A stretch of DNA of 64,000 nucleotides, from NCBI RefSeq assembly GCF_044324875.1, contig NZ_CP172185.1; one strand, 5' to 3'. The stretch comes from Escherichia coli (GTDB lineage: Bacteria; Pseudomonadota; Gammaproteobacteria; Enterobacterales; Enterobacteriaceae). Positions 1 through 64,000 of this stretch are shown here, piece after piece. The position numbers and the translations under genes were made by a program. The notes beneath the pieces were generated by a model. It was not told the origin of the DNA and made no database searches. It saw only the letters and a list, made by a program, of their open reading frames with translations. The number at the start of each line of letters is the position of its first letter. Position 1 is the stretch's first letter.

Positions 1-122
1 CGCTGAAAAGCGTGCTGTGCATCGGTGGCTCCTGGCTGGTTCCGGCAGATGCGCTGGAAGCGGGCGATTACGACCGCATTACTAAGCTGGCGCGTGAAGC
101 TGTAGAAGGCGCTAAGCTGTAA
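1..122 (+). CDS. eda: KHG/KDPG aldolase, C-terminal fragment (5' end lies outside the window)
   Basis: Frame 3 reads ...[14 protein letters not shown] then TAA at 120-122; matches the Eda C-terminus and the expected eda-purT synteny. Confidence 0.7.
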
Positions 123-128
123 AAGTCA

Positions 129-158
129 AAATGCCCGATCCTCGATCGGGCATTTTGG
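129..158. terminator. Hairpin plus T-tract between convergent eda and purT; likely bidirectional intrinsic terminator
   Basis: atgcccgatc-ctc-gatcgggcat followed by tttt. Confidence 0.5.
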
Positions 159-176
159 TAGCGTTTTTCGCCGGGG

Positions 177-1355
177 CTAAGCTTGTACTTTTATCTGTGC
201 TGCGGCGTGCTTTGCGCGCTCAATCGCTTCATCAACACTCTCTGCAGTAGCCAGTGCCACCCCCAGACGACGGCTGCCATCAATTTCCGGCTTACCAAAT
301 AAACGAATCTGCAAACCTGCGCCTACGGCATTCTGCACATTATCAAACGTGACATTCTCACTGGTCAGTTGTGGCAGGATAACGGCAGAAGCTGCAGGAC
401 CATACTGACGGATCCCGCCAACCGGAAGTCCGAGAAAGGCTCGCACATGCAGGGCAAACTCCGAGAGATCCTGAGAAATTAACGTCACCATCCCGGTATC
501 ATGTGGGCGAGGGGAGACCTCACTGAAAATCACCTCATCACCACAGACAAACAGCTCGACACCAAACAGACCATAACCGCCCAGTGCCAGCACCACTTTA
601 CGGGCAATCTCCTGCGCACGTTCAAGGGCAAGCGGGCTCATTTGTTGTGGTTGCCAGGATTCACGATAGTCGCCATTTTCCTGGCGATGACCTACCGGTG
701 CACAGAAATGGACGCCATCCACCGCGCTGACGGTTAGCAGGGTAATTTCGAAGTCAAACTTAACGACGCCTTCAACAATTACGCGGCCCGCTCCGGCGCG
801 ACCGCCTTGCTGAGCGTACTCCCATGCTTGAGCAAGTTGCTCTGCAGAACGAATAAACGTCTGCCCTTTACCGGAAGAGCTCATCACCGGTTTAACAATG
901 CAGGGATAGCCGATGTCAGCAACCGCCTCGCGGAAAAGGCTTTCGCTATCGGCAAAACGATAAGTGGAAGTGGGCAGCTGCAGCTCTTCTGCCGCCAGGC
1001 GACGGATACCCTCGCGATTCATCGTTAATTTCGTTGCGCGCGCGCAGGGGACAACATTCAGCCCTTCCTCTTCAAGTTGGATCAGCATATCGGTGGCAAT
1101 AGCTTCGATCTCCGGCACGATATAATGTGGTTTTTCCAGTTCAACCACACGGCGTAATGCATCACCATCAAGCATATTAATGACATGGGAGCGATGCGCG
1201 ACATGCATAGCTGGCGCGTCGGCATAGCGATCGACGGCAATCACCTCTACGCCGAGACGCTGACACTCGATTGCCACTTCTTTACCCAGTTCACCGGAGC
1301 CTAATAACATCACGCGAGTTGCTGCCGGACGCAGCGCAGTGCCTAATAACGTCAT
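177..1355 (-). CDS. purT: Formate-dependent phosphoribosylglycinamide formyltransferase (GAR transformylase T)
   Basis: 392 aa ORF; ATP-grasp protein beginning [27 protein letters not shown]; length and sequence match PurT. Confidence 0.93.
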
Positions 1356-1392
1356 AACGAATATCCCCTGATTAATTCCGCGCGCAGTATAA

Positions 1393-1408
1393 ACGAAAAC
1401 GTTTGCGT
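1393..1408. promoter_or_regulatory. Candidate PurR operator upstream of purT
   Basis: acgaaaacgtttgcgt is a 16 bp palindrome matching the PurR box consensus ACGCAAACGTTTTCGT on the complementary strand; sits 38 bp upstream of the purT start. Confidence 0.6.
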
Positions 1409-1452
1409 GTGTCTTTATTGTTGATGTTGATTTCCCAACCGAGAAGAAATAT

Positions 1453-1472
1453 ACTGTATAAAATCACAGTTA
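1453..1472. promoter_or_regulatory. LexA (SOS) box upstream of yebG
   Basis: TACTGTATAAAATCACAGTT has the CTGT-N8-ACAG core of the LexA consensus; yebG is a known SOS gene. Confidence 0.7.
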
Positions 1473-1488
1473 TTATGAGAGGCTGCAA

Positions 1489-1779
1489 ATGGCGGTTGAA
1501 GTTAAATACGTAGTCATTCGTGAGGGCGAAGAGAAAATGTCGTTTACCAGCAAAAAGGAAGCCGATGCTTATGACAAAATGCTTGATACGGCGGATCTGC
1601 TTGACACCTGGCTGACAAATTCTCCAGTGCAAATGGAAGACGAGCAACGTGAAGCCCTTTCGCTATGGCTGGCAGAACAAAAAGATGTGCTGAGCACCAT
1701 TCTGAAAACCGGCAAATTACCGTCCCCACAGGTCGTCGGTGCTGAATCCGAAGAGGAAGATGCCTCACACGCGGCCTGA
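1489..1779 (+). CDS. yebG: DNA-damage-inducible protein YebG
   Basis: 96 aa ORF directly downstream of the LexA box; sequence and position match YebG. Confidence 0.85.
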   Translation: MAVEVKYVVIREGEEKMSFTSKKEADAYDKMLDTADLLDTWLTNSPVQMEDEQREALSLWLAEQKDVLSTILKTGKLPSPQVVGAESEEEDASHAA

Positions 1780-1797
1780 AGCAACTTGCGCTCCTGA

Positions 1798-2202
<405 letters not shown>

Positions 2203-2229
2203 TGGCTTCTGATAATTCGATTGACCGTT

Positions 2230-2314
2230 GGCGGATGCGGCGCGAATGCCTTGTCCGCCCCACAACGCACCACAATCGTAGGCCTGAGAAGACGCAACAG
2301 CGTCGCATCGGGCA
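2230..2314. repeat. BIME: two REP (repetitive extragenic palindromic) units in inverted orientation
   Basis: GGCGGATGCGGCGCGAATGCCTTGTCCGCC (2230-2263) and GTAGGCCTGAGAAGACGCAACAGCGTCGCATCGGGCA (2278-2314) resemble E. coli REP consensus sequences; located just after the yebF stop. Confidence 0.6.
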
Positions 2315-2528
2315 ATCAGCTTCAAACAGTGCCACTCAAAACGTCAAATTACTTTCACCTAAAATACCCTTATCACCTGATATACAGTGAATACCTTACC
2401 TGGCGCGAATTTCTTTGAATAACGGCCTACCGACCCGCTTATTTGCGCATCTTTTGTCTCGATATACATTTTCTGACATCCTCATCCGCTATGCTACAGG
2501 CACTAAAAATGGTTATTGAGGAGCAAAT

Positions 2529-3188
2529 ATGGCTAACTGGTTAAATCAACTGCAATCCTTGCTTGGGCAAAGCAGTTCTTCTGCCTCCTCGTCTGCGGAT
2601 CAGGGATTGGGCAAACTTTTAGTGCCAGGCGCATTAGGCGGACTGGCTGGGCTGCTGGTCGCAAATAAATCAGCACGTAAACTTCTTACGAAATATGGCA
2701 CCAACGCGTTACTGGTTGGCGGCGGAGCGGTCGCGGGTACGGTGCTGTGGAATAAATACAAAGATAAAATTCGCGCGGCGCATCAGGACGAACCGCAGTT
2801 TGGCGCGCAAAGTACGCCGCTGGATGAGCGTACGGAACGTTTGATCCTTGCGCTGGTCTTTGCCGCTAAAAGTGATGGTCATATTGATGCCAAAGAACGT
2901 GCGGCAATCGATCAGCAATTGCGTGAAGCCGGTGTGGAAGAACAGGGGCGTGTACTCATTGAGCAGGCAATCGAACAACCGCTGGATCCACAACGCCTGG
3001 CTACCGGGATTCGCAATGAAGAAGAGGCGCTGGAAATCTATTTCCTGAGCTGCGCGGCTATTGATATTGACCATTTTATGGAACGCAGTTACCTGAATGC
3101 ACTGGGTGACGCGCTGAAAATCCCCCAGGATGTTCGTGACGGCATTGAACGCGATCTCGAACAGCAAAAACGTACTTTGGCGGAATAA
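2529..3188 (+). CDS. yebE: Inner membrane protein YebE (DUF533)
   Basis: 219 aa ORF in the expected position after yebF. Confidence 0.85.
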
Positions 3189-3351
3189 TTCCGCTCTCAG
3201 GATAGCCTGAAGTTGACTATTTCGGGCTATCCAGAACCGCACAGCCATTTGAACAGGCTGATTTTCTCTGTCTGCATAACATTCGATATCCGCGCCATTA
3301 CCTGTCATCATGTGACTGCTCCCCGCCCTGTCGGGCAAGGCTTCCCACTTC

Positions 3352-4521
3352 TTAAGCCGCAACCGTCTGTGCTACGGATTTATGCTGGCCTCCATGGGCA
3401 GAAACGACGAGTCCCGCCGCTTGTAATTCCAGTATGCCCTTGCGTTTGATGTTGAGCGCCGCGTTGATATCGCGGTCATGTTCAACTCCACACTCTGGAC
3501 ACTGCCAGATGCGCTTATGTAATGGCATCTCCGACATTTTGTGACCGCAGCAGTGGCAGGTTTTCGAACTGGCGAACCATTGATCCAGTTTCACCAGATG
3601 CACACCTTTCTCTGTTGCTTTGTATTCCAGTTTTGTGATGAATCCAGACCATCCAGCATCGCCTATCGCACGAGCCAGATGGTGATTTTTCATCATATTT
3701 GCCGTTTTCAATGTCTCGACAATTACCGCTTGGTTTTCGTCAACAATTGCGCGAGATAACTTGTGCTGGAAATCGGCACGGGCACTGGCTACCCGTTCGT
3801 GAACGGCTGCAAGTTGTATTCTGGCTTTGCGCCTGTTTGCGTTCCCTTTTTTCTTACGGGACAGTGCTTTCTGCTTCCGGCGAAGGTTGCGACTTGCATT
3901 GATTAGGTGGCGGGGACTGGCAATTTTATTGCCGTCCGATTTGATGACAAAATGCGCCAGCCCCATATCCAGCCCTGTCACATTTGATATCAGTGCAGGC
4001 TTTGCCGGCGCTTCCATCCCGTCGTCACAAAGTAACGACGCGTAGTATTTCCCGGTTGCGCTGCGGCTCAACGTGATACTTTTCAGCATTCCCGTAATTT
4101 CACGATGTAAACGCGCTTCAATCGGCAAGATTTTCGGTATTTTTATCGCACCATCAAGGACTTTTATGCCAACACAATGATAGCTCGATTGTCTGCCGTG
4201 TTTACTTTTAAAGGTAGGTTTACCTGCTTTCAGTTTCGGATTGAAAAAGTTAGAAAAAGCCACGTCGAGGTTAATTACCGCCTGCTGCAACGCAATAGAA
4301 TCATATTCTTTAAGCCATCCATACCGGCGGGATTTCTTCGCCACTGCAAGCAGTGGTTTGAGGTCTTTACGCGGGTTTAAATTTACGCGGTGCCGCTGGT
4401 AAGAATGTTTCTTGATATGCAGAGCTTTGTTGTACGCAAAACGCACTGCACCGAACTGGGCGTTGATAAATTCAGCCTGTTCTGGTGTCGGGTAGATGCG
4501 TACTTTTGTTGCTCTTAACAT
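3352..4521 (-). CDS. tnpB: TnpB (IS605 OrfB family, RuvC-like RNA-guided nuclease)
   Basis: 389 aa; N-terminus MLRATKVRIYPTPEQAEFINAQFGAVRFAYNKAL typical of OrfB; putative RuvC triad residues in GLDMGLAHF, IVETLK and HDRDINAALNI; C-terminal zinc-finger cysteines CHCCGHK...CPECG. Confidence 0.85.
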   Translation of the reverse strand: MLRATKVRIYPTPEQAEFINAQFGAVRFAYNKALHIKKHSYQRHRVNLNPRKDLKPLLAVAKKSRRYGWLKEYDSIALQQAVINLDVAFSNFFNPKLKAGKPTFKSKHGRQSSYHCVGIKVLDGAIKIPKILPIEARLHREITGMLKSITLSRSATGKYYASLLCDDGMEAPAKPALISNVTGLDMGLAHFVIKSDGNKIASPRHLINASRNLRRKQKALSRKKKGNANRRKARIQLAAVHERVASARADFQHKLSRAIVDENQAVIVETLKTANMMKNHHLARAIGDAGWSGFITKLEYKATEKGVHLVKLDQWFASSKTCHCCGHKMSEMPLHKRIWQCPECGVEHDRDINAALNIKRKGILELQAAGLVVSAHGGQHKSVAQTVAA

Positions 4522-4577
4522 AATCAGCGCTCATTGATATAATGCTTTTATTTTAACACTTTAGGTAAATATATCAA

Positions 4578-5003
4578 TTGAGTAATCATGATGATTTACT
4601 GGCGGGATTTCTCCGCAAACGACACAGTGTCAGTAAGCTGGTTGTGCACCTTATTTTTACGACAAAGTATCGACGCAAACTATTCGACAGTCAGATGATC
4701 GCTCAGTTGCGTGAGGCTTTTGGCTCCGCTGCGGCAAAGCTTGAATGCGAAATTATTGAGATGGACGGGGAGCCAGACCATGTACACCTGCTGGTTGCCT
4801 ACCCGCCAAAACTGGCGGTCAGTGTGATGGTCAATAATTTAAAATCGGTATCATCACGTTTGCTACGCCAGCAGAACGCGCATTTACGTATGCAGAGTAA
4901 AACGGGGCTTTTGTGGTCGAGATCGTACTTTGTCTGTAGCACCGGAGAGGCAACGATTGAAACGCTCAGAGCCTACGTTCAGAGTCAGTCAACACCTGAT
5001 TGA
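4578..5003 (+). CDS. tnpA: IS200/IS605-family TnpA (HUH Y1 transposase); start codon uncertain
   Basis: 141 aa; motifs HLIFTTKYRRKLF, HUH HVHLL and catalytic-Tyr region SRSYFVCSTG; no in-frame ATG near the 5' end, so the ORF track used TTG at 4578. Confidence 0.75.
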   Translation: MSNHDDLLAGFLRKRHSVSKLVVHLIFTTKYRRKLFDSQMIAQLREAFGSAAAKLECEIIEMDGEPDHVHLLVAYPPKLAVSVMVNNLKSVSSRLLRQQNAHLRMQSKTGLLWSRSYFVCSTGEATIETLRAYVQSQSTPD

Positions 5004-5132
5004 TCTTTAAAGCCCTGCGGGCTTTTCGCCTTATATCCCCGCCCGCATTGGGCGAGGGTTTACGGCGTTTTTCGCTAAGCAATGACTACCCTGTTTCGCT
5101 TGCATCTCCGGTGAGTTTTGCCACCCTTATAA

Positions 5133-7879
<2,747 letters not shown>

Positions 7880-7902
7880 GGCATGCTCCAGGCCGAAAAA
7901 GC

Positions 7903-8559
7903 CTAGCGTAATGGAATGATATCGCCTTGCCAACCCTGTGATGAACGCTGACCGACTAACAATAATGAACCACGATCGGCGCGAACGATGAGACGACCAT
8001 GTTCATCCCATAGTGCACTGTTACCACGGGCATTTGCCATCAGCACGGCAATCGAGTACTGATGTGAAAAAAATTGTAAGCGACGGGCCGACGCCAGCAG
8101 GTCGGGTTCTCCCAGACATTGCCCTGTCGTAAACAGTGAACAGGTCGGGTCCATATCCATACCTTGCGGTTGTTCATCGACCACCGTGATGGTTCTGGAA
8201 CGACGGCCCAGACATGCACCATGACTCTGATGGTAGATCCCAGGCGTTTTTCGCCACGGTGCGAACACCGCAATTCCACGAATAAAGCGATCGTTATATT
8301 CAACGGGAAGGCCGGCAATGATGGTCATTCGCCAGGTCGTTGCAGCATAACAAAGCGGGTCTAACAGCGAGAGATCGGGTGGGGCAGGAAGGGCACGTCG
8401 CGAATAATCACACCCCAGTAAAGAAAGCGATGGAAAAACTAACAGCTGACATTGTTGCCTGGCGGCGGCCCTCACAAACTCCAGATGATGAGCTACCTGT
8501 TCGGTCAGTGAGGTTTTACGAGGCTCATATTGCGCTGCTGCAACTTTCCAGAACGACAT
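7903..8559 (-). CDS. yobB: Carbon-nitrogen hydrolase family protein YobB
   Basis: 218 aa ORF immediately upstream of exoX on the same strand. Confidence 0.8.
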   Translation of the reverse strand: MSFWKVAAAQYEPRKTSLTEQVAHHLEFVRAAARQQCQLLVFPSLSLLGCDYSRRALPAPPDLSLLDPLCYAATTWRMTIIAGLPVEYNDRFIRGIAVFAPWRKTPGIYHQSHGACLGRRSRTITVVDEQPQGMDMDPTCSLFTTGQCLGEPDLLASARRLQFFSHQYSIAVLMANARGNSALWDEHGRLIVRADRGSLLLVGQRSSQGWQGDIIPLR

Positions 8560-8660
8560 AATGACTTCCTTTTCAAAATGACTGCAAATTATGGGTGCGG
8601 TTTAGAAAATACTCATAATTTAGCAGGCGTTATGTAAGAAAGTGTAACTCTGTATAAGTT

Positions 8661-8891
8661 TTATTTAAGTTTGGGCTCGTAAGGTAAACGTGACAGATTG
8701 ACCGAAGCCAAACGGTGGGCGATAAGCCGCTCGCGAAACCAGCTGCGCAAATGTTCAGGCTGTTCACGTTCAACCGCTTCAGCGATCACCGGCATATTGT
8801 AGCGTTCTTTAAATGCCACCCCGGCCGCCGCCAAATCGACATTCACTTTATCCATTTCTGTTTGATCCAGTTTAGCCAGATTCTTCAGCAT
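8661..8891 (-). CDS. holE: DNA polymerase III theta subunit
   Basis: 76 aa from [40 protein letters not shown]; the ORF track shows a longer N-terminally extended frame. Confidence 0.85.
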
Positions 8892-9029
8892 TCTTAATCT
8901 CCTCATCATTCGCGGGCAAAAGTTACTAAGAGTGAGCCTGGATGGCAAGCCGGAATTGATGATCCTCGACTCAGACATTAGACAAGGTTATGCTCTGTAA
9001 AAAAGTTATTACAAAAAGGAATAGATAAT

Positions 9030-9404
9030 ATGGCTTCAACTGCACGCTCCCTTCGCTACGCGCTGGCAATCCTGACCACTTCGTTGGTGACACCTTCCGT
9101 CTGGGCACATGCGCATTTAACGCATCAGTATCCTGCGGCAAACGCGCAAGTGACAGCTGCCCCGCAGGCAATCACTTTAAACTTCTCGGAAGGCGTTGAA
9201 ACAGGATTCAGTGGTGCAAAAATCACGGGGCCAAAAAACGAAAATATTAAAACATTACCGGCGAAGCGGAATGAGCAGGACCCAAAGCAACTGATTGTTC
9301 CACTGGCCGATTCGCTGAAACCCGGAACCTACACCGTTGACTGGCATGTTGTTTCGGTGGACGGGCATAAAACGAAAGGACACTACACCTTTAGCGTGAA
9401 ATAA
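9030..9404 (+). CDS. yobA: Periplasmic copper-binding protein, CopC family
   Basis: 124 aa with signal peptide; HxxxH-containing CopC-like sequence. Confidence 0.85.
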   Translation: MASTARSLRYALAILTTSLVTPSVWAHAHLTHQYPAANAQVTAAPQAITLNFSEGVETGFSGAKITGPKNENIKTLPAKRNEQDPKQLIVPLADSLKPGTYTVDWHVVSVDGHKTKGHYTFSVK

Positions 9405-9407
9405 ATC

Positions 9408-10280
9408 ATGCTGGCGTTTACCTGGATCGCGCTGCGATTTATCCATTTCACCTCGCTGATGCTGGTCTTTGGCTTCGCAATGTACGGTGCCTGGCTGGCT
9501 CCCTTAACGATTCGTCGCTTGCTGACGAAGCGTTTTCTGCGTTTACAACAACACGCTGCCGTCTGGAGTTTGATCAGTGCCACGGCAATGCTCGCCGTTC
9601 AGGGCGGGTTAATGGGAACGGGATGGACAGATGTATTTTCGCCAAACATTTGGCAGGCTGTTTTGCAAACGCAGTTTGGTGGCGTCTGGTTATGGCAAAT
9701 TGTTCTCGCCCTCGTAACGTTGATCGTCGCCCTTATGCAACCGCGGAATATGCCACGTTTGCTGTTTATGCTCACTACCGCGCAATTTATTCTGCTGGCG
9801 GGAGTCGGCCATGCGACGCTGAATGAAGGGGTAACGGCGAAAATCCATCAGACTAATCACGCGATTCACCTGATTTGTGCGGCGGCGTGGTTTGGGGGAT
9901 TACTGCCGGTGCTCTGGTGTATGGAACTCATCAAAGGCCGTTGGCGACACCAGGCTATTCAGGCGCTGATGCGTTTTTCCTGGTGCGGGCATTTTGCGGT
10001 GATCGGCGTACTGGCAAGCGGCGTGCTTAATGCATTGTTGATTACCGGATTTCCCCCCACGCTTACGACTTACTGGGGCCAACTCTTATTGCTCAAAGCC
10101 ATCCTGGTGATGATTATGGTGGTCATTGCGCTGGCTAATCGTTATGTTCTTGTACCGCGCATGAGGCAGGATGAAGATCGTGCGGCACCCTGGTTTGTGT
10201 GGATGACTAAACTCGAATGGGCGATAGGTGCGGTAGTGCTGGTGATCATCAGCCTGCTTGCGACTCTCGAACCTTTTTGA
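9408..10280 (+). CDS. yebZ: CopD-family inner membrane copper protein
   Basis: 290 aa polytopic membrane protein 3 bp after yobA. Confidence 0.85.
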   Translation: MLAFTWIALRFIHFTSLMLVFGFAMYGAWLAPLTIRRLLTKRFLRLQQHAAVWSLISATAMLAVQGGLMGTGWTDVFSPNIWQAVLQTQFGGVWLWQIVLALVTLIVALMQPRNMPRLLFMLTTAQFILLAGVGHATLNEGVTAKIHQTNHAIHLICAAAWFGGLLPVLWCMELIKGRWRHQAIQALMRFSWCGHFAVIGVLASGVLNALLITGFPPTLTTYWGQLLLLKAILVMIMVVIALANRYVLVPRMRQDEDRAAPWFVWMTKLEWAIGAVVLVIISLLATLEPF

Positions 10281-10292
10281 TGGATTACGAAA

Positions 10293-10634
10293 ATGATGAA
10301 AAAAAGTATTCTGGCGTTTCTGTTACTCACCAGTTCTGCAGCGGCGCTGGCGGCACCGCAGGTGATTACCGTCAGCCGTTTTGAAGTGGGTAAAGACAAA
10401 TGGGCGTTTAATCGCGAAGAGGTGATGCTGACTTGCCGACCGGGTAATGCTTTGTATGTCATCAACCCAAGTACCCTCGTGCAGTATCCTTTAAACGATA
10501 TCGCACAAAAGGAAGTTACCAGTGGGAAGACTAAAGCCCAGCCCATTTCGGTGATTCAGATTGATGATCCTAACAATCGCGGCGAAAAAATGAGTCTGGC
10601 ACCGTTTATAGAACGAGCTGAAAAACTCTGTTAA
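10293..10634 (+). CDS. yebY: Periplasmic protein YebY (DUF2511)
   Basis: 113 aa with signal peptide; third gene of the yobA-yebZ-yebY cluster. Confidence 0.8.
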
Positions 10635-10663
10635 TTACCTAAAATAACCTTTTGATTTCCAAT

Positions 10664-10706
10664 AAAAAAACCGCCTCAGTTCTTTCACCAGAACGGGCGG
10701 TTTTTA
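10664..10706. terminator. Intrinsic terminator after yebY (may also terminate antisense RyeA)
   Basis: accgcctcagttctttcaccagaacgggcggt stem followed by ttttt. Confidence 0.5.
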
Positions 10707-10792
10707 ACATTTAAGCTGATGACCACCGCGCTTTTTATTGACCATTTTGCACGCAAACTGGAAAACCTGGCGTCGTCATCTATTCTTAAAGG

Positions 10793-10895
10793 GCAAGGCA
10801 ACTAAGCCTGCATTAATGCCAACTTTTAGCGCACGGCTCTCTCCCAAGAGCCATTTCCCTGGACCGAATACAGGAATCGTGTTCGGTCTCTTTTT
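10793..10895 (+). ncRNA. sdsR: SdsR (RyeB) Hfq-dependent sRNA; antisense RyeA/SraC expected on the opposite strand across the same locus
   Basis: Recognised sequence GCAAGGCAACTAAGCCTGCATTAATGCCAACTTTTAGCGCACGGCTCTCTCCCAAGAGCCATTTCCCTGGACCGAATACAGGAATCGTGTTCGGTCTCTTTTT, ending in a terminator hairpin plus U-tract; located in the yebY-pphA intergenic region as in K-12. Confidence 0.7.
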
Positions 10896-11029
10896 ATCTG
10901 TTAAAAGCCAGAAGCATTCCCTTCGCTGACTTTATAGTCAACCATAACACACACTCTACTGTCTGAGTCCAGCGTTTTTTAACATTCTTGTTAAGATTAT
11001 GTGATCTTTAGCGCGGGAGGAAAATATTG

Positions 11030-11686
11030 ATGAAACAGCCTGCGCCCGTTTATCAGAGAATTGCGGGTCATCAATGGCGACATATCTGGCTTTCAGGCGA
11101 TATACACGGTTGTCTTGAGCAGTTGCGCCGCAAATTATGGCATTGTGGTTTTGATCCGTGGCGAGATTTACTTATCTCAGTGGGAGACGTTATCGATCGT
11201 GGGCCGCAAAGTTTACGTTGCCTGCAGTTACTGGAACAACATTGGGTTCGTGCGGTAAGAGGCAATCATGAACAGATGGCGATGGATGCGCTGGCATCCC
11301 AGCAGATGTCTTTATGGTTGATGAATGGCGGCGACTGGTTTATTGCGCTGGCAGATAATCAACAGAAACAAGCGAAAACGACGCTGGAAAAATGTCAGCA
11401 TTTGCCCTTTATTCTTGAAGTACACAGTCGCACCGGCAAACATGTTATTGCTCATGCCGATTATCCAGATGATGTTTATGAATGGCAAAAGGACGTTGAT
11501 TTGCATCAGGTCTTGTGGAGCCGCTCGCGATTAGGTGAACGCCAAAAAGGGCAGGGAATTACAGGTGCTGATCATTTCTGGTTTGGTCATACACCGTTGC
11601 GCCATCGCGTGGATATTGGCAACCTGCATTATATTGATACAGGTGCTGTCTTTGGGGGCGAACTGACTGTTGTGCAATTGCAATAA
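11030..11686 (+). CDS. pphA: Serine/threonine protein phosphatase 1
   Basis: 218 aa from MKQPAPVYQRIAGHQWRHIWLSGDIHGC; GDxHG and GNHE metallophosphatase motifs. Confidence 0.85.
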   Translation: MKQPAPVYQRIAGHQWRHIWLSGDIHGCLEQLRRKLWHCGFDPWRDLLISVGDVIDRGPQSLRCLQLLEQHWVRAVRGNHEQMAMDALASQQMSLWLMNGGDWFIALADNQQKQAKTTLEKCQHLPFILEVHSRTGKHVIAHADYPDDVYEWQKDVDLHQVLWSRSRLGERQKGQGITGADHFWFGHTPLRHRVDIGNLHYIDTGAVFGGELTVVQLQ

Positions 11687-11878
11687 TTAAAAATCACCGT
11701 ACTCCTGTGCAGGTCGCCAGAAACCATCTATAAAATCCTCAATCGGAAAACAACCGCCATGGCGGATCCGTTGATCGCTCATAGAATAAAGACACTGCTG
11801 TTCCGTGTTGTAGACATCCACAACAATATCTTCACAACCGCCATCCAGGTAGCAAACAAAAAGTACCAGCGCGAACAT
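11687..11878 (-). CDS. yebW: Small protein YebW
   Basis: 63 aa from MFALVLFVCYLDGGCEDIVVDVY; the ORF track extends 28 codons upstream. Confidence 0.7.
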   Translation of the reverse strand: MFALVLFVCYLDGGCEDIVVDVYNTEQQCLYSMSDQRIRHGGCFPIEDFIDGFWRPAQEYGDF

Positions 11879-11982
11879 TTCATCCCCGAAGTGTGGTGCC
11901 GTACCGTTAAGTTTAGGAGAGATTTTACAACGGGGGAATAACCAGGACAAATAACCCGCCATGCCGACGGGTTCTTTTTGGA

Positions 11983-12219
11983 TTAGGCAAGACGCATAAT
12001 CCAGGCATCAGATTGTTGATCGTAACGGGTACGGTAAAGGACAGAGTGTTCGCCATTTAGCAGGGCAGGAATACTGGTTTCAGCATCCCAGGCATCCAGT
12101 TGCATACATAAATCGGGGTCTGATTTACAAGGAATGGTTAACGTTCGATCACCCGGCGATTCGCCGTGTAATTCGCCGTCGTCGATTTCAAAAGCGCCTA
12201 TGCGCACACTGGTTTTCAT
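11983..12219 (-). CDS. yebV: Small protein YebV
   Basis: 78 aa from MKTSVRIGAFEIDDGELHGESPGDRTL. Confidence 0.75.
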   Translation of the reverse strand: MKTSVRIGAFEIDDGELHGESPGDRTLTIPCKSDPDLCMQLDAWDAETSIPALLNGEHSVLYRTRYDQQSDAWIMRLA

Positions 12220-12336
12220 CTTCGTGCTCTCCATTTAGCTGCCGATTGTGGTACGACCAGTCCGATCGCACCATTTTTCAGCCTAGTTGAGGCAGCCGAA
12301 TGTGCCAGTCAAAAAGTGCGCTTTTTTTGTGCGCTG

Positions 12337-13776
12337 TCAGGCGTTACCGGTAAAAAGTTTCCCGTCTCGCACCAGTTCACGCGGGTAGCTGTTTTTCAGT
12401 CGCGAACCAATTCGTTTGGCTAAACCAATCGGCTGATGCTGGAAAGTAACCAATACATCATCCGCTACTGGCGCGGCTTGCGGGTAAACATCGCGCCCGC
12501 GATACCACTCTTCCGCTTCCTGCGGTGTCAGTTCAAAAGCGTTCACATTGTCGGGGGAGGCAAGGGCAATAACCGCTTCATGCTGCCAGCGATAACCTTT
12601 GTTGTGCGTTTCGGCAAGTTTAATCCCCAGGCGAGAAAATCGGACTTTACCGATCAGGGCTTCAATGTCTACCGGAAACAACCACACTTCTTTGTCGCGC
12701 TGCCAGAGTCGCAGGTTTTCATCCCAGTTTAAGCCAACACCTGCAGCCGCCTGACGAATTTGTCCAGCTTCGCGATCTTTCACCGGGCTGAACGGGAAAT
12801 TGCCCACTTTGTATTTTGGAGCGGGTAAGGCGGGAATCGCCTGAGTTTTACGCAGACGAGCAACGAAGAAGCCTTCGCAGTCGTAAATTTGTGGGAAAAC
12901 ATGCAAAAAGCCTTCCTCGGTCAGCGCCTTGTTTGCACCAGGGAAGAGATCGCCAAGCGGTAAAAACTCTACTGCGTCGGGGTAAGTCTCTTTCAGCCAC
13001 CGGCAGACGGCTTCATTTTCTTCCTGGTTTAAGGTACAGGTCGAGTAAACCAGCGTACCGCCAGGGCGTAATGCATGAAAGGCGCTGTCGATCAGTTCCC
13101 GTTGGGTAGCTGCGATTTCCTGATTGCTTTCGGGTGACCAGTTTTTTAGCGCATCGGGATCTTTACGCACCACGCCTTCGCCGGAGCAGGGAGCGTCCAG
13201 CAAAATGGCATCGAACATTTCTGGCAATGCCGCACCAAACACGCGGCCATCAAAATGTGTGAGCGCAACATTACGGATACCACAGCGGCTGATATTGGCA
13301 TGTAACACTTTTACCCGACTGGCGGAAAACTCATTGGCAAGGATAGCCCCTTCGTTATTCATCCGCGCGGCAATTTGCGTCGTTTTGGAGCCTGGCGCAG
13401 CAGCGACATCCATCACCCGCTGTGGTGCATTACCGTCAGCAAACAAGGCGGCGACGGGCAACATTGAACTGGCTTCCTGAATATAAAACAGGCCACTTAA
13501 ATGCTCGGCGGTACTACCCAACGGCAATGCATCTTCATCGTCGCGTTCAATCCAGAAACCTTCTTCACACCACGGAATTGGCGTAAGCGTCCAGCCATAA
13601 GGAGCGGTTAATTGCAGGAAATCAGCAACGGAGATTTTCAGCGTATTAACGCGAATGCTGCGGCGCAACGGGCGCTGACAGGCGGCAAGAAAATCATCAA
13701 AAGAGAGCGTCGAAGGCATCGCTTCGCGCATTTGCGTCAGAAAGGCGTCCGGGAAATAAACGGTGTGTTGGGCCAC
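12337..13776 (-). CDS. rsmF: 16S rRNA m5C1407 methyltransferase
   Basis: 479 aa from a GTG start ([21 protein letters not shown]); SAM-dependent NOL1/NOP2/Sun-family sequence. Confidence 0.9.
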
Positions 13777-13855
13777 GAGCATATACCACTGGCAAAAAAA
13801 CAGGCGCGCAGTTTAGCATAAACGCTCCGGCGCAGGCACGCCGGAGCAGTGGGCA

Positions 13856-16489
13856 TTATTTGGGAAGCGCAGTACCCCATTCACGCCACTCTTTCGGTTC
13901 ACTTTCCTGCAACAGGAAGTGCTTGCCTTCCTGGGCTTTCGGTGCCAGTGGCGTACCTGGAGGCGTGGCGAAGGCGATGCCGCCACGGATAAACTGGTTA
14001 AAGGTGCCGGTTTTCACGACGCCGCCCGTCAGACCAAAGTCCAGACTGTAACCCGATGCCAACCAGAAGACGGAATTGTTACGCACCAGGTGTTGATAGC
14101 GTTTACTGATGCGCATCGCAATCATCACGCGATCTGACAATGTCCCCAGCGTCATTCCGGTAACCGTACCGACTTCCAGACCACGGAACAGCACAGGCGT
14201 ACCGATGCCTAACGAACCGGCTTCCGGCGCTTCAACAATAATGCTTAAGCCATCCAGGTAACGCGAATCAGTTATGGTGGCCTCTTGTAATTCAAAGTCG
14301 CGGCGAGGATTGCCCCGGCCTGGTTCGACGTTGATATACGGCTGGAGGATAGTATCAAGATGCTCAACGCCAGCTGCCGAAATTTGCGGTGTGACCACTG
14401 AGAAGCGTGTACCACCGCGTGCAAAGGTCTGGACATATTCCGGGTAAAGTACCGCCTTTGCCTGTACTTCATTGCGCGCGGTAATCAGATCCAGCGTCTG
14501 GATTTGCCCGATATCAATACCGAGATAGCGAATTGGCATCCCGACCGCCAGTTTTCCGGCATCGAAAGCGTGAAGCGTAATTTGCCCTCCAACCGCACGG
14601 GCCGCTGTTTCGGAAGCATACAGAATACGCTTGTCGCCTTTACGCTGACTGGCGCTGGCACCGCTGAGGTTATCGAAGCTAATAGCCCCCTTTAATGCTC
14701 TGGAGAGCGGAGATGCCTGTACGGTTAGGCCGCTGCCATTCAGCTGAACTTTCGCCCCACCTTCTGCCCAGAACACGCTGTTGCTGGTCAGAAGGTTGCG
14801 ATACTCCGGCTTAATATGCAGATCGATATCAAACGCGTTAGCTCGCGGACGCACAGTAATAACTTCACCAACTTCAAATTTACGGTACAGCACTACCGAT
14901 CCTGCCTGCACATCCGGCAGCGTCTCTGCACTCAAACTCACGGTTGTGGTGGGTAAATCGCTAAGGCTGTTCTCCAGCGCTTTTTCCAGATTGGCATACA
15001 GTGGATAGCTGGCTTTCATCTCGCCTTTATCGCCTGGCAGAATACGTATCCCGCCGTTAATCCATTCTGAGGCGCTGGCACCGAGAAACTCAACGCCATC
15101 CAGCCCCACCTTCACGTCGACACGGCTGTTGACGACAAATTTGCTATCGCCTTTTACCAGTTCGCGATGCTGAGGCTCGATGGCGACGGTAAAGGTGACG
15201 CCTTTGCTGGTGAGTTTACGATCAATAACCTGGCCTACCTGCACGCCGTGAAGAATGAGCGGCTGACCAGCATCAATGCCGTAACTTTCCGGCGCGGTCA
15301 GGGTCAGCGTCAGAACATCCGGCTCATGGAGCAGGGCTTTTTCACCTGGCACAACAATAAACTCTTTACGTGGCTCGCCATCGCCGGGCACCAACTCAAA
15401 GGTTTTTCCGGTCAGCAGGGCACTGAGATTGGCATCGCTAAGGGATAATTTCGGGTTGCGTAATTCGATGCGGGTATTTTCACGAAGCAGGGTGACGACG
15501 CTGGGATCAACGGTCATTTCCCCAGTGACTTTACCACCAGGATTTAAATCCAGTTTAGTCAGCTGTCCGACTTCCAGCCCCTGATACATTAACGGCGTCG
15601 AGTCGGCGGTTAATCCGGCCCCACTCGGCAGTTCCAGTTTTATTATTACGCCACGCTGGCTGTGGGCGAGATCTTCATACAGACCAAAGGTATCTTCCGC
15701 CTCGGCAGGTTTCGACTCTTCAGGTGAATCGAAGGCAATCGCACCGTTAACCAGTGCCGCCAGACTTTCCAGTTTCACCTTCGCGCCACTGATACTGACG
15801 TTGGCATCAACGCCAGAAACGTTCCAGAAACGGCTACCTTTTTTCACCAGGTCGGTAAAACGCCGCTCGATCAGGACATCAATCACCACGCCTTGCTTGT
15901 TGGGATTGATGGCATAGTCGTAGACTTTTCCGACCGGGATCTTGCGGAAATAGACCAATGAACCGCTGTTCAGCGAACCGAGATCGGGGGCTTGCAGGTG
16001 GATCATCAGATCGCCGTTATCCAGCCGATACTTCGGTTGGGTATCGAGTGCGACAAAGTGATCCTGCTCCTTACCTTTACCTGGCATCATGCCGATATAG
16101 TTACCACCGACGAGGGCGTCCAGTCCGGAGACACCTGCCAACGAGGCCTTTGGCGTCACCAGCCAGAACTGTGTCTCTTCGCGCAGCGCATCTTTCATAT
16201 CGGACTTGATGCTGACCTTGACTTCAATCTTACGAAGATCGTCGCTCAGGCTGATATCCTGCACAGTTCCGACTTCAACGCCCTGATAACGAACAGGGGT
16301 GCGGCCCGGGACAATGCCATCCGCCGACATAAAGTCGATGGTGACGGTATTACCCCGGTCCTGATAACTATCCCAAATCAGCCAACCGGCAATCATTAGC
16401 GCGATGAACGGCAGCAGCCAGAAAGGTGAGATACGGCGTTTATTTTTAATCTGCGCTTCAGTCGTCGAAGCGGGCGTTTCCTGACTCAT
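13856..16489 (-). CDS. letB: Lipophilic envelope-spanning tunnel protein LetB (multi-MCE domain)
   Basis: 877 aa from [39 protein letters not shown]; single N-terminal TM segment followed by repeated MCE domains. Confidence 0.9.
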
Positions 16490-17741
16490 GTGCATCCCAA
16501 AGTAAGCGGCTGTCCAGCCATTCCACAGCAAGAATAGTCAAAATTACCGCTGCGCCGAAATAAAACGCAGCCGGTCCCATAGTAAAAGCGAGGATCTGAT
16601 CGCGATTAATCAGCGACATGGTTAAAGATATGACAAACAGGTCGAGCATCGACCAGCGACCAATCCAGGTCACCATCCGCAGTAACAGAATGCGTGTGCG
16701 TAAACCTTGCTGGCATTTAAAATGAATACTCAACAGTAAAGTGAACATGACGATCACTTTAGTAAACGGTACCAGAATACTGGCGATAAACACGATTCCC
16801 GCAACGGCAATGTTGCTACTTGCCAGCGACATAATTCCGGAAAGAATTGTATCTTCCTGCCGGCCACCATTCAGATAAATGATAGAAATAGGCAACAGGT
16901 TGGCAGGTAACAATAAAACGATTGACGCTAACAGCGCCGCCCAGCATTTTTGCAGACTATGACGGCGACGCAGGCGTAGCGGGATATGGCAACGCGGGCA
17001 GCGACCACGCTGATCAGGATAGCCGGTAAAATGGCACCCAAGACAGACACGGAGTTTCTCGTCTCTACGCGTAGCGGGGCGCTGTGGATAAAATCGCTCC
17101 CACAGTTCTTCGACATTGAGATGTGACAACGTCACCGTCGTTAAAATCACTAACGCCACAAAAGAGAACAAGCCGACACCCGCCTGGATATGGGCATAAT
17201 CCTGTACCTTTATAGAAGCAACGCCAATGCCGACCAGGTAGATATCGAGCATTACCCACTCTTTCAGTCGCTCAAGCATCAGCAATACCGGACGTAAATT
17301 CATTCCCAGTCGGTTACCAAACCATAAATAAGCTATGGAGGTCACCAGAATGAGGGGGGCACCAATAACGCAAAAAAAGACCATTGATCCCGTTATCGCA
17401 TCGCCCTGTTTGGTCATTTGCCAGATGCCTTGCATGACGTTGGCGTCAATACGAATGCCTAACAGCCAGATATGCAACAGCGGTTCGCCCCAGGCAAACG
17501 GCATAAGCAACAGCATAGCGAACGCCATTGCCGCCAGGCGCGTCAGCGACCAGTCGCGCCCGTCACGAATTTTTGCCTGACAGCGCGGACAATAGGCACT
17601 TTGATGAGAATTTATCTCAGGCAGGCTAAACAGCATGTCACATTGCGGGCAACGTTGGTAATCACCACGCGGCAGTTCCTCGCCCATTGCCCTCACTGTT
17701 ATCTTTTTTGTCGGCGTAATTTGTGGTGTGTTAAGAGCCAT
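16458..17741 (-). CDS. letA: PqiA-family inner membrane protein LetA
   Basis: 427 aa polytopic membrane protein with Cys-rich zinc-ribbon-like segments ([10 protein letters not shown]...[14 protein letters not shown]...CPRCHIPL); 3' end overlaps the letB start by 32 bp. Confidence 0.9.
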
Positions 17742-17870
17742 GACGTGCCAAATGTAATAAGAATTAACATTAATCTTAACCCATGATGGGAATGATCTTG
17801 AGCATTAACGCATTTAATGCTTATTTTAATAGGCTGGCAGTTCCAGGTAAGACAACCAAGTGATTATATA

Positions 17871-18368
17871 ATGAACAAAACAGAATTTTACGCGGATTTA
17901 AATCGCGACTTTAACGCGCTGATGGCAGGAGAAACCAGTTTTCTGGCAACGCTTGCTAACACCAGTGCGTTGTTATATGAGCGTCTCAGTGACGTTAACT
18001 GGGCAGGTTTTTATTTGCTTGAGGACGATACACTGGTGCTCGGACCATTTCAGGGCAAAATTGCCTGTGTCCGGATACCCGTCGGGCGCGGCGTGTGCGG
18101 CACTGCGGTTGCCCGCAATCAAGTGCAGCGTATCGAGGATGTTCATGCGTTTGACGGGCATATTGCCTGTGATGCGGCGAGTAATTCTGAAATTGTTCTG
18201 CCGCTGGTGGTGAAAAATCAGATTATTGGTGTTCTCGACATCGACAGTACCGTCTTCGGTCGCTTTACAGACGAGGACGAGCAAGGCTTACGTCAGCTTG
18301 TGGCACAGCTTGAAAAGGTGCTTGCAACGACGGATTACAAAAAATTCTTTGCGAGCGTCGCAGGATAA
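17871..18368 (+). CDS. msrC: Free methionine-(R)-sulfoxide reductase (GAF domain)
   Basis: 165 aa from MNKTEFYADLNRDFNALMAG; the ORF track starts 18 codons upstream. Confidence 0.85.
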   Translation: MNKTEFYADLNRDFNALMAGETSFLATLANTSALLYERLSDVNWAGFYLLEDDTLVLGPFQGKIACVRIPVGRGVCGTAVARNQVQRIEDVHAFDGHIACDAASNSEIVLPLVVKNQIIGVLDIDSTVFGRFTDEDEQGLRQLVAQLEKVLATTDYKKFFASVAG

Positions 18369-18464
18369 TCAACGGATAACGTAGCATTTACTGATAGCGT
18401 CATTATAATGACGCCTGTTCATGCCTGCGCTTGTTGGCTACGTCCGTTGTAATCAGGAAATTTC

Positions 18465-19163
18465 ATGGAAAATCAACCTAAGTTGAATAGCAGTAAAGAA
18501 GTAATCGCGTTTCTGGCCGAACGTTTTCCCCACTGTTTCAGTGCGGAAGGTGAAGCGCGTCCGCTGAAAATCGGTATTTTTCAGGATTTGGTCGATCGTG
18601 TTGCCGGGGAAATGAACCTGAGCAAAACGCAATTGCGATCCGCTTTACGTCTCTACACTTCTAGCTGGCGTTATCTTTACGGTGTTAAACCCGGCGCAAC
18701 GCGTGTCGATCTTGATGGCAACCCATGCGGTGAGCTGGACGAGCAACATGTAGAGCATGCTCGCAAGCAGCTTGAAGAAGCGAAAGCGCGTGTTCAGGCA
18801 CAGCGTGCTGAACAGCAAGCGAAAAAACGCGAAGCTGCCGCAGCTGCTGGTGAGAAAGAAGACGCACCGCGCCGTGAACGCAAGCCACGTCCGACCACGC
18901 CACGCCGCAAAGAAGGCGCAGAGCGTAAACCACGTGCGCAAAAGCCGGTAGAGAAAGCGCCAAAAACAGTAAAAGCACCTCGCGAAGAACAGCACACCCC
19001 GGTTTCTGACATTTCAGCTCTGACTGTCGGACAAGCCCTGAAGGTGAAAGCGGGTCAAAACGCGATGGATGCCACCGTATTAGAAATCACCAAAGACGGC
19101 GTCCGCGTCCAGCTGAATTCGGGTATGTCTTTGATTGTGCGCGCAGAACACCTGGTGTTCTGA
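18465..19163 (+). CDS. proQ: RNA chaperone ProQ
   Basis: 232 aa; FinO-like N-domain and Lys/Arg/Ala-rich linker. Confidence 0.92.
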
Positions 19164-19182
19164 AACGGAGGCCGGGCCAGGC

Positions 19183-21231
19183 ATGAACATGTTTTTTAGG
19201 CTTACCGCGTTAGCTGGCCTGCTTGCAATAGCAGGCCAGACCTTCGCTGTAGAAGATATCACGCGTGCTGATCAAATTCCGGTATTAAAGGAAGAGACGC
19301 AGCATGCGACGGTGAGTGAGCGCGTAACGTCGCGCTTCACCCGTTCTCATTATCGCCAGTTCGACCTCGATCAGGCATTTTCGGCCAAAATCTTTGACCG
19401 CTACCTGAATCTGCTCGATTACAGCCACAACGTGCTGCTGGCAAGCGATGTTGAACAGTTCGCGAAAAAGAAAACCGAGTTAGGCGATGAACTGCGTTCA
19501 GGAAAACTCGACGTTTTCTACGATCTCTACAATTTGGCGCAAAAGCGCCGTTTTGAGCGTTACCAGTACGCTTTGTCGGTACTGGAAAAGCCGATGGATT
19601 TTACCGGCAACGACACTTATAACCTTGACCGCAGCAAAGCGCCATGGCCGAAAAACGAGGCTGAGTTGAACGCGCTGTGGGACAGTAAAGTCAAATTCGA
19701 CGAGTTAAGCCTGAAGCTGACAGGAAAAACGGATAAAGAAATTCGTGAAACCCTGACTCGCCGCTACAAATTTGCCATTCGTCGTCTGGCGCAAACCAAC
19801 AGCGAAGATGTTTTCTCGCTGGCAATGACGGCGTTTGCACGTGAAATCGACCCGCATACCAACTATCTTTCCCCGCGTAATACCGAACAGTTCAACACTG
19901 AAATGAGTTTGTCGCTGGAAGGTATTGGCGCAGTGCTGCAAATGGATGATGACTACACCGTTATCAATTCGATGGTGGCAGGTGGCCCGGCAGCGAAGAG
20001 TAAAGCTATCAGCGTTGGTGACAAAATTGTCGGTGTTGGTCAAACAGGCAAGCCGATGGTTGACGTGATTGGCTGGCGTCTTGATGATGTGGTTGCCTTA
20101 ATTAAAGGGCCGAAGGGCAGTAAAGTTCGTCTGGAAATTTTACCTGCTGGTAAAGGGACCAAGACCCGTACTGTAACGTTGACCCGTGAACGTATTCGCC
20201 TCGAAGACCGCGCGGTTAAAATGTCGGTGAAGACCGTCGGTAAAGAAAAAGTCGGCGTGCTGGATATTCCGGGCTTCTATGTGGGTTTGACAGACGATGT
20301 CAAAGTGCAGTTGCAGAAACTGGAAAAACAGAATGTCAGCAGTGTCATCATCGACCTGCGTAGCAATGGCGGTGGGGCGTTGACCGAAGCGGTATCGCTC
20401 TCAGGTCTGTTCATTCCATCTGGTCCGATTGTTCAGGTCCGTGATAACAACGGTAAAGTTCGTGAAGACAGCGATACCGACGGGCAGGTTTTCTATAAAG
20501 GCCCGCTGGTGGTGCTGGTTGACCGCTTCAGTGCTTCGGCTTCAGAAATCTTTGCTGCTGCCATGCAGGATTACGGTCGTGCGCTGGTTGTGGGTGAACC
20601 GACGTTTGGTAAAGGCACCGTTCAGCAATACCGTTCATTGAACCGTATTTACGATCAGATGTTACGTCCTGAATGGCCAGCGCTGGGTTCTGTGCAGTAC
20701 ACGATCCAGAAATTCTATCGCGTTAACGGCGGCAGTACGCAACGTAAAGGCGTAACGCCAGACATCATCATGCCGACGGGTAATGAAGAAACGGAAACCG
20801 GTGAGAAATTCGAAGATAACGCGCTGCCGTGGGATAGCATCGATGCCGCGACCTATGTGAAATCGGGAGATTTGACGGCCTTTGGACTGGAGCTGCTGAA
20901 GGAACATAATGCGCGTATCGCGAAAGATCCTGAGTTCCAGAACATCATGAAGGATATCGCGCGCTTCAACGCTATGAAGGACAAGCGCAATATCGTTTCT
21001 CTGAATTACGCTGTGCGTGAGAAAGAGAATAATGAAGATGATGCGACGCGTCTGGCGCGTTTGAACGAACGCTTTAAACGCGAAGGTAAACCGGAGTTGA
21101 AGAAACTGGATGATCTACCGAAAGATTACCAGGAGCCGGATCCTTATCTGGATGAGACGGTGAATATCGCACTCGATCTGGCGAAGCTTGAAAAAGCCAG
21201 ACCCGCGGAACAACCCGCTCCCGTCAAGTAA
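19183..21231 (+). CDS. prc: Tail-specific (C-terminal processing) protease
   Basis: 682 aa from MNMFFRLTALAGLLAIAGQTFA; the ORF track starts at an upstream TTG. Confidence 0.92.
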   Translation: MNMFFRLTALAGLLAIAGQTFAVEDITRADQIPVLKEETQHATVSERVTSRFTRSHYRQFDLDQAFSAKIFDRYLNLLDYSHNVLLASDVEQFAKKKTELGDELRSGKLDVFYDLYNLAQKRRFERYQYALSVLEKPMDFTGNDTYNLDRSKAPWPKNEAELNALWDSKVKFDELSLKLTGKTDKEIRETLTRRYKFAIRRLAQTNSEDVFSLAMTAFAREIDPHTNYLSPRNTEQFNTEMSLSLEGIGAVLQMDDDYTVINSMVAGGPAAKSKAISVGDKIVGVGQTGKPMVDVIGWRLDDVVALIKGPKGSKVRLEILPAGKGTKTRTVTLTRERIRLEDRAVKMSVKTVGKEKVGVLDIPGFYVGLTDDVKVQLQKLEKQNVSSVIIDLRSNGGGALTEAVSLSGLFIPSGPIVQVRDNNGKVREDSDTDGQVFYKGPLVVLVDRFSASASEIFAAAMQDYGRALVVGEPTFGKGTVQQYRSLNRIYDQMLRPEWPALGSVQYTIQKFYRVNGGSTQRKGVTPDIIMPTGNEETETGEKFEDNALPWDSIDAATYVKSGDLTAFGLELLKEHNARIAKDPEFQNIMKDIARFNAMKDKRNIVSLNYAVREKENNEDDATRLARLNERFKREGKPELKKLDDLPKDYQEPDPYLDETVNIALDLAKLEKARPAEQPAPVK

Positions 21232-21236
21232 TATCA

Positions 21237-21267
21237 ATCAGGCACAAGAAATTGTGCCTGATTTTTT
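21237..21267 (+). terminator. Intrinsic terminator after prc
   Basis: atcaggcacaa-gaa-attgtgcctgat followed by ttttt. Confidence 0.5.
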
Positions 21268-21345
21268 AACAGCGGCAAGATGCCGTAAATCAGATGCTAC
21301 AAAATGTAAAGTTGTGTCTTTCTGGTGACTTACGCACTATCCAGA

Positions 21346-21372
21346 CTTGAAAATAGTCGCGTAACCCATACG
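21346..21372 (+). promoter_or_regulatory. Candidate sigma-32 heat-shock promoter of htpX
   Basis: CTTGAAA, a 12-13 bp spacer, then CCCATACGA; resembles the sigma-32 -35 CTTGAAA and -10 CCCCATnT consensus. Confidence 0.45.
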
Positions 21373-21422
21373 ATGTGGGTATCGCATATTGCGTTTTGTT
21401 AAACTGAGGTAAAAAGAAAATT

Positions 21423-22304
21423 ATGATGCGAATCGCGCTCTTCCTGCTAACGAACCTGGCCGTAATGGTCGTTTTCGGGCTGGTACTGAGCCTGACAGGG
21501 ATACAGTCGAGCAGCGTTCAGGGGCTGATGATCATGGCCTTGCTGTTCGGTTTTGGTGGTTCCTTCGTTTCGCTTCTGATGTCCAAATGGATGGCATTAC
21601 GATCTGTTGGCGGGGAAGTGATCGAGCAACCGCGTAACGAAAGGGAACGTTGGCTGGTCAATACTGTAGCAACCCAGGCTCGTCAGGCGGGGATCGCTAT
21701 GCCGCAAGTGGCTATCTACCATGCGCCGGACATCAACGCTTTTGCAACCGGTGCGCGCCGTGATGCCTCTCTGGTTGCTGTCAGCACCGGTTTGCTGCAG
21801 AACATGAGCCCGGATGAAGCCGAGGCGGTAATTGCTCACGAAATCAGCCACATCGCCAATGGTGATATGGTCACCATGACGCTGATTCAGGGCGTGGTGA
21901 ACACCTTCGTTATCTTTATTTCCCGTATTCTGGCGCAGCTTGCCGCGGGTTTTATGGGCGGAAATCGTGATGAAGGTGAAGAGAGCAACGGCAACCCGCT
22001 GATCTACTTTGCGGTTGCAACGGTTCTGGAACTGGTGTTTGGTATTCTGGCGAGCATTATCACCATGTGGTTCTCGCGTCATCGTGAATTCCACGCCGAT
22101 GCGGGTTCAGCAAAACTGGTTGGTCGCGAGAAAATGATTGCTGCATTGCAGCGCCTGAAAACCAGCTATGAACCGCAAGAAGCAACCAGCATGATGGCTT
22201 TCTGCATTAACGGTAAGTCGAAATCGCTCAGTGAGTTGTTCATGACTCACCCGCCGCTGGATAAACGTATTGAAGCTCTGCGTACGGGTGAATACCTGAA
22301 GTAA
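21423..22304 (+). CDS. htpX: Membrane zinc metalloprotease HtpX
   Basis: 293 aa; HEISH zinc-binding motif. Confidence 0.93.
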
Positions 22305-22317
22305 TATGAAGTAAATA

Positions 22318-22352
22318 CTAAAAAGCGCGTCCTGATCGACGCGCTTTTTTTG
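22318..22352 (+). terminator. Intrinsic terminator after htpX
   Basis: aaaaagcgcgtc-ctgat-cgacgcgc followed by ttttttt. Confidence 0.55.
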
Positions 22353-23068
22353 TGCACAGAAAACCCCCAGCTAGGCTGGGGGTTCCGGAAAGCTTTCAGC
22401 TTTGAGCCAGTTATTAAAACCCCTTTTGATTTGTTAAAACACCTTGCGGTCTGGCAACTGCAAGTGTCAAACAAGTGTCAAACAAGAAATCAAAAGGGGG
22501 TCCCAATGGGGAACGAAAAGAGCTTAGCGCACACCCGATGGAACTGTAAATATCACATAGTATTTGCGCCAAAATACCGAAGACAGGTGTTCTACAGAGA
22601 GAAGCGTAGAGCAATAGGCTGTATTTTGAGAAAGCTGTGTGAGTGGAAAAGTGTACGGATTCTGGAAGCTGAATGCTGTGCAGATCATATCCATATGCTT
22701 GTGGAGATCCCGCCCAAAATGAGCGTATCAGGCTTTATGGGATATCTGAAAGGGAAAAGCAGTCTGATGCTTTACGAGCAGTTTGGTGATTTGAAATTCA
22801 AATACAGGAACAGGGAGTTCTGGTGCAGAGGGTATTACGTCGATACGGTGGGTAAGAACACGGCGAAGATACAGGATTACATAAAGCACCAGCTTGAAGA
22901 GGATAAAATGGGAGAGCAGTTATCGATTCCCTATCCGGGCAGCCCGTTTACGGGCCGTAAGTAACGAAGTTGGATGCAAATGTCAGATCGTGTGCGCCTG
23001 TTAGGGCGCGGCTGGTAAGAGAGCCTTATAGGCGCATTTGAAAAACCTCCGGCTATGCCGGAGGATAT
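22353..23068 (+). mobile_element. IS200-like insertion sequence (about 0.7 kb; boundaries approximate)
   Basis: Contains an IS200-type tnpA; 5' region has a perfect hairpin (cccccagc-tagg-gctggggg, 22364-22382) and a long stem pairing ccccttttgatttgtt with aacaagaaatcaaaaggggg that would sequester the RBS; inserted between the htpX terminator and the yebQ stop. Confidence 0.6.
22506..22964 (+). CDS. tnpA: IS200 TnpA (HUH Y1 transposase)
   Basis: 152 aa from MGNEKSLAHTRWNCKYHIVFAPKYRRQVFY; HUH motif DHIHMLVEIPPK; near-identical to Salmonella IS200 TnpA as I recall it. Confidence 0.88.
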   Translation: MGNEKSLAHTRWNCKYHIVFAPKYRRQVFYREKRRAIGCILRKLCEWKSVRILEAECCADHIHMLVEIPPKMSVSGFMGYLKGKSSLMLYEQFGDLKFKYRNREFWCRGYYVDTVGKNTAKIQDYIKHQLEEDKMGEQLSIPYPGSPFTGRK

Positions 23069-23071
23069 TTA

Positions 23072-24445
23072 TTATGCCCAGGCTCGTGGCTGAGTGATAC
23101 GTAAACCACTGACACAGGCAGCAATTACTGCCAGAATAGCCGCAGCCATCAGCGAGACGTGCGTACCATTATCACCAAACTGATTTAGCATCAGCGCCAC
23201 CAGCGCCGCGCCACTACTCTGACCCAATAGACGAGCCGTCCCTAACATGCCACTGGCCCCACCGCTACGTTCGCGCGGAGCGGAGGTTATAATGGTGTGG
23301 TTATTGGGTGACTGGAATAAGCCAAATCCAGCGCCACATAAGATCATCGGCCAGATAATATTGATATCCGCAGGTGACGCGGGCAGCAGAACCAGGGAAA
23401 AAAGCCCCGCAGCCATGATGAACAACCCTAAAGCACCCAGCAATCCTGCATGTACGCGTTCAATCAAATAGCCTGCCAGCGGAGCCATCACCATCGTTGC
23501 TAACGGCCACGGTGTCAGAAGTAAACCTGTTTCGACTTCACTACGCCCGAGCACGGTTTGCAGGTAAAAGGGCAGGGAAACCATTGCCAGCATTTGTGCG
23601 CAGAAAGAGCAAACAGATGTGCAAATAGAAAGTGAAAACAGCGGGATACGCAGTAAATCCACCGGTAGCAGCGGTACGGGAAGAGAAAGCTGGCGGCGAA
23701 TAAAGAAAATACCAACGACAACCATTACCACCAGTTCCGCACCAATCAATGTCAGCGATTGCCCCTGAGCGAAACCACTCAACGCAGTGATAAGCAGGCC
23801 GAAGGTTAACGCGTTCATCACGGCGCTGGGCAGGTCGAAACGGGGTTTACTGGCGCGAGAACCATTGGGTGGCAGAAAACGCATTGCCAGAAGCAGGGCG
23901 ATAATACCCAACGGTACGTTGATTAAAAATAACCATTTCCAGGATGCGATGGAGAGGATTGCTGCAGCAATTGTCGGCCCGGCAGCAGAAGAAACGGCAA
24001 CAATAAACGAGTTTATGCCCATCCCTCTACCCAGAAAACGTTGTGGATAGATCAGGCGGATAAGTGCGGTATTAACGCTCATCAACGCTGCACCGCCGAA
24101 ACCTTGTATGACACGCGCAAGGGTGAGCATTTGCAGCGAATCAGAAAGGGCGCAGAACAGTGAAGACAACAGAAAAACGACCAGACCGCATTTATAAATA
24201 CGTCGATAGCCAAACATATCGCCCAGAAACGAAAACGAGAGCAGGGAGATGACAATGGCGATTTGATAGGCGTTCACTACCCAGATGGAACTGGCTGGCG
24301 TGGCATGAAGGTCCGTGGCGATTGTTGGCAGGGCGACGTTGGCGATTGCGCCGTCAAGGACAGCCATCGAAATACCAATCACAATGGTTAATATCGCACC
24401 GTATCGCTGGGGCAATGGCAGGCCGTCGGCCTGAACTTTTGGCAT
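23072..24445 (-). CDS. yebQ: MFS transporter YebQ
   Basis: 457 aa from MPKVQADGLPLPQRYGAILTIVIG; 14-TM drug/H+ antiporter-like. The ORF track extends 37 codons upstream. Confidence 0.85.
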   Translation of the reverse strand: MPKVQADGLPLPQRYGAILTIVIGISMAVLDGAIANVALPTIATDLHATPASSIWVVNAYQIAIVISLLSFSFLGDMFGYRRIYKCGLVVFLLSSLFCALSDSLQMLTLARVIQGFGGAALMSVNTALIRLIYPQRFLGRGMGINSFIVAVSSAAGPTIAAAILSIASWKWLFLINVPLGIIALLLAMRFLPPNGSRASKPRFDLPSAVMNALTFGLLITALSGFAQGQSLTLIGAELVVMVVVGIFFIRRQLSLPVPLLPVDLLRIPLFSLSICTSVCSFCAQMLAMVSLPFYLQTVLGRSEVETGLLLTPWPLATMVMAPLAGYLIERVHAGLLGALGLFIMAAGLFSLVLLPASPADINIIWPMILCGAGFGLFQSPNNHTIITSAPRERSGGASGMLGTARLLGQSSGAALVALMLNQFGDNGTHVSLMAAAILAVIAACVSGLRITQPRAWA

Positions 24446-24621
24446 AGGAATTTTATATCTTTGGTGAATAATCAACAGGGGTATGATTCTAGCACTGATA
24501 TTCACGGTGGATGTCGCAGAATTGTAACTAACCGGCAAAAGATGGATTGCGACCACCCAGGTGCGAAATTATAATAAAAAACAGTTCTGATTTTTATAAA
24601 ACACTCGCAATGAGGTGATAA

Positions 24622-25413
24622 ATGGCTAACGCAGATCTGGATAAACAGCCTGATTCTGTATCTTCCGTGCTAAAAGTTTTTGGCATTTTGCAGGCGCTGG
24701 GTGAAGAGCGCGAAATAGGGATAACCGAGCTGTCGCAGCGCGTCATGATGTCAAAAAGCACCGTTTATCGCTTTTTACAGACCATGAAAACCTTAGGTTA
24801 TGTGGCGCAGGAAGGGGAGTCGGAGAAATATTCCCTGACCCTGAAATTGTTTGAACTGGGCGCTCGCGCGTTACAAAACGTCGATTTAATTCGTAGCGCA
24901 GATATCCAGATGCGTGAGATCTCCCGCCTGACCAAAGAAACTATCCACCTCGGCGCACTGGACGAAGACAGTATTGTTTACATTCACAAAATTGACTCTA
25001 TGTACAATTTGCGCATGTATTCACGGATTGGGCGTCGTAATCCGCTGTACAGCACCGCGATTGGTAAGGTACTGCTGGCATGGCGCGATCGCGATGAAGT
25101 GAAGCAAATTCTTGAGGGCGTGGAGTATAAACGCAGTACCGAGCGGACCATCACCAGTACAGAAGCGTTATTACCCGTTCTGGACCAGGTGCGTGAGCAG
25201 GGGTATGGCGAAGATAACGAAGAGCAGGAAGAAGGACTGCGTTGCATTGCGGTTCCGGTATTTGATCGCTTTGGCGTGGTCATTGCCGGTCTTAGCATCT
25301 CCTTCCCGACGTTGCGTTTCTCTGAAGAGCGTTTACAGGAATATGTCGCAATGTTGCATACCGCGGCGCGCAAAATTTCTGCCCAAATGGGTTATCACGA
25401 CTATCCATTCTGA
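24622..25413 (+). CDS. kdgR: IclR-family repressor of 2-keto-3-deoxygluconate/pectin catabolism
   Basis: 263 aa; IclR helix-turn-helix near the N-terminus. Confidence 0.92.
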   Translation: MANADLDKQPDSVSSVLKVFGILQALGEEREIGITELSQRVMMSKSTVYRFLQTMKTLGYVAQEGESEKYSLTLKLFELGARALQNVDLIRSADIQMREISRLTKETIHLGALDEDSIVYIHKIDSMYNLRMYSRIGRRNPLYSTAIGKVLLAWRDRDEVKQILEGVEYKRSTERTITSTEALLPVLDQVREQGYGEDNEEQEEGLRCIAVPVFDRFGVVIAGLSISFPTLRFSEERLQEYVAMLHTAARKISAQMGYHDYPF

Positions 25414-25556
25414 TGAGAGTAAGAACCTGTCTGAATATCAAACAGACAGGTTCTTTATTGAGCATGAGAAAAATAAAGTTGAAGGTGGCGTTATATTAAA
25501 CGCACTTGCGATAAGAATATTTTACTCATGAGTGAGAATCTGGTTATTTATTACCC

Positions 25557-25796
25557 TTAACCATTATCGACCACAATATTGCTTTTACGTAACAACGGGC
25601 AATCTGTTATCCCCAGAAAACCACTTTTAGTGTGCAGGTATTGTACCGTGCTGGTGCCTCTGGCGGTCAGATAGGTACATTGCAAACCTAATCCCGCGGC
25701 ATTCTCTTTGCTTCCAATCAAAACGCCATATCCGCTGAGTAATAATCCTATCCATACCAGTGCTATCAGCATAACTGTGCGAATGATGAATCGCAT
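25557..25796 (-). CDS. yobH: Small membrane/exported protein YobH
   Basis: 79 aa beginning MRFIIRTVMLIALVWIGLLLSGYGVLIG. Confidence 0.75.
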   Translation of the reverse strand: MRFIIRTVMLIALVWIGLLLSGYGVLIGSKENAAGLGLQCTYLTARGTSTVQYLHTKSGFLGITDCPLLRKSNIVVDNG

Positions 25797-25954
25797 TACA
25801 ACCTCTTCTCTTTTTATGTTCGCTTAATCGTAGCGGCAATATGCGCTGAAGCAAGCGACTCATTCTGAAAAAGCACGAATATCGACATAGTTAGGCGCTG
25901 TTTAACTAACGCATGCTAGTTTAATGACATAAGGTAGGTGAAACGGAGATTGGA

Positions 25955-26098
25955 GTGAAAAAGTTTCGATGGGTCGTTCTGGTTGTCGTGGTGTTGGCTT
26001 GCTTGCTGCTTTGGGCGCAGGTATTCAACATGATGTGCGATCAGGATGTACAATTTTTCAGCGGAATTTGTGCCATTAACCAGTTTATCCCGTGGTGA
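25955..26098 (+). CDS. mgrB: PhoQ-inhibiting small membrane protein MgrB (47 aa; below the ORF-track length cutoff)
   Basis: GTG start preceded by GGAG; translation [47 protein letters not shown] read directly from the sequence. Confidence 0.8.
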
Positions 26099-26172
26099 TA
26101 TCATTTTTTCAGCACTAGATTTTCTTCCTCTCCAGCAGTGGTAGAATAGCGCCTCTACTCAGAGGTGGTGAA

Positions 26173-26460
26173 ATGAACGAAGTTGTAAATTCAGGCGTGA
26201 TGAACATTGCGTCTTTGGTTGTATCGGTGGTGGTTCTTTTTATCGGGCTTATCTTGTGGTTTTTTATCAATCGTGCCAGTTCACGGACTAACGAACAGAT
26301 TGAACTGCTTGAGGCGTTGCTGGATCAGCAAAAACGTCAAAATGCTCTGTTACGTCGTTTGTGCGAAGCAAACGAACCTGAGAAAGCAGATAAAAAGACC
26401 GTTGAGAGTCAAAAATCGGTTGAAGACGAAGATATTATTCGTCTGGTCGCCGAACGATAA
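26173..26460 (+). CDS. yebO: Small membrane protein YebO
   Basis: 95 aa beginning MNEVVNSGVMNIASLVVSVVVLFIGLILWFF; followed by terminator hairpin gagtaaccc...gggttactc at 26476-26503. Confidence 0.8.
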   Translation: MNEVVNSGVMNIASLVVSVVVLFIGLILWFFINRASSRTNEQIELLEALLDQQKRQNALLRRLCEANEPEKADKKTVESQKSVEDEDIIRLVAER

Positions 26461-27129
26461 TCCTTCCTCAATCTTGAGTAACCCCGTCGTTGAAGGGTTA
26501 CTCAATTCATCCTGATTATACGCACTGTCATGGTGCAACTGCTTCAAATTAAAACTCTGGTCTGACTTCAAATAATTATCATATTATTTATTTGCGTAAC
26601 GGGATATCAGAAAAAGATATTTAGCCCATTAATTTATTAGGATGTTTACATCGGATTTGTGATTAAGCGTGGTATTATTTATTAGCGAAACGTTTCTCTC
26701 TTGATTTTTTTGCGCATTTATCAATTTTTCTTATTTTAAATTTACAATACCTTTGGCGATTGACTTCTCTTTGGGGTGATCTATAGCCGTTAACTGACTG
26801 TTTTATGAGAAAAAGTGATATAACTTTTTATTCATTGCATAGCAGAAAATGTGATATTGCACGCACTATGTAATAACTTCTCCCACTGGCCTGGAACAAC
26901 TGAACTTATTGAACTATGTTAGAAAATACGTCAGTTTAAGTATCTGCCTGAACTGGCAAGGTTAAGCACAATGATATATCGGCGCGTATTCCGTTGCATA
27001 AGTGTGCAAAAAAAGTGGAAGACGTATCGAGATTTGTGCGTCTGATCGAGACATGTTTAAAAATGGCTTGCCATAATTAACGTTGTATGTGATAACAGAT
27101 TTCGGGTTAAACGAGGTACAGTTCTGTTT

Positions 27130-27273
27130 ATGTGTGGCATTTTCAGTAAAGAAGTCCTGAGTAAACACGTTGACGTTGAATACCGCTTCTCTGCCGAGCC
27201 TTATATTGGTGCCTCATGCAGTAATGTGTCAGTTTTATCTATGTTATGCCTGCGGGCGAAGAAAACAATCTAA
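27130..27273 (+). CDS. yobF: Small protein YobF (47 aa; missed by the ORF track)
   Basis: ATG at 27130; translation [47 protein letters not shown]; ends 12 bp before cspC. Confidence 0.75.
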
Positions 27274-27285
27274 GGAATTTTTCAA

Positions 27286-27495
27286 ATGGCAAAGATTAAA
27301 GGTCAGGTTAAGTGGTTCAACGAGTCTAAAGGTTTTGGCTTCATTACTCCGGCTGATGGCAGCAAAGACGTGTTCGTACACTTCTCTGCTATCCAGGGTA
27401 ATGGCTTCAAAACTCTGGCTGAAGGTCAGAACGTTGAGTTCGAAATTCAGGACGGTCAGAAAGGTCCGGCAGCTGTTAACGTAACAGCTATCTGA
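27286..27495 (+). CDS. cspC: Cold-shock-domain protein CspC
   Basis: 69 aa [40 protein letters not shown]1/RNP2 motifs. Confidence 0.93.
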
Positions 27496-27660
27496 TCGAA
27501 TCCACTGATCTGAAGTGTGAATACGCTTCAATCTCGCTATAAAGCCTCGTCGAATGCGAGGCTTTTTACTTTGCTTTATCTTCGCTCCAGTCGTTCGGAT
27601 ATTTGCCCGCCGCGTGATTCGCGTTACACTTGCGGCCTTTAGTGTCCTGCCGGAGTTGTC

Positions 27661-28470
27661 ATGTCGTTTTCCTGTCCACTTTGCCATCAGCCTCTTTCGC
27701 GTGAAAAAAACAGCTATATCTGTCCCCAGCGACATCAGTTTGATATGGCGAAAGAAGGGTATGTCAATCTGCTGCCCGTTCAGCATAAACGGTCTCGTGA
27801 TCCGGGGGACAGCGCGGAAATGATGCAAGCACGCCGCGCATTCTTAGATGCCGGACATTATCAGCCGCTGCGTGATGCAATTGTCGCTCAACTGCGGGAA
27901 CGGCTTGATGAAAAGGCCACAGCGGTGCTGGATATTGGCTGTGGTGAAGGGTATTACACACACGCATTTGCCGATGCGCTGCCCGAAATCACCACGTTTG
28001 GCCTGGATGTCTCGAAGGTAGCGATAAAAGCGGCGGCGAAACGCTATCCGCAGGTCACTTTTTGTGTTGCTTCCAGCCACCGTTTGCCGTTTTCCGATAC
28101 CAGTATGGACGCCATAATACGTATTTACGCGCCGTGTAAAGCAGAAGAATTAGCGCGAGTAGTGAAGCCTGGCGGTTGGGTCATTACTGCCACGCCGGGA
28201 CCGCGACATTTGATGGAGCTGAAGGGGCTGATTTACAATGAAGTACATCTTCATGCACCACATGCAGAACAACTGGAAGGTTTTACATTACAGCAGAGTG
28301 ATGAGTTGTGTTATCCGATGCGTCTTCGCGGTGATGAAGCCGTCGCATTATTGCAGATGACGCCGTTTGCCTGGCGTGCGAAGCCAGAAGTCTGGCAAAC
28401 ACTGGCAGCAAAAGAAGTGTTCGACTGCCAGACGGACTTTAATATTCACCTCTGGCAGCGTTCTTATTAA
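27661..28470 (+). CDS. rlmA: 23S rRNA m1G745 methyltransferase
   Basis: 269 aa; N-terminal Cys4 zinc-binding motif (CPLCHQ...CPQRH) and SAM-binding DIGCGEGYY. Confidence 0.9.
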
Positions 28471-29033
28471 CCGTGGAAGTGCGTCCAGAGGATCTGGACG
28501 CCGATGCCGATCAGCACCAGCCCGCCGAGAATTTCCGCTTTTTTCCCAATAATTGAGCCGATAAAGCGACCAACCATCATCCCTAATGTCGACATAATCA
28601 AGGTTGCACAACCAATGGCCAATGCGGTCGCGATAATGTTGACCTGAAGGAAAGCAAGACCAACACCCACAGCCATGGCATCCAGGCTGGTGGCAATCGC
28701 GGTGGTTACCAGTAGCCAGAAACCGTGCCGACGGCGCGGCTCTTCATCTTCATCATCAGCGCCACGAAAACCCTCAATAATCATTCGCCCGCCGAGGAAT
28801 ATCAGCAGCACAAACGCAATCCAGTGGTTCCATTCAAGGACAAACCGGCTGGCTAACATGCCCATTCCCCAGCCGATCAGCGGCGTCAGGGTTTCGACAG
28901 CACCAAAAATAAGGCCGGTTCGCAACGCTTCAGAAAATTTCGGTTTATGGAGGGTGGCACCTTTACCGATTGATGCAGCAAATGCATCCATCGACATACC
29001 AAACGCAAGAAGAATAGTAGCAGTGATATTCAT
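28467..29033 (-). CDS. mntP: Manganese efflux pump MntP
   Basis: 188 aa from [21 protein letters not shown]; the ORF track extends 18 codons upstream. Confidence 0.88.
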
Positions 29034-29089
29034 GACAACGTCCTGACCGGGGTATCCATAAAACACATCATCGCCCCCAGCAAACATGC

Positions 29090-29265
29090 ATACATGAACG
29101 ACAAACCGCGATGGTTTTCGCGTTCATGCAGGCATAGCGATTGATGTGCATATGGTCTCGCCTGACTGAAAGTGTTCAGTCCGTACGTGCCACGTTTTGC
29201 AACGAGTATGTTGACACGTACATTTCCGGAATCTGGAAATCGGCTACTCCCCAAATGAGGGCGCA
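29090..29265 (-). promoter_or_regulatory. Candidate yybP-ykoY Mn2+ riboswitch in the mntP 5' leader (boundaries approximate)
   Basis: Minus-strand leader contains GGGGAGUAGCC and other structured, GC-rich conserved-looking segments between a promoter-like region and the mntP start; a spurious 81 aa ORF in the track covers it. Confidence 0.55.
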
Positions 29266-29461
29266 ACCTTAACATATTTTGAGAATATAAAACAACTGTT
29301 GGAATATATTATTTCATTGCTTTATTGATAACGATTTTCATTTAGATTTATATATCAATGAAACGTTAAAATAAATAACAAATAAGGGAAGGGGTAATAT
29401 AGCCTAAGCTATGTCTGATTATTAAAAATACACTAAACATAGCTTTGGCTAAATTGATAAC

Positions 29462-29920
29462 TTATTGAGTTGAAACGAGAAGCTTATAAATTTTTTCCAG
29501 ATCGTCGATATTTCGAACGCGGATTAACAGCCGACGCTGTTCTAATTGCATCACCAACACGCCATCTTCCGACAAGTTCATCGCTTTGATTCGGCTATAT
29601 TCAATCCAGACATTGGCGAAGAAAAAACCTTTTTGTTTAAAGATGATCTTCGGAACGCGGATCCAGAATATATAAAAACCCATCAGAGCCAGTGCACTTA
29701 ATAACCATGTTGTTATTAGCGCGCCATGATTCGTGACGTTGTTATAGATAAGAATGACAATCAATCCGACGAAGATAACGCTATCGATGCGACCACGCCG
29801 GAGCAAAGGAATTGCCAGCAGAGTGAGGCCGTTACGGCGGGGCATGATGAACTGATCGTAGATCGCGAAGGCCAGGAGTGCGGCGATGAAAAGAATCAGT
29901 ACCAGGTCCGTGATTGTCAT
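29462..29920 (-). CDS. yobD: Inner membrane protein YobD
   Basis: 152 aa membrane protein in the expected position. Confidence 0.8.
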
Positions 29921-29974
29921 TAATCCTCCAGATAAAAAAACGGGGCCAAAAGGCCCCGGTAGTGTACAACAGTC

Positions 29975-30835
29975 TTACAGTCCCAGCAGGCCGCAAGCGT
30001 AACCAGCGATACCGATGACGAAGAAGCCAACGATGATCCACAGCGGGTTAACTTTTTTGCGCAGTAGCCACATACAAGCAAAGGTCAGCAGCAGTGGTAC
30101 CAGGCCTGGCATTAACTGGTCCAGAATAGTCTGGACAGTGGTAACGTGTTCTTTGCCCGTCTGGTCAGTAATGCGAGAGACCACCAGCGGGATGTTGACA
30201 TGTGTCCACTTGTTAACCAATGCCCCCATGACAAACAGGCCGAGGATAGACGCCCCTTCCGTCAGTTTTTGCAGGAAGCCACCACCCATATCTTTAACGA
30301 TATCGATACCTTTGGAGTAACCATACGCTACGCCGTAGTAACGGGTTGCCAGACGCACCAGGTTAAACAAGATGAAGAACAGCAGCGGACCTAACAGGCT
30401 GCCGCTCATTGCGATACCGGCACCCAGCGCTGCAAATACCGGACGTACGGTTCCCCAGAAGATCGGGTCGCCTACACCAGCCAGCGGCCCCATCAAACCG
30501 ACTTTGATACCGTTGATAGCACCGTCATCGATCTCTGCGCCATTAGCACGCTGTTCTTCCAGCGCCAGGGTTACGCCGAGAATCGGCGCAGCCACGAACG
30601 GCTGGGTGTTAAAGAACTCCAGGTGACGGCGAATAGCTTGTTTACGAGCTTCGTTGTTCTCAGGGTAGAGGCGACGAATTGCCGGTACCATAGAGAAGCA
30701 GAAACCCAGTGCCTGCATACGTTCGAAGTTCCATGAACCCTGGAAGAGGTTAGAACGCAGGAAGACGCCACGAATATCACTTTGAGTGAGTTTTTTCTCG
30801 GTGGTAGTTTGAGTTGTATCAACCATTTCGCTCAC
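29975..30835 (-). CDS. manZ: Mannose PTS enzyme IID
   Basis: 286 aa beginning MSEMVDTTQTTTEKKLTQSDIRGVFLRSNLFQGSWNFERMQA. Confidence 0.92.
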   Translation of the reverse strand: MSEMVDTTQTTTEKKLTQSDIRGVFLRSNLFQGSWNFERMQALGFCFSMVPAIRRLYPENNEARKQAIRRHLEFFNTQPFVAAPILGVTLALEEQRANGAEIDDGAINGIKVGLMGPLAGVGDPIFWGTVRPVFAALGAGIAMSGSLLGPLLFFILFNLVRLATRYYGVAYGYSKGIDIVKDMGGGFLQKLTEGASILGLFVMGALVNKWTHVNIPLVVSRITDQTGKEHVTTVQTILDQLMPGLVPLLLTFACMWLLRKKVNPLWIIVGFFVIGIAGYACGLLGL

Positions 30836-30838
30836 CTG

Positions 30839-31639
30839 TTAGTCCAGTTCGTTATCGAGATCGTTGTTACCAGCTGCCTGAGCAGGCGCACCGGCTACGC
30901 GGTTGTATTTCGGGCTAAGTTGGATGTAGAGGACTGCCATAACAGTACCAATCACACCCAGAGCAACCAGGTTAAAGTTGGTGAATGCTGCGGTTACGAA
31001 GCCGAGGTAGAAGAACGGCATCAGGTAGCCAGCACGCATCATGTTGATAACCATCGCATAACCAACCACCACGATCATGCCACCGGCGATATTCAGACCA
31101 TTGGTCACCACTTCCGGAATCGCGTTCAGCATGTTCTGTACTTCGCTGGTACCAACAGACAGCGCAACGATGACGGCCGGAATAGCCACACGCATTGCTT
31201 GCAGGAACAGAGAAGAAACGTGGATCCAGGAAATCGCTGTCAGGTTGCCGTTATCAGCAGCCTTATCCGCAGCGTGCTGGAAAGCAACGGTAATAGTACG
31301 AACGATGATGGTCAGTACCTGGCCCGCAGCGGCCAGAGGGATTGCCAGTGCAATACCTGCACCAATGCTCTGATGACCTGCGATAACCAGAATGGTAGAA
31401 ATGATGGAAGCCAGAGCGGCGTCAGGCGCAACTGCAGCACCGATGTTCATCCAGCCCAGCGCGATCATTTCCAGCGTACCACCGATAATAATACCGGTTT
31501 TCATATCGCCAAGAACGATACCCACCAGGGTACACGCGATTAGCGGACGGTGAAACTGAAATTCATCGAGGATTGATCCCATACCTGCGATACAGGCTAC
31601 GATAAATACCAGCACAATTTGAAGAGTGGTAATCTCCAT
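30839..31639 (-). CDS. manY: Mannose PTS enzyme IIC
   Basis: 266 aa polytopic membrane protein. Confidence 0.92.
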   Translation of the reverse strand: MEITTLQIVLVFIVACIAGMGSILDEFQFHRPLIACTLVGIVLGDMKTGIIIGGTLEMIALGWMNIGAAVAPDAALASIISTILVIAGHQSIGAGIALAIPLAAAGQVLTIIVRTITVAFQHAADKAADNGNLTAISWIHVSSLFLQAMRVAIPAVIVALSVGTSEVQNMLNAIPEVVTNGLNIAGGMIVVVGYAMVINMMRAGYLMPFFYLGFVTAAFTNFNLVALGVIGTVMAVLYIQLSPKYNRVAGAPAQAAGNNDLDNELD

Positions 31640-31701
31640 TGTACTTCTCCTGTTTACGTAAGACTAAAGTGTGAAAACTGAGTGATAATCAACACAATAC
31701 G

Positions 31702-32673
31702 TTACTTATCGATTTTGCTGATCAGATCCATCATTTTCAGTTTCGGATCGGTGGAAACCTTACGGACTTCCAGCTCAATACCGCGCGCATTCAGTTTCTT
31801 GAACGCCTCGATATCTTTTTCATCAACCGAAACCGCGTTATTCACCTGGGTTTTACCCTGACGGAATGCCATACCACCGACGTTAACAGAGGTGATTTTC
31901 ACGCCGCCTTCAACGAGACGCTCTACATCTGTTGGATTGGTAAATAACAGCATTACGCGTTCGCCAGCATATTTCGGGTTGTTGTAGACGCGAATCATTT
32001 TGGCAACATCAACTACGTGTGCTGTTACGCCCGGAGGTGCAACCTGGGTGAGCAGTGTCTTACGAACGGTATCCGCAGCCACTTCATCACTAACAACAAT
32101 AATACGGGAGACATTGGTTTCTTTGGTCCAGCGGGTGGCGACCTGACCGTGAATCAGACGGTCGTCGATACGCGCAAGGCCAATAACCATGTAGTCGTTT
32201 GGTCCCATTGGTTTTGCCGGAGTTGGAGCCGCTTTTGGTGCTGCGGCAGCGGGTGCTGGCGCGGCTTTTTCAACCGGTTTGGCTTTCAGTGCTTTCACGC
32301 CTTCACGGCCTGTTTCTACTGCCAGCGCCACCAGTTCATCAAAGCTTGGGTCATCATCACGGGCCATTAACGTTTCCACGAGCATTGGAATGTTAACGCC
32401 TGCAATGACTTCATAATGCTCTTTGTCGACGACAATGCGGCTGGCAGCATTGAACGGGCTGCCTCCCCATGTATCAACGAGAAACAGCACGCCTTTAGTG
32501 GTGTCGAGTTTTGCCAACTGAGCGTTGTACTTTTCAATCAGCGTTTCGGCATTTTCACCTGGAACGAAATCGATCCAGCCGACGTTTTCCTGCTCGCCTA
32601 ACAGCATTTCTGCGGTTTTAAGCAACTGCTCTGCAGCCCAACCATGTGTGCCTATAACAATAGCAATGGTCAC
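31702..32673 (-). CDS. manX: Mannose PTS enzyme IIAB
   Basis: 323 aa; IIA and IIB domains joined by an Ala/Pro-rich linker (KAAPAPAAAAPKAAPTPAKP). Confidence 0.92.
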   Translation of the reverse strand: MTIAIVIGTHGWAAEQLLKTAEMLLGEQENVGWIDFVPGENAETLIEKYNAQLAKLDTTKGVLFLVDTWGGSPFNAASRIVVDKEHYEVIAGVNIPMLVETLMARDDDPSFDELVALAVETGREGVKALKAKPVEKAAPAPAAAAPKAAPTPAKPMGPNDYMVIGLARIDDRLIHGQVATRWTKETNVSRIIVVSDEVAADTVRKTLLTQVAPPGVTAHVVDVAKMIRVYNNPKYAGERVMLLFTNPTDVERLVEGGVKITSVNVGGMAFRQGKTQVNNAVSVDEKDIEAFKKLNARGIELEVRKVSTDPKLKMMDLISKIDK

Positions 32674-33135
32674 TTGCTACCTCCTTTATTATCGTTAACA
32701 CCTCAACGTGCCAGATGTATTTTTGAATCGTCGTCCACAATCGAATCGATTCAGATAAGGGCTACAACCAAAAACCCCTGCGTTTCGCGATTTATTTTAG
32801 ATATCGAAAAAATTATTTTATGTGATGAAGATCCGTAATTTAACTTTCGATTAGCAGAAATTTCGAAAGGTAAAATATCCTTGTCACATTCGTTTGCAAA
32901 GGAAGGTAAATCTTTGCCAAATCAGAGGCGTCTCTGATATGTTTAACTCCCGTTTAACAACCATGGAGTATAGGGCAGTAGCCCGCAGTATGGATCGTCA
33001 CCGACGTCATTTCAGCATCAGGCCTTTTAACGCCTGCCTTTCTGGCACTCTATGCCGCACCTTTCGTTTGCATTTTGTCGTTACGCCTGCATTATTTCTG
33101 GCGTCGAATAGCTATTCCTTAAGCAGGAGCTTGTC

Positions 33136-34692
33136 ATGGAATTCTTAATGGACCCCTCAATTTGGGCGGGGCTACTCACGCTTGTTGTTCTCGAAATTGT
33201 GCTGGGTATCGATAACCTGGTCTTCATCGCCATTCTTGCTGACAAACTGCCGCCAAAACAACGCGATAAAGCGCGTTTGCTGGGATTATCACTGGCGCTG
33301 ATTATGCGTCTGGGGCTGCTGTCGCTGATTTCATGGATGGTCACGCTGACCAAACCGCTATTTACCGTCATGGATTTCTCCTTCTCCGGACGCGACCTGA
33401 TTATGTTGTTCGGGGGGATATTCTTGCTGTTCAAAGCAACAACCGAACTGCATGAACGGCTGGAAAACCGCGATCATGATTCCGGCCACGGTAAAGGCTA
33501 CGCCAGTTTCTGGGTGGTCGTCACACAGATTGTCATCCTTGACGCCGTCTTCTCATTGGATGCGGTAATTACGGCAGTAGGGATGGTTAACCATCTGCCA
33601 GTGATGATGGCGGCGGTAGTGATTGCGATGGCGGTTATGCTGCTGGCATCGAAACCGCTGACGCGATTTGTTAACCAGCATCCCACGGTGGTGGTGCTCT
33701 GTCTGAGCTTCCTGTTAATGATAGGTCTGAGTCTGGTGGCAGAAGGTTTCGGTTTCCACATTCCGAAAGGTTACCTGTATGCCGCGATTGGCTTCTCGAT
33801 CATCATCGAAGTGTTTAACCAGATTGCGCGTCGCAACTTTATTCGTCACCAGTCGACTTTGCCGCTGCGAGCGCGTACTGCCGATGCCATCCTGCGTTTG
33901 ATGGGCGGGAAACGTCAGGCCAATGTTCAGCACGATGCCGATAACCCGATGCCGATGCCGATCCCGGAAGGTGCGTTTGCCGAAGAAGAACGTTACATGA
34001 TTAACGGCGTACTCACGCTGGCGTCGCGTTCTCTGCGCGGGATCATGACGCCGCGCGGTGAAATAAGCTGGGTTGACGCTAATCTCGGGGTCGATGAAAT
34101 CCGCGAGCAGCTGCTCTCCTCACCGCACAGCCTGTTCCCGGTATGTCGCGGTGAACTGGATGAAATCATCGGAATCGTACGTGCTAAAGAACTGCTGGTG
34201 GCGCTGGAAGAGGGCGTTGATGTGGCGGCGATTGCTTCGGCGTCTCCGGCGATTATCGTCCCTGAAACCCTCGATCCGATCAACCTGCTGGGCGTGCTGC
34301 GTCGTGCTCGCGGGAGCTTTGTTATCGTGACCAACGAGTTTGGTGTGGTACAAGGCTTGGTCACGCCGCTGGATGTGCTGGAAGCCATTGCGGGTGAATT
34401 CCCGGACGCTGACGAAACGCCGGAAATCATTACTGATGGTGACGGCTGGCTGGTAAAAGGCGGTACAGATTTGCATGCCTTGCAGCAGGCGCTTGATGTT
34501 GAGCACCTTGCCGATGACGATGATATCGCGACGGTCGCGGGCCTCGTGATCTCGGCAAATGGTCACATTCCCCGTGTGGGCGATGTGATTGATGTAGGGC
34601 CACTGCATATCACCATCATTGAAGCCAATGATTATCGTGTTGATCTGGTTCGCATTGTTAAAGAGCAACCGGTGCACGATGAAGATGAGTAA
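33136..34692 (+). CDS. yoaE: TerC-family membrane protein with C-terminal CBS/CorC domains
   Basis: 518 aa; N-terminal TerC-like TM domain and C-terminal CBS pair plus CorC-type domain. Confidence 0.9.
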
Positions 34693-34695
34693 GCG

Positions 34696-36294
34696 TTAAC
34701 GTAACGGCATAATGGGTGTGATATGTCCATTATGCCGGGCGGGCGGCGGTTGGCTGCCCGCCAGCCATTTGGGAAAATCACATAGTGGCATCGGCTGTGC
34801 GTACAAATACCCTTGCAAAATATGGACGCCATGACGGCGCAAATATTTCGCCTGTTCTTGCGTTTCCACACCCTCCGCCACCAGTTCAATATTCAGTCTT
34901 TGCCCCAGTGCGATGATGATATCGGTCACCGTCGAGTTAACCGCGTCAGAACCTATAGCTGCGGTAAATGACTTATCAATTTTCAGCACGTCAGGACGTA
35001 ATGTTTCAAGCCAGGAAAACGAGCTGTTGCCGGTGCCGAAGTCATCAATCGCCAGTTTGACGTTTTTACGATGCAGCTCGCGGGCAATCCGATAATCAAC
35101 ATCCAGTAAGGCATCGCGTTCGGTGATTTCGAGGATCAGTTGCTGAATCGGGTGAGCGCTAAACCAGTACTGATTGAGATCTTTTATCAGCACACCACGG
35201 CGAAAATGGCTGGGTGCGACGTTAATGCCAACATGAAACTGACTACTCATTGGGAAAACATGCCGCTGACGGATGGTTTCTGCCATCACATAGCGGGTCA
35301 GTGGCACAATTAAATGATGTTCTTCCGCGATAGGAATAAACACATCCGGTGAAATCCAGCCCTGACGTGGATTGTTCCAGCGCAGCAAAATCTCTACACC
35401 AATACATTGCTGGCTGCGCGCATTAAGCAAAGGCTGGCAGAACAATTCGAACTCATGTTGCGCCAGGCCCAGATTGATCTCGCGGGAAAAGCTCATTCGG
35501 TAAGCGGTCGCCAGCCAGGCGATGTAGCCCACCAGTAAACTTAGCAGTACCGCCAGCGGTAATTGTGTTGGAAGATAGTGCCATGCCAGCGCCGTAGCCC
35601 CCGGGCCATTAACGTTAATGGTAAAAGGAAAGCGTTGCGAAGAAACCTGATAGTTTTCATTGTTTTCAGGTTGCGGAAGGGAATCTACCAGCCCATTACC
35701 ATAGAGCAAATGCCGACTGTCCACCGTCAGGCTGGCGCTACTGATTTGCGGCAGTTGTGGCTCAAGCAGCATTGCCGTCAGTAAGTCGATGTTAATCATC
35801 TCCATGACCCCAGCATTGCTACTGCTCGCTGCAGGCGTCCATTGAATCAAAACCGGACTGCCTTTAATCAGGACACGGTCGATCGTCAGGCGTAAAAGTG
35901 GTTGCGGTGCAGGAAGTTCAGCCAGAATGTCCACGACGGGCACATTGCGATAACCAAAAATGCTGGAGCAATAAAGTGTGCCGTCTTGCACCAGGCCAAT
36001 GGATCGCACAGTTTGGAGTTTTGCCGCCTGTTTACGTAATGGCAAATGGGCGACAGAGCAGGGCAGACCAATCAGCGGAAGCAAGACTTCGCTACCTGCC
36101 TGTAGGGGAAGCAGTACTTTATCTAATTCCTCTACAGCGTGATTAGCGAATTGTACTACCCGTTGTTGATTTAAGTTACGCTGTGAAATAAATCGCACGC
36201 TCAGGGTCGAAGCGAGCGTAACGAGTGCGCAAATCGTACAAACAATCATTCGATTACGGCGATAGGTTTTAATGATCCGTTGTGCTTTTTGCAT
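34696..36294 (-). CDS. pdeD: c-di-GMP phosphodiesterase (CSS periplasmic domain + EAL)
   Basis: About 532 aa from MQKAQRIIKTYRRNRMIV; EAL domain motifs at the C-terminus; the track starts 10 codons upstream. Confidence 0.85.
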   Translation of the reverse strand: MQKAQRIIKTYRRNRMIVCTICALVTLASTLSVRFISQRNLNQQRVVQFANHAVEELDKVLLPLQAGSEVLLPLIGLPCSVAHLPLRKQAAKLQTVRSIGLVQDGTLYCSSIFGYRNVPVVDILAELPAPQPLLRLTIDRVLIKGSPVLIQWTPAASSSNAGVMEMINIDLLTAMLLEPQLPQISSASLTVDSRHLLYGNGLVDSLPQPENNENYQVSSQRFPFTINVNGPGATALAWHYLPTQLPLAVLLSLLVGYIAWLATAYRMSFSREINLGLAQHEFELFCQPLLNARSQQCIGVEILLRWNNPRQGWISPDVFIPIAEEHHLIVPLTRYVMAETIRQRHVFPMSSQFHVGINVAPSHFRRGVLIKDLNQYWFSAHPIQQLILEITERDALLDVDYRIARELHRKNVKLAIDDFGTGNSSFSWLETLRPDVLKIDKSFTAAIGSDAVNSTVTDIIIALGQRLNIELVAEGVETQEQAKYLRRHGVHILQGYLYAQPMPLCDFPKWLAGSQPPPARHNGHITPIMPLR

Positions 36295-36424
36295 GCGGGC
36301 CACCCTGTAAGCGTATGGCGACAAACGCCTGACGCAACAGTGGAAGTGTAGTGGGGAAAATTACAGCAGACGAGAAAGCGGGGATAAATTCGCCCATCCG
36401 TTGCAGATGGGCGAGTAAGAAGTA

Positions 36425-37789
36425 TTAGTCACACTGGACTTTGATTGCCAGACCACCGCGTGAGGTTTCGCGGTATTTGGCGTTCATGTCCTTACCGGTT
36501 TCGTACATCGTTTCGATGACCTTATCCAGCGAGACGCGCGGTGCACTGGTGCGGCGCAGAGCCATCCGTGCGGCGTTAATCGCCTTCACAGAGGCAATGG
36601 CATTACGCTCAATGCACGGCACCTGAACCTGCCCTGCAACCGGGTCGCAGGTTAAACCAAGGTTGTGTTCCATGCCAATTTCCGCCGCCACGCAAACCTG
36701 TTCCGGGCTACCGCCCAGCAGTTCTGCAAGACCCGCAGCAGCCATTGAACAGGCAACACCCACTTCGCCCTGGCAACCAACTTCCGCACCGGAAATAGAG
36801 GCGTTCATTTTATACAATGCACCAATCGCGCCCGCTGCCATAACGTAACGGGTATAGATGTCCGGGCTGACCGATTCAATAAAGTGGTCATAGTAAGCCA
36901 GCACTGCCGGAACGATACCGCAGGCACCGTTGGTTGGCGCAGTTACCACACGACCACCGGCGGCGTTTTCTTCGTTAACTGCCAGCGCAAACATGTTTAC
37001 CCAGTCAATGACATTCATCGGATCGTTAGACAGTTTATCGCTGGAAACCAGCATCCGGCGCAGGGCAGACGCACGACGTGGCACGCGCAGCGGGCCTGGC
37101 AGTACACCTTCGGTGTTCATCCCGCGATCGATACATGCCTGCATGGTTTGCCAGACATGAGCGAAATACTCGTCGATCTCTTTCTTGCTGTGCAGCGCCA
37201 GTTCGTTCTGCATGGCGAGACCAGACAGCGAATAGCCGGTTTCATTACAGTACGCGAGCAGTTCGGTGGCAGATTTGAACGGATACGGCACGCTCACTTC
37301 GTTGGCGGCATCCTGACCAAAGTGTTCTTCATCGACGATAAAACCGCCGCCGATGGAATAATAAGTTTTGCTGTAGACGACTTCATCGCCATTATAGGCG
37401 TGGATTTGCATACCGTTTTCATGCAGCGGCAGGTTGCCGTTATGAAAACGCATCCCGTTGTCGCGCGGGAAATCCACTTCATGCCGTCCCTGTGCCAGCA
37501 GCAGACGTTCGCGCTCTTCTACGTCGCGAATAAAACCGGGAATACTGTCGATATCCACGGTGGCAGGTTCGTTACCTGCAAGACCCATAATAATGGCGAT
37601 ATCGGTGTGGTGGCCTTTACCCGTCAGCGACAGTGAACCATAAACGTCCACGGCAACGCGAGTAACGCTATCCAGTAAGCCTTTTTCGACCAGATCATCG
37701 ACGAACTGTTTACCCGCCTTCATAGGCCCTACGGTATGGGAAGATGAGGGACCAATCCCCACCTTAAACATGTCGAATAGACTAATCAC
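36425..37789 (-). CDS. sdaA: L-serine dehydratase 1 (Fe-S)
   Basis: 454 aa beginning [26 protein letters not shown]. Confidence 0.93.
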
Positions 37790-37972
37790 GATAATACTCC
37801 TGACAAGGTGACTGGACTTCCAGTAACGAACTAATAACAGCGCATAGTGTAAGAGGGAACGCGGCGACTGGCTTAACTATTCACATGAATTAAACTAATC
37901 AAAAACCGCGATTTAACTAATATTGCGATGATTGTCTCAAGTAGTGTTTTGTAGATGTAAAGATAAGTATAG

Positions 37973-38551
37973 TCAGGGTTTCACACCAATTTGCAGCGCC
38001 AGCTCACGAATTATGCCTGCGGTCATTCCCCATACAAAATACTGTTCGTACCAGGACAGCCATACCCGATGTGAATCGCCACGGCGGTAGATATCTAAAG
38101 GGTGATAACGACCCAGATGTAATGCCTGGGCGAGCGGCATTTCAAACACCGCCGAGACTTCATCTTCACTGGCGCGATACGGCAGATCGGGCGGGATAAT
38201 GCCGACCACTGGGGTTACCTGGTAGCCAGTTACGCTATCGACGGGCGGCAGCACGCCGATAACTTCAACGGCGGAAGGCGGTATAGCGACCTCTTCTTCA
38301 GCTTCGCGCAGCGCGGCGGCGATAACTGATGCATCCGTGTCATCGACTGCGCCTCCAGGGAATGCCACTTGTCCAGCGTGTTTACGCAGATGAATTGAAC
38401 GCTGAGTCAGCAACAACCCCGGTTGCGGTCGACGGACGATGGGGATTAACACGGCAGCCTGACGATGATTTAGGGTTTCCCGGTTAATTTGCGGGCGCAA
38501 AAGTTGAAAGCGCGATAAAAAATCATCAAGCGTCAGGCTACGGTATTCCAC
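37973..38551 (-). CDS. nudL: Nudix CoA pyrophosphohydrolase
   Basis: 192 aa; Nudix box [26 protein letters not shown]. Confidence 0.85.
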
Positions 38552-38554
38552 GTA

Positions 38555-39916
38555 TTACTTCTCCAGTTGGCGTAATATCTTATTAACTTTATCAAAAGTT
38601 TCCTGATATTCCGCTTCTTCCTGGCTATCGGCGACAATTCCACCGCCCGCAGAGCAGTATATTTGTCCGTTAATGGCAGTCAGAGTGCGGATAGTAATGC
38701 TGGTATCCATGTTGCCGCAAAAGCTCAAATAGCCAATGCTGCCGCACCAGGCATTGCGTCGCTGCGGTTCCAGTTCGTCGATAATTTCCATAGCCCGTAC
38801 TTTCGGAGCCCCGGTTATTGAGCCACCAGGAAAAGCTGCGCGCAGCAGATCGCTGGTGTGTAACTGTTCTGGTAGCCGCGCCGTTATGGTGCTGACCAGA
38901 TGATGCACGGCAGGGAAAGGTTCGACCACGAACAGCTCTGGTACTTTTACCGAACCGGCTACGGCAACGCGACCGATATCATTACGCATTAAATCGACAA
39001 TCATCAGATTTTCAGCGCGATCTTTGGGGGAGTTCGCCAGTTTCTCTGCTTGTTTGCTATCTTCCTGAGGATCGGGCAGGCGTGGTAGCGTGCCTTTAAT
39101 CGGGCGGGTCTGGATTTCACTATTATCACAAAGGATAAACCGCTCTGGCGAAAGGCTTAAAATCGCGCCCTGTTCAAGGCGTAAAAAAGCGCTAAACGGC
39201 GCGCGGTTGGCCTGATTAAGCTGAAGGAATGCCTGCCATTCATCGCCAGAATAGGCCGCTTGAAAACGCTGGGCGAGATTCACCTGATAGCAATCACCAC
39301 TGTGCAGATATTCCTGTACCTGGCGAAATTTTTCGCCGTACTGCTCGCGGGTCATATTGGATTGCCAGTCGGAAGTGAGCGCGAAATCTTCCTGAGGGGA
39401 GAATTGCTGGCTTTCCAGCCAGGCCAGACGGGTATTGACATCATTATGACTCAGCAAAGAAACTGTTTGACGCTGGTGGTCAACAACCAGCGCCCAGTCG
39501 TAGATACCCACTGCCATATCAGGCAGAACGATATCTTGCTGCGCAATTTCTGGCAGTGACTCAAAACGGCGGCCCAGATCGTAGCCAAACAACCCCAGTG
39601 CGCCGCCCTGAAATGGCAAATCTTCGTTATGCGTTGGGCGAATGTCTGCGCGATCCAGCACCTGCTGGAGCACCTGTAGCGGGTCATCAGTGGTCGTTGT
39701 GCGTTTTTCGCTTTCACTAACAACGGTTTCTTTACCGAAAGTGGTTAAAGTGCAAATCGGCTCGGCGACCACAATATCAAAGCGGCTATATGGATGATCG
39801 GCATAGCCGGAGTGTAAAAGCATCGCCCACGGCAGGTGGCTTAAGCGGGAGAAATAAAATTCAGCGGCGTCCTGACGCCAGGGTAAAGTAATCACAGCGG
39901 GAGATAACGTCTTCAT
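38555..39916 (-). CDS. pabB: Aminodeoxychorismate synthase component I
   Basis: 453 aa; chorismate-binding family protein. Confidence 0.92.
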   Translation of the reverse strand: MKTLSPAVITLPWRQDAAEFYFSRLSHLPWAMLLHSGYADHPYSRFDIVVAEPICTLTTFGKETVVSESEKRTTTTDDPLQVLQQVLDRADIRPTHNEDLPFQGGALGLFGYDLGRRFESLPEIAQQDIVLPDMAVGIYDWALVVDHQRQTVSLLSHNDVNTRLAWLESQQFSPQEDFALTSDWQSNMTREQYGEKFRQVQEYLHSGDCYQVNLAQRFQAAYSGDEWQAFLQLNQANRAPFSAFLRLEQGAILSLSPERFILCDNSEIQTRPIKGTLPRLPDPQEDSKQAEKLANSPKDRAENLMIVDLMRNDIGRVAVAGSVKVPELFVVEPFPAVHHLVSTITARLPEQLHTSDLLRAAFPGGSITGAPKVRAMEIIDELEPQRRNAWCGSIGYLSFCGNMDTSITIRTLTAINGQIYCSAGGGIVADSQEEAEYQETFDKVNKILRQLEK

Positions 39917-39989
39917 CAGTCCTGACTCTACTGGCTATGTGCCGGGTAGCATGAAATAATTAGCGCCAACAATTTAGCAGGAGTTAACA

Positions 39990-40169
39990 ATGTTTGCAGG
40001 TTTACCTTCACTCACCCATGAACAGCAGCAAAAAGCCGTCGAGCGGATCCAGGAACTGATGGCACAAGGGATGAGCAGCGGCCAGGCAATCGCGTTGGTG
40101 GCAGAAGAGCTGCGTGCCAACCATTCCGGCGAGCGAATCGTGGCGCGTTTTGAGGATGAAGACGAGTAA
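39990..40169 (+). CDS. yoaH: UPF0181 small protein YoaH (59 aa; below ORF-track cutoff)
   Basis: ATG at 39990 preceded by GGAG; translation [59 protein letters not shown]. Confidence 0.7.
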
Positions 40170-40221
40170 CACACTAACCCGTATCGCTTTCGTTATACAA
40201 GCCGATGGTTATTTGATTGTG

Positions 40222-40260
40222 AGAAAAAGGACGCTTTTCATATGTGATTAAAAGCGTCCT
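40222..40260. terminator. Hairpin between convergent yoaH and yoaC; likely bidirectional terminator
   Basis: aggacgctttt-catatgtgatt-aaaagcgtcct. Confidence 0.45.
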
Positions 40261-40288
40261 GACCCATTTATGCTGATGTAAATTTTAC

Positions 40289-40588
40289 TCAGACCAGTGC
40301 TTTTAGTTCTTCCTGCATATATGTTGAAAAGTATTCAGGATTTTTAATCACAGAGCGTTCACCAGACTCCATTTTTTTTGCCCATCCAACCATTTTTTCC
40401 GTGAATCCAGGGTTCCAGCCTTCCTGGTCAGCTCGCGCCGTAATATCAGCGGCACTCGCGGGTACTCCCAGTTCTTTTAAATATTTAAAGATTCCCTTCG
40501 CCGTGCTTTCATTCATCGAACTTGGTGTTGGCGCTGATACATCCATGGCACCAATGAAATCCAGGGCTTTATCTATTACAGCAGGCAT
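40289..40588 (-). CDS. yoaC: DUF1889 protein YoaC
   Basis: 99 aa from MPAVIDKALDFIGAMDVSAPTP; the ORF track extends 20 codons upstream. Confidence 0.75.
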   Translation of the reverse strand: MPAVIDKALDFIGAMDVSAPTPSSMNESTAKGIFKYLKELGVPASAADITARADQEGWNPGFTEKMVGWAKKMESGERSVIKNPEYFSTYMQEELKALV

Positions 40589-41009
40589 ATTCTTATCCTT
40601 AAATTTAACCATGTTATCGATAAGGCTATATATGACCTTAATTTGCATCTAATATCAAAGGGATTATAACGATATGGCACGAGTTAACCTGTTGACATTC
40701 AGGTGTTTTAAAGGTAGCAGCTCATGGTGTGTTATCCAGTAAGAGGGAGAAAATTAACGGTCAGTCCGCACGCTATAACCAGATTGTTCAGCTAAGAAAG
40801 AAAACCAGAGTTGCTAATCAAAGGGCGAACACAACGGCATGGTTATGTTTATTTATATAGCTAGTTTTATAGATGAAATTGAAATTATAAAAATAAATAA
40901 TGAATTAGCAGGAGCATCAACAGTAATAACTTAATCTCTGGTCGATTTATGTAAAACCGACCAGTATTATCGATAAATTATCGTCTGACTTATTTTGCTT
41001 CGATAAAGC

Positions 41010-41354
41010 TTACACCGCAGCCACAATCTTAATTTCAACTTTATACTTCGGGTTCATCAAACCCGCTTGTACCGTGCAGCGCACCGGCGCATGACCCGCG
41101 ACAACCCAGGCATCCCACGCTTTATTCATCGCCGCGAAGTCGTTTTTATCGGCCAGGAAAATGGTGGCATCCAGAATGCTCGATTTATTGCTGCCCTGTT
41201 TTTCCAGCACGGCGTCAATCTGCGCCAGCGTGTTGGCAGTTTGCTCGAAAGCATCGGCGTCGAGGTTTTCCGGTACACCAGTGTAGTAGAGCGTGTTGTT
41301 GTGGATCACCACATCAGACCAGCGGGCTTCAGCATCGATACGAACGATAGTCAT
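41010..41354 (-). CDS. yoaB: RidA/YjgF-family protein YoaB
   Basis: 114 aa from MTIVRIDAEARWSDVVIHNNTLYYTGV. Confidence 0.8.
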   Translation of the reverse strand: MTIVRIDAEARWSDVVIHNNTLYYTGVPENLDADAFEQTANTLAQIDAVLEKQGSNKSSILDATIFLADKNDFAAMNKAWDAWVVAGHAPVRCTVQAGLMNPKYKVEIKIVAAV

Positions 41355-41459
41355 CATTTTGTCCTCATTATACTTCCATTTTCGTGCTGCAAAGACTGCC
41401 ACAATGTGAGGTCGCCGTCATCACTTCAACTGGCGAAAGCGCCCTCATCCTGACATAAT

Positions 41460-41479
41460 CCCTGTTCAAATCAACAGGG
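41460..41479. promoter_or_regulatory. Candidate LexA box immediately upstream of yoaA
   Basis: CCCTGTTCAAATCAACAGGG contains CTGT-N8-ACAG; yoaA (DinG-like helicase) is an SOS gene. Confidence 0.5.
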
Positions 41480-41485
41480 GGTAGT

Positions 41486-43396
41486 GTGACGGACGATTTT
41501 GCACCAGACGGTCAGCTGGCGAAAGCGATACCAGGCTTTAAGCCGCGAGAACCACAGCGACAGATGGCGGTAGCCGTCACCCAGGCGATAGAAAAAGGCC
41601 AGCCGCTGGTGGTGGAAGCCGGAACCGGTACGGGCAAAACCTACGCTTACCTGGCCCCTGCGCTGCGGGCGAAAAAGAAAGTTATTATCTCGACCGGTTC
41701 AAAAGCGTTGCAGGATCAGCTCTACAGCCGCGATTTGCCAACAGTCTCAAAGGCATTGAAATATACGGGCAACGTGGCGCTGCTGAAAGGGCGCTCAAAC
41801 TACCTCTGCCTCGAGCGTCTCGAACAGCAGGCGCTGGCGGGGGGCGATCTGCCGGTACAAATCTTAAGCGATGTGATCCTGCTGCGCTCCTGGTCTAATC
41901 AAACAGTCGATGGTGATATCAGCACCTGCGTCAGCGTGGCGGAAGATTCACAGGCGTGGCCGCTGGTCACCAGCACCAACGACAACTGTCTTGGCAGCGA
42001 CTGCCCGATGTATAAAGATTGCTTTGTGGTCAAAGCACGCAAAAAAGCGATGGACGCCGATGTGGTGGTGGTAAACCATCATCTCTTTCTGGCGGATATG
42101 GTGGTGAAAGAGAGTGGATTTGGCGAACTGATCCCGGAAGCTGACGTGATGATCTTCGACGAAGCCCACCAACTGCCCGACATTGCCAGCCAGTATTTTG
42201 GTCAGTCACTCTCCAGTCGACAACTGCTCGACCTGGCAAAAGACATCACCATCGCCTATCGCACCGAATTAAAAGATACTCAGCAGTTACAAAAGTGCGC
42301 CGACCGCCTTGCCCAGAGCGCGCAGGATTTTCGTCTGCAACTCGGTGAGCCTGGTTATCGTGGCAACCTGCGCGAACTGTTAGCTAATCCGCAAATTCAA
42401 CGGGCGTTTTTACTGCTCGATGACACCCTGGAACTTTGTTATGACGTGGCGAAACTGTCGCTGGGGCGTTCCGCCTTGCTGGATGCGGCATTTGAGCGCG
42501 CCACGTTGTATCGTACGCGGCTGAAACGGCTAAAAGAGATCAATCAGCCGGGCTACAGCTACTGGTACGAATGCACTTCGCGCCATTTTACTCTGGCACT
42601 CACGCCGCTCAGCGTGGCGGATAAATTCAAAGAGTTAATGGCGCAAAAGCCAGGTAGCTGGATTTTTACCTCGGCAACGCTGTCGGTGAATGACGATCTG
42701 CATCATTTCACCTCGCGGCTTGGCATTGAACAGGCAGAGTCGTTGCTGTTACCCAGCCCGTTTGATTACAGCCGCCAGGCGTTACTCTGTGTGCCGCGCA
42801 ACCTGCCGCAAACCAATCAACCGGGCTCCGCAAGGCAACTGGCGGCAATGTTGCGACCGATCATCGAGGCTAACAACGGTCGTTGTTTTATGCTTTGTAC
42901 CTCGCACGCCATGATGCGCGATCTGGCCGAGCAGTTCCGCGCTACCATGACGCTTCCCGTTTTGTTGCAGGGAGAAACCAGCAAAGGGCAACTGTTGCAG
43001 CAATTTGTCAGCGCCGGTAACGCGCTTCTTGTGGCAACCAGTAGTTTCTGGGAGGGGGTGGACGTGCGTGGCGATACATTGTCATTGGTGATTATCGACA
43101 AGTTGCCGTTTACCTCACCGGATGATCCACTATTAAAAGCGCGCATGGAAGATTGCCGTTTGCGTGGTGGTGACCCGTTCGATGAAGTACAGCTGCCGGA
43201 TGCGGTGATTACTCTCAAGCAGGGAGTAGGGCGACTGATTCGCGACGCCGACGATCGCGGCGTGCTGGTGATTTGCGATAATCGGCTGGTGATGCGCCCT
43301 TACGGCGCGACGTTTCTCGCCAGTCTGCCGCCAGCGCCGCGCACCCGTGACATTGCCCGTGCGGTTCGTTTCCTTGCGATACCATCCTCCAGGTAA
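41486..43396 (+). CDS. yoaA: DinG-family ATP-dependent helicase YoaA
   Basis: 636 aa from a GTG start; Walker A AGTGTGKT, DEAH box (DEAH) and Fe-S Cys cluster. Confidence 0.9.
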   Translation: MTDDFAPDGQLAKAIPGFKPREPQRQMAVAVTQAIEKGQPLVVEAGTGTGKTYAYLAPALRAKKKVIISTGSKALQDQLYSRDLPTVSKALKYTGNVALLKGRSNYLCLERLEQQALAGGDLPVQILSDVILLRSWSNQTVDGDISTCVSVAEDSQAWPLVTSTNDNCLGSDCPMYKDCFVVKARKKAMDADVVVVNHHLFLADMVVKESGFGELIPEADVMIFDEAHQLPDIASQYFGQSLSSRQLLDLAKDITIAYRTELKDTQQLQKCADRLAQSAQDFRLQLGEPGYRGNLRELLANPQIQRAFLLLDDTLELCYDVAKLSLGRSALLDAAFERATLYRTRLKRLKEINQPGYSYWYECTSRHFTLALTPLSVADKFKELMAQKPGSWIFTSATLSVNDDLHHFTSRLGIEQAESLLLPSPFDYSRQALLCVPRNLPQTNQPGSARQLAAMLRPIIEANNGRCFMLCTSHAMMRDLAEQFRATMTLPVLLQGETSKGQLLQQFVSAGNALLVATSSFWEGVDVRGDTLSLVIIDKLPFTSPDDPLLKARMEDCRLRGGDPFDEVQLPDAVITLKQGVGRLIRDADDRGVLVICDNRLVMRPYGATFLASLPPAPRTRDIARAVRFLAIPSSR

Positions 43397-43453
43397 TTTG
43401 TTACGGAGTATGGTATGATGCGCGCCTTTTTATTGATCTAAGCACGAAGACCC

Positions 43454-44149
43454 ATGCGAATTCTGGCTATCGATACCGCGACAGAGGCCTGCTCTGTCGC
43501 CCTGTGGAACGACGGTACTGTCAACGCTCATTTTGAGCTTTGCCCTCGTGAACATACTCAACGAATCTTACCGATGGTGCAGGATATCCTGACCACCAGC
43601 GGAACTTCCCTGACTGATATTAACGCTCTGGCTTACGGGCGCGGCCCTGGTAGCTTTACCGGCGTGCGCATTGGTATTGGTATTGCGCAGGGGCTGGCGC
43701 TTGGCGCGGATCTGCCGATGATTGGCGTTTCCACGCTCATGACCATGGCGCAAGGGGCGTGGCGCAAAAACGGCGTAACCCGCGTGCTGGCAGCCATTGA
43801 CGCGCGAATGGGGGAAGTTTACTGGGCCGAATATCAGCGCGATGAAAACGGCGTCTGGCACGGCGAAGAAACAGAAGCCGTACTGAAACCAGAACTCGTT
43901 CATGAACGGTTGCAACAGCTTTCCGGCGAATGGGTAACCGTGGGTACGGGCTGGCAAGCCTGGCCGGATCTCGGTAAAGAGAGCGGGTTGGCCCTGCGCG
44001 ATGGCGATGTGTTACTGCCTGCCGCCGAAGATATGCTGCCGATTGCCTGCCAGATGTTTGCCGAGGGAAAAACCGTCGCGGTAGAACATGCCGAACCGGT
44101 TTATTTACGTAACAACGTCGCGTGGAAGAAACTTCCTGGCAAAGAATGA
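43454..44149 (+). CDS. tsaB: tRNA t6A37 threonylcarbamoyladenosine biosynthesis protein TsaB
   Basis: 231 aa beginning [18 protein letters not shown]. Confidence 0.9.
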
Positions 44150-44187
44150 ATCTTAAGAGTATGCCCTGAGAAAAAAGGAGTCGCATC

Positions 44188-44769
44188 ATGGCGGTTCAAA
44201 AGAATGTTATCAAAGGCATACTGGCAGGTACGTTTGCGCTAATGCTGAGCGGTTGTGTTACTGTGCCGGACGCCATTAAAGGCAGCAGTCCCACGCCGCA
44301 ACAAGATTTAGTTCGGGTGATGAGTGCGCCGCAGCTGTACGTTGGTCAGGAGGCTCGCTTTGGTGGCAAAGTGGTTGCGGTACAAAACCAGCAAGGGAAA
44401 ACCCGCCTGGAAATTGCCACCGTACCACTGGACAGCGGAGCCAGACCGACGCTGGGAGAACCTTCTCGCGGTCGCATTTATGCTGATGTGAACGGTTTTC
44501 TGGACCCGGTAGATTTCCGTGGACAACTGGTTACGGTAGTCGGGCCAATCACCGGTGCGATTGACGGCAAAATCGGCAACACGCCCTATAAATTTATGGT
44601 GATGCAGGTAACGGGTTACAAACGTTGGCATTTAACCCAGCAGGTGATTATGCCGCCTCAGCCGATTGATCCATGGTTTTATGGCGGTCGTGGCTGGCCC
44701 TATGGCTACGGCGGATGGGGCTGGTATAATCCCGGCCCCGCGAGAGTACAAACAGTTGTAACTGAATAA
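44188..44769 (+). CDS. yeaY: Slp-family outer membrane lipoprotein YeaY
   Basis: 193 aa; lipobox LSGC. Confidence 0.8.
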
Positions 44770-44798
44770 TTGCTTGTTTTTAAAGAAAAAGAAACAGC

Positions 44799-44815
44799 GG
44801 CTGGTCCGCTGTTTC
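44799..44815. promoter_or_regulatory. Candidate distal FadR operator of fadD (overlaps the yeaY terminator hairpin)
   Basis: ggCTGGTCCGCTGTTtc resembles the FadR consensus AnCTGGTCnGACCnGTT; also sits within hairpin aaacagcgg-ctggtc-cgctgttt. Confidence 0.4.
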
Positions 44816-44884
44816 TGCATTCTTACGGTAAAGATAAAAATAAATAGTGACGCGCTTCGCAACCTTTTCGTTGGGTAATTATCA

Positions 44885-44901
44885 AGCTGGTATGATGAGT
44901 T
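44885..44901. promoter_or_regulatory. Candidate proximal FadR operator of fadD
   Basis: AGCTGGTATGATGAGTT; about 86 bp from the distal site, matching the spacing I recall for the two fadD FadR sites. Confidence 0.45.
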
Positions 44902-44973
44902 AATATTATGTTAACGGCATGTATATCATTTGGGGTTGCGATGACGACGAACACGCATTTTAGAGGTGAAGAA

Positions 44974-46659
44974 TTGAAGAAGGTTTGGCTTAACCGTTAT
45001 CCCGCGGACGTTCCGACGGAGATCAACCCTGACCGTTATCAATCTCTGGTAGATATGTTTGAGCAGTCGGTCGCGCGCTACGCCGATCAGCCTGCGTTTG
45101 TGAATATGGGGGAGGTGATGACCTTCCGCAAGCTGGAAGAACGCAGTCGCGCGTTTGCCGCTTATTTGCAACAAGGGTTGGGGCTGAAGAAAGGCGATCG
45201 CGTTGCGTTGATGATGCCTAATTTATTGCAATATCCGGTGGCGCTGTTTGGCATTTTGCGTGCCGGGATGATTGTCGTAAACGTTAACCCGTTGTATACC
45301 CCGCGTGAACTTGAGCATCAGCTTAACGATAGCGGCGCATCGGCGATTGTTATCGTGTCTAACTTTGCCCACACTCTGGAAAAAGTGGTTGATAAAACCG
45401 CCGTTCAGCACGTAATTCTGACCCGTATGGGCGATCAGCTATCTACGGCAAAAGGCACGGTAGTCAATTTCGTTGTTAAATACATCAAGCGTCTGGTGCC
45501 GAAATACCATCTGCCAGATGCCATTTCATTTCGTAGCGCCCTGCACAACGGCTACCGGATGCAGTACGTCAAACCCGAACTGGTGCCGGAAGATTTAGCT
45601 TTCCTGCAATACACCGGCGGCACCACAGGTGTGGCGAAAGGCGCGATGCTGACTCACCGCAATATGCTGGCGAACCTGGAACAGGTTAACGCGACCTATG
45701 GTCCGCTGTTGCATCCGGGCAAAGAGCTGGTGGTGACGGCGCTGCCGCTGTATCACATTTTTGCACTGACCATTAACTGCCTGCTGTTTATCGAACTGGG
45801 TGGGCAGAACCTGCTTATCACTAACCCGCGCGATATTCCAGGGTTGGTAAAAGAGTTAGCGAAATATCCGTTTACCGCTATCACTGGCGTTAACACCTTG
45901 TTCAATGCGTTGCTGAACAATAAAGAGTTCCAGCAGCTGGATTTCTCCAGTCTGCATCTTTCCGCAGGCGGAGGGATGCCTGTTCAGCAAGTGGTGGCAG
46001 AACGTTGGGTGAAACTGACTGGACAGTATCTGCTGGAAGGTTATGGCCTGACCGAGTGTGCGCCGCTGGTCAGCGTTAACCCGTATGATATTGATTATCA
46101 TAGTGGTAGCATCGGTTTGCCGGTGCCGTCGACGGAAGCCAAACTGGTGGATGACGACGACAACGAAGTACCACCGGGTCAACCGGGTGAGCTTTGTGTC
46201 AAAGGACCGCAGGTGATGCTGGGTTACTGGCAGCGTCCGGATGCTACCGATGAGATCATCAAAAATGGCTGGTTACACACCGGCGACATCGCGGTGATGG
46301 ATGAAGAAGGATTCCTGCGCATTGTCGATCGTAAAAAAGACATGATTCTGGTTTCCGGTTTTAACGTCTATCCCAACGAGATTGAAGATGTCGTCATGCA
46401 GCATCCTGGAGTACAGGAAGTCGCGGCTGTTGGCGTACCTTCCGGCTCCAGTGGTGAAGCGGTGAAAATCTTCGTAGTGAAAAAAGATCCATCGCTTACC
46501 GAAGAGTCACTGGTGACTTTTTGCCGCCGTCAGCTCACGGGCTACAAAGTACCGAAGCTGGTGGAGTTTCGTGATGAGTTACCGAAATCTAACGTCGGAA
46601 AAATTTTGCGACGAGAATTACGTGACGAAGCGCGCGGCAAAGTGGACAATAAAGCCTGA
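44974..46659 (+). CDS. fadD: Long-chain fatty acyl-CoA synthetase
   Basis: 561 aa from a TTG start ([25 protein letters not shown]); AMP-binding motif [11 protein letters not shown]. Confidence 0.92.
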
Positions 46660-46678
46660 GCGTTAAGTCAGTCGTCAG

Positions 46679-46704
46679 ACGCCGGTTAATCCGGCGTTTT
46701 TTTT
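46679..46704 (+). terminator. Intrinsic terminator after fadD
   Basis: cgccgg-ttaat-ccggcg followed by tttttttt. Confidence 0.55.
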
Positions 46705-46728
46705 GACGCCCACTAAAGAGAATACAAT

Positions 46729-47856
46729 TTGAATTACCAAATGATTACCACGGACGATGCGCTGGCTTCTTTGTGTGAAGCCGTCCGTGCCTTTCCGGCG
46801 ATAGCCCTGGATACTGAATTTGTTCGTACGCGCACCTATTACCCGCAACTGGGTCTAATTCAACTTTTTGATGGTGAGCATCTGGCGCTAATTGATCCTC
46901 TCGGGATCTCCGACTGGTCACCGCTGAAAGCGATCCTGCGCGATCCGTCCATCACAAAATTTCTCCATGCGGGCAGTGAAGATCTGGAAGTGTTCCTCAA
47001 TGTCTTTGGCGAATTACCACAACCCTTGATTGACACGCAAATCCTTGCTGCCTTCTGCGGACGCCCGATGTCATGGGGTTTCGCTTCCATGGTGGAAGAG
47101 TATTCCGGCGTTACGCTGGACAAGAGTGAATCGCGCACCGACTGGCTGGCCAGACCGCTGACCGAACGTCAGTGTGAATACGCAGCGGCGGATGTCTGGT
47201 ATCTGTTACCGATCACCGCAAAGCTTATGGTAGAAACGGAGGCCTCCGGCTGGCTACCTGCGGCGCTGGATGAATGCCGCCTGATGCAAATGCGTCGTCA
47301 GGAAGTCGTTGCACCGGAAGATGCCTGGCGTGATATCACCAATGCCTGGCAGTTACGCACACGCCAACTGGCCTGTCTGCAACTGTTAGCCGACTGGCGA
47401 CTGCGCAAGGCGCGGGAGCGCGATCTGGCGGTGAACTTTGTCGTGCGTGAAGAGCATTTGTGGTCGGTAGCGCGTTATATGCCGGGAAGTTTAGGCGAAC
47501 TGGACAGCCTGGGCTTATCCGGTAGCGAAATCCGCTTTCACGGTAAAACGCTGCTGGCGCTGGTGGAAAAAGCGCAGACATTGCCGGAAGAGGCCTTACC
47601 GCAGCCGATGCTTAACCTGATGGACATGCCGGGTTATCGTAAAGCGTTTAAAGCGATTAAGTCGCTGATTACTGACGTGAGCGAAACGCACAAGATCAGC
47701 GCCGAATTGCTGGCATCGCGTCGGCAAATCAACCAACTGCTGAACTGGCACTGGAAACTGAAACCGCAGAACAATTTGCCGGAGCTGATTTCCGGCTGGC
47801 GTGGTGAGCTGATGGCGGAAGCATTACACAATTTATTGCAGGAATATCCGCAGTAA
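46729..47856 (+). CDS. rnd: Ribonuclease D
   Basis: 375 aa with a TTG start (MNYQMITTDDALASLCEAV); DEDDy exonuclease, HRDC domain. Confidence 0.92.
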   Translation: MNYQMITTDDALASLCEAVRAFPAIALDTEFVRTRTYYPQLGLIQLFDGEHLALIDPLGISDWSPLKAILRDPSITKFLHAGSEDLEVFLNVFGELPQPLIDTQILAAFCGRPMSWGFASMVEEYSGVTLDKSESRTDWLARPLTERQCEYAAADVWYLLPITAKLMVETEASGWLPAALDECRLMQMRRQEVVAPEDAWRDITNAWQLRTRQLACLQLLADWRLRKARERDLAVNFVVREEHLWSVARYMPGSLGELDSLGLSGSEIRFHGKTLLALVEKAQTLPEEALPQPMLNLMDMPGYRKAFKAIKSLITDVSETHKISAELLASRRQINQLLNWHWKLKPQNNLPELISGWRGELMAEALHNLLQEYPQ

Positions 47857-47862
47857 AATCTT

Positions 47863-47898
47863 CCGAAGCCGGACTGGGCGTGCTCAGTCCGGCTTCGG
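47863..47898. terminator. Hairpin between convergent rnd and yeaX; likely bidirectional terminator
   Basis: ccgaagccggactg-ggcgtgct-cagtccggcttcgg. Confidence 0.5.
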
Positions 47899-47902
47899 CA
47901 AA

Positions 47903-48868
47903 CTACAAATCCAACACCAGGCGTTTACCTTTCGCACGCGAACAACAGATCAACATACTTTGCTGGCTGGCACGCTCTTCATCGCTAAAATACTGATCCC
48001 GATGGTCAGCTTCACCTTCCAGTATTGCCGTTTCGCAGGTTCCGCATACCCCTTCACGACATAAACATTCCACTTTCGCTGCTTTATTATTTTCAATAAC
48101 CTGCAAAATAGTCATCTCTTCCGGCACCACAAACTCTTTACCGGAACGGGCAAGCACCAGGGTAAATGCATCGCCGGTTTTGTCTTCGATAGCAAATTGC
48201 TCAAAGTGCAGCGTATCGGCGGCGATGTCCAGACGCGCAGCTTCACTTCTTACCGCTTCATTTAGCGCCTCGGGGCCACAGGTATAAACATGTGTGCCAG
48301 GTTCGATATCCGCCAATAATCGCGCTAATTCCAGTCGTGTTCCGGTTGATGAATGATGCAAATGGACTTTCTCAGCCTGCGGATGCTGGACTAGCTCATC
48401 ACGAAATGCGCAACTTTCTGGATTTCGCGTGCAGTAATGTAGCTGCCAGTCGACGTCGCTGTGTTGCAACTCTGCCATGTGCGACAGGAAAGGGGTGATA
48501 CCAATGCCGCCCGCGATAAACAGATGCTTTCTGGCCGAGGGAATTAGCGCAAACAGGTTATTAGGCGTTGAAATCGTTAACCGATCGCCCACTTTTACCT
48601 GCTGATGTAAAAAGCGTGAACCGCCGCGCGAGTTTTCTTCCAGCCGAACGGCAATCTGATAACTAGAGGTGTCATGCGGCGAGCTCAGGAGTGAATAAGC
48701 ATTGCTGTACTGGTTATCACCATCGCTCATCTGCACAATGATGTGACTTCCTCCGGTAAACGCAGGTAATGGTTTGCCATCGGTTGCCACCAGCGTGAAG
48801 CGTTTCACCTGTTCGGTAAGCGGTTCAACCTGGCTCACCTGTACTTCAAACATTTGATAGTCTGACAT
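47903..48868 (-). CDS. yeaX: Carnitine monooxygenase reductase subunit (ferredoxin-NAD reductase with 2Fe-2S)
   Basis: 321 aa; FMN/NAD-binding and C-terminal CxxxxCxxC...C ferredoxin motif. Confidence 0.85.
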   Translation of the reverse strand: MSDYQMFEVQVSQVEPLTEQVKRFTLVATDGKPLPAFTGGSHIIVQMSDGDNQYSNAYSLLSSPHDTSSYQIAVRLEENSRGGSRFLHQQVKVGDRLTISTPNNLFALIPSARKHLFIAGGIGITPFLSHMAELQHSDVDWQLHYCTRNPESCAFRDELVQHPQAEKVHLHHSSTGTRLELARLLADIEPGTHVYTCGPEALNEAVRSEAARLDIAADTLHFEQFAIEDKTGDAFTLVLARSGKEFVVPEEMTILQVIENNKAAKVECLCREGVCGTCETAILEGEADHRDQYFSDEERASQQSMLICCSRAKGKRLVLDL

Positions 48869-48923
48869 TGCTGTACTCCATCAAAAATCAGCCCAGCGGC
48901 GGAAAATACCGCCGCCGATGTCA

Positions 48924-50048
48924 TTAGTCCTTAAACACCTGCGCCAGCAGATTATGGAAATGGGCGATACCATGTTCGGAAATTCCGCTACCGCTACTGT
49001 CGGCCATGATGCGCCCCTGACCACGATAGCCACGCGATTTCAGCCCTTTCTGTACGCTTTCAACCAGACGTAAATCTTCCGGACGGAACACATCGCGATA
49101 CCATTCAATCAGCGATTTTTGCTCGTCGGTTAACTCTTCATTGGTGAAGTAAATATCGTAGTTTTGCAGGGTAGTTTCAGAATCCACCGGGAATTCATAA
49201 ATGACCGTCATCATCCCTTTGATTGGGGTGACGTTCAGCATCGTGCACGGCCACAGCCAGAAACCGTGGAATGCCGCATCCGTGCCCTCTTCGAATTTGA
49301 AAGACTGTTCTGACGGTTTGGCGAAACCGTATTGCAGCGTCCAGTTACCGTGCATGGTGTGCCAGTAACGATCAACCTGAACGGAGTCGGAGAAACCTGG
49401 ATGCGCCGGACCACAGTGATAGCACTCGAGATAGTTATCGACAATGTTCTTCCAGTTGGCAGGCGTGCGGGTGGTAAAGCGGGCCGCCAGTTTCAGATCG
49501 TGGACTTCCGGGCAGGCTTCCAGCACTTTCGCGCCCAGACCGGGTAACTGATCTTCTACGCTGGTGGCGTTAGGGTCCATGTTGATGAAGACGAATCCGG
49601 CATATTCTTCCAGACGCACCGGAACCAGTTGCGCTTTGTCGCTATCGAAATTGGCGACGTTTTCGCAGTTACGTGCATGGGCCAGGTTGCCATCGAGTTT
49701 GAATGCCCATGCGTGATACGGGCAGGTAATCACATTTTTCGCTTTCCCTTCGCCGCTCAACAACTGATGACCACGGTGCGGACACACGTTATAGAACGCG
49801 CGCAAAACCTTATCACGACCGCGTACCAGCACAATGCTTTCGCCAATGATCTCACGCGTCACATAATCATTGGCATTCGCCAGTTCGCTGCTGTGAGCGA
49901 CGCAAATCCAGCTTTTGGCGAAGACGTTCTCTTTTTCGTGTTCAAAGGCGTTCTGATCGGTATAAAAACGGGCAGGAATGGTCCACGCCTCTTGCGGGTT
50001 AGCGCAAAAATTTTCGGGTAGTACAAAGTCAGGGCTCAGATTGCTCAT
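48924..50048 (-). CDS. yeaW: Carnitine monooxygenase oxygenase subunit (Rieske non-heme iron)
   Basis: 374 aa from MSNLSPDFVLPENF; Rieske motif CPHRGH...CPYHAW. Confidence 0.88.
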   Translation of the reverse strand: MSNLSPDFVLPENFCANPQEAWTIPARFYTDQNAFEHEKENVFAKSWICVAHSSELANANDYVTREIIGESIVLVRGRDKVLRAFYNVCPHRGHQLLSGEGKAKNVITCPYHAWAFKLDGNLAHARNCENVANFDSDKAQLVPVRLEEYAGFVFINMDPNATSVEDQLPGLGAKVLEACPEVHDLKLAARFTTRTPANWKNIVDNYLECYHCGPAHPGFSDSVQVDRYWHTMHGNWTLQYGFAKPSEQSFKFEEGTDAAFHGFWLWPCTMLNVTPIKGMMTVIYEFPVDSETTLQNYDIYFTNEELTDEQKSLIEWYRDVFRPEDLRLVESVQKGLKSRGYRGQGRIMADSSGSGISEHGIAHFHNLLAQVFKD

Positions 50049-50079
50049 AGGGATACCTTTATCGTTAGGATGATGGCGC

Positions 50080-51690
50080 TCAGTTGTCGCCTTTGAATAC
50101 GGTTCCCGCAGGGAGCACTGGCGTTTTTTCCAGGACTTCAACCGGTGTCTGCGGGAGATAATGTTCAACTTGATGAGCCGGAATGTCGGCGTAATCCTGT
50201 TTCAGCCAGCGAATAAATCCGCCGACTTTCACCAGTAAAATGACGAGGAACGGAAGGGCTGTGAGTACGACGGTGGTTTTCATCGTTTCCAGCGACGCGC
50301 CAGTGAAAAGAATTGAAAGCGGGATCAGGGTAATTACCACGCACCAGAAAAGACGCAGCCCACGGTCAGGATCGTCACCTTCCTGGAGATTACGCGTACT
50401 GGTTGCCGCCATGGTGTAGGCCACCGCATCCATATGCGAGGCAAGGAAAATAATCATCACGCCCAGGTATGCGGCGAGGAACAATTTACCGGCTGGCAAC
50501 GACATCAGAACTTGCTGCACAGCTGTCTCGCCGCCCAGTGTTTCCAGCACCTGTGGGACGTTGATTACACCATTGATAAACTGGTGAATGGCATAGCTTT
50601 CCATTACGCCGAAGAAGAACCAGCAACCGACGGTGCTGCCGAGGATCAGTCCCCAGATAACTTCTTTAATCTTACGACCGCGGGAAACGCGGGTGACAAA
50701 CATTGCTACGCCAGGCGTGTATGAGATCCACCACAGCCAGTAGAAAACGGTCCAGTTGCGGGTAAATGAACCATCGCCAAGCGGATCGGTGAATAAGCTC
50801 ATTTGCAGGAAGTTTTGCGTGGTCAGGCCGATGGCATTGATGATGCTGTTGGTAATAAATTCGGTTGGACCGACAATCAGCACCAGTAATGGCAGCAGGA
50901 ACGCGCCCCAGCCAACCATTTTGCTCAGACGTTGCAAACCGTTGTTGATACCAATCCACGAGCTTAGGCAAAAAATGCCGCCGGAAAGCAGTATCACAAA
51001 TGCCTGCACGGTGAAGTTATCGGGTAAACCGGTCAGCGCGGAAAGCCCACGAGTAAAGGTTGCTGCGGTAACAACAAGGGAAATGGTCAGCGCACCGACA
51101 GTGGCGATCAGGAACATCAAATCGACCAGTTTTCCCCACGGGCCTTGCGGGCGAACGCCGGTAATCGCGGCAATAATGCCGGAAAGGCTCAGACCTTTGT
51201 TTTTCCGCACATGAAAGTGATAAGCCATGATTAATGAGGCCAGCGTATAAGTTGCCCAGGCGCTGATGCCCCAGTGGAAGAAGGAGTAAGGGACGCTAAA
51301 TTCGAGTGCCTGTTGTGAACGCGGTGCGATATTTAATCCAGGTGTTTGATAATAATAGGCCCATTCAGCAACCCCCCAATAAAGCGTAGAAGAACCTAAA
51401 CCGGCACAAATAAACATAAACAGCCAGGAGAGCGTGCTGTATTCCGGTTTTCCTTCGCCAAGACGAATATTGCCGTATTTACTGGTGGCTAAATAAATCA
51501 CCAGTCCCATTGCCAGCAAAACCAATACCTGTACGGCGGAACCTAACGTACGCGTAACAAAAGTGTATATAGCGTTGGCCGCGTCGGCCGATTGTTGTGG
51601 GAAAAGGCTTAATGCAGCTGCGATGAAAAGAATGGCCACCAGGCTGATGCTTATCAACGGCACATCTTTTTTCTTAACATTGCTCATCAT
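50080..51690 (-). CDS. yeaV: BCCT-family transporter (carnitine/betaine type); start codon uncertain
   Basis: 536 aa ORF, 12-TM BCCT-like; I recall the K-12 annotation as shorter, so the start may lie downstream. Confidence 0.8.
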
Positions 51691-51897
51691 GAGTCATCTC
51701 CTGGGCATAAAAGCCCGTCTCTGGCTTTTGCCAGTTGTAATTATTTGCAGGGTATGAGTTGTATGTTGTGTTTAACAAATTTATTATTTACATGTTACAT
51801 AAATTAAACAATTAAGAATACGGAAAGCCATAAAACACGAAACGGAAACAATAAAAGGTGAAATGACGCAGGTTATTTACTGCAAAGAACGAATAAA

Positions 51898-51925
51898 AAA
51901 ACCGCGTCAGTGACGCGGTTCAAAT
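51898..51925 (-). terminator. Intrinsic terminator after dmlA (minus strand)
   Basis: ccgcgtca-g-tgacgcgg palindrome with a U-tract on the minus strand. Confidence 0.5.
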
Positions 51926-51939
51926 AAACTGGTTTGACC

Positions 51940-53025
51940 TTAACGCAAAATAATTTTGCAAATCGCGTCGGCAACCTGTGGCGTGGTGGCATTGCCTTTC
52001 ATATCAGGTGTTTTCGGCCCGTGAGCAATCACTTCTTCAATCGCGGCCAGAATACCGTTATGCGCTTGCTGGAAACGCTCATCGCCATTGCCGAGAAAAT
52101 CGAGCATCATTGCACCAGCCCAAATTGTGGCGATAGGGTTAGCAATGTTTTTCCCGTAGATATCCGGCGCGGAACCGTGGACTGGCTCGAAGAGCGACGG
52201 GAAAGTGCGTTCCGGATTCAGGTTGGCGGATGGGGCAATGCCAATGGTGCCGGTGCAGGCCGGGCCAAGATCGGAAAGGATATCGCCAAACAAATTGGAC
52301 GCCACTACCACATCGAAGCGTTCCGGCTGCATCACAAAACGTGCGCAAAGAATGTCAATATGCTGCTTGTCCCAGCGGATCTCCGGGTAATTCTCAGCCA
52401 TTGCTTCCACTCGCTCATCCCAGTACGGCATGCTGATGGCTAAACCGTTCGATTTAGTGGCAGAAGTTAGCGTCTTACGTGGGCGGCTTTGCGCAAGTTC
52501 AAAGGCATAGCGCAAAATGCGATCGACACCACGACGCGTAAATACCGATTCCTGAATGACGACTTCATGCTCTGTACCTTCATTCACTCTGCCGCCGAGC
52601 GAGGAATATTCGCCTTCGGTGTTTTCCCTGACCACGTAAAAATCGATGTCGCCAGGCTGTTTTCCCGCCAGCGGGCAGGGAACGCCAGGAAAGAGACGAA
52701 CCGGGCGCAGGTTGACGTACTGGTCGAATTCACGACGAAATTTCAGCAGCGAACCCCACAACGAAATATGGTCCGGAACGGTATCCGGCCAGCCGACGGC
52801 ACCAAAATAGATGGCGTCGAAACGGCTAAGTTGCTCATGCCAGTCGTCCGGCATCATTTTACCGTGATGGCTGTAATACTCGCAGCTCGCCCACTCCACT
52901 TGCTCAAAACTCAAGGCGAAGCCCCAGCGCTCAGCGGCAGCCTGTAACACGCGAATCCCTTCAGGAAGGACTTCTTTGCCAATCCCGTCTCCCGGGATCG
53001 CAGCAATACGCATCGTTTTCATCAT
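51940..53025 (-). CDS. dmlA: D-malate/3-isopropylmalate dehydrogenase (decarboxylating)
   Basis: 361 aa; isocitrate/isopropylmalate dehydrogenase family. Confidence 0.9.
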   Translation of the reverse strand: MMKTMRIAAIPGDGIGKEVLPEGIRVLQAAAERWGFALSFEQVEWASCEYYSHHGKMMPDDWHEQLSRFDAIYFGAVGWPDTVPDHISLWGSLLKFRREFDQYVNLRPVRLFPGVPCPLAGKQPGDIDFYVVRENTEGEYSSLGGRVNEGTEHEVVIQESVFTRRGVDRILRYAFELAQSRPRKTLTSATKSNGLAISMPYWDERVEAMAENYPEIRWDKQHIDILCARFVMQPERFDVVVASNLFGDILSDLGPACTGTIGIAPSANLNPERTFPSLFEPVHGSAPDIYGKNIANPIATIWAGAMMLDFLGNGDERFQQAHNGILAAIEEVIAHGPKTPDMKGNATTPQVADAICKIILR

Positions 53026-53127
53026 TGGGTTCTCACTTCCTGACCATCAAAATTGACAATACCCTCATCCTATAATTGACTGAAAAGGAATTAATCCCCG
53101 TAACTGGTGAAACATAAAACACGAATC

Positions 53128-54051
53128 ATGAATAATTTACCGCTGCTGAACGATTTGCGCGTCTTTATGCTGGTAGCTCGCCGGGCTGGTTTTGCCGCCG
53201 TGGCGGAAGAACTGGGCGTTTCACCGGCGTTCGTCAGCAAGCGCATCGCCTTGCTGGAGCAAACGCTAAACGTGGTGTTGTTACACCGCACCACCCGCCG
53301 CGTCACCATTACCGAAGAAGGAGAGCGGATTTATGAATGGGCGCAGCGGATTTTGCAGGATGTCGGTCAAATGATGGACGAACTTTCTGACGTGCGTCAG
53401 GTGCCGCAGGGGATGCTGCGTATTATCAGCAGCTTTGGTTTTGGACGACAGGTAGTGGCTCCGGCGTTATCAGCGCTGGTGAAGGCGTATCCGCAACTGG
53501 AATTACGTTTTGATGTGGAAGACCGGTTGGTCGATTTGGTCAATGAAGGTGTCGATCTCGATATTCGCATTGGCGATGATATCGCCCCTAATTTAATCGC
53601 CCGCAAACTGGCGACTAATTACCGCATTCTCTGCGCGTCGCCGGAATTTATTGCGCAACATGGCGCGCCGAAACATTTAACCGATCTTTCTGCATTGCCG
53701 TGCCTGGTCATTAAAGAGCGCGATCATCCTTTTGGTGTCTGGCAATTACGCAATAAAGAAGGCCACCATGCGATTAAAGTTACCGGCCCACTGTCGTCTA
53801 ATCATGGAGAAATTGTCCATCAGTGGTGTCTCGATGGGCAGGGGATTGCTCTGCGCTCCTGGTGGGATGTTAGCGAAAACATTGCCAGTGGTCATTTAGT
53901 ACAAGTGCTACCGGAATATTACCAGCCAGCGAACGTCTGGGCCGTTTATGTTTCAAGGCTGGCGACGTCAGCGAAAGTGCGGATAACGGTAGAATTTTTA
54001 CGCCAGTATTTTGCCGAGCACTACCCGAATTTTTCACTGGAGCATGCCTGA
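53128..54051 (+). CDS. dmlR: LysR-family regulator of dmlA
   Basis: 307 aa from MNNLPLLNDLRVFMLVARRAGFAAVAEELGVSPAFVSKRI; divergent from dmlA. Confidence 0.85.
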   Translation: MNNLPLLNDLRVFMLVARRAGFAAVAEELGVSPAFVSKRIALLEQTLNVVLLHRTTRRVTITEEGERIYEWAQRILQDVGQMMDELSDVRQVPQGMLRIISSFGFGRQVVAPALSALVKAYPQLELRFDVEDRLVDLVNEGVDLDIRIGDDIAPNLIARKLATNYRILCASPEFIAQHGAPKHLTDLSALPCLVIKERDHPFGVWQLRNKEGHHAIKVTGPLSSNHGEIVHQWCLDGQGIALRSWWDVSENIASGHLVQVLPEYYQPANVWAVYVSRLATSAKVRITVEFLRQYFAEHYPNFSLEHA

Positions 54052-54108
54052 TTAATGATTCAATTATCGGGTTGATATCGGGTTAAAACCTGATTTTCTC
54101 CTTTCTAA

Positions 54109-54816
<708 letters not shown>

Positions 54817-55037
54817 TACTTTCAGCCCGCGTTGTCGCGGGCTTCCCATCTGTAATCCTCCCTGATTCTTCTCTGATATGGTGCTAAAAAGTAACCAATA
54901 AATGGTATTTAAAATGCAAATTATCAGGCGTACCCTGAAACGGCTGGAATAAACCATTTTCAGCGCATTCACCGAAGGAGGGAAAAGGATGCTGCAAATC
55001 CCACAGAATTATATTCATACGCGCTCAACGCCTTTCT

Positions 55038-55045
55038 GGAATAAA
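55038..55045. repeat. Target-site duplication (GAATAAAC), left copy
   Basis: Identical 8 bp directly flanking both IS66 ends (55038-55045 and 57489-57496). Confidence 0.75.
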
Positions 55046-55083
55046 CGTAAGCGTACAGCGAGGGCCGTATTGACGGGGATGTG

Positions 55084-56622
55084 TTATTCAGCTGGCAGTG
55101 CTATGCGCCACGGAAGCAGTTCGCTGACCCGGTTGACCGGCCAGTCTGCTATGACGCCAAGCACATGGCGAAGGTAGCTTTCTGGATCCACGTCATTCAG
55201 TTTGCACGTCCCTATCAGGCTGTACAGTAGCGCTCCCCGCTCACCACCATGGCCAGAGCCGAAGAACAGGAAGTTTTTACGACCCAGACTTACCGCCCGC
55301 AGGGCATTTTCAGCGATGTTGTTGTCGATTTCCACCCAGCCATCGTTCGCATAGTACGTCAGTGCCGGCCACTGGTTAAGTGCGTACGCGAACGCCTTCG
55401 CCAACTCTGAGTGTCGCGACAGGGTCTTCATCTTTTCACGCAACCAGCTTTCCAGGGATTTCAACAGCGGTTTCGTTTTTCGCTGACGTTCAGCAAGCCG
55501 CTGCTCTGCCGGCATTCCCCTTATATCCGCCTCTATGGCGTACAACTGACCGATCTGCTCCAGGGCTTCTTCCGTCAGTGCTGACGGGATGCGGACGTGC
55601 ACATCGTGGATCTTTCGGCGGGCATGAGCCCAGCAGGCAGCTTCCGTTATCCCACCATTGCGATACAGCTCGTTGAACCCGGCGTACGCATCCGCTTGCA
55701 GCACACCGCTGAAGCAAGCAAGATGAGTCTGCGGATGGATGCCTTTTCTGTCCGGGCTGTAAGCGAACCACACTGCAGGTGCCAACGCTGACCCGGCATT
55801 GCGGTCATCACGAACATACGCCCACAACCGCCCGGTCTTCGTCTTCTTATTACCCGGCATCAGTACCTGGACCGGGGTATCATCGGCATGGAGTTTGCCG
55901 TCAGTCATGACATAGCCATGAAGCGCCTCTTCCAGCGGAGACAGCAGCCGGCAGCATGCATCCACCCAGCCCGACAGCAGTGAACGGCTCAGCTCCACAC
56001 CTTGCCGGCCGTATATTTCTGACTGGCGATACAGCGGGGTGTGCTCTGCATACTTCGAGGTCAGCACGCGGGCCAGCAGCCCCGGTCCGGCGATACCCCG
56101 CTCGATGGGCCGCGAAGGTGCAGGTGCCTGCACGATGGCATCGCACTGAGTACAGGCATGTTTTTCCCGTACCGTCCGGATAACCCGGAAGGCGCTACGC
56201 ATCAACTCCAGCTGTTCGGCGGTATCCTCGCCCAGATAGCTCAGTGAACCGCCGCAGTTCGGGCAGCACGGCGCCGCAGGCAACAGTCGCTTTTCGTCAC
56301 GGGGTAGTGATTCAGGGAACGGCTTACGGATGCGGGTCTGACGCAACGGACGCTGTACTGCCGGGTCATACACCCTACCAGTCAGCGTATCGCTCTCTTT
56401 CTGAAGCTGGTTCAGATCGGCTTCCATTTGTGCGATACGGCGGGAGACTTTTTCGGAACGACTGCCGAAGTTCATCCGGCGGAGTTTATCCAGCTGCGCC
56501 TGCAGATGGTCTATTTCGCGCTCCCGGTTGCTCAGCTTTTCCTGCAGGGCGTGGATCAGCGCTTCCTGTTCGGCCAGGCGCTGTTTCAGCAGGAAGATGT
56601 CGTCAGAAGAGATGTCGTTCAT
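55084..56622 (-). CDS. IS66-family transposase (TnpC/Orf3)
   Basis: 512 aa; leucine-zipper-like N-terminus, CPNCGG zinc motif and conserved DDE-type core typical of IS66 transposases. Confidence 0.88.
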
Positions 56623-56671
56623 AAGCCCGTATTTTACCGGGCTTATTCTGTGACAACCAGGATAAAGAGAT

Positions 56672-57019
56672 TTACAGCATGGTCAGGGAGGTCAGCAGCC
56701 GCTTAGGCTGTCGCCAGTCGATACCTTCCAGCAGCATCGCCAGCTGCGCCTGTGTAAGGAACACTTTGCCATCACGGGCTGACGGCCAGGCGAAGCGCCC
56801 ACGCTCCAGCCGTTTGGTCAGGAGGCACAGTCCGTCACCGGTGGACCACAGCAGTTTAACCTGACTGCCGCTGCGGCCCCGGAAAATGAAAACATGGCCG
56901 GACATGGGATCGTCTTTCAGCGCCGTCTGTACTTTCGCAGCCAGGCCGTTGAAGCCATTTCTCATATCGGTGATACCGGCAACCAGCCAAATTTTGGTCC
57001 CGGAAGGTAAAGGGATCAT
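56672..57019 (-). CDS. IS66 Orf2 (TnpB-named accessory protein; unrelated to IS605 TnpB)
   Basis: 115 aa beginning [31 protein letters not shown]; overlaps orf1 by 4 bp. Confidence 0.85.
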
Positions 57020-57417
57020 CGCTTCAGTTCCTGTATCAGCAGAGTCAGGAGCTTTTCGCTGACATTGCCATTGAAGCGGAGCGTCCCGTGCCGGAACGTT
57101 ACCTCACAGCTGATACTGAGGGTTTCCGGGTCCTCTGCGAGCGATTCTGGCTGTTCGGCAGCTGCATCGAGAGTCACAGGAAGTAGCTGGGGGCTCTCTG
57201 AAGAAGGTAATAGCAGCTTTCCCTCGCGCCATTGTTGTCGCCATTTGAACAACAGATTGGCGTTAATGCCATTTTCAAGAGCAAGTTTTGAGATGGATAT
57301 CCCGGGTTCACAGGAGGCAGCAACGAGCTGCTGTTTAAATTCGGGAGGATAATTAGGGCAGCCTTTTCGCCTGCCGGGAGTCACATTTTTCTGCATATCT
57401 GACACTTTGGTTCCCAC
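57016..57417 (-). CDS. IS66 Orf1 (TnpA-named accessory protein, helix-turn-helix)
   Basis: 133 aa; first ORF of the IS66 operon. Confidence 0.8.
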   Translation of the reverse strand: MGTKVSDMQKNVTPGRRKGCPNYPPEFKQQLVAASCEPGISISKLALENGINANLLFKWRQQWREGKLLLPSSESPQLLPVTLDAAAEQPESLAEDPETLSISCEVTFRHGTLRFNGNVSEKLLTLLIQELKR

Positions 57418-57488
57418 TACTTATTTGGTGGACACCACTTTGTCTAATTCGTCAGATTCTGACCAGACGGTTCAGGCTGTACGCTTAC

Positions 57489-57496
57489 GAATAAAC
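57489..57496. repeat. Target-site duplication (GAATAAAC), right copy
   Basis: See left copy. Confidence 0.75.
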
Positions 57497-57801
57497 AAAC
57501 TGCGCCTGCCGGAATATTCGAACGTCATCTTGATAAAGGAACGCGCCCGGGAGTTTACCCACGCCTTTCCGTTATGCATGGGGCGGTCAAATATCTCGGC
57601 TACCCTGATGAACACAGTGCAGAGCCTGATCAAGTGATCCTTATCGAAGCGGGGCAGTTTGCGGTGTTCCCTCCAGAAAAGTGGCACAACATTGAAGCCA
57701 TGACTGACGATACTTATTTCAACATTGACTTCTTCGTTGCTCCTGAAGTCCTGATGGAAGGCGCGCAACAACGGAAAGTCATTCATAACGGGAAATGAAT
57801 C

Positions 57802-57984
57802 ATGGGCAAAGCAACGTATACCGTGACCGTCACCAATAACAGCAATGGCGTTTCTGTCGATTATGAAACAGAGACGCCGATGACTTTGCTGGTGCCAGAA
57901 GTGGCGGCTGAAGTGATAAAAGATCTGGTGAATACCGTGCGTTCTTATGACACGGAAAACGAACATGATGTTTGTGGTTGGTAA
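57802..57984 (+). CDS. yoaG: Small protein YoaG (DUF1869)
   Basis: 60 aa ORF 3 bp after the yeaR stop; forms the yeaR-yoaG operon in K-12. Confidence 0.8.
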   Translation: MGKATYTVTVTNNSNGVSVDYETETPMTLLVPEVAAEVIKDLVNTVRSYDTENEHDVCGW

Positions 57985-58131
57985 TTATCTCTGATCGTTG
58001 ATGGCGCAATTTCTGCGCCATCGCAAAAAAATCCTCCGTGATGCTCGTCACAAATCTTGCCCTCCCGATGTTGTGCTATGCTTTTTATCAGCGACTAACC
58101 CGCTAATGCAAAACAGATAAGTGAGGAAACA

Positions 58132-58380
58132 ATGGGCATTCTGTCATGGATTATTTTTGGGCTTATTGCCGGTATTCTGGCGAAGTGGATCATGCCAGGT
58201 AAAGATGGTGGTGGATTCTTTATGACTATCCTGCTGGGGATAGTCGGTGCCGTAGTCGGCGGATGGATCAGCACGCTGTTTGGCTTTGGTAAAGTCGATG
58301 GCTTCAATTTTGGCAGCTTCGTGGTTGCCGTTATTGGCGCGATTGTCGTGCTGTTTATCTACAGAAAGATTAAAAGTTAA
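58132..58380 (+). CDS. yeaQ: GlsB/YeaQ/YmgE-family small membrane protein
   Basis: 82 aa; two glycine-rich TM helices. Confidence 0.8.
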   Translation: MGILSWIIFGLIAGILAKWIMPGKDGGGFFMTILLGIVGAVVGGWISTLFGFGKVDGFNFGSFVVAVIGAIVVLFIYRKIKS

Positions 58381-58438
58381 CGCGTAAATTGCACAAAGGC
58401 TGCACACAGGCAGCCTTTGCTATTTTCTAGATGTGACG

Positions 58439-58513
58439 TTACCACCATCCCAGCTCAGTGCCGAGTACGACAATAATAGCCACACCCATCATAATAATCG
58501 TTGTTTTTTTCAT
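58439..58513 (-). CDS. yoaJ: Small membrane protein YoaJ (24 aa)
   Basis: Minus-strand translation MKKTTIIMMGVAIIVVLGTELGWW read directly; too short for the ORF track. Confidence 0.6.
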   Translation of the reverse strand: MKKTTIIMMGVAIIVVLGTELGWW

Positions 58514-58515
58514 CT

Positions 58516-58614
58516 TTATGCTCCCGGGGCAGCATAGCCGCCAATAAAAAACCATGCTAAAAATACGACCGCTGTAATAAAGATTACAACCGGAAAAATA
58601 ATACCGATTCGCAT
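58516..58614 (-). CDS. yoaK: Small membrane protein YoaK (32 aa)
   Basis: Minus-strand translation MRIGIIFPVVIFITAVVFLAWFFIGGYAAPGA; stop lies 2 bp from the yoaJ start. Confidence 0.6.
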   Translation of the reverse strand: MRIGIIFPVVIFITAVVFLAWFFIGGYAAPGA

Positions 58615-58646
58615 GTTATCACCAATCAAAAGGATGTGAATACGCC

Positions 58647-59672
58647 TCAGGAATGTAGCGCTGGATGCGCGACAAAAGGTGTTTTCTGTTTGTGTTTTTT
58701 CTCCTGATACATCGCGATATCGGCAGCATGCAGGGCACTGTCTGCATCGGTCGTTTCAGGATCGACTTCTACTATGCCAAGACTGGCACCGGGATAATAC
58801 AAATCAACATCACCTAAGTGATATTCTCCGCGTATTTGCTGCTGAATACGTTCTCGCAGAGACGAAATATCCGCATTCTCGTTGTTCAGTGAAACAACCA
58901 AAAACTCATCACCGCCGAGACGACCAATAACTTCGCCATTTTGCTGGAGCGTATTAAGGCGCTCGCCAACCTGAATGAGGAACAAATCACCACTATTATG
59001 ACCAAAACGATCGTTGATTAATTTGAAGTTATCCAGATCGATAAACGCGATCATTATCTTATGGTTAAGATGTCGGGCGAGAGAAAACAGCGTCGTCAGG
59101 TTTTCAAAAATCGCCCGCCGATTCGGTAGCCCGGTTAACGAGTCGGTATACGATTGCGCAATCAGCGCAGCATTGGCTTCGCGCAGCTGTTCAACCAGTG
59201 CCTCTTTTTGAATATATTGTGCAATCAGTCCGGCGAATAACTGTAAAACCTGTTCCGCGCGTTCACTCCACTGGCGCTTCTCACTACTGGCGGCGCAAAG
59301 CGTGCCATAGAATGATCCATCCGGTAAGTGAATTGGCGTGCTCAGAAATGTGGTGATGCCAAGATTGCGTGCCGCAATACAGTCGCCCCAACGGTCAGGG
59401 ACTTCATCGCTGAAAAAGCAGTTTTCATCAATGGCGCGTTTGCATAACGAGTAATCCCACGAGACGGTAAAATTCTCCGGGATGTGCATTTTCTGGCTGT
59501 TACGGGCAAACATAATATGCTGCAGGCGCGCTTCGACATCCACTTTGGTCAGGTAGGTTGATTCCATATCAGTGACCATTTCCAGCATCTCCAGAAGCTG
59601 TCGGACCAGACTTTCCAGTGACTGTTCTTTGGCAAGGGATTGTGAGACGCGGGCGATAATCTGATCTGACAC
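58647..59672 (-). CDS. dgcP: Diguanylate cyclase (GAF + GGDEF)
   Basis: 341 aa from a GTG start (VSDQIIARVSQSLAKEQ); GGDEF motif RLGGDEF; the ORF track extends 43 codons upstream. Confidence 0.85.
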   Translation of the reverse strand: MSDQIIARVSQSLAKEQSLESLVRQLLEMLEMVTDMESTYLTKVDVEARLQHIMFARNSQKMHIPENFTVSWDYSLCKRAIDENCFFSDEVPDRWGDCIAARNLGITTFLSTPIHLPDGSFYGTLCAASSEKRQWSERAEQVLQLFAGLIAQYIQKEALVEQLREANAALIAQSYTDSLTGLPNRRAIFENLTTLFSLARHLNHKIMIAFIDLDNFKLINDRFGHNSGDLFLIQVGERLNTLQQNGEVIGRLGGDEFLVVSLNNENADISSLRERIQQQIRGEYHLGDVDLYYPGASLGIVEVDPETTDADSALHAADIAMYQEKKHKQKTPFVAHPALHS

Positions 59673-59854
59673 GAAACAACTCCAGGATACGGCGGGTAAA
59701 TGCTGATTATTTAATCTTTGCAGGCATGATAAAACATCATCAACAAAGATGAAACAAGGCGTAATATGATTTGAGTGAATGTAATAAAAATAGTGCTGCA
59801 AAACAAAACGATACCGCGATACTCTAAGTCTGGATAAATATGTGAGATCAATAA

Positions 59855-60109
59855 ATGAAAATTATCAGTTTTGTTCTGCCTTGCTTGCTGGTCCTGGCTG
59901 GTTGTTCAACCCCTTCTCAGCCAGAAGCACCCAAACCGCCGCAGATTGGTATGGCAAATCCGGCGTCGGTCTATTGCCAGCAGAAGGGCGGGACGCTCAT
60001 TCCAGTGCAGACAGCGCAAGGGGTCAGCAACAATTGCAAATTACCGGGCGGTGAAACGATTGATGAATGGGCATTGTGGCGACGGGACCATCCGGCTGGT
60101 GAAAAATAA
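59855..60109 (+). CDS. yoaF: Lipoprotein YoaF (DUF333)
   Basis: 84 aa; lipobox LAGC. Confidence 0.8.
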   Translation: MKIISFVLPCLLVLAGCSTPSQPEAPKPPQIGMANPASVYCQQKGGTLIPVQTAQGVSNNCKLPGGETIDEWALWRRDHPAGEK

Positions 60110-60130
60110 CCGCCGGATGCTGTACTAAAA

Positions 60131-60478
60131 TCATAAGCTACGTAGCCAGTCGGCCAGCACCAGCGCATGGTTCTGCGTGGTGTTTTTGGCTGAGTAGAGC
60201 AGGGTCAGCGGCTGTTTTTTGGCGATGTCCGCCAGCCGCTTTCCTTCTTGCTCGTGTTGCGCCAGTTCTGCAAGATATTGCTCGCGAAAGGTTGCAAAAT
60301 CGACGACTTCGCCGTGAAAGGCTTTGCGCAGTTCCGTTGACGGCGTGATTTCTTTATCCCACTCATCAAGGGCTAAATCGGTTTTTTTGATACCGCGCGG
60401 CCAGAGGCGGTCGACCAGTACGCGATATCCATCGCTCTGTTCAGCCGGATCATAAACGCGTTTGCACTGAATATTCAT
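60131..60478 (-). CDS. yeaO: DUF488 protein YeaO
   Basis: 115 aa from MNIQCKRVYDPAEQSDGYRVLVDRLWPRG. Confidence 0.75.
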   Translation of the reverse strand: MNIQCKRVYDPAEQSDGYRVLVDRLWPRGIKKTDLALDEWDKEITPSTELRKAFHGEVVDFATFREQYLAELAQHEQEGKRLADIAKKQPLTLLYSAKNTTQNHALVLADWLRSL

Positions 60479-60532
60479 CGTGTTTGTTCTCCCTTCCACG
60501 CATGATTGGTCACGTCACTATAGCACCGGATA

Positions 60533-61714
60533 TTAGCGAATTTCTTTGTCTCTCCCGGCGCAAAGTCCGAAAATCGCCATCAGTAGTGAAAGTATGGCAA
60601 CACCCATCAATGGTATGGACCAGTCACCGTTAGTATCGTGTATTTTACCCATCAGCGGCGGCCCACAGGCTGCCAGCAAATACCCGACGGATTGTGCCAT
60701 CCCCGAGAGTGCCGCCGCCTGATGCGCAGAACTTGCCCGAAGACCAATGAACGTCAATCCCAGTATCATTGTTGCGCCGGAACCAAAGCCGAAAAGCAGA
60801 GTCCAGGTGATCGCGTGCGCTGGCATAAAGCAGAGCCCAACCGCGCCCACTGCGCACATCAAGGCAACGAACGCTGCAATACCACGCTGATCTTTCACAT
60901 GATGTAAGAAAAGTGGGATCAGCAAACCGGGAGCTGCTGTGGCTAGTTGCAGCAAACCATGCAGTGAACCCGCCTGTGCTTCGCTATAGCCGTGACTGAT
61001 GAGGATCGCCGGAAGCCAGCCAATAATCACGTAATAGACCAGTGAGTTGATCCCAAGAAACAATGTTACCTGCCAGGCAAGCGGAGAACGCCAGATACCC
61101 CGAGTATGTAAGGCGCGTGAGGTACTCAAATTTTCATGTTGTTGACTTCGCCACTGTGGCAGCCATAAAAAAAGAGCCAGCAGAGGAAAACACATCAGCA
61201 TGAGCAACGCGCCTTGCCAGCCAAAACCGTTCAAAGCCAGCGGCACGACCATAGCCGATCCCAGTGCCGCTGCAGCTCCCATTGTCAGGGAATATGCGCC
61301 GGTAAGTCTGGCGACGGAATGAGGGAAATCGCTTTTAATTAATCCTGGCAGTAAGACATTGCCTAATGCAATCCCACCGCCAATGACCGCTGTACCGCCA
61401 AATAAGAAGTAAGGCGAAGGGAGAGAGCGAATTGCGATGCCAGCACAGATCAAAAGTAACGCGGCAAACAGGCTACGTTCCATACCAAAACGTCGCGCCA
61501 CCGGGGCAGCCAGAGGTGAGATTAGCGCAAAGGCTAATAATGGCAGGGTGGTCAATAAGCCGGTTTGCGCCGTCGTCAGCGAGTAAGCGGAACGAATCGT
61601 ATCCAGTAACGGTGCTGCGCCGGTAAAGGTGACGCGTAATGTTGTGGCAATCATCAGAATACCAGCGATAAGGACAATCCTGTTTTTGCCGCTTAATGAA
61701 GTTGAACAGGTCAT
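60533..61714 (-). CDS. yeaN: MFS transporter YeaN
   Basis: 393 aa, 12-TM MFS-like. Confidence 0.85.
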   Translation of the reverse strand: MTCSTSLSGKNRIVLIAGILMIATTLRVTFTGAAPLLDTIRSAYSLTTAQTGLLTTLPLLAFALISPLAAPVARRFGMERSLFAALLLICAGIAIRSLPSPYFLFGGTAVIGGGIALGNVLLPGLIKSDFPHSVARLTGAYSLTMGAAAALGSAMVVPLALNGFGWQGALLMLMCFPLLALFLWLPQWRSQQHENLSTSRALHTRGIWRSPLAWQVTLFLGINSLVYYVIIGWLPAILISHGYSEAQAGSLHGLLQLATAAPGLLIPLFLHHVKDQRGIAAFVALMCAVGAVGLCFMPAHAITWTLLFGFGSGATMILGLTFIGLRASSAHQAAALSGMAQSVGYLLAACGPPLMGKIHDTNGDWSIPLMGVAILSLLMAIFGLCAGRDKEIR

Positions 61715-61810
61715 ATGCTTCTCATTGTTACAAACGAGGCTGTACCTTACCGTTTTTATTGTTATGTTGAATCAAGCTAAAATGACAAATTATCGCTAAA
61801 TTCGGACAAA

Positions 61811-62632
61811 ATGATGCACAGGTTGAATCTCAATGGCTATGAACCCGACCGACACCATGAAGCCGCGGTCGCATTTTGTATTCACGCCGGAACGGATGAG
61901 TTAACCAGTCCTGTACATCAGCACCGCAAAGGACAGCTGATACTGGCGCTACATGGTGCAATTACCTGTACGGTGGAAAATGCTTTGTGGATGGTGCCAC
62001 CGCAATATGCGGTTTGGATACCGGGCGGGGTGGAACATAGCAATCAAGTGACAGCTAACGCTGAACTCTGTTTTCTGTTTATCGAACCCAGCGCAGTGAC
62101 AATGCCGACAACCTGTTGCACATTGAAAATATCGCCCTTATGCCGGGAATTAATTTTAACCCTGGCAAACAGAACGTCGACTCAGCGTGCTGAGCCGATG
62201 ACCCGCAGATTAATTCAGGTCCTGTTTGATGAACTCCCTCAGCAGCCACAACAACAGCTGCACCTACCCGTTTCTTCTCATCCTAAAATTCGCGCGATGG
62301 TGGAGATGATGGCGAAAGAGCCCGTCGAGTGGGGGTCATTGGGGCAATGGGCTCGCTTTTTTGCGATGAGTGAACGCAATCTTGCCCGACTGATAGTGAA
62401 AGAGACGGGGTTGAGTTTTCGCCAGTGGCGTCAGCAGTTACAGCTGATTATGGCGCTTCAGGGATTAGTGAAAGGCGATACTGTACAGAAAGTTGCTCAT
62501 ACGCTGGGGTATGATTCAACAACGGCCTTTATTACTATGTTTAAGAAAGGCCTGGGGCAAACGCCAGGCCGATATATTGCGGGATTAACTACTGTTTCCC
62601 CACAATCAGCGAAACCAGACCCGCGGCAATAA
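61811..62632 (+). CDS. yeaM: AraC-family transcriptional regulator (NimR/YeaM)
   Basis: 273 aa; cupin-like N-domain plus AraC helix-turn-helix; divergent from yeaN. Confidence 0.85.
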
Positions 62633-63035
62633 GCGGGCCAACCGGTACGCCGCGAAACAGCGCCACGCCCAAAACAGTGCCCACCAGCAGCCCGGCGACC
62701 AGTTGCGGCTGGCTGCCCATTAACGTCACGCCGCGCCCACCTAGCCAGGAGACAATAACGCCTACTGCAATTGCCACCAGCGATTTCCAGTTCAGAAACG
62801 AGTGAATCAGGGTTGAGGGCGGTAGCGTGCCGCTGGCGATGGGGGCCATAACGCCAATCGTCAGAATGATTATCCCGATACTTAGCCCCTGTTTTTCAAT
62901 CCACGGGAAAAAGGTGCTTAACGGTGTGACGCGGACAATGATTAACACCAGAATTGAAACGGCGACAGTGGTGTTATGACTGATAAAGCCCAGCGCAGCT
63001 AACCCGAGCAGGATCAGCAAAGTGACATCAAACAT
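62589..63035 (-). CDS. yeaL: UPF0756 membrane protein YeaL
   Basis: 148 aa, 4 TM; 3' end overlaps the yeaM 3' end by 44 bp (convergent). Confidence 0.8.
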
Positions 63036-63204
63036 CGTGGTTTCCTTGCCAAAAAATAATAAGCCTGCTTACTTTACGCTTGCTGCAGGAAGGAAGTAGA
63101 AAATCTTTACGTTTTTTGCATAAAAAATCAGGCGAACTGTCATCAAACTGCAATTTGTGCACGCTAACAATAACGTGAAAACAGCTATCTCCCGGGGGCA
63201 TACT

Positions 63205-63309
63205 ATGAACGATCAAATGTTCGTCGAGACACTGATTATCACGTCATCGTTTTTTGCCATTGCTGTTGTGCTGGTTTTGTCCGTTCTTCTTATCGAACGG
63301 ACAGGCTAG
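63205..63309 (+). CDS. yoaI: Small membrane protein YoaI (34 aa)
   Basis: Translation [34 protein letters not shown] read directly; too short for the ORF track. Confidence 0.55.
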
Positions 63310-63813
63310 TTACGCAGTGCGGCGGAAATTGACCAGTTCTGGTTGCGCAATGCGCAAATAATCCGCGGTTTTCAAAATAACGGATTTATCCAGCATGCCT
63401 GCATTGAAGGCGATTTCATCAAATCGTTCGAAGAGTAGGGGATCGGCAACCAGTTTGAGTTTTGGATGGAAGCTGAAAGGGGTGATCGCGCCGAAGACAC
63501 AGCCTGTGAGTTCATCGACTTCCGCCGGGCTGGCCAACGAAGCGCGTAATCCGCCTATATGGCTGGCGAGTTGGCTCAGATCGGCCTGTTGATCGGCCGC
63601 GAGGATCGCCAGAACATGTTGATTTACACCATTGCCTTTGACTTTACATACCAGTGCCTTAGCCCCCTGGCCTAAAGCGGTGCCACGAATTTCTGACACC
63701 GCTTCACATTTACCTACCGCTTCATGGGTAACGACGCGGAAGTCAGCACCTTCTTGTGATAATAAAGCGATTAACCGCTGATGCGTCACGCTTCCTTTAG
63801 CCATTTCAGTCAT
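63310..63813 (-). CDS. yeaK: YbaK/ProX-family aminoacyl-tRNA deacylase YeaK
   Basis: 167 aa; YbaK-like deacylase domain. Confidence 0.85.
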   Translation of the reverse strand: MTEMAKGSVTHQRLIALLSQEGADFRVVTHEAVGKCEAVSEIRGTALGQGAKALVCKVKGNGVNQHVLAILAADQQADLSQLASHIGGLRASLASPAEVDELTGCVFGAITPFSFHPKLKLVADPLLFERFDEIAFNAGMLDKSVILKTADYLRIAQPELVNFRRTA

Positions 63814-63855
63814 TTCATGCTCCTGAGATTACAAGCAAACAACCACAGAAGGTTA

Positions 63856-64000
63856 TCATGAACGGCTGTTTTTGTTCTGCTTATTGACATATAAACGCTC
63901 ATCGGAAGCTTTATACGCATCATGTAACGTATCGTTTTCTTTCATCGCGTAAATACCGGAAGAGAAGCCGATCTCTTTCTGCGGCGCGATATGTTGCAGA
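63856..64000 (-). CDS. dgcJ: Diguanylate cyclase DgcJ, C-terminal fragment (5' end lies outside the window)
   Basis: Minus-strand translation ends ...LQHIAPQKEIGFSSGIYAMKENDTLHDAYKASDERLYVNKQNKNSRS; GGDEF-protein C-terminus in the expected position. Confidence 0.6.
   Translation of the reverse strand, partial: LQHIAPQKEIGFSSGIYAMKENDTLHDAYKASDERLYVNKQNKNSRS

Follow-up and report, generated by a model that had tools for sequence, protein, structure and literature searches.

The 64,000-nt stretch of Escherichia coli DNA analyzed here, referred to as the window, carries between positions 10,635 and 11,029 the standard, uninterrupted form of the E. coli sdsR/ryeA locus, and we consider this identification, together with a mechanism carried over from K-12 and Salmonella, to be close to certain (probability about 0.96). 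SdsR/RyeA is an already known, textbook pair of small RNAs, which in this strain is intact and unremarkable; we regard the locus as ordinary because it is intact and essentially identical to that of K-12. An overlapping sRNA pair between yebY and pphA had been proposed in the initial annotation, and was confirmed by Rfam models and by mapping of the K-12 genes. The elements of the locus, in window coordinates, are as follows.

10293-10634, plus strand: yebY, the upstream flank of sdsR, on the same strand.
10666-10705, both strands: bidirectional intrinsic terminator common to yebY (plus strand, followed by TTTTT) and RyeA (minus strand, followed by UUUUUUU).
10933-10662, minus strand: RyeA (SraC), an sRNA of ~270 nt antisense to all of SdsR, placed by aligning K-12 b4432.
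10759-10792, plus strand: sdsR promoter of sigma-S type, read from the sequence against the criteria of PMC3333887 and the Choi 2019 primer.
10793-10895, plus strand: SdsR (RyeB), a sigma-S-dependent, Hfq-associated, trans-acting sRNA of ~100 nt, placed by RF00111, K-12 identity and the published start.
10861-10895, plus strand: SdsR intrinsic terminator, with an 11-bp stem, a 7-nt loop and a U-tract.
10896-11029, plus strand: sdsR-pphA spacer, reached by read-through from the sdsR promoter; its minus strand holds the RyeA 5' segment and the ryeA promoter.
10971-10941, minus strand: ryeA sigma-70 promoter, with the -10 taken from the Choi 2019 primer and putative TGn and -35 elements.
11030-11686, plus strand: pphA (phosphoprotein phosphatase 1), which follows sdsR and is co-transcribed with it according to PMC6610125.

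The models for both sRNA families, a comparison that had been suggested beforehand, matched far above their gathering scores; the result named in advance as refuting the pair, lack of a significant match to the SdsR family, did not arise. RF00111 (SdsR_RyeB) aligned to 10796-10895 on the plus strand over positions 1-100 of its 100 (114.4 bits against a cut-off of 38; E 1.8e-21 in the 64-kb window), and the K-12 sdsR annotation mapped to 10792-10895 (+), 104 nt, with 0 mismatches; the full-length match and the mismatch-free mapping upheld the placement of SdsR at 10793-10895 on this strand. The start at 10793 coincides with the site mapped in K-12 by primer extension and 5' RACE, which lies 1 nt downstream of the older annotation, and SdsR 3' ends fall at +100 to +102 in K-12 (Choi 2019; PMC6610125). 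The resulting length is 103-104 nt, and both the conserved single-stranded region and the terminator are present. The terminator, likewise named in the initial annotation, was found independently as a hairpin at 10861-10889 followed by a T-run; it folded at -15.8 kcal/mol (z -3.7) and was also picked up by a generic scan. In K-12 it is leaky, allowing read-through into pphA (PMC6610125). The fold of the full SdsR (-34.8 kcal/mol, z -4.4) was better than those of all 200 shuffles, and the minimum-free-energy structure reproduced the central and terminator helices, with the 5' hairpin in an extended form. As to gene order, SdsR (from 10793) follows yebY (to 10634) on the same strand, and PMC3333887 states that sdsR lies downstream of yebY.

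A generic promoter scan detected neither the sdsR nor the ryeA promoter, returning only a chance-level site at 10618-10645, and both promoters were therefore placed from published mutagenesis primers. Upstream of sdsR, a -35 element TGGAAA (10759-10764) is separated by a 16-nt spacer from the -10 hexamer TATTCT (10781-10786), which is intact in the window and is the hexamer that the Choi 2019 mutagenesis primer replaces by CTCGAG (PMC6610125). Sigma-S selectivity has been associated with C at -13, G/T at -14, C at -8, an A/T-rich discriminator and a 16-bp spacer (PMC3333887); all five features are present here, with T at -14 and C at -13 (10779-10780), C at -8, and a discriminator that begins with the A/T-rich TAA. 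The ryeA promoter sits ~140 bp downstream of the sdsR promoter and is convergent with it. Its -10 hexamer TATGGT, at 10946 to 10941 on the minus strand, is intact; primer PM_RyeAF of Choi 2019 changes the corresponding plus-strand ACCATA to CTCGAG, a mutation that abolishes RyeA in K-12 (PMC6610125). A TGT directly precedes this hexamer (10949 to 10947) and may act as an extended -10 (TGn) element. A clean -35 at 17-nt spacing was absent from the ryeA promoter, the sequence there being GACTCA; TGGACT (10971 to 10966), at a non-optimal 19-nt spacing, is a possible candidate.

RyeA had been expected antisense across the same region, and it was located on the minus strand both by a match to RF00101 (SraC_RyeA) and by the K-12 gene. 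The match, at 10899-10755 (-), covers model positions 1-145 of 145 (175.1 bits against a cut-off of 37; E 2.9e-40), and K-12 ryeA maps to 10933-10662 (-), 272 nt, of which 269 are identical (98.9%). The two family matches are not independent, as the RyeA match consists, at 100 of its 145 positions, of the SdsR match in reverse complement; RF00101 also matched wherever SdsR_RyeB did, including Shewanella, Aeromonas and other genera, there only as the mirror of the SdsR match. We therefore rejected the RF00101 match as independent proof of RyeA, the model being mostly a mirror image of SdsR. Separate evidence for RyeA is, at the sequence level, its intact promoter, its intact terminator and its near-identity to the K-12 gene.

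RyeA of K-12 begins chiefly at the annotated +1 (10933 here), with two minor starts 1-2 nt upstream, and its 3' ends lie at +261 to +270, corresponding to 10673 to 10664 (PMC6610125). The mapped K-12 gene thus spans all of sdsR and ends at the intrinsic terminator beside yebY. This hairpin (10666-10705) is identical to that of K-12 and folds strongly on both strands (plus strand -19.8 kcal/mol, z -6.9; minus strand -20.6 kcal/mol, z -5.0), which, with T-runs on both sides, led us to assign it to yebY and RyeA alike. A weak resemblance to the Listeria sRNA rliE at 10612-10717 (27 bits against a cut-off of 90) was discarded as merely this yebY/RyeA terminator hairpin. The whole RyeA folded at -87.8 kcal/mol (z -2.9), better than all 200 shuffles.

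The interval 10700-10960 originally assigned to the pair was correctly placed and too short: RyeA reaches ~10662-10664 and the ryeA promoter region reaches ~10971, so that ~40 nt at the RyeA 3' end, the yebY/RyeA terminator and the upstream part of the ryeA promoter region fall outside the interval.

Comparison with the K-12 ryeA/sdsR locus, also suggested at the outset, bore out the identification, which no observation contradicted: the alignment had no indels, SdsR was identical and RyeA 98.9% identical. Over the whole of yebY-ryeA/sdsR-pphA (10293-11686), the window differed from K-12 by 0 indels and 25 substitutions in 1,394 nt, and the genes flanking K-12 sdsR (b4433) and ryeA (b4432), with their orientation, are the same. 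SdsR, both -10 hexamers defined by mutagenesis and both terminators carry no substitution. Three substitutions are confined to RyeA, none inside the SdsR overlap: 10713 and 10728, in the 3' part, and 10919 (RyeA +15), the last being the single difference in the sdsR-pphA spacer, which has no indels; none of the three is predicted to have an effect. At the start of pphA the ORF list gives TTG at 11027, whereas K-12 and PGAP give ATG at 11030, 5 nt after GGAGGAAAATAT.

The locus was found in 5,425 of 5,426 complete E. coli genomes, and a 431-nt stretch around sdsR/ryeA is 100% identical in many E. coli chromosomes. Disrupted alleles do exist: the yebY-pphA intergenic region is split in ~238 complete E. 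coli genomes. In E. coli FDAARGOS_944, an IS1A element inserted ~9 nt into SdsR (equivalent to ~10801) parts the sigma-S promoter and first bases from the rest of the gene, and in 228 genomes a prophage lies in the terminator. The window might thus hold a degenerate or disrupted copy that makes no functional RNAs; we give this virtually no credence, as the window is without an indel relative to K-12 from yebY to pphA, and SdsR, the -10 hexamers and the terminators are unsubstituted. Neither a prophage nor an IS insertion was found in the window, and the attachment site is empty.

Alternatively, the region might code for at least one small protein, its annotation as RNA being incomplete. Three candidate open reading frames exist:

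10738-10929, plus strand: candidate 63-aa ORF from the ORF list.
10801-10685, minus strand: candidate 38-aa ORF from the ORF list.
10745-10704, minus strand: candidate 13-codon ATG ORF (MVNKKRGGHQLKC) in the RyeA-specific 3' part.

In the last of these, the substitutions at 10713 and 10728, out of the three that separate RyeA from its K-12 counterpart, fall at third codon positions and are synonymous. However, its ATG motif occurred in just two E. coli-clade sequences, the second of which differs at 3 of 13 residues; the ORF was rejected because it was not found outside the E. coli clade and shows three non-synonymous changes in the second genome. The 63-aa ORF retained both start and stop codon in no more than 2-3 of 108 species, with lengths ranging from 0 to 113 aa, and was rejected as a protein for lack of conservation. 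The initial annotation had called the ORFs here spurious, which holds for the 63-aa ORF; most of the 38-aa ORF falls in sequence of low conservation. Visual inspection showed no evident ribosome-binding site, and the SdsR region is so uniformly conserved that codon periodicity is not readable in it. We consider a coding role highly improbable, and retain the reading of the locus as a pair of sRNAs.

Much of what the pair is expected to do in this strain comes from work on K-12 and Salmonella. In both, SdsR accumulates in stationary phase in an RpoS-dependent manner and associates with Hfq (PMC6610125, PMC3333887); for RyeA, a transcript of ~250-270 nt whose level is inverse to that of SdsR has been shown in K-12 only (PMC6610125, PMC3333887). 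Transcription depends on the sigma-S form of RNA polymerase for SdsR and on the sigma-70 form for RyeA (PMC6610125). By analogy with K-12, SdsR of this strain would be transcribed, depend on sigma-S, bind Hfq and be toxic. RyeA would be transcribed in growing cells and SdsR would accumulate on entry into stationary phase, acting in trans with Hfq, while RyeA would oppose it through mutual degradation and transcriptional interference. Since RyeA is complementary to SdsR over the whole SdsR length, the two would form a duplex, which RNase III may cleave, each RNA lowering the level of the other. When co-expressed, the two RNAs accelerate each other's decay, and mutation of the ryeA promoter brings SdsR on earlier (PMC6610125); the pair is also the top (most abundant) RNase III-cleaved double-stranded RNA cluster in stationary phase (PMC7373196). 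Transcription of ryeA would further lower both SdsR and the read-through sdsR-pphA mRNA. A dicistronic sdsR-pphA transcript has been shown in K-12, where the sdsR promoter and this mRNA are repressed by ryeA transcription and not by RyeA RNA, probably through polymerase collision (PMC6610125).

A scan for the SdsR core in one genome per species returned 120 loci. In nearly all Enterobacterales loci fetched yebY lies directly upstream, and among the loci scanned pphA is adjacent to sdsR only in E. coli and one Citrobacter. Across 89 Enterobacterales sequences, the SdsR body (10807-10895), the sdsR -35 block, parts of the -10 region (-13C and the TAT of the hexamer) and the TAA are at least 95% conserved, and the RyeA-only segments (10662-10757 and 10896-10933) mostly 10-50%. 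The ryeA promoter motifs AACCATAACA and GTCCAG are 40-80% conserved in Enterobacterales. Poor conservation of RyeA-specific sequence beyond close relatives is also reported in PMC3333887.

In 83 distinct sequences, 93.2% of cells in the SdsR helices were paired, as against 85.6% in shuffles (0 of 500 attained 93.2%) and no more than 48.5% after sliding of the partners. The terminator helix showed compensatory changes at 8 of its 11 pairs, with 97.8% of cells paired; the central helix was invariant, partly since the search pattern required it, and the 5' helix was weak (64.7% paired). Helix positions held 138 G·U cells, which pair only on the SdsR strand, and 35 A·C cells, which correspond to pairing only on the RyeA strand; the helices are thus maintained on the SdsR strand and frequently lost on that of RyeA. 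On the RyeA strand of the window, the counterpart of the SdsR terminator hairpin is weak (-11.1 kcal/mol, z -1.7). Conservation, covariation, the G·U excess and this weak hairpin together indicate that selection acts on SdsR.

The same imbalance raises the question of whether SdsR is the only RNA under selection, RyeA being without function as an RNA and either a tolerated antisense by-product or of importance just through transcriptional interference with the sdsR promoter and pphA read-through. The low conservation of the RyeA-only segments, the G·U excess and the weak RyeA-strand hairpin all point that way, as do the Choi 2019 finding that pphA repression requires ryeA transcription and not the RNA (PMC6610125), and the 228 E. 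coli genomes in which a prophage leaves the ryeA promoter with no more of sdsR than its last 31 nt. Frohlich 2012 took the same view, and loss of the sraC promoter gave merely ~1.5-fold more SdsR (PMC3333887). Against it stand the mutual degradation on co-expression and the earlier SdsR of the ryeA promoter mutant, the rank of the pair among RNase III-cleaved clusters, and a ryeA -10 motif that is recognizable in many Enterobacteriaceae genera. We judge selection on SdsR alone to be unlikely; it concerns emphasis and leaves the identity of the locus untouched.

SdsR_RyeB also passed its gathering score (48-87 bits) in Shewanella, Aeromonas, Aliidiomarina, Bowmanella and Paraglaciecola, and the family therefore extends well beyond Enterobacterales. 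In these genera the loci are without an upstream yebY, and the terminator stems are fully compensated.

The pair invites comparison with other systems. Salmonella SdsR/SraC belongs to the same family and resembles the window in its position downstream of yebY, in its sigma-S promoter features and in an antisense RNA that covers the whole gene (PMC3333887); its downstream neighbor is variable, and, unlike in the window, SraC of Salmonella and Shigella is ~35 nt longer with a -10 box further upstream (PMC3333887). A Campylobacter jejuni pair (PMC8687705) likewise consists of an sRNA with a cis-encoded antisense antagonist and undergoes RNase III processing. Its sequences and organism are unrelated to SdsR/RyeA. 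There, a trans-acting sRNA is reportedly opposed by an RNA from the opposite strand, with RNase III said to mature the sRNA rather than simply degrade it.

As in type I toxin-antitoxin loci such as hok/sok, an antisense RNA neutralizes a toxic product of the other strand (PMC8610362); the type I toxin is a small protein, whereas the SdsR "toxin" is an sRNA, and a conserved core regulator rather than an addiction module. Overexpressed SdsR is toxic in K-12 and RyeA relieves the toxicity (Choi 2018, as summarized in PMC6610125 and PMC8610362), which runs through repression of yhcB. Because the toxin is itself an sRNA, the pair has been called "type VIII", and reviewers place it as the first such RNA-RNA toxin-antitoxin system (PMC8610362). 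In the window, too, both partners are non-coding and lie on opposite strands of one locus. The label "antitoxin" for RyeA rests on overexpression experiments.

The insertions seen in other strains bear on this label. A tyrosine integrase abuts the SdsR 3' end in 228 of 5,426 complete E. coli genomes. In E. coli PV0838, the sdsR terminator holds a lambdoid prophage of ~49 kb with genes for an integrase, an excisionase, recET and the type III effector NleG7 (nleG7). At its attL, SdsR is complete with its last ~15 nt derived from the phage (GTATTCGGTCTTTTTTT); at attR, 31 nt from the 3' end of SdsR (equal to 10865-10895) remain beside an intact ryeA promoter. Comparison of attL and attR places the crossover core at ~10865-10880, which is likely the attB core for the lambdoid prophage family of other strains. 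From the structure of attR, the native ryeA promoter in such lysogens would yield antisense to the last 31 nt of SdsR only. In tRNA and tmRNA attachment sites, similarly, the prophage brings a replacement 3' end and the RNA gene is restored; unlike at tRNA genes, integration at sdsR would cut the antisense partner off from its promoter.

A second, short copy of the SdsR 3' end (…ATATTCGGTCTTTT) occurs 40-120 nt downstream of sdsR in many species, e.g. E. albertii, Citrobacter, Enterobacter, Serratia and Yersinia, often after CGAAA-type repeats; the window has none. These copies look like footprints of past integrations. A Salmonella precedent for insertions in the sdsR locus is cited in PMC3333887 (its ref. 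102). We tentatively suggest, with the odds somewhat against it, that the sdsR terminator of the window is an empty att site for the ~49-kb lambdoid prophage family, whose integration would rebuild SdsR and leave the ryeA promoter only its last 31 nt, making lysogens natural "antitoxin-less" strains.

Elsewhere in the window, three further Rfam matches were noted on the plus strand. A cspA thermoregulator match at 27110-27570 (139.3 bits, cut-off 78) is, going by map position, presumably the cspC region, which we take to lie ~16 kb from sdsR in K-12. An STnc490 Hfq-binding sRNA match at 22362-22496 (125.8 bits, cut-off 56) carries an 11-nt insertion relative to the model in its 3' helix, and sroD matched over its full length at 46618-46703 (115.2 bits, cut-off 50).

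Among the records examined, ryeA and sdsR are named only in the curated K-12 record, and PGAP-annotated E. coli records list no feature between yebY and pphA (10635-11029), both in the best 30 matches and in the full feature table of strain 118UI; hence both sRNAs appear to be unannotated in most E. coli genomes. Given this silence, recording an intact SdsR and RyeA here is useful, with little importance beyond annotation. What the locus specifies is SdsR, which as a core regulator of stationary phase controls genes of the envelope, efflux and mismatch repair, and its built-in antagonist, RyeA. The prophage lysogens would offer a natural experiment on whether RyeA is needed to restrain SdsR; if they are indeed cut off from RyeA as suggested, and both their SdsR and their growth are normal, reading the pair as a toxin-antitoxin system would be an overstatement.

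Follow-up and report, generated by a model that had tools for sequence, protein, structure and literature searches.

An Escherichia coli letA-letB gene pair and the conservation of its 32-bp overlap in the Enterobacterales

Organization of the letA-letB locus

The window, i.e., the whole stretch of 64,000 nucleotides of Escherichia coli DNA that was analysed, carries two overlapping genes between positions 13856 and 17741 that, like all features described within them, are located on the minus strand. The first gene, letA (yebS; 16458..17741, from ATG 17741 to TGA 16458), comprises 1284 nt and encodes the inner-membrane lipid-loading subunit LetA with 427 residues. The second, letB (yebT; 13856..16489, from ATG 16489 to TAA 13856), comprises 2634 nt, is the longest open reading frame of the whole window and encodes the seven-MCE tunnel protein LetB with 877 residues. 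The gene order rsmF-letB-letA/msrC-proQ-prc is conserved in the annotations of K-12 and other E. coli, and the RefSeq gene names and coordinates for letA and letB in a collinear E. coli genome match the window. Public E. coli records contain exactly the same LetA and LetB protein sequences, named YebS and YebT.

The 129-bp intergenic region between letA and the divergently oriented msrC (17742..17870, as derived from the gene coordinates) presumably harbors the letAB promoter and the 5' untranslated region; a consensus promoter scan yielded no site in this region, with total matches not above the shuffled expectation. Over the 159 nt upstream of letA, which extend 30 nt into msrC, a single substitution distinguishes the window from K-12. 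At the other end of the operon, pattern matching revealed a GC-rich hairpin with an 11-bp stem and a weak T tail thereafter, 8 nt past the letB stop (13823..13848, minus strand), that could possibly act as a partial terminator before rsmF, the number of hairpin-terminator pattern matches in the region being not above shuffled expectation. An Rfam scan of the whole window returned no family match within 13856-17870.

Alignment of the 3886-bp gene pair with its K-12 counterpart revealed zero indels and 99 substitutions (97.45% identity). At the codon level, 94 changes are synonymous and four lead to amino acid changes, I19M and T75A in LetA as well as S35G and V378I in LetB, none of which affects the cysteines, the polar-network residues or LetB R63 named as important by Santarossa et al. 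(Nature 2026; PMC13017536). Residues 1-427 of LetA and 1-877 of LetB align end to end with chains A and B of PDB 9n8w, respectively, with two substitutions each. The sequence-only reading had described both genes as full length, which is confirmed by lengths identical to those in K-12 and by the lack of indels; the comparison with reference LetA and LetB that it had proposed uncovered no frameshift. A frameshifted or pseudogene state was rejected because there is no indel relative to K-12. In a separate observation, four loci that encode the identical LetA protein were found to diverge nonetheless at 13-15 synonymous positions of letA.

Altogether, it appears almost certain that 13856-17741 represents the native letA-letB (yebS-yebT) operon of E. 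coli in intact form, the product of which is, according to published work, a tunnel for lipids that spans the cell envelope. The initial naming of the genes as letA and letB is thereby upheld by Pfam, TIGR00155, PDB 9n8w and RefSeq alike, and no result speaks against it.

Domain architecture of LetA and LetB

LetA resides in the inner membrane and consists of two modules, in each of which a zinc ribbon precedes a PqiA transmembrane domain (PMC13017536). LetA from the window scored 705 bits against TIGR00155 (PqiA/YebS family, cutoff 260), and a domain search for PqiA repeats detected two Pfam PF04403 stretches, i.e., module 1 or TMD-N (residues 66-217; 17091..17546; 135 bits) and module 2 or TMD-C (residues 263-418; 16488..16955; 149 bits), so that the polypeptide contains the two PqiA (LetA-module) transmembrane domains characteristic of the family. 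The end of module 2 coincides with the letB start codon.

Two Cys-rich, zinc-ribbon-like segments had been noted in LetA at the outset and are indeed present. Eight of the 11 cysteines are arranged in two CxxC-Xn-CxxC segments, one before each PqiA module: C31, C34, C51 and C54 (C31xxC34-x16-C51xxC54; 17580..17651) and C233, C236, C248 and C251 (C233xxC236-x11-C248xxC251; 16989..17045), corresponding to ZnR-N and ZnR-C in PMC13017536. In the LetA/PqiA family, a cytoplasmic CxxC-Xn-CxxC zinc ribbon with n = 11-18 is located ahead of each transmembrane domain (PMC13017536); in LetA from the window, n is 16 and 11. Pfam zf-FPG_IleRS matched residues 29-55 weakly and below cutoff (E = 0.0023). For K-12 LetA, about two zinc ions per molecule were determined by ICP-MS, with both zinc ribbons binding zinc (PMC13017536), and, as judged from its sequence, the protein from the window keeps all eight zinc-ligand cysteines of the K-12 protein. 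The gene letA is distinguished from pqiA by its position directly upstream of a letB with six to eight MCE domains in the same operon (PMC13017536), and here a letB with seven MCE domains is indeed the next gene on the same strand, overlapping by 32 bp.

LetB features a single N-terminal membrane helix, apparent as a hydrophobic stretch with approximate bounds (about residues 20-42; 16364..16432), S35G being its only difference from the solved chain; in the LetAB structure, the transmembrane helices of LetB were modelled within residues 14-45 (PMC13017536). The proposed count of MCE domains gave seven MlaD/MCE stretches (Pfam PF02470), each of which exceeded the gathering score when its segment was scanned alone: domain 1 (residues 45-137; 16079..16357; 74.5 bits), the cores of domain 2 (163-223; 15821..16003; 38.5 bits), domain 3 (280-353; 15431..15652; 44.6 bits), domain 4 (394-455; 15125..15310; 35.7 bits) and domain 5 (514-589; 14723..14950; 28.0 bits vs. 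a cutoff of 25.1), domain 6 (636-724; 14318..14584; 53.0 bits) and the core of domain 7 (747-808; 14066..14251; 47.2 bits). This number falls within the six to eight MCE domains of LetB proteins (seven in E. coli, as compared to three in PqiB). Published structures show that six LetB copies form a tunnel of about 225 Å in length across the periplasm, and the phospholipid-carrying hexameric tunnel was described for a protein that is 99.8% identical to LetB from the window (PMC13017536). One LetA molecule is positioned below MCE ring 1; it has been proposed to load phospholipids into the tunnel (PMC13017536).

The gene overlap and the start of letB

The genes letA and letB share 32 bp in different frames (16458..16489), which encode part of residue 418 through residue 427 of LetA followed by its TGA stop and, at the same time, residues 1-11 of LetB. 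The overlap reported by the sequence-only reading is thus substantiated by the open reading frame coordinates, by RefSeq and by an explicit statement in Santarossa et al. (Nature 2026; PMC13017536). In RefSeq, letA (1916258-1917541) and letB (1917510-1920143) of K-12 likewise overlap by 32 bp, and ATG 16489 corresponds to the RefSeq letB start in K-12 as well as in two other E. coli genomes with coordinates matching the window.

Conservation was assessed with a set of 112 Enterobacterales species loci. In 87 of these loci the overlap measures exactly 32 bp, and in 109 it exists in some form, numbers that are not explained by chance. Values other than 32 bp track the length of the LetA tail, and the overlap has been lost in three Pectobacterium species. 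The ATG equivalent to LetB M1 is kept in 111/112 species loci, and all 112 contain GGGA or GGAA ending exactly 5 nt before it; in the window this is an SD-like GGGA (16495..16498) inside the codons for LetA Trp416-Asp417, with a calculated anti-SD pairing of -4.0 kcal/mol and a putative function in letB initiation.

Two further in-frame codons, ATG 16495 (38 bp overlap, adding Met-His) and TTG 16531 (74 bp overlap), lie upstream of ATG 16489 within the open frame, and a mechanical ORF list runs letB out to the latter (891 residues). It is nevertheless highly unlikely that LetB starts at either of them. An ATG equivalent to 16495 occurs in 78/112 species but is missing in the other 34, among them the locus that represents E. 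coli, has no spacer after GGG and pairs more weakly with the anti-SD (-3.0 kcal/mol), while an in-frame upstream TTG is found in just 66/112 loci and is absent from Yersinia, Serratia, Rahnella and Hafnia. Both codons were rejected as main letB start on the basis of their presence across species; ATG 16495 may still serve as an occasional minor start in this strain.

Overlaps of more than a few bases frequently result from mis-called gene starts, and the 11 N-terminal residues of LetB vary between genera, as would be expected if the true LetB start lay past the letA stop, with the two genes merely abutting. We regard such an annotation artefact as exceedingly improbable, since the letB frame offers no ATG, GTG or TTG past the letA stop before codon 32, which already lies inside the LetB membrane helix, since M1 and the SD-like motif at constant 5-nt spacing are conserved as described above, and since independent gene calls in other assemblies arrive at the same letB start. 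Initiation at ATG 16489 is therefore retained, and the missing start codon between the letA stop and the membrane helix renders the overlap unavoidable.

Synonymous variation was also analysed along the junction. Normalised synonymous entropy in the overlap drops to 0.08 in the LetA frame and 0.13 in the LetB frame compared to about 0.7 in the flanks, and of 83 stretches of 10 codons tested, the one with the lowest variation at synonymous sites has its centre at the letB start. In the Enterobacterales, the interval from about -13 to +32 nt relative to the letB start codon shows almost no synonymous change.

The operon in the window is an ordinary, textbook-level and structurally solved one. 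Both the overlap of 32 bp and the pair of zinc ribbons have already been published (PMC13017536), in full accordance with the initial assessment as known biology. What is added here is that the overlap is unavoidable and order-wide, that the geometry of the start site is fixed and that synonymous variation has collapsed at the junction. The long out-of-frame overlap is consequently a feature of the Enterobacterales as a whole and not a quirk of K-12 annotation, and mutations of the LetA tail or of the LetB N-terminus at the native locus hit both proteins together with the letB initiation region.

Translation of letB and the ratio of LetB to LetA

The letB initiation site, made up of the SD-like GGGA, the 5-nt spacer and the ATG, is embedded in the codons that end the last PqiA domain of LetA (Trp416-Asp417), with LetA reading about ten codons past that point into a tail for which the cryo-EM map has no density (residues 419-427; PMC13017536). 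With the site placed inside the domain end and the tail following it, the length of the overlap equals the length of the tail.

The sequence-only reading had called the two genes translationally coupled; from the overlap, we infer that translation of letB may be coupled to that of letA. In line with coupling, ATG 16489 is located inside letA, 32 nt before its end, with GGGA 5 nt upstream. Several observations point in the other direction. SD-like pairing at letB is weak (-4.0 kcal/mol), and folding of the junction RNA (16430-16550) gave -27.9 kcal/mol vs. a shuffle mean of -28.4 (z = 0.15), i.e., a structure no better than shuffled, so that there is nothing for letA translation to unmask; a structured coupling element at the junction was dropped for this reason. 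Since the invariant Trp-Asp codons of LetA dictate the GGGA, conservation of this motif cannot be credited to letB expression alone. In addition, LetAB expressed by its authors as two non-overlapping ORFs on a plasmid is still functional (PMC13017536), three Pectobacterium species manage without overlap, and the same holds true for pqiA-pqiB, all of which argues against a coupling step. In the LetAB literature examined, a published experiment on the dependence of letB translation on letA translation was not found.

Due to the 32-nt overlap, a ribosome terminating on letA is already 29 nt past the letB start and must move backwards to reach it. Moreover, the complex contains one LetA and six LetB (PMC13017536), so that strict 1:1 termination-reinitiation cannot be a complete explanation. 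Ribosomes translating letA would pass over the letB start site, probably leaving it accessible or contributing to some reinitiation, while most LetB synthesis would, because of the 6:1 stoichiometry, depend on ribosomes initiating more often at letB than at letA. One could speculate that the junction, with its SD-like GGGA, 5-nt spacer, ATG and dual-coded tail, constitutes a conserved expression-ratio device that sets a 6:1 LetB:LetA synthesis, with letA ribosomes priming frequent independent letB initiation and not 1:1 reinitiation, and with this role, not protein function, constraining the dual-coded LetA tail and LetB N-terminus. We consider this idea rather doubtful and offer it tentatively.

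Comparison with known systems

The closest relative is LetA-LetB of K-12 (YebS-YebT; b1833-b1834; PDB 9n8w/9n8x, 6v0c), which comprises the same genes with the same lengths (427 and 877 residues) and the same neighbours and has the 32-bp overlap, the eight zinc-coordinating cysteines and the seven MCE domains all in common with the pair in the window.

The paralogous PqiA-PqiB-PqiC system of E. coli is similarly built, with a PqiA-family membrane protein of two modules preceding a protein with multiple MCE domains. The possibility that the pair in the window is itself a PqiAB-type system or a decayed copy deserves virtually no credence, because the NCBIfam equivalog models for PqiA and PqiB do match both proteins but with scores under the curated cutoffs (PqiA 213 vs. 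562, PqiB 474 vs. 525), because PqiB contains three MCE domains, with the lipoprotein gene pqiC as its downstream neighbour, whereas LetB contains seven and the next gene is rsmF, with no pqiC-like gene following, and because neither indels nor stops were found relative to K-12 letAB; the low Pqi scores and the seven MCE domains led us to reject the PqiAB assignment. In K-12, pqiA and pqiB are separated by a 4-nt gap and do not overlap, whereas pqiB and pqiC share 4 nt. The absence of an overlap between pqiA and pqiB identifies the overlap as a trait of the LetAB lineage.

Among coupled genes of bacterial operons, overlaps of 1 and 4 nt predominate. These same-strand overlaps resemble letA-letB in that the downstream start and an SD-like motif are situated inside the upstream gene. 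With 32 nt, however, the letA-letB overlap is unlike the 1- or 4-nt overlaps of termination-reinitiation, and the 1:6 protein ratio of LetAB is the opposite of what results from pure reinitiation.

Identity and Integrity of the letA-letB Pair

The minus-strand pair at 13856-17741 had been described as full-length letA (yebS) and letB (yebT), with two Cys-rich zinc-ribbon-like segments in LetA, and both points were borne out. A Pfam search yielded two PqiA domains in LetA and seven MCE (MlaD) domains in LetB. When LetB was cut in seven, every piece alone exceeded the Pfam gathering score (28 to 74.5 bits; cutoff 25.1), and the halves of LetA, scanned apart, reached 135 and 149 bits. LetA scored 705 bits with the NCBIfam PqiA/YebS family model (cutoff 260). 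An assignment to Pqi can be dismissed, as the NCBIfam equivalog models for PqiA and PqiB both score below their own cutoffs, and the pair is therefore the Let paralogue. Both proteins match the cryo-EM LetAB chains (9n8w/9n8x) over their full length, and exactly the same sequences, named YebS and YebT, occur in public E. coli records. In a DNA alignment the 3886-bp pair is identical in length to that of K-12 and differs from it by 99 substitutions, representing 94 synonymous codons and four replacements (I19M and T75A in LetA, S35G and V378I in LetB), none of which comes closer to the overlap than 60 nt. As length is retained and substitutions alone are found, the genes are free of frameshifts relative to this reference.

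Eight of the 11 cysteines of LetA are arranged as C31xxC34-x16-C51xxC54 and C233xxC236-x11-C248xxC251, in agreement with the positions published for LetA, each module of which comprises a cytoplasmic zinc ribbon (CXXC-Xn-CXXC, n = 11-18) and a transmembrane domain; about two zinc ions per protein were detected by ICP-MS, eight of the 11 cysteines coordinate metal and C124, C266 and C343 are dispensable (Santarossa et al., 2026; PMC13017536). According to published work, the seven MCE rings of a LetB hexamer build a tunnel about 225 Å in length; beneath ring 1 sits a single LetA, which opens this ring and has been proposed to load the tunnel with phospholipid taken from the inner membrane; phenotypes of let mutants are mild, with partial redundancy with pqiAB and mla. 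The pair as flagged is thus already-known biology: what the sequence-only reading had observed is confirmed, and its interpretation is supported in all respects but the term "coupled".

The letA-letB Overlap

Long gene overlaps often reflect wrongly called starts, and the start of letB was therefore put to the test. A mechanical ORF list places letA at 16458..17741 (-; 427 aa, ATG start) and letB at 13856..16531 (-; 891 aa, TTG start). Direct reading of the junction revealed only three ATG, GTG or TTG codons in the letB frame ahead of the membrane helix (TTG 16531, ATG 16495 and ATG 16489), all of them upstream of the LetA stop (TGA, 16460-16458), and the next start codon downstream is Met32, within the helix. 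The overlap is real and unavoidable. From ATG 16489, LetB has 877 residues and the genes share, in different frames, exactly 32 bp (16458..16489), just the length originally claimed. RefSeq gives the same length in K-12 MG1655 (letA 1916258-1917541, letB 1917510-1920143), in E. coli strain 144 and in FDAARGOS_1290 (yebT 13856..16489, yebS 16458..17741), the latter being collinear with the window so that its locus coordinates are identical.

Species-representative genomes were searched with a degenerate DNA pattern for a 10-residue LetB motif; of the 120 letB loci recovered, almost all belong to Enterobacterales (Yersinia, Serratia, Rahnella, Hafnia, Erwinia, Pantoea, Brenneria, Pectobacterium, Salmonella, Citrobacter and others). 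The LetA C-terminus and LetB N-terminus were both available for 112 of these (72-100% amino-acid identity to the window). All but one have an ATG aligned to the E. coli start methionine at 16489. Only 78 of the 112 share the ATG located two codons further upstream, and no more than 66 have an upstream TTG in frame; this pattern of conservation supports 16489 as the letB start. The overlap measures 32 bp in 87 loci, 29 bp in nine, 44 bp and 50 bp in four each, 14 bp in two, and 35, 53 and 155 bp in one locus each. The letB ATG is fixed directly behind the conserved LetA motif W-L-D-S-R-L-x-W-D, and it is the position of the LetA stop that varies. The letB ATG coincides with the end of the second PqiA domain (LetA residue 418), and LetA residues 419-427 lack cryo-EM density (PMC13017536); the overlap hence encodes a disordered LetA tail in one frame and the LetB N-terminus in the other.

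In the remaining three loci, all from Pectobacterium (L025, L033 and L094), the genes do not overlap and are separated by a 2-nt gap. Within the last 60 nt ahead of letB, these loci carry, directly before the ATG, a 16-nt tandem duplication (CTGATGTGGGAYAACA, then CTGATGTGGAATAACA) of a sequence that is single-copy in Samsonia and Brenneria. The duplication seems to be a naturally occurring "un-overlapping" in which a copy of the pre-ATG sequence was retained.

Genomic Surroundings

The gene order rsmF-letB-letA, followed by the divergent msrC-proQ-prc-htpX, is the same in K-12. No match was obtained when the 129 bp between letA and msrC were scanned for consensus promoters. Between letB and rsmF, a GC-rich hairpin (13823-13848, -; 11-bp stem) begins 8 nt past the letB stop, followed by TTTATGCT, a weak T tail, and further on by a T7 run ahead of rsmF. 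This hairpin could act as a partial terminator, or it could stabilise the mRNA. The rsmF gene itself starts at ATG 13782 in the mechanical ORF list (-; 481 aa) vs. 13776 in RefSeq, two codons downstream (479 aa).

Among 5,426 complete E. coli genomes, top DNA identity is 98.6% for 13700-17900 and 98.9% for 1-25000, and in four loci with an identical LetA protein 13-15 synonymous letA sites still differ; the lineage seems, by these comparisons, to have no close relative in this set. The many extra matches for 1-25000, including plasmids, are probably due to an IS200/IS605-like element between yebE and ptrB (3352-5003; ISEc46 in the collinear RefSeq genome), consisting of a TnpB/InsQ RNA-guided endonuclease ORF (3352..4521, -; Pfam OrfB_IS605 and Cas12f1-like TNB domains) and tnpA (4578..5003, +). 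Rfam matches include the overlapping antisense sRNAs SraC/RyeA (-) and SdsR/RyeB (+) between yebY and pphA (10755-10899, full model length), the Hfq-binding RNA STnc490 between htpX and yebQ (22362..22496), directly upstream of an IS200C tnpA site (about 22495..22953 by the collinear genome annotation), and, unrelated to letAB, a full-length cspA thermoregulator (27110-27570, 139 bits) and sroD (46618-46703, 115 bits).

Constraint at the Junction and Translational Coupling

Degeneracy-normalised entropy of synonymous codons was calculated for the 81 loci whose overlap is 32 bp and whose flanks are long enough. It is about 0.7 in the single-coding flanks of letA and letB, 0.39 from -30 to -1 relative to the letB ATG, and 0.08 and 0.13 within the overlap in the LetA and LetB frames, respectively; raw third-position entropies follow the same pattern. 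When a 10-codon window is slid along the LetA frame (83 positions), variation is lowest from -13 to +23 around this ATG. GGGA or GGAA ends exactly 5 nt ahead of the ATG in all 112 loci; in most species this tetramer lies in the TGG GAY codons of an invariant Trp-Asp pair of LetA, so that its conservation is not assignable to letB expression alone.

That the pair is "translationally coupled" had been deduced in the sequence-only reading, and we consider a measurable dependence of letB translation on that of letA roughly evenly balanced. The genes overlap on the same strand, a Shine-Dalgarno-like site lies within letA, junction geometry is conserved and nucleotide-level constraint reaches upstream of the dual-coded stretch. 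On the other hand, Shine-Dalgarno pairing of letB is weak (-4.0 kcal/mol), yet stronger than that of letA itself (-1.5), and predicted RNA structure at the junction is at the level of shuffled sequences (z = 0.15), which leaves nothing for letA translation to unmask. Moreover, LetAB is functional when recoded as non-overlapping ORFs (PMC13017536). The best reading is that letB initiation is largely independent of, and more frequent than, that of letA, while ribosomes on letA may assist by keeping the site open or through some reinitiation. Two further points speak against coupling or limit it: paralogous pqiA and pqiB are separated by a 4-nt gap, and the stoichiometry of the complex, one LetA to six LetB (PMC13017536), runs opposite to a supply by 1:1 termination-reinitiation.

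Follow-up and report, generated by a model that had tools for sequence, protein, structure and literature searches.

A complete IS200C behind the htpX/yebQ terminator of Escherichia coli, with a private 11-bp tandem duplication in its tnpA leader

A structured, IS200-like element separates htpX from yebQ in the 64-kb stretch of Escherichia coli DNA that has been analysed here (hereafter, the window), and the question that it raises has two parts: what the element is and how it sits between its two neighbours, and whether the 11-bp tandem repeat in its leader alters the control of its transposase. The answer that we hold to be very probable is that the window carries a vertically inherited, essentially dormant copy of IS200C with its full silencing apparatus, in which a recent and neutral-looking duplication, private to this copy, has arisen. 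The functional statements made below for this copy are transferred, by analogy, from the Salmonella IS200, which has been studied in both Salmonella and E. coli.

The element is a complete IS200C (IS200/IS605 family, IS200 group) that occupies positions 22352-23073 on the + strand, i.e. 722 bp; it is already known, being an ordinary copy of a catalogued insertion sequence. Its boundaries have been set by the empty site of K-12, by copies at the same site and by independent copies at galU, mukB, icd, carB and gnd; a sequence-only reading of the locus had come close with 22353-23068, and the exact insert follows from the K-12 site and the same-site copies. The 722 bp correspond to the 712 bp of a standard copy with the 11-bp duplication added and one T lost from the right tip. 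By the usual ISfinder rule, two copies belong to one insertion sequence above 95% amino acid and 90% nucleotide identity; near-identity was judged here against the copies that RefSeq/PGAP names IS200C, with which the window copy shares 98.3-98.4% of its nucleotides (full length, 11-bp gap counted). Nucleotide identity is 91% to the Salmonella enterica IS200F and 86% to the Yersinia pestis IS1541A, and the assignment to IS200, first made without any database search, is thus borne out.

At 722 bp, with tnpA and no tnpB, the element has the composition of the IS200 group (about 0.7 kb, tnpA only): tnpA is the sole open reading frame with a family match, the remaining ones being short overlapping frames. 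There are no terminal inverted repeats; a subterminal hairpin is located at either end (22362-22384 on the left, 23046-23064 on the right), and the two hairpins are direct repeats of one another (78% over 23 nt), not inverted ones. The 64-kb window holds no second IS200 copy, whereas IS1541A reaches high copy numbers in Yersinia (PMC5435999).

The tnpA gene (22506-22964, + strand) is intact and encodes a Y1 HUH single-strand DNA transposase of 152 amino acids, with the motif H61-I-H63 and Tyr125; the Y125F mutant of TnpA is catalytically dead (PMC4513863). The protein matches the NCBIfam model NF033573 (transpos_IS200) with E 6.7e-43 and 145.9 bits (cut-off 55), as well as the solved relatives 2ec2, 2f4f, 2a6m and 2xm3 of the PDB, with E-values from 1e-22 to 4e-16, which include the TnpA proteins of IS608 and ISDra2. 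Its DNA is identical to the gene that encodes WP_000526113.1, and its amino acid identity is 99% to the common IS200C protein WP_000526135.1, 93% to IS1541A and 95% to IS200F, the last value agreeing with the near-identity to the Salmonella TnpA that had been noted in the sequence-only reading. IS608 (Helicobacter pylori) and ISDra2 (Deinococcus) belong to the same fold family (E ~1e-18 and 4e-16) and have in common with the window copy the subterminal hairpins, the lack of inverted terminal repeats and of target duplication, and the insertion 3' of a short motif (PMC2806898); they also carry tnpB, whereas the window copy has tnpA only.

The point of insertion is given by K-12, which is free of the element at the htpX-yebQ position, a comparison on which the sequence-only reading had staked its claim of an insertion. 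The K-12 empty site reads TTTTTTT/ATGCCC (the slash marks the insertion point), with the same hairpin upstream and with the yebQ stop codon overlapping the T-tract, and it is plainly interrupted by IS200C with no target-site duplication, as in the rest of the family. The hairpin belongs to the intrinsic terminator shared by htpX and yebQ (22320-22351, + strand), composed of A5, a 7-bp GC-rich core stem and T7; the target is the T7 tract (22345-22351), and the element, located directly 3' of the tract, lies between it and the yebQ stop codon. IS200C would have entered here without target duplication, directly behind the T-tract of this bidirectional terminator, a pattern that would fit the single-strand "peel and paste" mode of transposition, where a short target motif borders the left end. 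The target motif of IS608 is TTAC. That of ISDra2 is a pentanucleotide (PMC2806898), and the common left flank of IS200C, a T-run of at least TTT, is unlike either. All other independent IS200C copies examined follow a T-run, with TTT directly left of GTGCACAG and an unrelated right flank, and for five of them the sequence before the T-run is clearly a terminator hairpin belonging to a gene of the same orientation; IS1541A has the same T-run target context, and a large survey reports an enrichment of terminator-like sequences immediately upstream of elements of the IS200/IS605 family (bioRxiv 10.1101/2025.07.22.666184). The copy in the window is a clean example of IS200C landing just past an intrinsic terminator's T-tract.

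At its right end, the element does not stop a few base pairs short of the yebQ stop codon, as had been supposed, but contributes to it: in the TAA codon (23072-23074, - strand), base 1 (23074) is original DNA, and the two final T of the insertion sequence supply bases 2 and 3 (23073 and 23072). The coding sequence of yebQ is unchanged, being annotated with 1374 nt in K-12 and in strains that bear the element, because the T-rich right tip rebuilds the stop codon. The right end (23041-23073; -21.6 kcal/mol, z -4.05) consists of the 8-bp GC-rich hairpin at 23046-23064 and the tip ATATTTATT; its - strand sequence, CCTCCGGCATAGCCGGAGG TTTTTC, is a terminator-like arrangement that starts 7 nt past the yebQ stop codon. 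This hairpin and its T5 probably replace the displaced original terminator of yebQ, while htpX keeps its own. The insertion has, in this way, split a bidirectional terminator, rebuilt the stop codon of a neighbour and supplied a hairpin and T-run in replacement, the role of the latter as a terminator being probable.

The right tip is ATT, one T short of the ATTT of independent copies at other loci; tnpA and both ends are otherwise intact. We have rejected the view that the missing T is a private change or an error, since the junction occurs with 100% identity in many genomes, and the ATT form is common to the same-site copies of ST69-like strains. Of 5426 complete E. coli genomes, 163 (about 3%) carry each of the two junctions, the insertion being annotated there as IS200C; LF82, NRG 857C and an ST69 strain are among them. 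Because these strains, which we take to represent distant phylogroups, are occupied at the same site, purely vertical descent of a single insertion is to be regarded as presumptive. The same-site copies agree with the window copy in insertion point, orientation, ends and the 152-residue TnpA, and the IS DNA of strain Z1323HEC0462 differs from it solely by the duplication and one T. With the same insertion already annotated in 163 complete genomes, the main value of the present description is a correct annotation; in addition, the occupancy of the site and the form of the right tip (ATT or ATTT) mark lineages.

The silencing apparatus is located in the leader, where two hairpins had been singled out as typical of IS200, a perfect one after the htpX terminator and a long one sequestering the ribosome-binding site; both are present and match published features, and the terminator, the stem-loop, the art200 5' ends and the Hfq footprint described for IS200 can all be placed in the window to within 1 nt. 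The first, AACCCCCAGC-TAG-GCTGGGGGTT (22362-22384; 10 bp, loop of 3, -18.7 kcal/mol), starts 10 nt after the T-tract of the htpX terminator and is invariant among the E. coli, Salmonella and Yersinia copies. By its position it corresponds to nt 12-34 of IS200, a bidirectional terminator that blocks impinging transcription (PMC4513863), and it would terminate incoming read-through from htpX; by analogy with IS608, it is likely to be also the hairpin that TnpA recognises. The second (22420-22499, + strand) is formed by a lower stem, with 16-nt arms (22420-22435 and 22484-22499) that are 94% complementary, and an upper stem-loop (22439-22464), and matches the published stem-loop at nt 69-138 by which the Shine-Dalgarno sequence is occluded (PMC4513863). 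In the window, most of the Shine-Dalgarno sequence AAGGGGGT (22494-22501) lies within the stem: in the predicted minimum free energy and centroid structures, 22420-22432 pairs with 22487-22499, so that 22494-22499 would be hidden from the ribosome with or without the duplication.

The leader matches the Rfam model RF01405 (STnc490) over its entire length (1-124 of 124) with 125.8 bits (gathering score 56) and E 3.1e-26, the 11 nt appearing as an insertion. The window copy and IS200F show no differences in the left-end hairpin, in the lower stem and apical stem-loop, or in the core of the Shine-Dalgarno sequence; IS1541A has the same hairpins and departs further in the stretch from the stop codon to the right end.

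Two RNAs are expected from the leader by homology with Salmonella, where the tnpA leader, art200/STnc490 and the 5'tnpA small RNA have been described (Ellis et al. 2015 and 2017; Mol Microbiol 2025). The Salmonella tnpA transcript starts near IS nt 40, and processing leaves the first ~111-125 nt of it (PMC4513863, PMC12594629); the predicted 5'tnpA RNA of the window (22390-22526, + strand) would be 11 nt longer than the standard one (about 122-136 nt). The predicted antisense RNA art200 (22414-22515, - strand), whose published form binds Hfq and starts inside the opening codons of tnpA, would begin at 22514/22515, corresponding to the published 5' ends at IS nt 153/154 (PMC4513863), and end near 22414 after a hairpin and U-run, giving about 101 nt against 90 nt in the standard form. 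The sequence at the published 5' ends and the hairpin with its U-run are conserved, and the long hairpin is kept in the minus-strand fold, followed by UUUU. We have placed both RNAs by the published coordinates because art200 is antisense in the literature, while the hairpin-rich STnc490 model scores the tnpA-sense strand; for the same reasons, the + strand match was rejected as a sense small RNA gene. A putative art200 promoter (22521-22550, - strand) can be read with TTTACA as -35 (22550-22545), an 18-nt spacer and TAAGCT as -10 (22526-22521); it was not called by a simple promoter scan, and it agrees with the published description of a good -35 and an almost unrecognisable -10 (PMC4513863).

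The convergent art200 gene may constitute one layer of silencing over the leader hairpin, and an Hfq site just upstream of the Shine-Dalgarno sequence may constitute a further one: the Hfq footprint on the IS200 tnpA leader, -33 to -17 relative to the AUG (PMC4513863), maps to 22473-22489, where the window copy reads AAGTGTCAAAC and IS200F reads AAAAGTTCAAC, a difference at a few positions. The dormancy that we ascribe to the window copy would be in keeping with the reported near-immobility of IS200 (PMC4513863, PMC12594629).

It is in this region that the window copy is unlike every other IS200C copy compared. The tandem duplication CAAGTGTCAAA (22461-22486, + strand) comprises the units 22461-22471 and 22472-22482, followed by CAAG; with 2.4 copies and 100% match, it reaches a TRF score of 52 and ranks first among the tandem repeats of the 64-kb window. 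The repeat had been noticed in the sequence-only reading and is real, but it is private to this copy and not a typical feature of IS200: none of the other IS200 copies examined, IS200F included, has the 11 bp, which are thus inserted with respect to all of them. A 44-nt query specific to the duplication junction has no match in the complete E. coli genomes, a collection that does not include the source genome of the window (closest match 99.1% over 24 kb), while the unduplicated 44-nt control is found at 8954 places in 2207 of these genomes; the missing match is, therefore, not a masking artefact. With a 77-nt query spanning the repeat, the 100% matches consist of two overlapping pieces over only 66 bases of the record, and exact scans for the junction found none in metagenome contigs or in species-representative genomes. 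The duplication is, so far, unique among the approximately 8950 IS200C leaders of the complete E. coli genomes and in the other collections. Its most likely origin is replication slippage, involving two CAAG tetramers located 11 bp apart in the parental sequence; the CAAG directly after the 11-mer is the signature of such an event.

Within the leader hairpin, the duplication falls in the internal loop, on its 3' side, and the unit that it copies, -34 to -24 relative to the AUG, takes in 10 nt of the Hfq footprint, which has been mapped to 17 nt; as a recent private mutation, it would have enlarged the internal loop and partly doubled the A-rich Hfq site, leaving intact the lower stem that occludes the Shine-Dalgarno site, the upper stem of the kissing loop and the art200 terminator. 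The predicted fold of the leader has -42.8 kcal/mol with the duplication and -43.9 kcal/mol without it, on the same lower stem, and that of the art200 strand -34.3 and -35.4 kcal/mol, respectively; the predicted cost is about 1 kcal/mol, with the stem over the ribosome site remaining closed; a bulge of 11 nt at this place in the Hfq footprint may also act through kinetics or protein binding, to which these minimum free energies are blind. Most probably, the duplication has no effect or makes repression slightly stronger.

The alternative that fares best, though we judge it improbable, is that the duplication is functionally consequential, altering the control of tnpA by Hfq or art200, or creating copy-specific alleles of 5'tnpA and art200 that would pair imperfectly with the RNAs of the other IS200C copies of the genome. 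In its favour, the -34 to -24 unit falls within the -33 to -17 footprint; the duplication adds a second AAC-AAG stretch that, in our own reading, resembles the (ARN)n motif; the centroid structure loses pairs that flank the upper stem; and a trans-acting art200 is plausible because related genomes carry 3-7 or more places that match IS200C. It is weakened by the same folds, where the hiding lower stem, the kissing terminal loops and the art200 terminator are unchanged for a predicted loss of about 1 kcal/mol, and by the duplication being present on both strands, so that complementarity in cis is preserved. Moreover, in earlier work the stem-loop was the dominant repressor, the effect of hfq disruption being almost 20-fold smaller than that of stem disruption (PMC4513863), and a single private occurrence among approximately 8950 copies bears no sign of selection. 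A still stronger form, in which the lengthened RNAs (about 122-136 nt for 5'tnpA and about 101 nt for art200) and the doubled partial Hfq site make up a distinct riboregulatory allele with different Hfq binding or with escape from art200 pairing, is very improbable; such a copy would be de-repressed for transposase or act as a stronger Hfq sponge. A private duplication within a mapped Hfq footprint could offer a ready natural allele for dissecting the control of IS200 tnpA by Hfq and the stem-loop.

Somewhat less credible than a consequential duplication is the co-option of the element by its host, as the terminator of yebQ and an insulator between the two convergent genes or as a source of a regulatory small RNA. 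Both ends and the reading frame are intact in 163 genomes, from strains that we take to belong to different phylogroups, and the right-end hairpin with T5 is, on the - strand, a good match to an intrinsic terminator just past the yebQ stop codon; the original bidirectional terminator, however, suffices in 97% of complete E. coli genomes, and the window copy is indistinguishable from IS200C copies at other loci. The known targets of 5'tnpA, which belong to SPI-1, are absent from E. coli, and we know of no E. coli target. Action in trans is known from Salmonella only, where 5'tnpA regulates the invF and PinT networks (PMC5435999, PMC12594629); because these targets are Salmonella-specific, the trans-regulatory role cannot simply be carried over to E. 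coli, and a small RNA role of the leader in the source strain would be an extrapolation. Persistence needs no selection, since IS200 is notoriously immobile (PMC4513863, PMC12594629), and the dormant, inherited copy remains our preferred reading.

The last alternative, that the duplication and perhaps the missing right-tip T are sequencing or assembly artefacts, is very unlikely: the duplication is absent from three large collections, and repeats could confuse an assembly because IS200C is multi-copy in related genomes, but a perfect tandem duplication of 11 bp with a 4-bp direct repeat at its borders is a classic product of replication slippage, and no sequencing platform is known to us to make such errors typically, while the right-tip variant ATATTTATT/ATGCCC is found with 100% identity in many independent complete genomes.

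Unrelated to the duplication, weak Rfam matches to STnc420, STnc40 and Atu_C9 (22284-22354) and to Ysr202 (23041-23116) were set aside, as they score below the gathering thresholds and merely reflect terminator hairpins. The 3' non-coding part of the element contains a conserved inverted repeat, TGCGCCTGTTAGG ... CCTTATAGGCGCA (22993-23036), which is nearly invariant in IS200C, IS200F and IS1541A.

We have read the sequence and listed the ORFs of window positions 21000-24800, where htpX (21423-22304, plus strand) is followed by its terminator (22320-22351; five A, a GC-rich stem and seven T, recovered by inverted-repeat search, terminator scan and folding), by a tnpA ORF of 152 aa (22506-22964, plus strand) and by the end of yebQ on the minus strand, whose stop codon reads TTA on the plus strand (23072-23074). 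In K-12 MG1655, which lacks the element, htpX and yebQ are convergent with a gap of 45 bp, and their junction reads GCGCTTTTTTT followed directly by ATGCCC; at the same point of the window, the same seven T lead into GTGCACAG...GGAGGATATTTATT and then into ATGCCC. Because the empty site and the window share these two flanks, the insert is delimited to 22352-23073, i.e. 722 bp without a target duplication; the sequence-only reading, which had proposed an IS200-like element at 22353-23068, was right about its location, while its exact limits are corrected by the K-12 empty site. The same reading had let the element end a few bp short of the yebQ stop; instead, the element overlaps this codon, since two of its bases are now the final two T of the insert, next to the same A that formerly followed the final two T of the terminator tract. 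The YebQ protein is unaltered by the insertion, and the annotated length of yebQ is 1374 nt in K-12 and IS-bearing strains alike.

The element is an ordinary insertion of the already catalogued IS200C. The interpretation given in the sequence-only reading is thereby supported, apart from the boundaries, the overlap with the yebQ stop and the status of the tandem repeat, which is no usual part of IS200. Its best E. coli matches, annotated as 'IS200/IS605-like element IS200C family transposase', are 98.1-98.4% identical over 821 bp including flanks, and an 11-bp gap makes up nearly the whole shortfall from 100%; the plasmid search returned an E. coli IS200C at 98.3% nucleotide identity, Salmonella IS200F at 91.0% and Y. 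pestis IS1541A at 86.3%. The tnpA ORF matches NCBIfam NF033573 (IS200/IS605 family transposase, E 6.7e-43), and its product matches the solved Y1 HUH transposases of Sulfolobus, IS608 and ISDra2 (E 1e-22 to 4e-16), carrying H61-I-H63 and Tyr125; Ellis et al. used a TnpA Y125F mutant as their catalytically dead control (PMC4513863). The protein is 99% identical to the common IS200C TnpA (sole substitution, C39 for S39), 95% to that of IS200F, so that the near-identity to the Salmonella protein claimed in the sequence-only reading is fairly stated, and 93% to that of IS1541A.

In other E. coli records, independent copies of IS200C are located downstream of galU, mukB, icd, carB and gnd, with a sixth on a plasmid; every one inspected starts with GTGCACAG right behind a T-run, the right flanks are unrelated, and the five genes named are co-oriented, with the copy clearly behind their terminator hairpin. 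The T-runs on the left and the unrelated right flanks suggest that the target motif comprises at least TTT and that terminator T-tracts are strongly preferred. A large IS survey reports that the strongest enrichment of terminator-like sequences is immediately upstream of IS200/IS605 elements (bioRxiv 10.1101/2025.07.22.666184). Downstream of icd in E. coli A1_136 (L006:900-1916), two copies lie head to tail, GGAGGATATTTTTT being joined to GTGCACAG, and the right tip of the first is shorter than the usual ATATTTATTT; one copy could have inserted into the other's T-run, or the pair could be a tandem dimer.

At the htpX site, the left junction (200-bp query) reaches a coverage of at least 80% in 163 of the 5426 complete RefSeq E. 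coli genomes, a collection that does not include the source genome of the window, and the right junction (141-bp query) likewise in 163; the occupied strains include LF82, NRG 857C and an ST69 strain. The nearest genomes, ST69-like and IS-bearing, are 99.1% identical over 24 kb (window 10000-34000). The same-site copy of strain 2017C-4173W12 (L002:2600-3310) has flanks and ends identical to those of the window and eight substitutions inside tnpA, through which it encodes the common IS200C protein WP_000526135.1; this resembles the outcome of gene conversion among IS200C copies.

With regard to the neighbouring genes, htpX should retain its hairpin and T7, its read-through would run into the left-end terminator of the IS, and yebQ would no longer have the old bidirectional terminator directly behind it. 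Seven nt past the yebQ stop, the minus strand reads CCTCCGGCATAGCCGGAGG TTTTTC, a site that is called by the terminator scan (fold -21.6 kcal/mol, z = -4.05) and is where the yebQ mRNA now probably ends.

In the tnpA leader, the inverted-repeat search has located a perfect 10-bp hairpin at the left end (22362-22384), ten nt past the htpX terminator, and a long imperfect hairpin (arms 22420-22435 and 22484-22499), whose 3' arm spans most of the Shine-Dalgarno sequence AAGGGGGT (22494-22501); the perfect hairpin, the sequestering stem and a tandem repeat had been noticed from the sequence, and all were found, so that the observation is correct in every item. In Salmonella IS200 (Ellis et al. 2015, PMC4513863), nt 12-34 form a bidirectional terminator, tnpA starts at about nt 40, the SD-sequestering stem-loop spans nt 69-138, the antisense RNA art200 (formerly STnc490, 90 nt) has its 5' ends at nt 153/154, and Hfq footprints on tnpA at -33 to -17 relative to the AUG; with nt 1 set at 22351 or 22352 and the 11 extra bases allowed for, these map by homology to 22362-22384, about 22390, 22420-22499, 22514/22515 and 22473-22489, respectively. 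Across the aligned E. coli, Salmonella and Yersinia leaders, there is no variation in either hairpin, in the apical stem-loop or in the SD core AAAAGGGG. The Rfam STnc490 model covers 22362-22496 at full length (125.8 bits; gathering score 56), the 11 nt appearing as an insertion within the 3' half of the hairpin. This RF01405 match is on the tnpA-sense strand and takes in the left-end hairpin, and thus disagrees in strand and extent with the antisense RNA of the literature. Elsewhere in the window, gathering-level Rfam matches mark features to be expected of the E. coli core genome: SraC/RyeA and SdsR/RyeB, a pair that overlaps (10755-10899), a cspA-type thermoregulator 5'UTR (27110-27570) and sroD (46618-46703).

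The tandem repeat of CAAGTGTCAAA at 22461-22486 (Tandem Repeats Finder: period 11, 2.4 copies, 100% matches, score 52) ranks top in the 64-kb window; it exists as first described, but it is not typical of IS200, as the other copies inspected have the 11-mer once. All other inspected copies read CTG-CAAGTGTCAAA-CAAG-AAATC, and therefore the parental sequence has CAAG twice, 11 bp apart, which would be a classic substrate for slipped-strand duplication. A junction-specific 44-nt query found the duplication in none of the 5426 genomes, a negative result that is real, since the unduplicated 44-mer is present in 2207 genomes, at 8954 places; no exact match was obtained from metagenome contigs or from species-representative genomes either. 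As far as these public data show, the duplicated allele is thus private to the window's genome.

A measurable regulatory effect of the duplication is very improbable. The duplicated unit (-34 to -24) copies 10 of the 17 nucleotides footprinted by Hfq and adds a second AAC-AAG stretch, and the extra bases enlarge an internal loop of the predicted fold. The lower stem of 13+2 bp and the apical stem-loop are unchanged; the predicted free energy of the leader is -42.8 kcal/mol in the duplicated form vs -43.9 in the single-unit form, and that of the art200 strand, which retains its hairpin and the following UUUU, is -34.3 vs -35.4. The duplication is most likely neutral, because the stem-loop is the dominant repressor of tnpA, the effect of Hfq loss being almost 20-fold smaller (PMC4513863), and because the known regions of the leader-derived 5'tnpA RNA that pair with invF and PinT are its unstructured 5' and 3' parts, outside the hairpin (PMC12594629). 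It is a small curiosity, with its position in the Hfq footprint as the one noteworthy point.

The right end is conserved in the alignment too: an inverted repeat (22993-23036) is followed by a hairpin (23046-23064) and by the tip ATATTTATT(T). The inverted repeat, located in the 3' non-coding region (13 bp, 85% complementary), is near-invariant among IS200C, IS200F and IS1541A; we have found no described function for it. The tip of the window, ATATTTATT followed by ATGCCC, has one T fewer than two same-site and four independent copies; an error is ruled out by the 100% identical junction of many ST69-like genomes, and the shortened tip is a lineage polymorphism.

Follow-up and report, generated by a model that had tools for sequence, protein, structure and literature searches.

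Upstream of the genes yobF and cspC, Escherichia coli carries a long AT-rich stretch in which no gene is annotated, and the question arises whether this DNA is a regulated leader of the yobF-cspC mRNA, a small gene that has escaped annotation, or a control region. We analyzed the stretch within a window of 64,000 nucleotides of E. coli DNA (contig NZ_CP172185.1, assembly GCF_044324875.1), to which all coordinates refer unless stated otherwise. The gene order is kdgR, yobH, mgrB, yebO, the spacer, yobF, cspC and rlmA, and the spacer is bounded by the yebO stop at 26460 and the yobF ATG at 27130. Positions 26400-27300 aligned to K-12 MG1655 with zero indels (K-12 coordinate = 1934721 minus the window coordinate, minus strand), and this segment was present in 5,423 of 5,426 complete E. 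coli genomes. The results showed that the GC content of the spacer was 35.4%, compared with 50.3% for the window; it was the lowest-GC 669-bp stretch of the window, with just 0.08% of 669-bp windows being as low, an AT-richness beyond chance. The K-12 annotation contains no feature in the yebO-yobF spacer, and no RefSeq feature lay under 26940-27060 among the matches listed (5,420 genomes matched).

The first-pass annotation had described an AT-rich non-coding stretch upstream of yobF-cspC, and this stretch is real, slightly exceeding at 669 bp the 26504-27129 given there. The accompanying statement that it holds no ORF of at least 60 aa was confirmed for ORFs lying wholly within the spacer, but two minus-strand ORFs, of 68 aa (26962-27168) and 73 aa (26350-26571), overlap its ends. 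Likewise, the yebO terminator proposed at its upstream edge corresponds to a stable hairpin at 26474-26505, but this hairpin has no U-tract and was not called as a terminator by the terminator scan. The evidence presented here indicates that the stretch is very likely the DNA that controls transcription of the yobF-cspC operon, and neither a leader nor a gene. It is the already known yobF-cspC promoter region, an ordinary and largely known one. The features of the region are listed in Table 1.

Table 1. Features of the yebO-yobF spacer and adjoining genes (window coordinates; a dot marks features given without a strand).
Feature	Coordinates	Strand	Description
yebO-yobF intergenic spacer	26461..27129	+	669 bp, 35% GC; regulatory region of the yobF-cspC operon (very likely)
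Hairpin 3' of yebO	26474..26505	+	11-bp stem, 10-nt loop, no U-tract; -17.7 kcal/mol, z = -2.98
Island A	26682..26701	.	TTAGCGAAACGTTTCTCTCT; palindromic self-complementary core GAAACGTTTC, central CG
Island B	26717..26744	+	family consensus gTCAT..tTTCATTATTttggTGCA
Island C	26828..26856	.	GCATaa.t..gCa.aAa; conserved footprint
Island D	26891..26927	+	cTGGAAC-17 nt-TATGTT; -35 26892-26897, -10 26915-26920
24-codon ORF	26971..27045	+	chance ORF, not a gene
Island E	26996..27009	.	GCATAAnTGTGCAg (TGCA-N6-TGCA); conserved footprint ~100 bp upstream of the main start
Upstream half of core	27030..27067	+	aTtTGTGCGnCnGATCgAGACa, then A/T-rich GTTTAAAAATGG abutting the -35; 80-100% identity, 28-72 loci
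Upstream core promoter	27048..27077	+	GAGACA-18-TGcCATAAT, from promoter scan; start ~27082, ~5 nt past the -10
Main core promoter	27068..27106	+	TTGCCA (27068-73)-17-GATAAC (27091-96); starts 27103-27106, 7-10 nt past the -10
Short yobF leader	27107..27129	+	Shine-Dalgarno GAGGT (27113-27117); published OxyS pairing region; invariant across the family
yobF	27130..27273	+	47 aa, DUF2527
cspC	27286..27495	+	69 aa

Transcription of yobF-cspC has been reported to proceed from sigma-70 promoters, and tagRNA-seq mapped yobF starts at K-12 positions 1907615/6/7/8 (PMC7075262), which correspond to 27103-27106. A genomic SELEX study lists a TTGCCA-17-GATAAC promoter for the yobF spacer (PMC3946193). 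For comparison across the family, 80 orthologous Enterobacteriaceae loci were fetched through YebO and their spacers aligned, with counts drawn from 72-74 loci. In 99% of 72 loci, the main -10 scored as a promoter at one and the same column of the alignment, and the core as a whole (27030-27130) was 80-100% identical from Escherichia to Buttiauxella and Cedecea (72-74 loci). In Salmonella, the insert cloned as the "yobF 5'-UTR" starts, by its primer, with GTTGTATGTGATAAC (supplement of PMC10965054). This primer start, GTTGTATGTG, is the equivalent of window position 27082, just past the extended -10 TGcCATAAT of the upstream core promoter. The two core promoters overlap, with a shared element that serves one as its -35 and the other as its -10. 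The sequence of 27030-27067 resembles an UP element and holds a candidate factor site. A CRP site on the core, read by eye, was a poor fit.

These promoters agree in locus and function with those catalogued for K-12 yobF-cspC, the TTGCCA-17-GATAAC promoter lying in the last 60 bp of the spacer. The catalogued promoters are yobFp1, yobFp2 and cspCp8 (RegulonDB/EcoCyc, as cited in PMC13162491), and yobFp2 may be either the TGcCATAAT promoter with its start at ~27082 or the distal element of island D. Since transcription starts at 27103-27106 and, by the Salmonella equivalent, at ~27082, the yobF leaders that follow from the mapped starts are 24-48 nt long, not hundreds of nucleotides, and the long regulated leader suggested initially is not borne out. 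Only a secondary upstream promoter, as suggested by conservation and a Salmonella start site, could give a leader of ~200 nt.

Genes of the cspA family are known for long leaders, and cspC is a paralogue of cspA. The stretch could be read in the same way, as a long structured 5' leader of yobF-cspC that acts as a cspA-like thermosensor or riboswitch. The Rfam cspA model (RF01766) matches 27110-27570 with 139 bits, the first bases of the yobF leader, ACGAGGTACAG, resemble the start of the cspA leader, and post-transcriptional induction of YobF by heat shock is credited in the literature to an earlier study. However, the Rfam match begins past the spacer as searched (26461-27109) and derives for the most part from the coding sequence of cspC; where cspA has its long UTR, this operon has the yobF coding sequence, and the leader is short. 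Within 26461-27109 we found neither a match to this model nor conserved structure. RNAalifold in 120-nt windows on both strands, applied to 28 genera-level sequences, gave a consensus energy of 0 everywhere upstream of 27030, and the 214-nt E. coli candidate folded like its shuffles (z = -1.1). A long structured leader is thereby largely refuted, and we consider it exceedingly improbable.

We then considered the length of the spacer. Across Enterobacteriaceae, yobF was consistently preceded by at least 510 bp of non-coding DNA; the spacer after yebO measured 588-706 bp in all loci but one, and its GC content was family-wide ~10 points below that of the flanks. In 29 tabulated loci, a gene for a 331-aa protein of the metallo-beta-lactamase (MBL) fold lies between yebO and yobF, with 513-552 bp of non-coding DNA between this gene and yobF. 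The long spacer might therefore be the decayed remnant of a lost MBL-fold gene: the gene sits at exactly the same place in all of these loci, the Enterobacter cloacae complex lacks it and keeps ~95 nt of its 3' end, and spacers without the gene are ~100-150 bp longer than the stretch that follows it in carriers. Against this, tblastn (E <= 10) and an nhmmer profile found no similarity to the gene in Escherichia, Salmonella, Citrobacter and Klebsiella, where the profile hit nothing but the stretch that follows the gene, and even loci with the gene retain 510-550 bp of non-coding DNA ahead of yobF. Because at least 510 bp persist beside an intact gene, gene loss explains at most the 150 bp nearest yebO. 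In genomes that lack the MBL-fold gene, a deletion scar may account for part of the extra spacer length, but as an account of the spacer as a whole, decay of the gene is unlikely.

Upstream of the core, the alignment revealed five conserved islands (A-E) of 14-37 nt, set apart by unconserved sequence with very few indels. Clustering of the 1,193 ORFs that reach 10 codons in the full set of orthologous spacers revealed no conserved ORF in any frame; every large cluster represented DNA that is conserved in several frames at once, and none kept start, stop and frame together. No intrinsic terminator was found in the spacer on either strand by the terminator scan, and no Rfam match was obtained inside 26461-27109 at E <= 1; a psRNA2 match was noise, at 15.6 bits against a threshold of 65. 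Since the islands are short, lie in unconserved sequence and come without RNA structure, ORF, terminator or Rfam match, we read them as protein-binding sites. We found no description of the five upstream islands in the literature.

The same islands could belong to an unannotated small RNA gene, with islands A and B as its promoter and islands C and D in its body. The presence of short conserved islands far from the core promoter would fit such a gene, as would the binding of RNA polymerase at several places in vitro and a sigma-S-preferred signal on the opposite strand of the spacer in an in-vitro run-off array. However, a small RNA gene is at odds with the lack of an intrinsic terminator inside the spacer on either strand and with the lack of any Rfam match or conserved structure, and islands of 14-37 nt amid unconserved sequence are the pattern of protein-binding sites. 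We regard a small RNA gene here as very unlikely. A study of antisense dsRNA (PMC7373196) contains cspC in its reference list only.

The first-pass annotation had also proposed that the region is an H-NS-bound promoter of yobF-cspC, and this agrees with its 35% GC content and with published in-vitro data. In the genomic SELEX study, the "670 bp spacer" of yobF is marked "HNS" and carries multiple peaks of the RpoD holoenzyme in vitro (PMC3946193). The spacer also contains SELEX peaks of the RpoS and RpoN holoenzymes, at ~26977 and ~27093, respectively, positions that result from an approximate coordinate conversion of coarse-resolution in-vitro data; the RpoS peak counts as evidence for island D. 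The 847-bp mngB-cydA spacer is named alongside the yobF spacer for multiple RpoD-holoenzyme peaks, and both are marked for H-NS (PMC3946193). In contrast to silenced H-NS-bound spacers, the sigma-70 transcription reported for yobF-cspC indicates that this is not a silenced operon. The yobF spacer also differs from H-NS-bound foreign DNA: it is syntenic and conserved across Enterobacteriaceae, which does not support a foreign, lineage-specific origin and argues that it was not horizontally acquired, and its AA/TT periodicity at 10-11 bp was not above that of shuffles (22%), indicating no significant A-tract phasing or curvature. In the literature, we found no named regulator of yobF-cspC transcription, save a proposed repressive RpoN holoenzyme.

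Among the promoter-like signals in the alignment, island D ranks second in positional conservation. TGGAnn-17-TA(T/A)GGT or a close variant was present in 65 of 74 loci, with the 17-nt spacing exact and the spacer sequence variable, and the motif lay mostly 206-218 nt from the yobF ATG (74 loci). In Salmonella, the -10 TATGGT lies within CTGGAAGAAGCGAAGTTATTGAGCTATGGT. The dinucleotide GC precedes the -10, and a C at -13 is a sigma-S signature. The predicted start in E. coli is ~26927 (K-12 ~1907794), 203 nt before the yobF ATG. Consensus sequences of sigma-54, sigma-32 and sigma-E, read by eye on island D, did not fit well.

Published Salmonella coordinates bear on this start. The SalComMac operon start is at 1893683 in 4/74 coordinates, two Tn5 insertions "in the 5'-UTR" are at 1893511 and 1893502, and one "in cspC" is at 1893137 (PMC10965054). 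We compared these positions as relative distances with the geometry of ten S. enterica loci (yobF ATG at 1501, cspC at 1657-1866) and found that the Tn5 statements can be jointly true only if the start at 1893683 lies 181-390 nt upstream of the yobF ATG. With a start at 203 nt, as predicted from island D, the two 5'-UTR insertions fall 22-31 nt ahead of the yobF ATG and the cspC insertion 22 nt short of the end of cspC. The 48-nt start was rejected as SalComMac 1893683, as the insertions would then fall inside yobF and 133 nt beyond cspC, and island B was excluded as its source by the Tn5 distances; island C may be an alternative source. These comparisons suggest that island D is most likely a secondary sigma-S/sigma-70 promoter that would give rise to a minor transcript with a ~200-nt leader. 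If the island-D start holds in E. coli, the 24-codon ORF discussed below would be carried on this minor transcript and would still be unconserved.

The ORF at 26971-27045 had been put forward as a possible upstream ORF or unannotated small protein. It translates exactly to MIYRRVFRCISVQKKWKTYRDLCV, and a Shine-Dalgarno-like AAGG (26958-26961) stands at a workable distance, 9 nt before the ATG at 26971. To judge how far such an ORF departs from chance, we used dinucleotide-preserving shuffles of the spacer: 28% of them held an ATG ORF of at least 24 codons with a Shine-Dalgarno-like 4-mer, so that the ORF is not beyond chance. ATG ORFs of this minimum length had a mean of 4.7 per shuffle, compared with 2 in the real spacer. 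The ATG is confined to E. coli; it is replaced by GCG in E. albertii and by TCG or CTC in two other Escherichia lineages, and it was missing in all 25 other representatives, including Salmonella, Citrobacter, Klebsiella and Enterobacter. Many of the homologous stretches outside E. coli contain stops or frame shifts, and the 24-codon frame is not kept in related taxa. The only "conserved" part of the ORF is its last 15 nt, which overlap the promoter core; all three frames are equally conserved there, indicating that the constraint acts on DNA and not on protein. The exact peptide was not found among ~15 billion predicted proteins, and it matched no Pfam family.

The ORF could nevertheless be translated as an upstream ORF or young small protein specific to E. 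coli, from a transcript with a long leader initiated at the island-D promoter (~26927). The ATG with its AAGG would permit initiation, a promoter-like element upstream would bring the ORF into an mRNA, and most E. coli genomes share an identical 26940-27060 segment (100% identity in 26 of 30 matches spread evenly). However, this near-invariance fits a promoter-proximal constraint on DNA equally well, the ORF occurs at chance frequency, and its start codon is replaced in other Escherichia and absent from all other genera. In addition, one natural E. coli isolate, from blood, carries a 1-nt deletion in an A7 run within the ORF that shifts its frame, the main transcription starts (27103-27106 and ~27082) lie downstream of its stop at 27045, and it is neither annotated, in K-12 or elsewhere, nor predicted anywhere. 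Translation of this ORF is highly improbable. The 24-codon ORF, which only E. coli has, arose by chance in AT-rich sequence and is not a gene; as a gene-finding lead it is of no importance, and it should not be annotated.

The core of island A, A.CGAAACGTTT, was invariant in ~66 of 72 loci. The rbsO oligonucleotide in the crystal structure of RbsR, a repressor of the LacI/GalR family, is TCAGCGAAACGTTTCGCTGA, and island A was identical to it at 16 of 20 positions in E. coli and at 17 of 20 in Citrobacter. Both have the palindromic core around a central CG, and they agree fully in the left half-site, AGCGAAAC; in contrast, the right half-site of island A is degenerate, GTTTCTCT or GTTTTGCT against GTTTCGCT in rbsO, and island A lies ~415 bp from the main start. 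By our estimate, a 16/20 match to rbsO is expected ~3-4 times per genome by chance, and conservation is thus the real argument for island A. The most probable reading of island A, held less firmly than that of island D, is an operator bound by an RbsR/PurR-type repressor of the LacI family, and a PurR-type or other LacI-family protein would be equally possible at this site. RbsR and CspC mutants came from the same Salmonella succinate-utilisation screen (PMC10965054); we found no direct link of RbsR to yobF-cspC in the literature. Island B is possibly a TTGAGG-17-CATTAT promoter in other genera that has degenerated in Escherichia.

Taken together, transcription of yobF-cspC starts from two overlapping sigma-70 promoters in the last ~50 bp of the spacer, and the resulting mRNA leader of 24-48 nt carries the Shine-Dalgarno sequence and the OxyS target. 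The ~570 bp upstream are AT-rich and are bound in vitro by H-NS and by several RNA-polymerase holoenzymes, and the five conserved islands in this DNA would be protein-binding sites, with island D giving a minor sigma-S/sigma-70 transcript with a ~200-nt leader. What is new here is modest and consists of the family-wide footprint map, the probable sigma-S-type distal promoter and the putative RbsR/PurR-like operator. It is also conceivable, at a small but real probability, that the spacer is a multi-input distal control module for CspC, in which an RbsR-like operator (island A) stands beside a distal promoter (island B) and is joined by a stationary-phase sigma-S promoter (island D). If true, CspC levels would be coupled to sugar or nucleotide status as well as to the sigma factor of stationary phase, and there would be a direct route from RbsR to CspC.

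The locus itself has attracted attention in both E. coli and Salmonella. It is a recurrent target of adaptive mutation, as 12 of 24 isolates from aging E. coli colonies were mutated in yobF-cspC (PMC13162491); yobF-cspC mutants were likewise recovered in the Salmonella succinate-utilisation screen (PMC10965054), and the locus has been tied to PhoP activation in Salmonella (PMC8599858). The nearly invariant 100-bp core and the five islands that extend from Escherichia to Buttiauxella and Cedecea, among them the probable sigma-S-type distal promoter and the candidate RbsR/PurR-like operator, provide defined targets for promoter deletion and gel-shift experiments on this operon.

We compared the distance from island D, the promoter-like element of the yebO-yobF spacer, to the yobF ATG across 65 loci (the window and its homologues among L003-L082, the orthologous Enterobacteriaceae loci fetched through YebO), and found that it was mostly 206-218 nt. 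The intervening sequence (window 26930-27030 and its counterparts in L003-L082) was only about 30% conserved. Selection appears to act against indels between island D and the yobF ATG.

Further upstream, about 415 bp before the main yobF start, lies a near-palindromic sequence, TTAGCGAAACGTTTCTCTCT, which matched the RbsR operator rbsO at 16 of 20 positions. Its core was kept in about 66 of 72 Enterobacteriaceae loci. At the yobF end of the spacer, the short yobF leader, AAACGAGGTACAGTTCTGTTTATG, was invariant across Enterobacteriaceae and was aligned by an Rfam model to the first bases of cspA mRNA. The cspA mRNA has a long 5' UTR, and yobF sits at the corresponding place in yobF-cspC. yobF opens with AUGUG, which a study on ambiguous initiation includes among its sequences (PMC9841429). 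The downstream gene, which corresponds to cspC of K-12, was named 'cspE' by NCBI's pipeline in the RefSeq E. coli genomes listed, a naming inconsistency.

On the opposite strand, the promoter scan of 26461-27495 returned one minus-strand site (CTGATA-16-AATAAT), directed into yebO. In an in-vitro run-off array study, the sigma-S-preferred transcripts include the forward-strand probe of the spacer, opposite to yobF, and a CFT073 ORF antisense to cspC is also listed (PMC3141248). The hairpin following yebO was very stable (z = -3.0) and carried no U-tract.

Elsewhere in the window, a manganese riboswitch upstream of mntP scored 41.9 bits, just below the Rfam threshold of 45, and is therefore missed by a gathering-threshold scan. 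It is adjoined by an AT-rich inverted repeat in a stretch of 25% GC, with weak hairpin-type matches on both strands. Known sRNA genes also lie in the window, each strongly matched in Rfam: the pair SraC/RyeA and SdsR/RyeB, which are on opposite strands, as well as STnc490 and sroD.

Coordinates of the features described (window positions unless a locus is named)
Feature	Locus	Coordinates	Remark
Post-yebO hairpin	window	26474-26505	
Minus-strand promoter-like site	window	26610-26583	
rbsO-like site	window	26682-26701	
yobF leader	window	27107-27132	
cspC	window	27286-27495	
Manganese riboswitch	window	29164-29260 (-)	
AT-rich inverted repeat	window	29385-29466	
Known sRNA gene	window	10755-10899	strong Rfam match
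Known sRNA gene	window	22362-22496	strong Rfam match
Known sRNA gene	window	46618-46703	strong Rfam match
Metallo-beta-lactamase-fold gene	L010	3308-4303	between yebO and yobF
Metallo-beta-lactamase-fold gene	L027	3310-4317	between yebO and yobF
Spacers listed with this gene observation	L050, L057, L069, L073, L074		

In some genera, the yebO-yobF interval holds a gene of 331-335 aa with a metallo-beta-lactamase fold (Pfam Lactamase_B_2, E = 8e-42). It was carried by Lelliottia, Leclercia, Kosakonia, Phytobacter, Buttiauxella, Cedecea, Franconibacter and some Enterobacter, and was not found at this position in Escherichia, Salmonella, Citrobacter or Klebsiella. The E. cloacae complex has no copy of the gene but retained a 3'-terminal stretch of about 95 nt, and this remnant indicates that the gene was deleted recently in the complex.

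Follow-up and report, generated by a model that had tools for sequence, protein, structure and literature searches.

The mntP leader of an Escherichia coli chromosome as an instance of the yybP-ykoY Mn2+ riboswitch, with covariation in both switch conformations

Gene order around mntP

The window, a 64,000-nucleotide stretch of contig NZ_CP172185.1 (assembly GCF_044324875.1), belongs to an E. coli chromosome and carries the gene order manZ-yobD-mntP-rlmA-cspC, which is identical around mntP in K-12 MG1655. The start and coordinates of mntP were obtained by transferring the PGAP annotation from a 99.8% identical genome; in this mapped annotation yobD lies upstream of mntP, and rlmA is convergent with it. 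The ATG of mntP occupies 29033-29031 on the minus strand, and its product is named 'manganese efflux pump MntP' by PGAP. The leader therefore adjoins the gene of a Mn2+ exporter, the downstream coding sequence expected of the riboswitch class discussed below. The elements that delimit the leader are as follows.

28467-29033, minus strand: mntP coding sequence, Mn2+ exporter, 188 aa (PGAP and K-12 annotation; Pfam PF02659 Mntp, 1.3e-55)
29041-29044, minus strand: Shine-Dalgarno-like AGGA, 7 nt before the mntP AUG (from the sequence; AGGA, UGGA or GAGG across species)
29271-29276, minus strand: -10-like hexamer TATGTT, which includes the ATG (29275-29273) of the 81-aa ORF (from the sequence; ends 8 nt upstream of 29262)
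29030-29275, minus strand: 81-aa mechanical ORF, not a gene (ORF finder only)

From inside yobD to the first mntP codons, over 480 nt, the leader region is 99% identical to that of K-12 MG1655 with 0 indels. Of the nine substitutions, three fall in the promoter region and four in the central hairpin; the P4 loop and the stretch between the Shine-Dalgarno (SD) sequence and the AUG have one each. Within the aptamer the sole difference is a C/T exchange in the P4 loop, while the platform differs at 5 positions; these differences are strain-level variation only. A 1.1-kb query around the leader is matched in 5422 of 5426 complete E. coli genomes, and the annotated features in the query region of those genomes are rlmA, mntP and yobD. 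For the comparative analysis, one genome was taken per species with MntP, giving 80 enterobacterial loci, of which 78 leaders are aligned.

Several annotation details accompany this locus. The convergent genes rlmA (27661-28470, plus strand) and mntP (28467-29033, minus strand) share 4 nt at their stop codons. A 206-aa version of mntP, starting at an in-frame ATG within the expression platform (29087), appears in the mechanical ORF list; the start in K-12 and PGAP is the ATG at 29033 (188 aa), and the tblastn matches in all 80 species start there. In NZ_CP027440.1 the numbering of locus tags jumps from yobD (RS04930) to mntP (RS04940): C6W69_RS04935, which would fall exactly on the leader and promoter, is missing and may be a withdrawn or unlisted feature. 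Further along, yobF (approximately 27130-27273) and cspC (approximately 27286-27495) are placed by the mapped annotation. The PGAP annotation of NZ_CP027440.1 names this cold-shock gene beside yobF 'cspE' (387-596 of its locus), and in K-12 it is cspC, a naming inconsistency only.

Leader boundaries and transcript start

The preliminary description had put the distance between the likely promoter and the mntP start at about 230 nt. A mntP UTR of 225 nt was reportedly given by Waters in 2011. The published 5' UTR measures 229 nt (Prakash 2024, PMC11647493), which agrees with the proposed leader length and places +1 at approximately 29262. Because the two figures differ, the transcription start is given here as 29258-29262. 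Upstream of it, the hexamer TATGTT at 29276-29271 is a candidate mntP -10 element. A simple sigma-70 scan does not call it; the scan returns four other weak sites against 2.3 expected and is uninformative.

An element characteristic of yybP-ykoY riboswitches had also been claimed for the minus-strand leader, and GGGGAGTAG is indeed present at 29252-29244 on that strand. It occurs once in the 64-kb window, against 0.08 copies expected from 100 shuffles, and 76 of the 77 loci with enough flanking sequence carry it ahead of mntP, the remaining locus having GGGGAGTAA. The distance between GGGGAGTAG and the mntP ATG varies from 164 to 223 nt across species.

Architecture of the aptamer

The 5' part of the leader, approximately its first 110 nt, forms a four-way junction built from six helices and two metal-site loops, with the following elements.

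29148-29258, minus strand: Mn2+ aptamer, four-way junction (RF00080 match, folding, covariation)
29258-29251/29155-29148, minus strand: P1.1
29250-29245 and 29159-29156, minus strand: L1
29244-29242/29162-29160, minus strand: P1.2
29240-29235/29227-29222, minus strand: P2
29221-29215/29189-29183, minus strand: P3.1
29214-29205 and 29192-29190, minus strand: L3
29204-29201/29196-29193, minus strand: P3.2
29181-29175/29170-29164, minus strand: P4

Folded alone, the aptamer is predicted to adopt exactly this four-way junction, at -37.5 kcal/mol. Each of the six helices is 86-100% paired in the 78 leaders and each contains pairs changed on both sides; specifically, all 7 of the 7 P4 pairs are changed on both sides, and P1.1 contains 3 compensatory pairs. 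The class consensus is carried by L1 (GGGGAGUAG / GAGA) and L3 (UCAACAUACU / UGG; also CAACAUAC), and both loops, including the A-minor adenosine of L1, are invariant in the 78 enterobacterial leaders bar single exceptions. With nucleotide 1 set at 29258, positions 11 and 48 are A29248 and A29211, in agreement with A11 and A48 of Stephen 2025 (PMC12153347). Across the alignment as a whole, an invariant aptamer core is followed by the hypervariable central hairpin of the platform, and conservation is again very high in the 3' platform.

Rfam covariance-model scores

The expected match of the yybP-ykoY covariance model to the minus-strand leader is found by E-value and is missed at the curated cut-off. 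An E-value scan with RF00080 (Manganese, yybP-ykoY) matches 29260-29164 on the minus strand with 41.9 bits and E=6e-10 in a 601-nt search, spanning the full model (1-177); the curated gathering score of RF00080 is 45, which leaves the window leader 3 bits short. At Rfam gathering thresholds the whole window contains no Manganese-family match. In the RF00080 alignment, L1 (UUGGGGAGUAGCCG) and L3 (GUCAACAUACU) reproduce the consensus exactly; the model, in the alignment shown, stops at P4 and leaves the 3' GAGACC strand unused. The experimentally validated K-12 leader itself scores 41.6 bits, and RF00080 is matched by all 20 of 20 orthologues (K-12 and 19 further loci) at 35.5-55.6 bits, 9 of the 20 reaching at least 45. 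Since the validated K-12 leader scores 41.6 and all 20 loci match, the sub-threshold score appears to be a limit of the model for the enterobacterial short-P4 subclass and not evidence against membership.

This near-miss has a practical consequence for genome scans, in which the curated Rfam threshold misses an experimentally validated riboswitch by 3 bits. Because the RF00080 threshold is missed, no feature is placed on the leader by default cmscan or PGAP, and the empty space is taken up by mechanical ORF tracks.

The gathering-threshold scan of the window yields five matches, namely SraC/RyeA, SdsR/RyeB, the cspA model, STnc490 and sroD. The antisense pair SraC/RyeA (minus strand) and SdsR/RyeB (plus strand) lies at 10755-10899, STnc490 at 22362-22496 and sroD at 46618-46703, the latter two on the plus strand and all above their gathering thresholds. 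The cspA-thermoregulator model scores 139 bits at 27110-27570 on the plus strand, over yobF-cspC. As the aligned positions run into Csp coding sequence, much of this score probably reflects csp coding homology and is not evidence of a thermosensor.

Two alternative conformations of the leader

Downstream of the aptamer, the expression platform offers alternative partners to the 3' half of P1.1. Its elements are given below.

29137-29155, minus strand: switch strand, the P1.1 3' half plus 11 nt downstream (CCAUAUGCACAUCAAUCGC), which pairs with the P1.1 5' strand (ON) or with 29074-29056 (OFF)
29085-29136, minus strand: variable central hairpin of the platform (CAUGAACG...CGUUCAUG), predicted in the minimum-free-energy (MFE) fold
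29056-29074, minus strand: anti-P1.1 strand (GCGAUGAUGUGUUUUAUGG), the 3' strand of the OFF switch helix, and the platform-hairpin loop in ON
29046-29081, minus strand: platform hairpin GCUGGGG (29081-29075) / CCCCGGU (29052-29046), from covariation

Two mutually exclusive structures, ON and OFF, were written by hand and their pairs counted over the 78 leaders. The ON structure combines P1.1, P1.2, P2, P3.1, P3.2 and P4 with the platform hairpin GCUGGGG/CCCCGGU. In this configuration 96.4% of cells are paired and 21 pairs are changed on both sides, with 0 of 500 shuffles as good, while slid controls reach 29-44% paired. The platform hairpin is itself paired in 99.3% of cells, with 2 pairs changed on both sides. 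The OFF structure keeps the same core and pairs the P1.1 3' strand plus 11 nt with 29074-29056, and UUGGGG with CCCCGG; 98.7% of cells are paired and 25 pairs are double-changed over the 78 leaders. Its switch helix, 29155-29137 / 29074-29056, is 98.7-100% paired, and 9 of its 11 variable pairs are compensatory. The alternative partner of CCCCGG is the L1/P1.1 5' strand UUGGGG (29254-29249), and this long-range UUGGGG/CCCCGG helix of OFF is 100% paired with 0 double changes. The CCCCGG segment, two nt upstream of the SD sequence, is thus paired in both conserved states, with different partners. Together, these counts provide clean covariation for both switch conformations.

Thermodynamic predictions favor OFF, the ligand-free fold. 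The RNAalifold consensus of the alignment is the OFF structure, long-range helix included, and the MFE fold of the full window leader is again OFF, at -88.6 kcal/mol (z=-4.3 against shuffles). The OFF ensemble is predicted to be more stable than ON in 78 of 78 species (-86.2 versus -74.8 kcal/mol), a modelled preference that would fit an ON-switch that needs ligand and co-transcriptional trapping. Moreover, the ON and OFF pairings found by covariation agree with the published model, in which the 3' half of the P1.1 'switch helix' has an alternative partner in the platform (Stephen 2025, PMC12153347). In the same study the mntP platform is a 'single helix' that folds at approximately 175 nt, with the riboswitching point at approximately 205 nt; the central hairpin at 29085-29136 corresponds to this 'single helix'.

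The central hairpin varies among relatives, being 12 nt shorter in the cryptic Escherichia clades and absent in Enterobacter, Kosakonia and Cedecea. Enterobacter instead extends P4 by approximately 15 nt, and in Cedecea the P3.2 loop carries an insertion. The four differences between the window and K-12 in this hairpin make the inner stem CGCGA/UCGCG perfect, and the stem is flagged by a terminator scan at 29122-29107. This terminator-like hairpin was set aside, as it belongs to the variable central hairpin and is unconserved.

The 81-codon frame over the leader

The mechanical ORF at 29275-29030 runs over the whole leader, and the question is whether it could encode a genuine small protein whose translation is coupled to that of mntP by an ATGA overlap. 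Its frame is open for 81 codons with a TGA that overlaps the mntP ATG, and 77-81 open codons are retained in Escherichia species and the cryptic clades; this openness among close Escherichia relatives is attributed to a region that has diverged too little for stop codons to arise. Elsewhere it is disrupted or missing: E. albertii retains 30 codons, and Salmonella, Enterobacter, most Citrobacter and most Klebsiella do not keep it intact either. Among ORFs that start with ATG and share the frame closing on the mntP ATGA, a length of 60 codons or more is reached only in Escherichia and three other species, and the same-frame ORF measures 0-12 codons in Salmonella, Enterobacter and most Citrobacter.

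The way in which the leader varies also argues against translation. Leader lengths of 164-223 nt, with length differences distributed 21/33/24 modulo 3, leave the 81-aa frame unconserved, and the column entropy by codon position in this frame (0.430/0.421/0.451) has no third-position excess. Every conserved block of the leader is accounted for by RNA pairing with covariation. Additionally, the ATG of the ORF sits inside the -10-like hexamer, 11-15 nt upstream of the +1 reported in the literature. The predicted product matches no Pfam family at E<=0.1, the ORF is unannotated in K-12 and in PGAP genomes, and literature searches for a small protein or uORF in the mntP leader gave reference-list mentions only. 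A genuine coupled gene has next to no probability on this evidence. The earlier judgment that 29030-29275 is non-coding thus holds on four counts: an unconserved frame, no codon periodicity, no Pfam family and a start upstream of the reported +1.

Ribosome access and short upstream frames

How the two conformations would reach the ribosome is less clear-cut in the modelling. Over the 78 species, thermodynamic modelling predicts a probability of being unpaired of 0.47 (ON) versus 0.44 (OFF) for the SD sequence, and an accessibility of 0.46 (ON) versus 0.60 (OFF) for the AUG. SD accessibility modelled in this way has no consistent difference between ON and OFF, and the step of ribosome-binding-site (RBS) occlusion is unconfirmed by the model. 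Published probing likewise reports RBS reactivity without a Mn-dependent change (Stephen 2025, PMC12153347). Direct SD occlusion is not evident in the comparative data and modelling, which echoes an open point of that 2025 probing study.

An alternative route, which the modelling makes conceivable and which is on balance unlikely, is that the riboswitch, instead of hiding the SD sequence, controls access to a standby or S1 landing site for the ribosome or, in E. coli, to a uORF of 9-13 codons. The Mn-bound (ON) state is predicted to free the 19-nt strand 29074-29056, 12-30 nt upstream of the SD sequence. If true, gating of a standby site, an S1 site or a uORF would explain the published lack of a Mn-dependent RBS change.

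The uORF version would add a coupling layer, with an AUG at 29072, 29069 or 29060, 9-13 codons and a UGA overlapping the mntP AUG; these start codons are part of the switch strand, and the OFF helix would conceal them. In E. coli the uORF stop does overlap the mntP start, AUGG at 29060-29057 does not vary among the 78 species, a G-run lies ahead of the upstream AUGs, and the annotated RBS is the one whose probing gave no Mn-dependent change (Stephen 2025, PMC12153347). The invariance of AUGG is, however, explained by its pairing with the invariant CCAU of P1.1, and the G-run is paired in the ON hairpin. The first uORF AUG becomes GUG, ACG or GCG in 16 of 78 leaders with RNA pairing preserved, while AAUG in 4 more keeps the AUG. 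Moreover, relative to the mntP AUG, the invariant AUG falls in each of the three frames (34/22/22 leaders), so that translation from it would yield a coupled uORF in Escherichia, extend MntP in frame in Enterobacter and read into mntP out of frame in Klebsiella. The literature searched contains no reported uORF in the mntP leader. As a coupling layer the uORF is very unlikely, and it is kept only as a low-probability, E. coli-specific add-on. The separate reading in which the invariant AUGG starts a conserved uORF or extends the N-terminus was rejected because of the 34/22/22 spread.

MntR- and Fur-like sites of the promoter

Upstream of the leader, a scan for MntR and Fur boxes, proposed earlier as a check, reveals two MntR-like palindromes and one Fur-like box whose positions are conserved across genera.

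29436-29455, minus strand: distal MntR-like palindrome (AATTTAGCCAAAGCTATGTT), 14/16 against the mntH-type operator
29396-29415, minus strand: proximal MntR-like palindrome (GACATAGCTTAGGCTATATT), 14/16 against the mntH-type operator
29321-29345, minus strand: Fur-like box or boxes (CTAAATGAAAATCGTTATCAATAAA), 14/19 at 29327-29345, overlapping 13/19 at 29321-29339

MntR-like matches were scored against the mntH-type palindrome AACATAGC-N4-GCTATGTT, a consensus reportedly due to Patzer and Hantke in 2001, and Fur-like matches were scored against a 19-bp Fur consensus. The two palindromes are the only sites of at least 13/16 in the 64-kb window. The proximal one lies at approximately -161 from GGGGAGTA in nearly all Enterobacteriaceae examined, and the pair, at approximately -161 and -204 from GGGGAGTA, is found in 65 of 76 species, with a second box of at least 12/16 approximately 42 bp upstream of the first. 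The Fur-like box is weak by score alone, with 8 matches of at least 14/19 in the window, and AAATGAAAATCGTTATC is fixed at -92 to -94 from GGGGAGTA in 76 of 76 species. MntR and Mn-loaded Fur are reported to bind the mntP promoter and to relieve H-NS repression (review, PMC8632737); the positions and sequences of the two palindromes (29455-29396) and of the box (29345-29321) suggest that these are the MntR and Fur sites.

Matches to microRNA-precursor models at 29385-29466 on both strands (E 0.02-3) were rejected as an artefact of the long inverted repeat of the MntR boxes, because the two palindromes and their spacer together form a hairpin-shaped inverted repeat.

Regulation by Mn2+ and comparison with known riboswitches

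The region 29262-29034 on the minus strand is almost certainly the mntP leader, of approximately 229 nt, with the E. coli yybP-ykoY (RF00080) Mn2+ riboswitch, and the 81-aa ORF over it a chance frame. The proposal of a Mn2+ riboswitch in this leader is thereby borne out by near-identity to K-12 (99%, no indels) and by covariation of the aptamer helices and the switch helix. The mntP riboswitch is already known and well studied in E. coli, to which the window adds an ordinary instance. For the window, the element is to be read as a textbook mntP riboswitch and the overlying ORF ignored. Experimental characterisation of the E. coli mntP (yebN) Mn2+ riboswitch is reportedly due to Dambach in 2015.

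The regulation described in the literature, for K-12, would apply here as follows. MntR and Fur would activate transcription from the upstream promoter. Binding of Mn2+ between L1 and L3 would stabilise P1.1 during transcription, the stabilised P1.1 would hold the platform in a translationally active fold and so raise MntP, and Mn2+ would also partially relieve Rho-dependent termination in the leader and early coding sequence. Published work on E. coli mntP describes a Mn-dependent translational riboswitch together with Rho-dependent termination (PMC11647493), and reports stabilisation of P1.1/L1 by Mn while the native polymerase is transcribing (PMC12153347). The K-12 aptamer has been crystallised (PDB 4Y1M; Price 2015, as cited in PMC12153347). 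Mn2+ binding and raised expression are reported for the K-12 sequence, which differs from the window at one aptamer base (PMC11647493, PMC12153347, PMC9603457). Induction by MnCl2 in K-12 is approximately 7-16-fold.

These reports also bear on the reading that the leader is mainly a Rho-dependent attenuator or a pH sensor, with Mn2+ sensing secondary. Bicyclomycin raises mntP expression approximately 20-fold, above the Mn effect, but Mn relief needs the first 19 nt, which hold P1.1/L1 (PMC11647493), so that Rho acts downstream of the riboswitch decision. According to one group, alkaline pH strengthens both Mn binding and activation (PMC9603457), yet alkaline pH induced alx only and not mntP in the 2025 study (Stephen 2025, PMC12153347). 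With the aptamer core invariant across genera as well, a leader governed chiefly by Rho or pH is highly improbable, and Mn2+ sensing remains the preferred primary function.

Compared with the K-12 mntP riboswitch, the element in the window has the same locus, gene order and length, and scores 41.9 versus 41.6 bits against RF00080. The second yybP-ykoY member of E. coli, alx (SraF/PRE), lies outside the window, where GGGGAGTAG is a single copy. It lacks P2 and forms a three-way junction with a different L3, in contrast to the four-way junction of mntP (PMC12153347). Furthermore, P4 of alx holds an intrinsic terminator and the alx platform includes a P6 terminator, whereas mntP has a single-helix platform, and alx responds to alkaline pH (PMC12153347). 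The review literature holds that the mechanisms of Gram-positive and Gram-negative Mn2+ riboswitches differ (review, PMC8632737). The type members of RF00080, L. lactis yoaB and B. subtilis yybP/ykoY, share with mntP the four-way junction, the L1/L3 metal sites and the ON-switch logic by which Mn2+ raises expression of an exporter. The platforms of these Gram-positive members (yoaB, yybP/ykoY) are intrinsic transcription terminators. The mntP platform, in contrast, is without a terminator and acts on translation and on Rho access (PMC11647493).

Follow-up and report, generated by a model that had tools for sequence, protein, structure and literature searches.

The SOS operator of yoaA in Escherichia coli: a weak LexA dyad between a putative extended -10 promoter and a strong Shine-Dalgarno sequence

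Described SOS operators and the yoaA box

A LexA site in front of yoaA was predicted by Courcelle et al. (2001) with an HI of about 13, the value quoted in Table 1 of PMC11228462, where it is the weakest among the classical SOS genes, tied with polB, and where yoaA is listed with a 4.0-fold induction by AZT and a 1.6-fold dependence on lexA3. The site was taken to experiment by Sutera et al. (2021; J Bacteriol 203:e00228-21, PMC8378479): a luxCDABE fusion of the 132-bp yoaB-yoaA intergenic region (PyoaA::lux) was inducible by AZT, the lexA3 allele removed the early induction, and the change of CTG(N)10CAG, where N10 is TTCAAATCAA, to CCC..GGG made the fusion constitutively high. The fragment, which stops just 5′ of the GTG and so comprises upstream DNA and no yoaA coding sequence, suffices for promoter activity (PMC8378479). 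Dependence on LexA, induction by damage and derepression upon mutation of the box are therefore established by published experiment. Because two bases flanking the dyad on either side were changed as well, one pair beside the -10 and the other inside the Shine-Dalgarno (SD) sequence, part of the constitutive effect could reflect a changed promoter strength. A second, late and growth-phase-dependent induction persisted in lexA3 at about 30% of the wild type at 180 min, which means that simple LexA cleavage does not explain the late induction of yoaA, and for this phase the authors suggested that LexA repression is relieved in some unknown manner (PMC8378479).

The box described in these works is the identical element to the one considered here, CTG-TTCAAATCAA-CAG, 24 nt upstream of the ORF; in their available text, the descriptions by Courcelle et al. 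and Sutera et al. place it relative to the ORF, and what is added here is its relation to the -10, to the SD sequence and to the corresponding regions of other genera. In other words, the yoaA palindrome is an already published and experimentally tested SOS operator, real, ordinary and known.

Within the window (the whole stretch of 64,000 nucleotides that was analysed) there is a second operator with which it can be compared, that of yebG (1452–1471, TACTGTATAAAATCACAGTT), which has the same CTGT-N8-ACAG core, overlaps a -10-like TATACT and has its 3′ end about 20 nt ahead of the start codon. Since yebG is similarly compact, the packing of operator, ribosome-binding site (RBS) and start codon is not special to yoaA; the yebG operator is, however, far better than that of yoaA (HI of 4.2 with our own matrix, 6.3 as published), and its induction is much stronger. 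Weak or asymmetric boxes like that of yoaA are found at polB (dinA) and dinG, with published HI values of 13 and 8.6 (PMC11228462), and the replication-repair enzymes under their control are likewise modestly induced; dinG, moreover, is a paralogue of yoaA and is likewise regulated by LexA. The polB and dinG boxes bound LexA in vitro (Lewis and Mount, 1992, as cited in PMC8378479), whereas our search of the literature found no binding counterpart for the yoaA box, be it site-level LexA ChIP, EMSA or footprint data.

At a quantitative level, the published values for the induction of chromosomal yoaA range from 1.6- to 4-fold, and in ciprofloxacin its mRNA reached a maximum log2 fold change of 0.68, versus 4.06 for yebG. 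The earlier note on this DNA had taken the close packing of the elements as a sign of tight basal repression, and this is contradicted by the HI of 13, by the 1.6- to 4.0-fold effects and by the response to ciprofloxacin: the operator is weak, and because it is weak (HI of about 13), it represses yoaA only partially, with a modest induction ratio.

Anatomy of the yoaA control region

The box had been described as a LexA-like CTGT-N8-ACAG ending 8 bp before the GTG of yoaA, and this is exact to the base (Table 1). Both half-sites of CTGTTCAAATCAACAG are perfect (CTGT at 41462–41465, ACAG at 41474–41477), the gap to the GTG consists of the eight bases 41478–41485, and positions 41460–41489 read ccCTGTtcaaatcaACAGggggtagtGTGa. 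The consensus of the SOS box is TACTG(TA)5CAGTA, and the exact 16-bp spacing of the CTG-N10-CAG dyad, which serves as a criterion for such boxes, is found in CTGTTCAAATCAACAG. The operator, the RBS and the start codon all fall within about 35 bp and are packed as had been claimed.

Table 1. Features of the yoaA control region in the window; entries marked as putative or predicted are read from conservation or geometry.
Feature	Position	Strand	Basis
yoaB (RidA family), divergent neighbour	41010..41354	-	RefSeq annotation; mapped TSS 41385 (-)
Putative -35-like TGGCGA, weak (3/6 matches), 17 bp upstream of the -10	41431..41436	+	conservation
Putative extended -10 TGaCATAAT of yoaA	41451..41459	+	conservation across Enterobacterales
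In-frame TAA bounding the yoaA frame upstream	41455..41457	+	translation
20-bp yoaA box CCCTGTTCAAATCAACAGGG	41460..41479		
LexA operator core CTGT-N8-ACAG of yoaA	41462..41477	.	sequence, HI, published mutagenesis, conservation
Predicted proximal yoaA TSS, 5–9 nt past the -10	41464..41468	+	geometry from the -10
Shine-Dalgarno AGGGGGU	41476..41482	+	duplex energy, conservation
yoaA CDS, GTG start, 636 aa, DinG/XPD-family helicase	41486..43396	+	ORF, RefSeq annotation

The start codon of yoaA is the GTG, as had been proposed. It is the start given by RefSeq, where the product is an ATP-dependent DNA helicase, it is bounded upstream by the in-frame TAA, by which any start 5′ of the GTG was rejected, and all 18 Enterobacterales sequences compared, 13 of them from Enterobacteriaceae, have a GTG in the corresponding place. 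A start further downstream, the case in which the proposed packing would be lost, is not supported: the candidate M27 (ATG at 41564) was rejected, as it has no SD sequence (-3.0 kcal/mol) and residues 5–26 are conserved in the orthologues. The starts of distant orthologues, where they can be assigned, lie 0–7 codons upstream of the GTG position and none at the equivalent of M27; those of Vibrio, Haemophilus and others begin with an ATG 1–7 codons upstream of the aligned GTG position.

The SD sequence ends 3 nt before the GTG, and its duplex with the 3′ end of the 16S rRNA (-10.8 kcal/mol, predicted) ranks in the top 0.3% among random 20-mers drawn from the window; CAGGGGG is kept in 12 of the 13 Enterobacteriaceae. 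Thus, of the weak start codon that had been claimed, the GTG itself is confirmed, but poor translation is not implied, because a weak GTG paired with a strong SD sequence need not be translated especially poorly. Nor does the box lie where the RBS should be, as the earlier note had it: it abuts the RBS, with which it shares just 2 bp in its 16-bp form and 4 in its 20-bp form. LexA binds DNA and not mRNA, and, given that the box starts 2 bp after the extended -10, it is the overlap with the promoter rather than with the RBS that matters mechanistically.

With this geometry, the predicted transcription start (TSS), equivalent to about 1893253–1893257 on the minus strand of K-12 (NC_000913.3), would fall inside the box and the leader would be some 18–22 nt long; folded from the predicted start, this leader is predicted to be unstructured, less structured than its shuffled versions (z = +1.97). 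A scan of 41000–41700 for two-hexamer sigma-70 promoters and for terminators found nothing, and the absence of a promoter that could be read from this was rejected, since the -35 is poor and extended -10 promoters escape a requirement for two good hexamers. No proximal yoaA TSS was seen in Cappable-seq, Rend-seq, ROSE, Romero 2014 or Kim 2012 (E. coli and Klebsiella) data. The sole TSS that Kim et al. (2012) assigned to yoaA lies 509 nt upstream, at 40977 of the window, with 12 reads, and reads towards yoaA, antisense to yoaB; the 51-mer of the yoaB TSS in the supplement to the same work (448 reads) maps to 41385–41435 on the minus strand.

The window belongs to the E. coli chromosome. The kilobase of the window around yoaA is matched in 5424 of 5426 complete E. 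coli genomes, and the 39-mer 41450–41488, which contains the -10, the box, the SD sequence and the GTG, is found with at least 99% identity in 5269 of 5426, a threshold that over 39 nt admits no mismatch, nearly all of the matches being full-length. Between K-12 and the window, the yoaB-yoaA intergenic region differs by one base (41421), outside all the elements; the box, the -10, the SD sequence and the start are those of the K-12 sequence used by Sutera et al. (2021), and because of this identity the K-12 experiments apply directly to the window.

How far the box could be recognized from its letters was considered with an HI matrix built from 26 E. coli LexA boxes of the literature, with yoaA left out; this matrix reproduces the published ranking. 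The 20-mer CCCTGTTCAAATCAACAGGG has an HI of 12.8, near the published 13, which is worse than that of all 26 training boxes, while the yebG box has 4.2. Functional LexA boxes commonly have an HI below about 15, so that yoaA is inside their range, marginally. At or below 12.82 there are seven sites in the window, against 1.9 expected from first-order Markov simulations of 64 kb, and five of the seven have no known SOS role in spite of a score equal to or better than that of yoaA; in a single 132-bp region, the expected number of equally good sites is about 0.004. Two copies of the pattern CTGT-N8-ACAG are present in the 64 kb, where 0.63 would be expected, and as 12 of 100 shuffles had two or more, the count is not significant; the second copy (1454–1469) is the known yebG box and serves as an internal positive control. 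Sequence statistics alone are, then, insufficient to establish the yoaA LexA site, and where it is established, this is through conservation and published mutagenesis. The matrix scan that had been suggested as a check gives only a marginal score, and taking a low score as grounds for refutation would wrongly discard a site that mutagenesis shows to be functional. The lesson for method is that a LexA matrix used by itself would have rejected the functional yoaA site and accepted five sites of these 64 kb with no known SOS role.

Conservation across species

For the comparison, 120 loci of YoaA orthologues, one genome per species, were found with a degenerate Walker-A pattern, and those of Klebsiella, Salmonella, Cronobacter, Siccibacter and Franconibacter were added; the upstream regions were lined up on the start codon, and six of them were formally aligned. 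The Enterobacteriaceae are represented by 13 species (E. coli, E. albertii, Salmonella, two Citrobacter, Klebsiella, E. cloacae, three other “Enterobacter” isolates, Cronobacter, Siccibacter and Franconibacter). Amid sequence that has fully diverged, four blocks are conserved: (i) the -35-like element, with CTGGC invariant and the rest nearly so in the six-species alignment, and with one or two base changes or a different spacing in E. cloacae, BIGb0383 and Ag1; (ii) the extended -10, with TGnCATAAT invariant in all 13; (iii) the CTG and CAG triplets of the box; and (iv) CAGGGGG with the GTG. The spacer between -35 and -10 is fully variable.

The dyad CTG-N10-CAG stands upstream of yoaA in 13 of 13 species, in every case as TGACATAAT-N2-CTG-N10-CAG, and in 12 of them 24 nt 5′ of the GTG, the other being E. 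cloacae, where the distance is 28 nt and a separate SD sequence, GAGAG, follows. Most of the 10-nt spacer varies between species, and positions 4 and 13 of the dyad switch between T/A and G/C, giving CTGT..ACAG or CTGG..CCAG, with mixed half-sites in Klebsiella and Siccibacter; all these forms, the mixed ones included, occur in genuine LexA boxes. Invariant triplets around a variable spacer are the footprint of a dyad bound by protein and not that of an RNA stem. The HI lies between 10.5 and 14.8 in all 13 species, so that the box has been retained and is never strong.

Outside this family, no comparable box was found at yoaA in two Yersinia, two Photorhabdus and one Orbaceae genome. Yersinia and Photorhabdus nevertheless keep the -10 as TGGCATAAT, the Orbaceae genome has only GGCATAAT, without the TG, and all five keep the GTG. 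In Vibrio, Haemophilus and most of some 100 other gamma- and betaproteobacterial loci there was likewise no comparable box: the best HI was usually above 15, and otherwise an intact CTG-N10-CAG was absent or its position unrelated. One strong box was seen elsewhere, at the locus L017 (HI of 6.5, 160 nt upstream), and probably belongs to a neighbouring gene. A protein search gave only Enterobacteriaceae among the matches listed (at least 120), with Erwiniaceae, Pectobacteriaceae, Hafniaceae and Serratia outside the sample. In the genomes compared, the yoaA box thus appears to be confined to Enterobacteriaceae and to be uniformly weak there.

Mode of repression, rival explanations and origin

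The elements so far described suggest that the SOS operator of yoaA is a weak LexA dyad that spans the predicted TSS and blocks the proximal promoter, a reading to which we give a probability of about 0.93. Its anatomy, its score, the strength of the SD sequence and the conservation in Enterobacteriaceae are direct observations, while where transcription starts, and that LexA represses by occluding the promoter, are deduced from geometry. According to this model, a LexA dimer would sit on the CTGT-N8-ACAG dyad and would occlude the -10 and the +1, keeping RNA polymerase from the proximal promoter; upon damage to the DNA, RecA would stimulate the self-cleavage of LexA and the promoter would be freed, and the short, unstructured leader then made, with its strong SD sequence and the GTG, would allow synthesis of the YoaA helicase.

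An alternative explanation is that the palindrome acts in the mRNA, as a hairpin that hides the SD sequence and attenuates translation, so that it would not be a DNA operator, or not only that. The RNA of 41458–41490 can indeed form an 8-bp hairpin of -10.2 kcal/mol in which four of the five SD guanines are paired, and transcripts from the weak TSS at 40977, if they reach yoaA, would carry the whole palindrome. However, as the predicted main TSS is inside the left arm, the proximal transcript would be devoid of the hairpin; 13 of 200 shuffled sequences fold equally well, which makes it not significant; in the species with CTGG..CCAG only about 4 bp pair, what is conserved being the LexA dyad and not the stem; and the reporter that ends 5′ of the GTG still gives the full LexA effect (PMC8378479), all of which renders this explanation very improbable. 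Still harder to sustain is the view that the palindrome arose by chance, scores poorly, has no LexA function and that the induction of yoaA by damage is indirect. It can draw on the HI of about 13, on the five sites of the window outside the SOS system that are as good or better, on a count of the pattern that is not significant and on a dependence on lexA3 of just 1.6-fold, but not on the abolition of repression by mutation of the box or on the block of early induction by lexA3 (PMC8378479), nor on a CTG and CAG that are invariant in 13 of 13 species while most spacer positions have diverged, with about 0.004 such sites expected per 132 bp; by mutagenesis and conservation it is in practice excluded.

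The late phase of induction, which survives lexA3 (PMC8378479), raises the question of whether a second regulator shares the site, or mainly uses it, and brings about an induction independent of LexA cleavage. Most of the 13 species retain CAAAT/ATTTG as the core of the spacer, unlike the (TA)n of the consensus, and this could be taken in its favor. We know of no candidate for such a factor at the yoaA box; the analysis turned up no other motif, conservation coincides exactly with the triplets that LexA contacts, and the late phase could equally reflect a falling occupancy of LexA at a weak operator, so that a second regulator seems unlikely, if less so than the two preceding alternatives.

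If a LexA dyad that occludes the promoter is accepted as the operator, there is still the matter of why the elements are so tightly packed, and this is better explained by history, the dyad having been placed in the only space available. In Yersinia and Photorhabdus, the TGnCATAAT -10 is followed, after about 26–31 nt, by the GTG, with no box between them, and because this compact promoter-leader is present there without the box it would predate the operator. A tentative account, to which we assign rather less than even odds, is that LexA control is specific to one lineage and was acquired by the ancestor of the Enterobacteriaceae, in which a dyad filled the only free space of the older promoter-leader and has been of low affinity in every genus since. 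According to this same account, the operator would have stayed weak because it is confined to the gap between the -10 and an SD sequence that supplies its 3′ flank, with GG instead of the TA of the consensus.

YoaA, together with the clamp-loader subunit chi, helps to free replication gaps of blocked 3′ ends, and it is toxic when overproduced. Given this role and this toxicity, the control of yoaA is biologically relevant, although the rediscovery of its operator adds little in itself. What is incremental here is, on the one hand, the placement of the operator, with a conserved extended -10 on one side and a strong SD sequence on the other, which amounts to a testable model of the promoter, and, on the other, the apparent restriction of the box to the Enterobacteriaceae, together with its uniform weakness there. 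If the box was indeed gained in the ancestor of this family and has been of low affinity ever since, this would point to selection in favor of an SOS response that is leaky and sets in at a low threshold, for a helicase whose excess is toxic.

LexA-type sites in the window

Apart from the weak operator of yoaA, the motif CTGT-N8-ACAG is found in the 64-kb window only at the SOS box of yebG, which was used as the positive control for the LexA matrix. This box partly coincides with a hexamer resembling a -10 element (TATACT), and its end lies about 20 nt upstream of the yebG start codon (ATG at 1490). Five more sites in the window score as listed in the table (HI, heterology index; lower is better), and all five are without an intact CTG-N10-CAG; at this score or better, 7 sites are observed vs. 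1.9 expected. The site on the minus strand at 40722 lies within 50 bp upstream of the yoaC transcription start site (TSS) mapped by Kim et al. (2012).

LexA-type sites and promoter features, in window coordinates
Feature	Position	Strand	Sequence or score
yebG SOS box	1452-1471		TACTGTATAAAATCACAGTT; HI 4.2
LexA-matrix site	2535-2554		HI 12.8 or better
LexA-matrix site	13022-13041		HI 12.8 or better
LexA-matrix site	15536-15555		ACCAGGATTTAAATCCAGTT; HI 12.8 or better; perfect 12-bp palindrome GGATTTAAATCC inside
LexA-matrix site	28271-28290		HI 12.8 or better
LexA-matrix site	40722-40741	-	TACTGGATAACACACCATGA; HI 12.8 or better
Distal yoaA TSS region	40940-40977	+	Good TATTAT -10 (Kim et al., 2012)
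yoaB TSS	41385	-	Mapped, 448 reads
Likely yoaB -35	complement of 41423-41428	-	TTGAAG
yoaA -35-like hexamer	41431-41436	+	TGGCGA

Related loci and the yebG-to-yoaA interval

A strong LexA-type box (TACTGTACAAAAAATCAGTT, HI 6.5) is present about 160 nt upstream of the yoaA orthologue of locus L017, whose protein is of the proteobacterial type (46% identity to that of E. coli) and whose contig is labeled as a Bacteroidota MAG (Alistipes senegalensis); binning contamination is the probable explanation for this contig, and the box is more likely that of a neighboring gene. Some of the YoaA entries in the database (P0030, P0031, and P0006) fall short of 636 aa: two from Salmonella, of 609 and 604 aa, and one more of 599 aa. 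Given that in the Salmonella locus yoaA starts at the same GTG, 130 bp after yoaB, the shortening is not N-terminal; it may reflect a truncation or a deletion.

The distance from yebG to yoaA is 39,996 bp in the window vs. 39,276 bp in NZ_CP076709.1, the closest annotated genome, that is, 720 bp shorter in the latter, despite its own insertion of ISEc46 (IS200/IS605 tnpA-tnpB), located between ptrB and yebE. Hence, an indel somewhere in this interval distinguishes the window from that genome, and the comparison points to the region at about 4-10 kb. The same interval carries further replication and repair genes, holE (Pol III theta) and exoX.

Promoters of yoaB and yoaA

Kim et al. (2012) reported a weak TSS for yoaA (12 reads) 509 nt upstream, just past the 3′ end of yoaB, from which transcription runs antisense through yoaB and toward yoaA. 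Any such transcripts reaching yoaA would contain the whole palindrome, and therefore the hairpin that would hide the Shine-Dalgarno sequence.

The yoaB gene is not induced in the SOS response. Its mapped TSS and the predicted TSS of yoaA are about 80 bp apart, and the likely yoaB -35 and the yoaA -35-like hexamer stand back to back (41423-41436), an arrangement because of which the two promoters may compete or be coupled.
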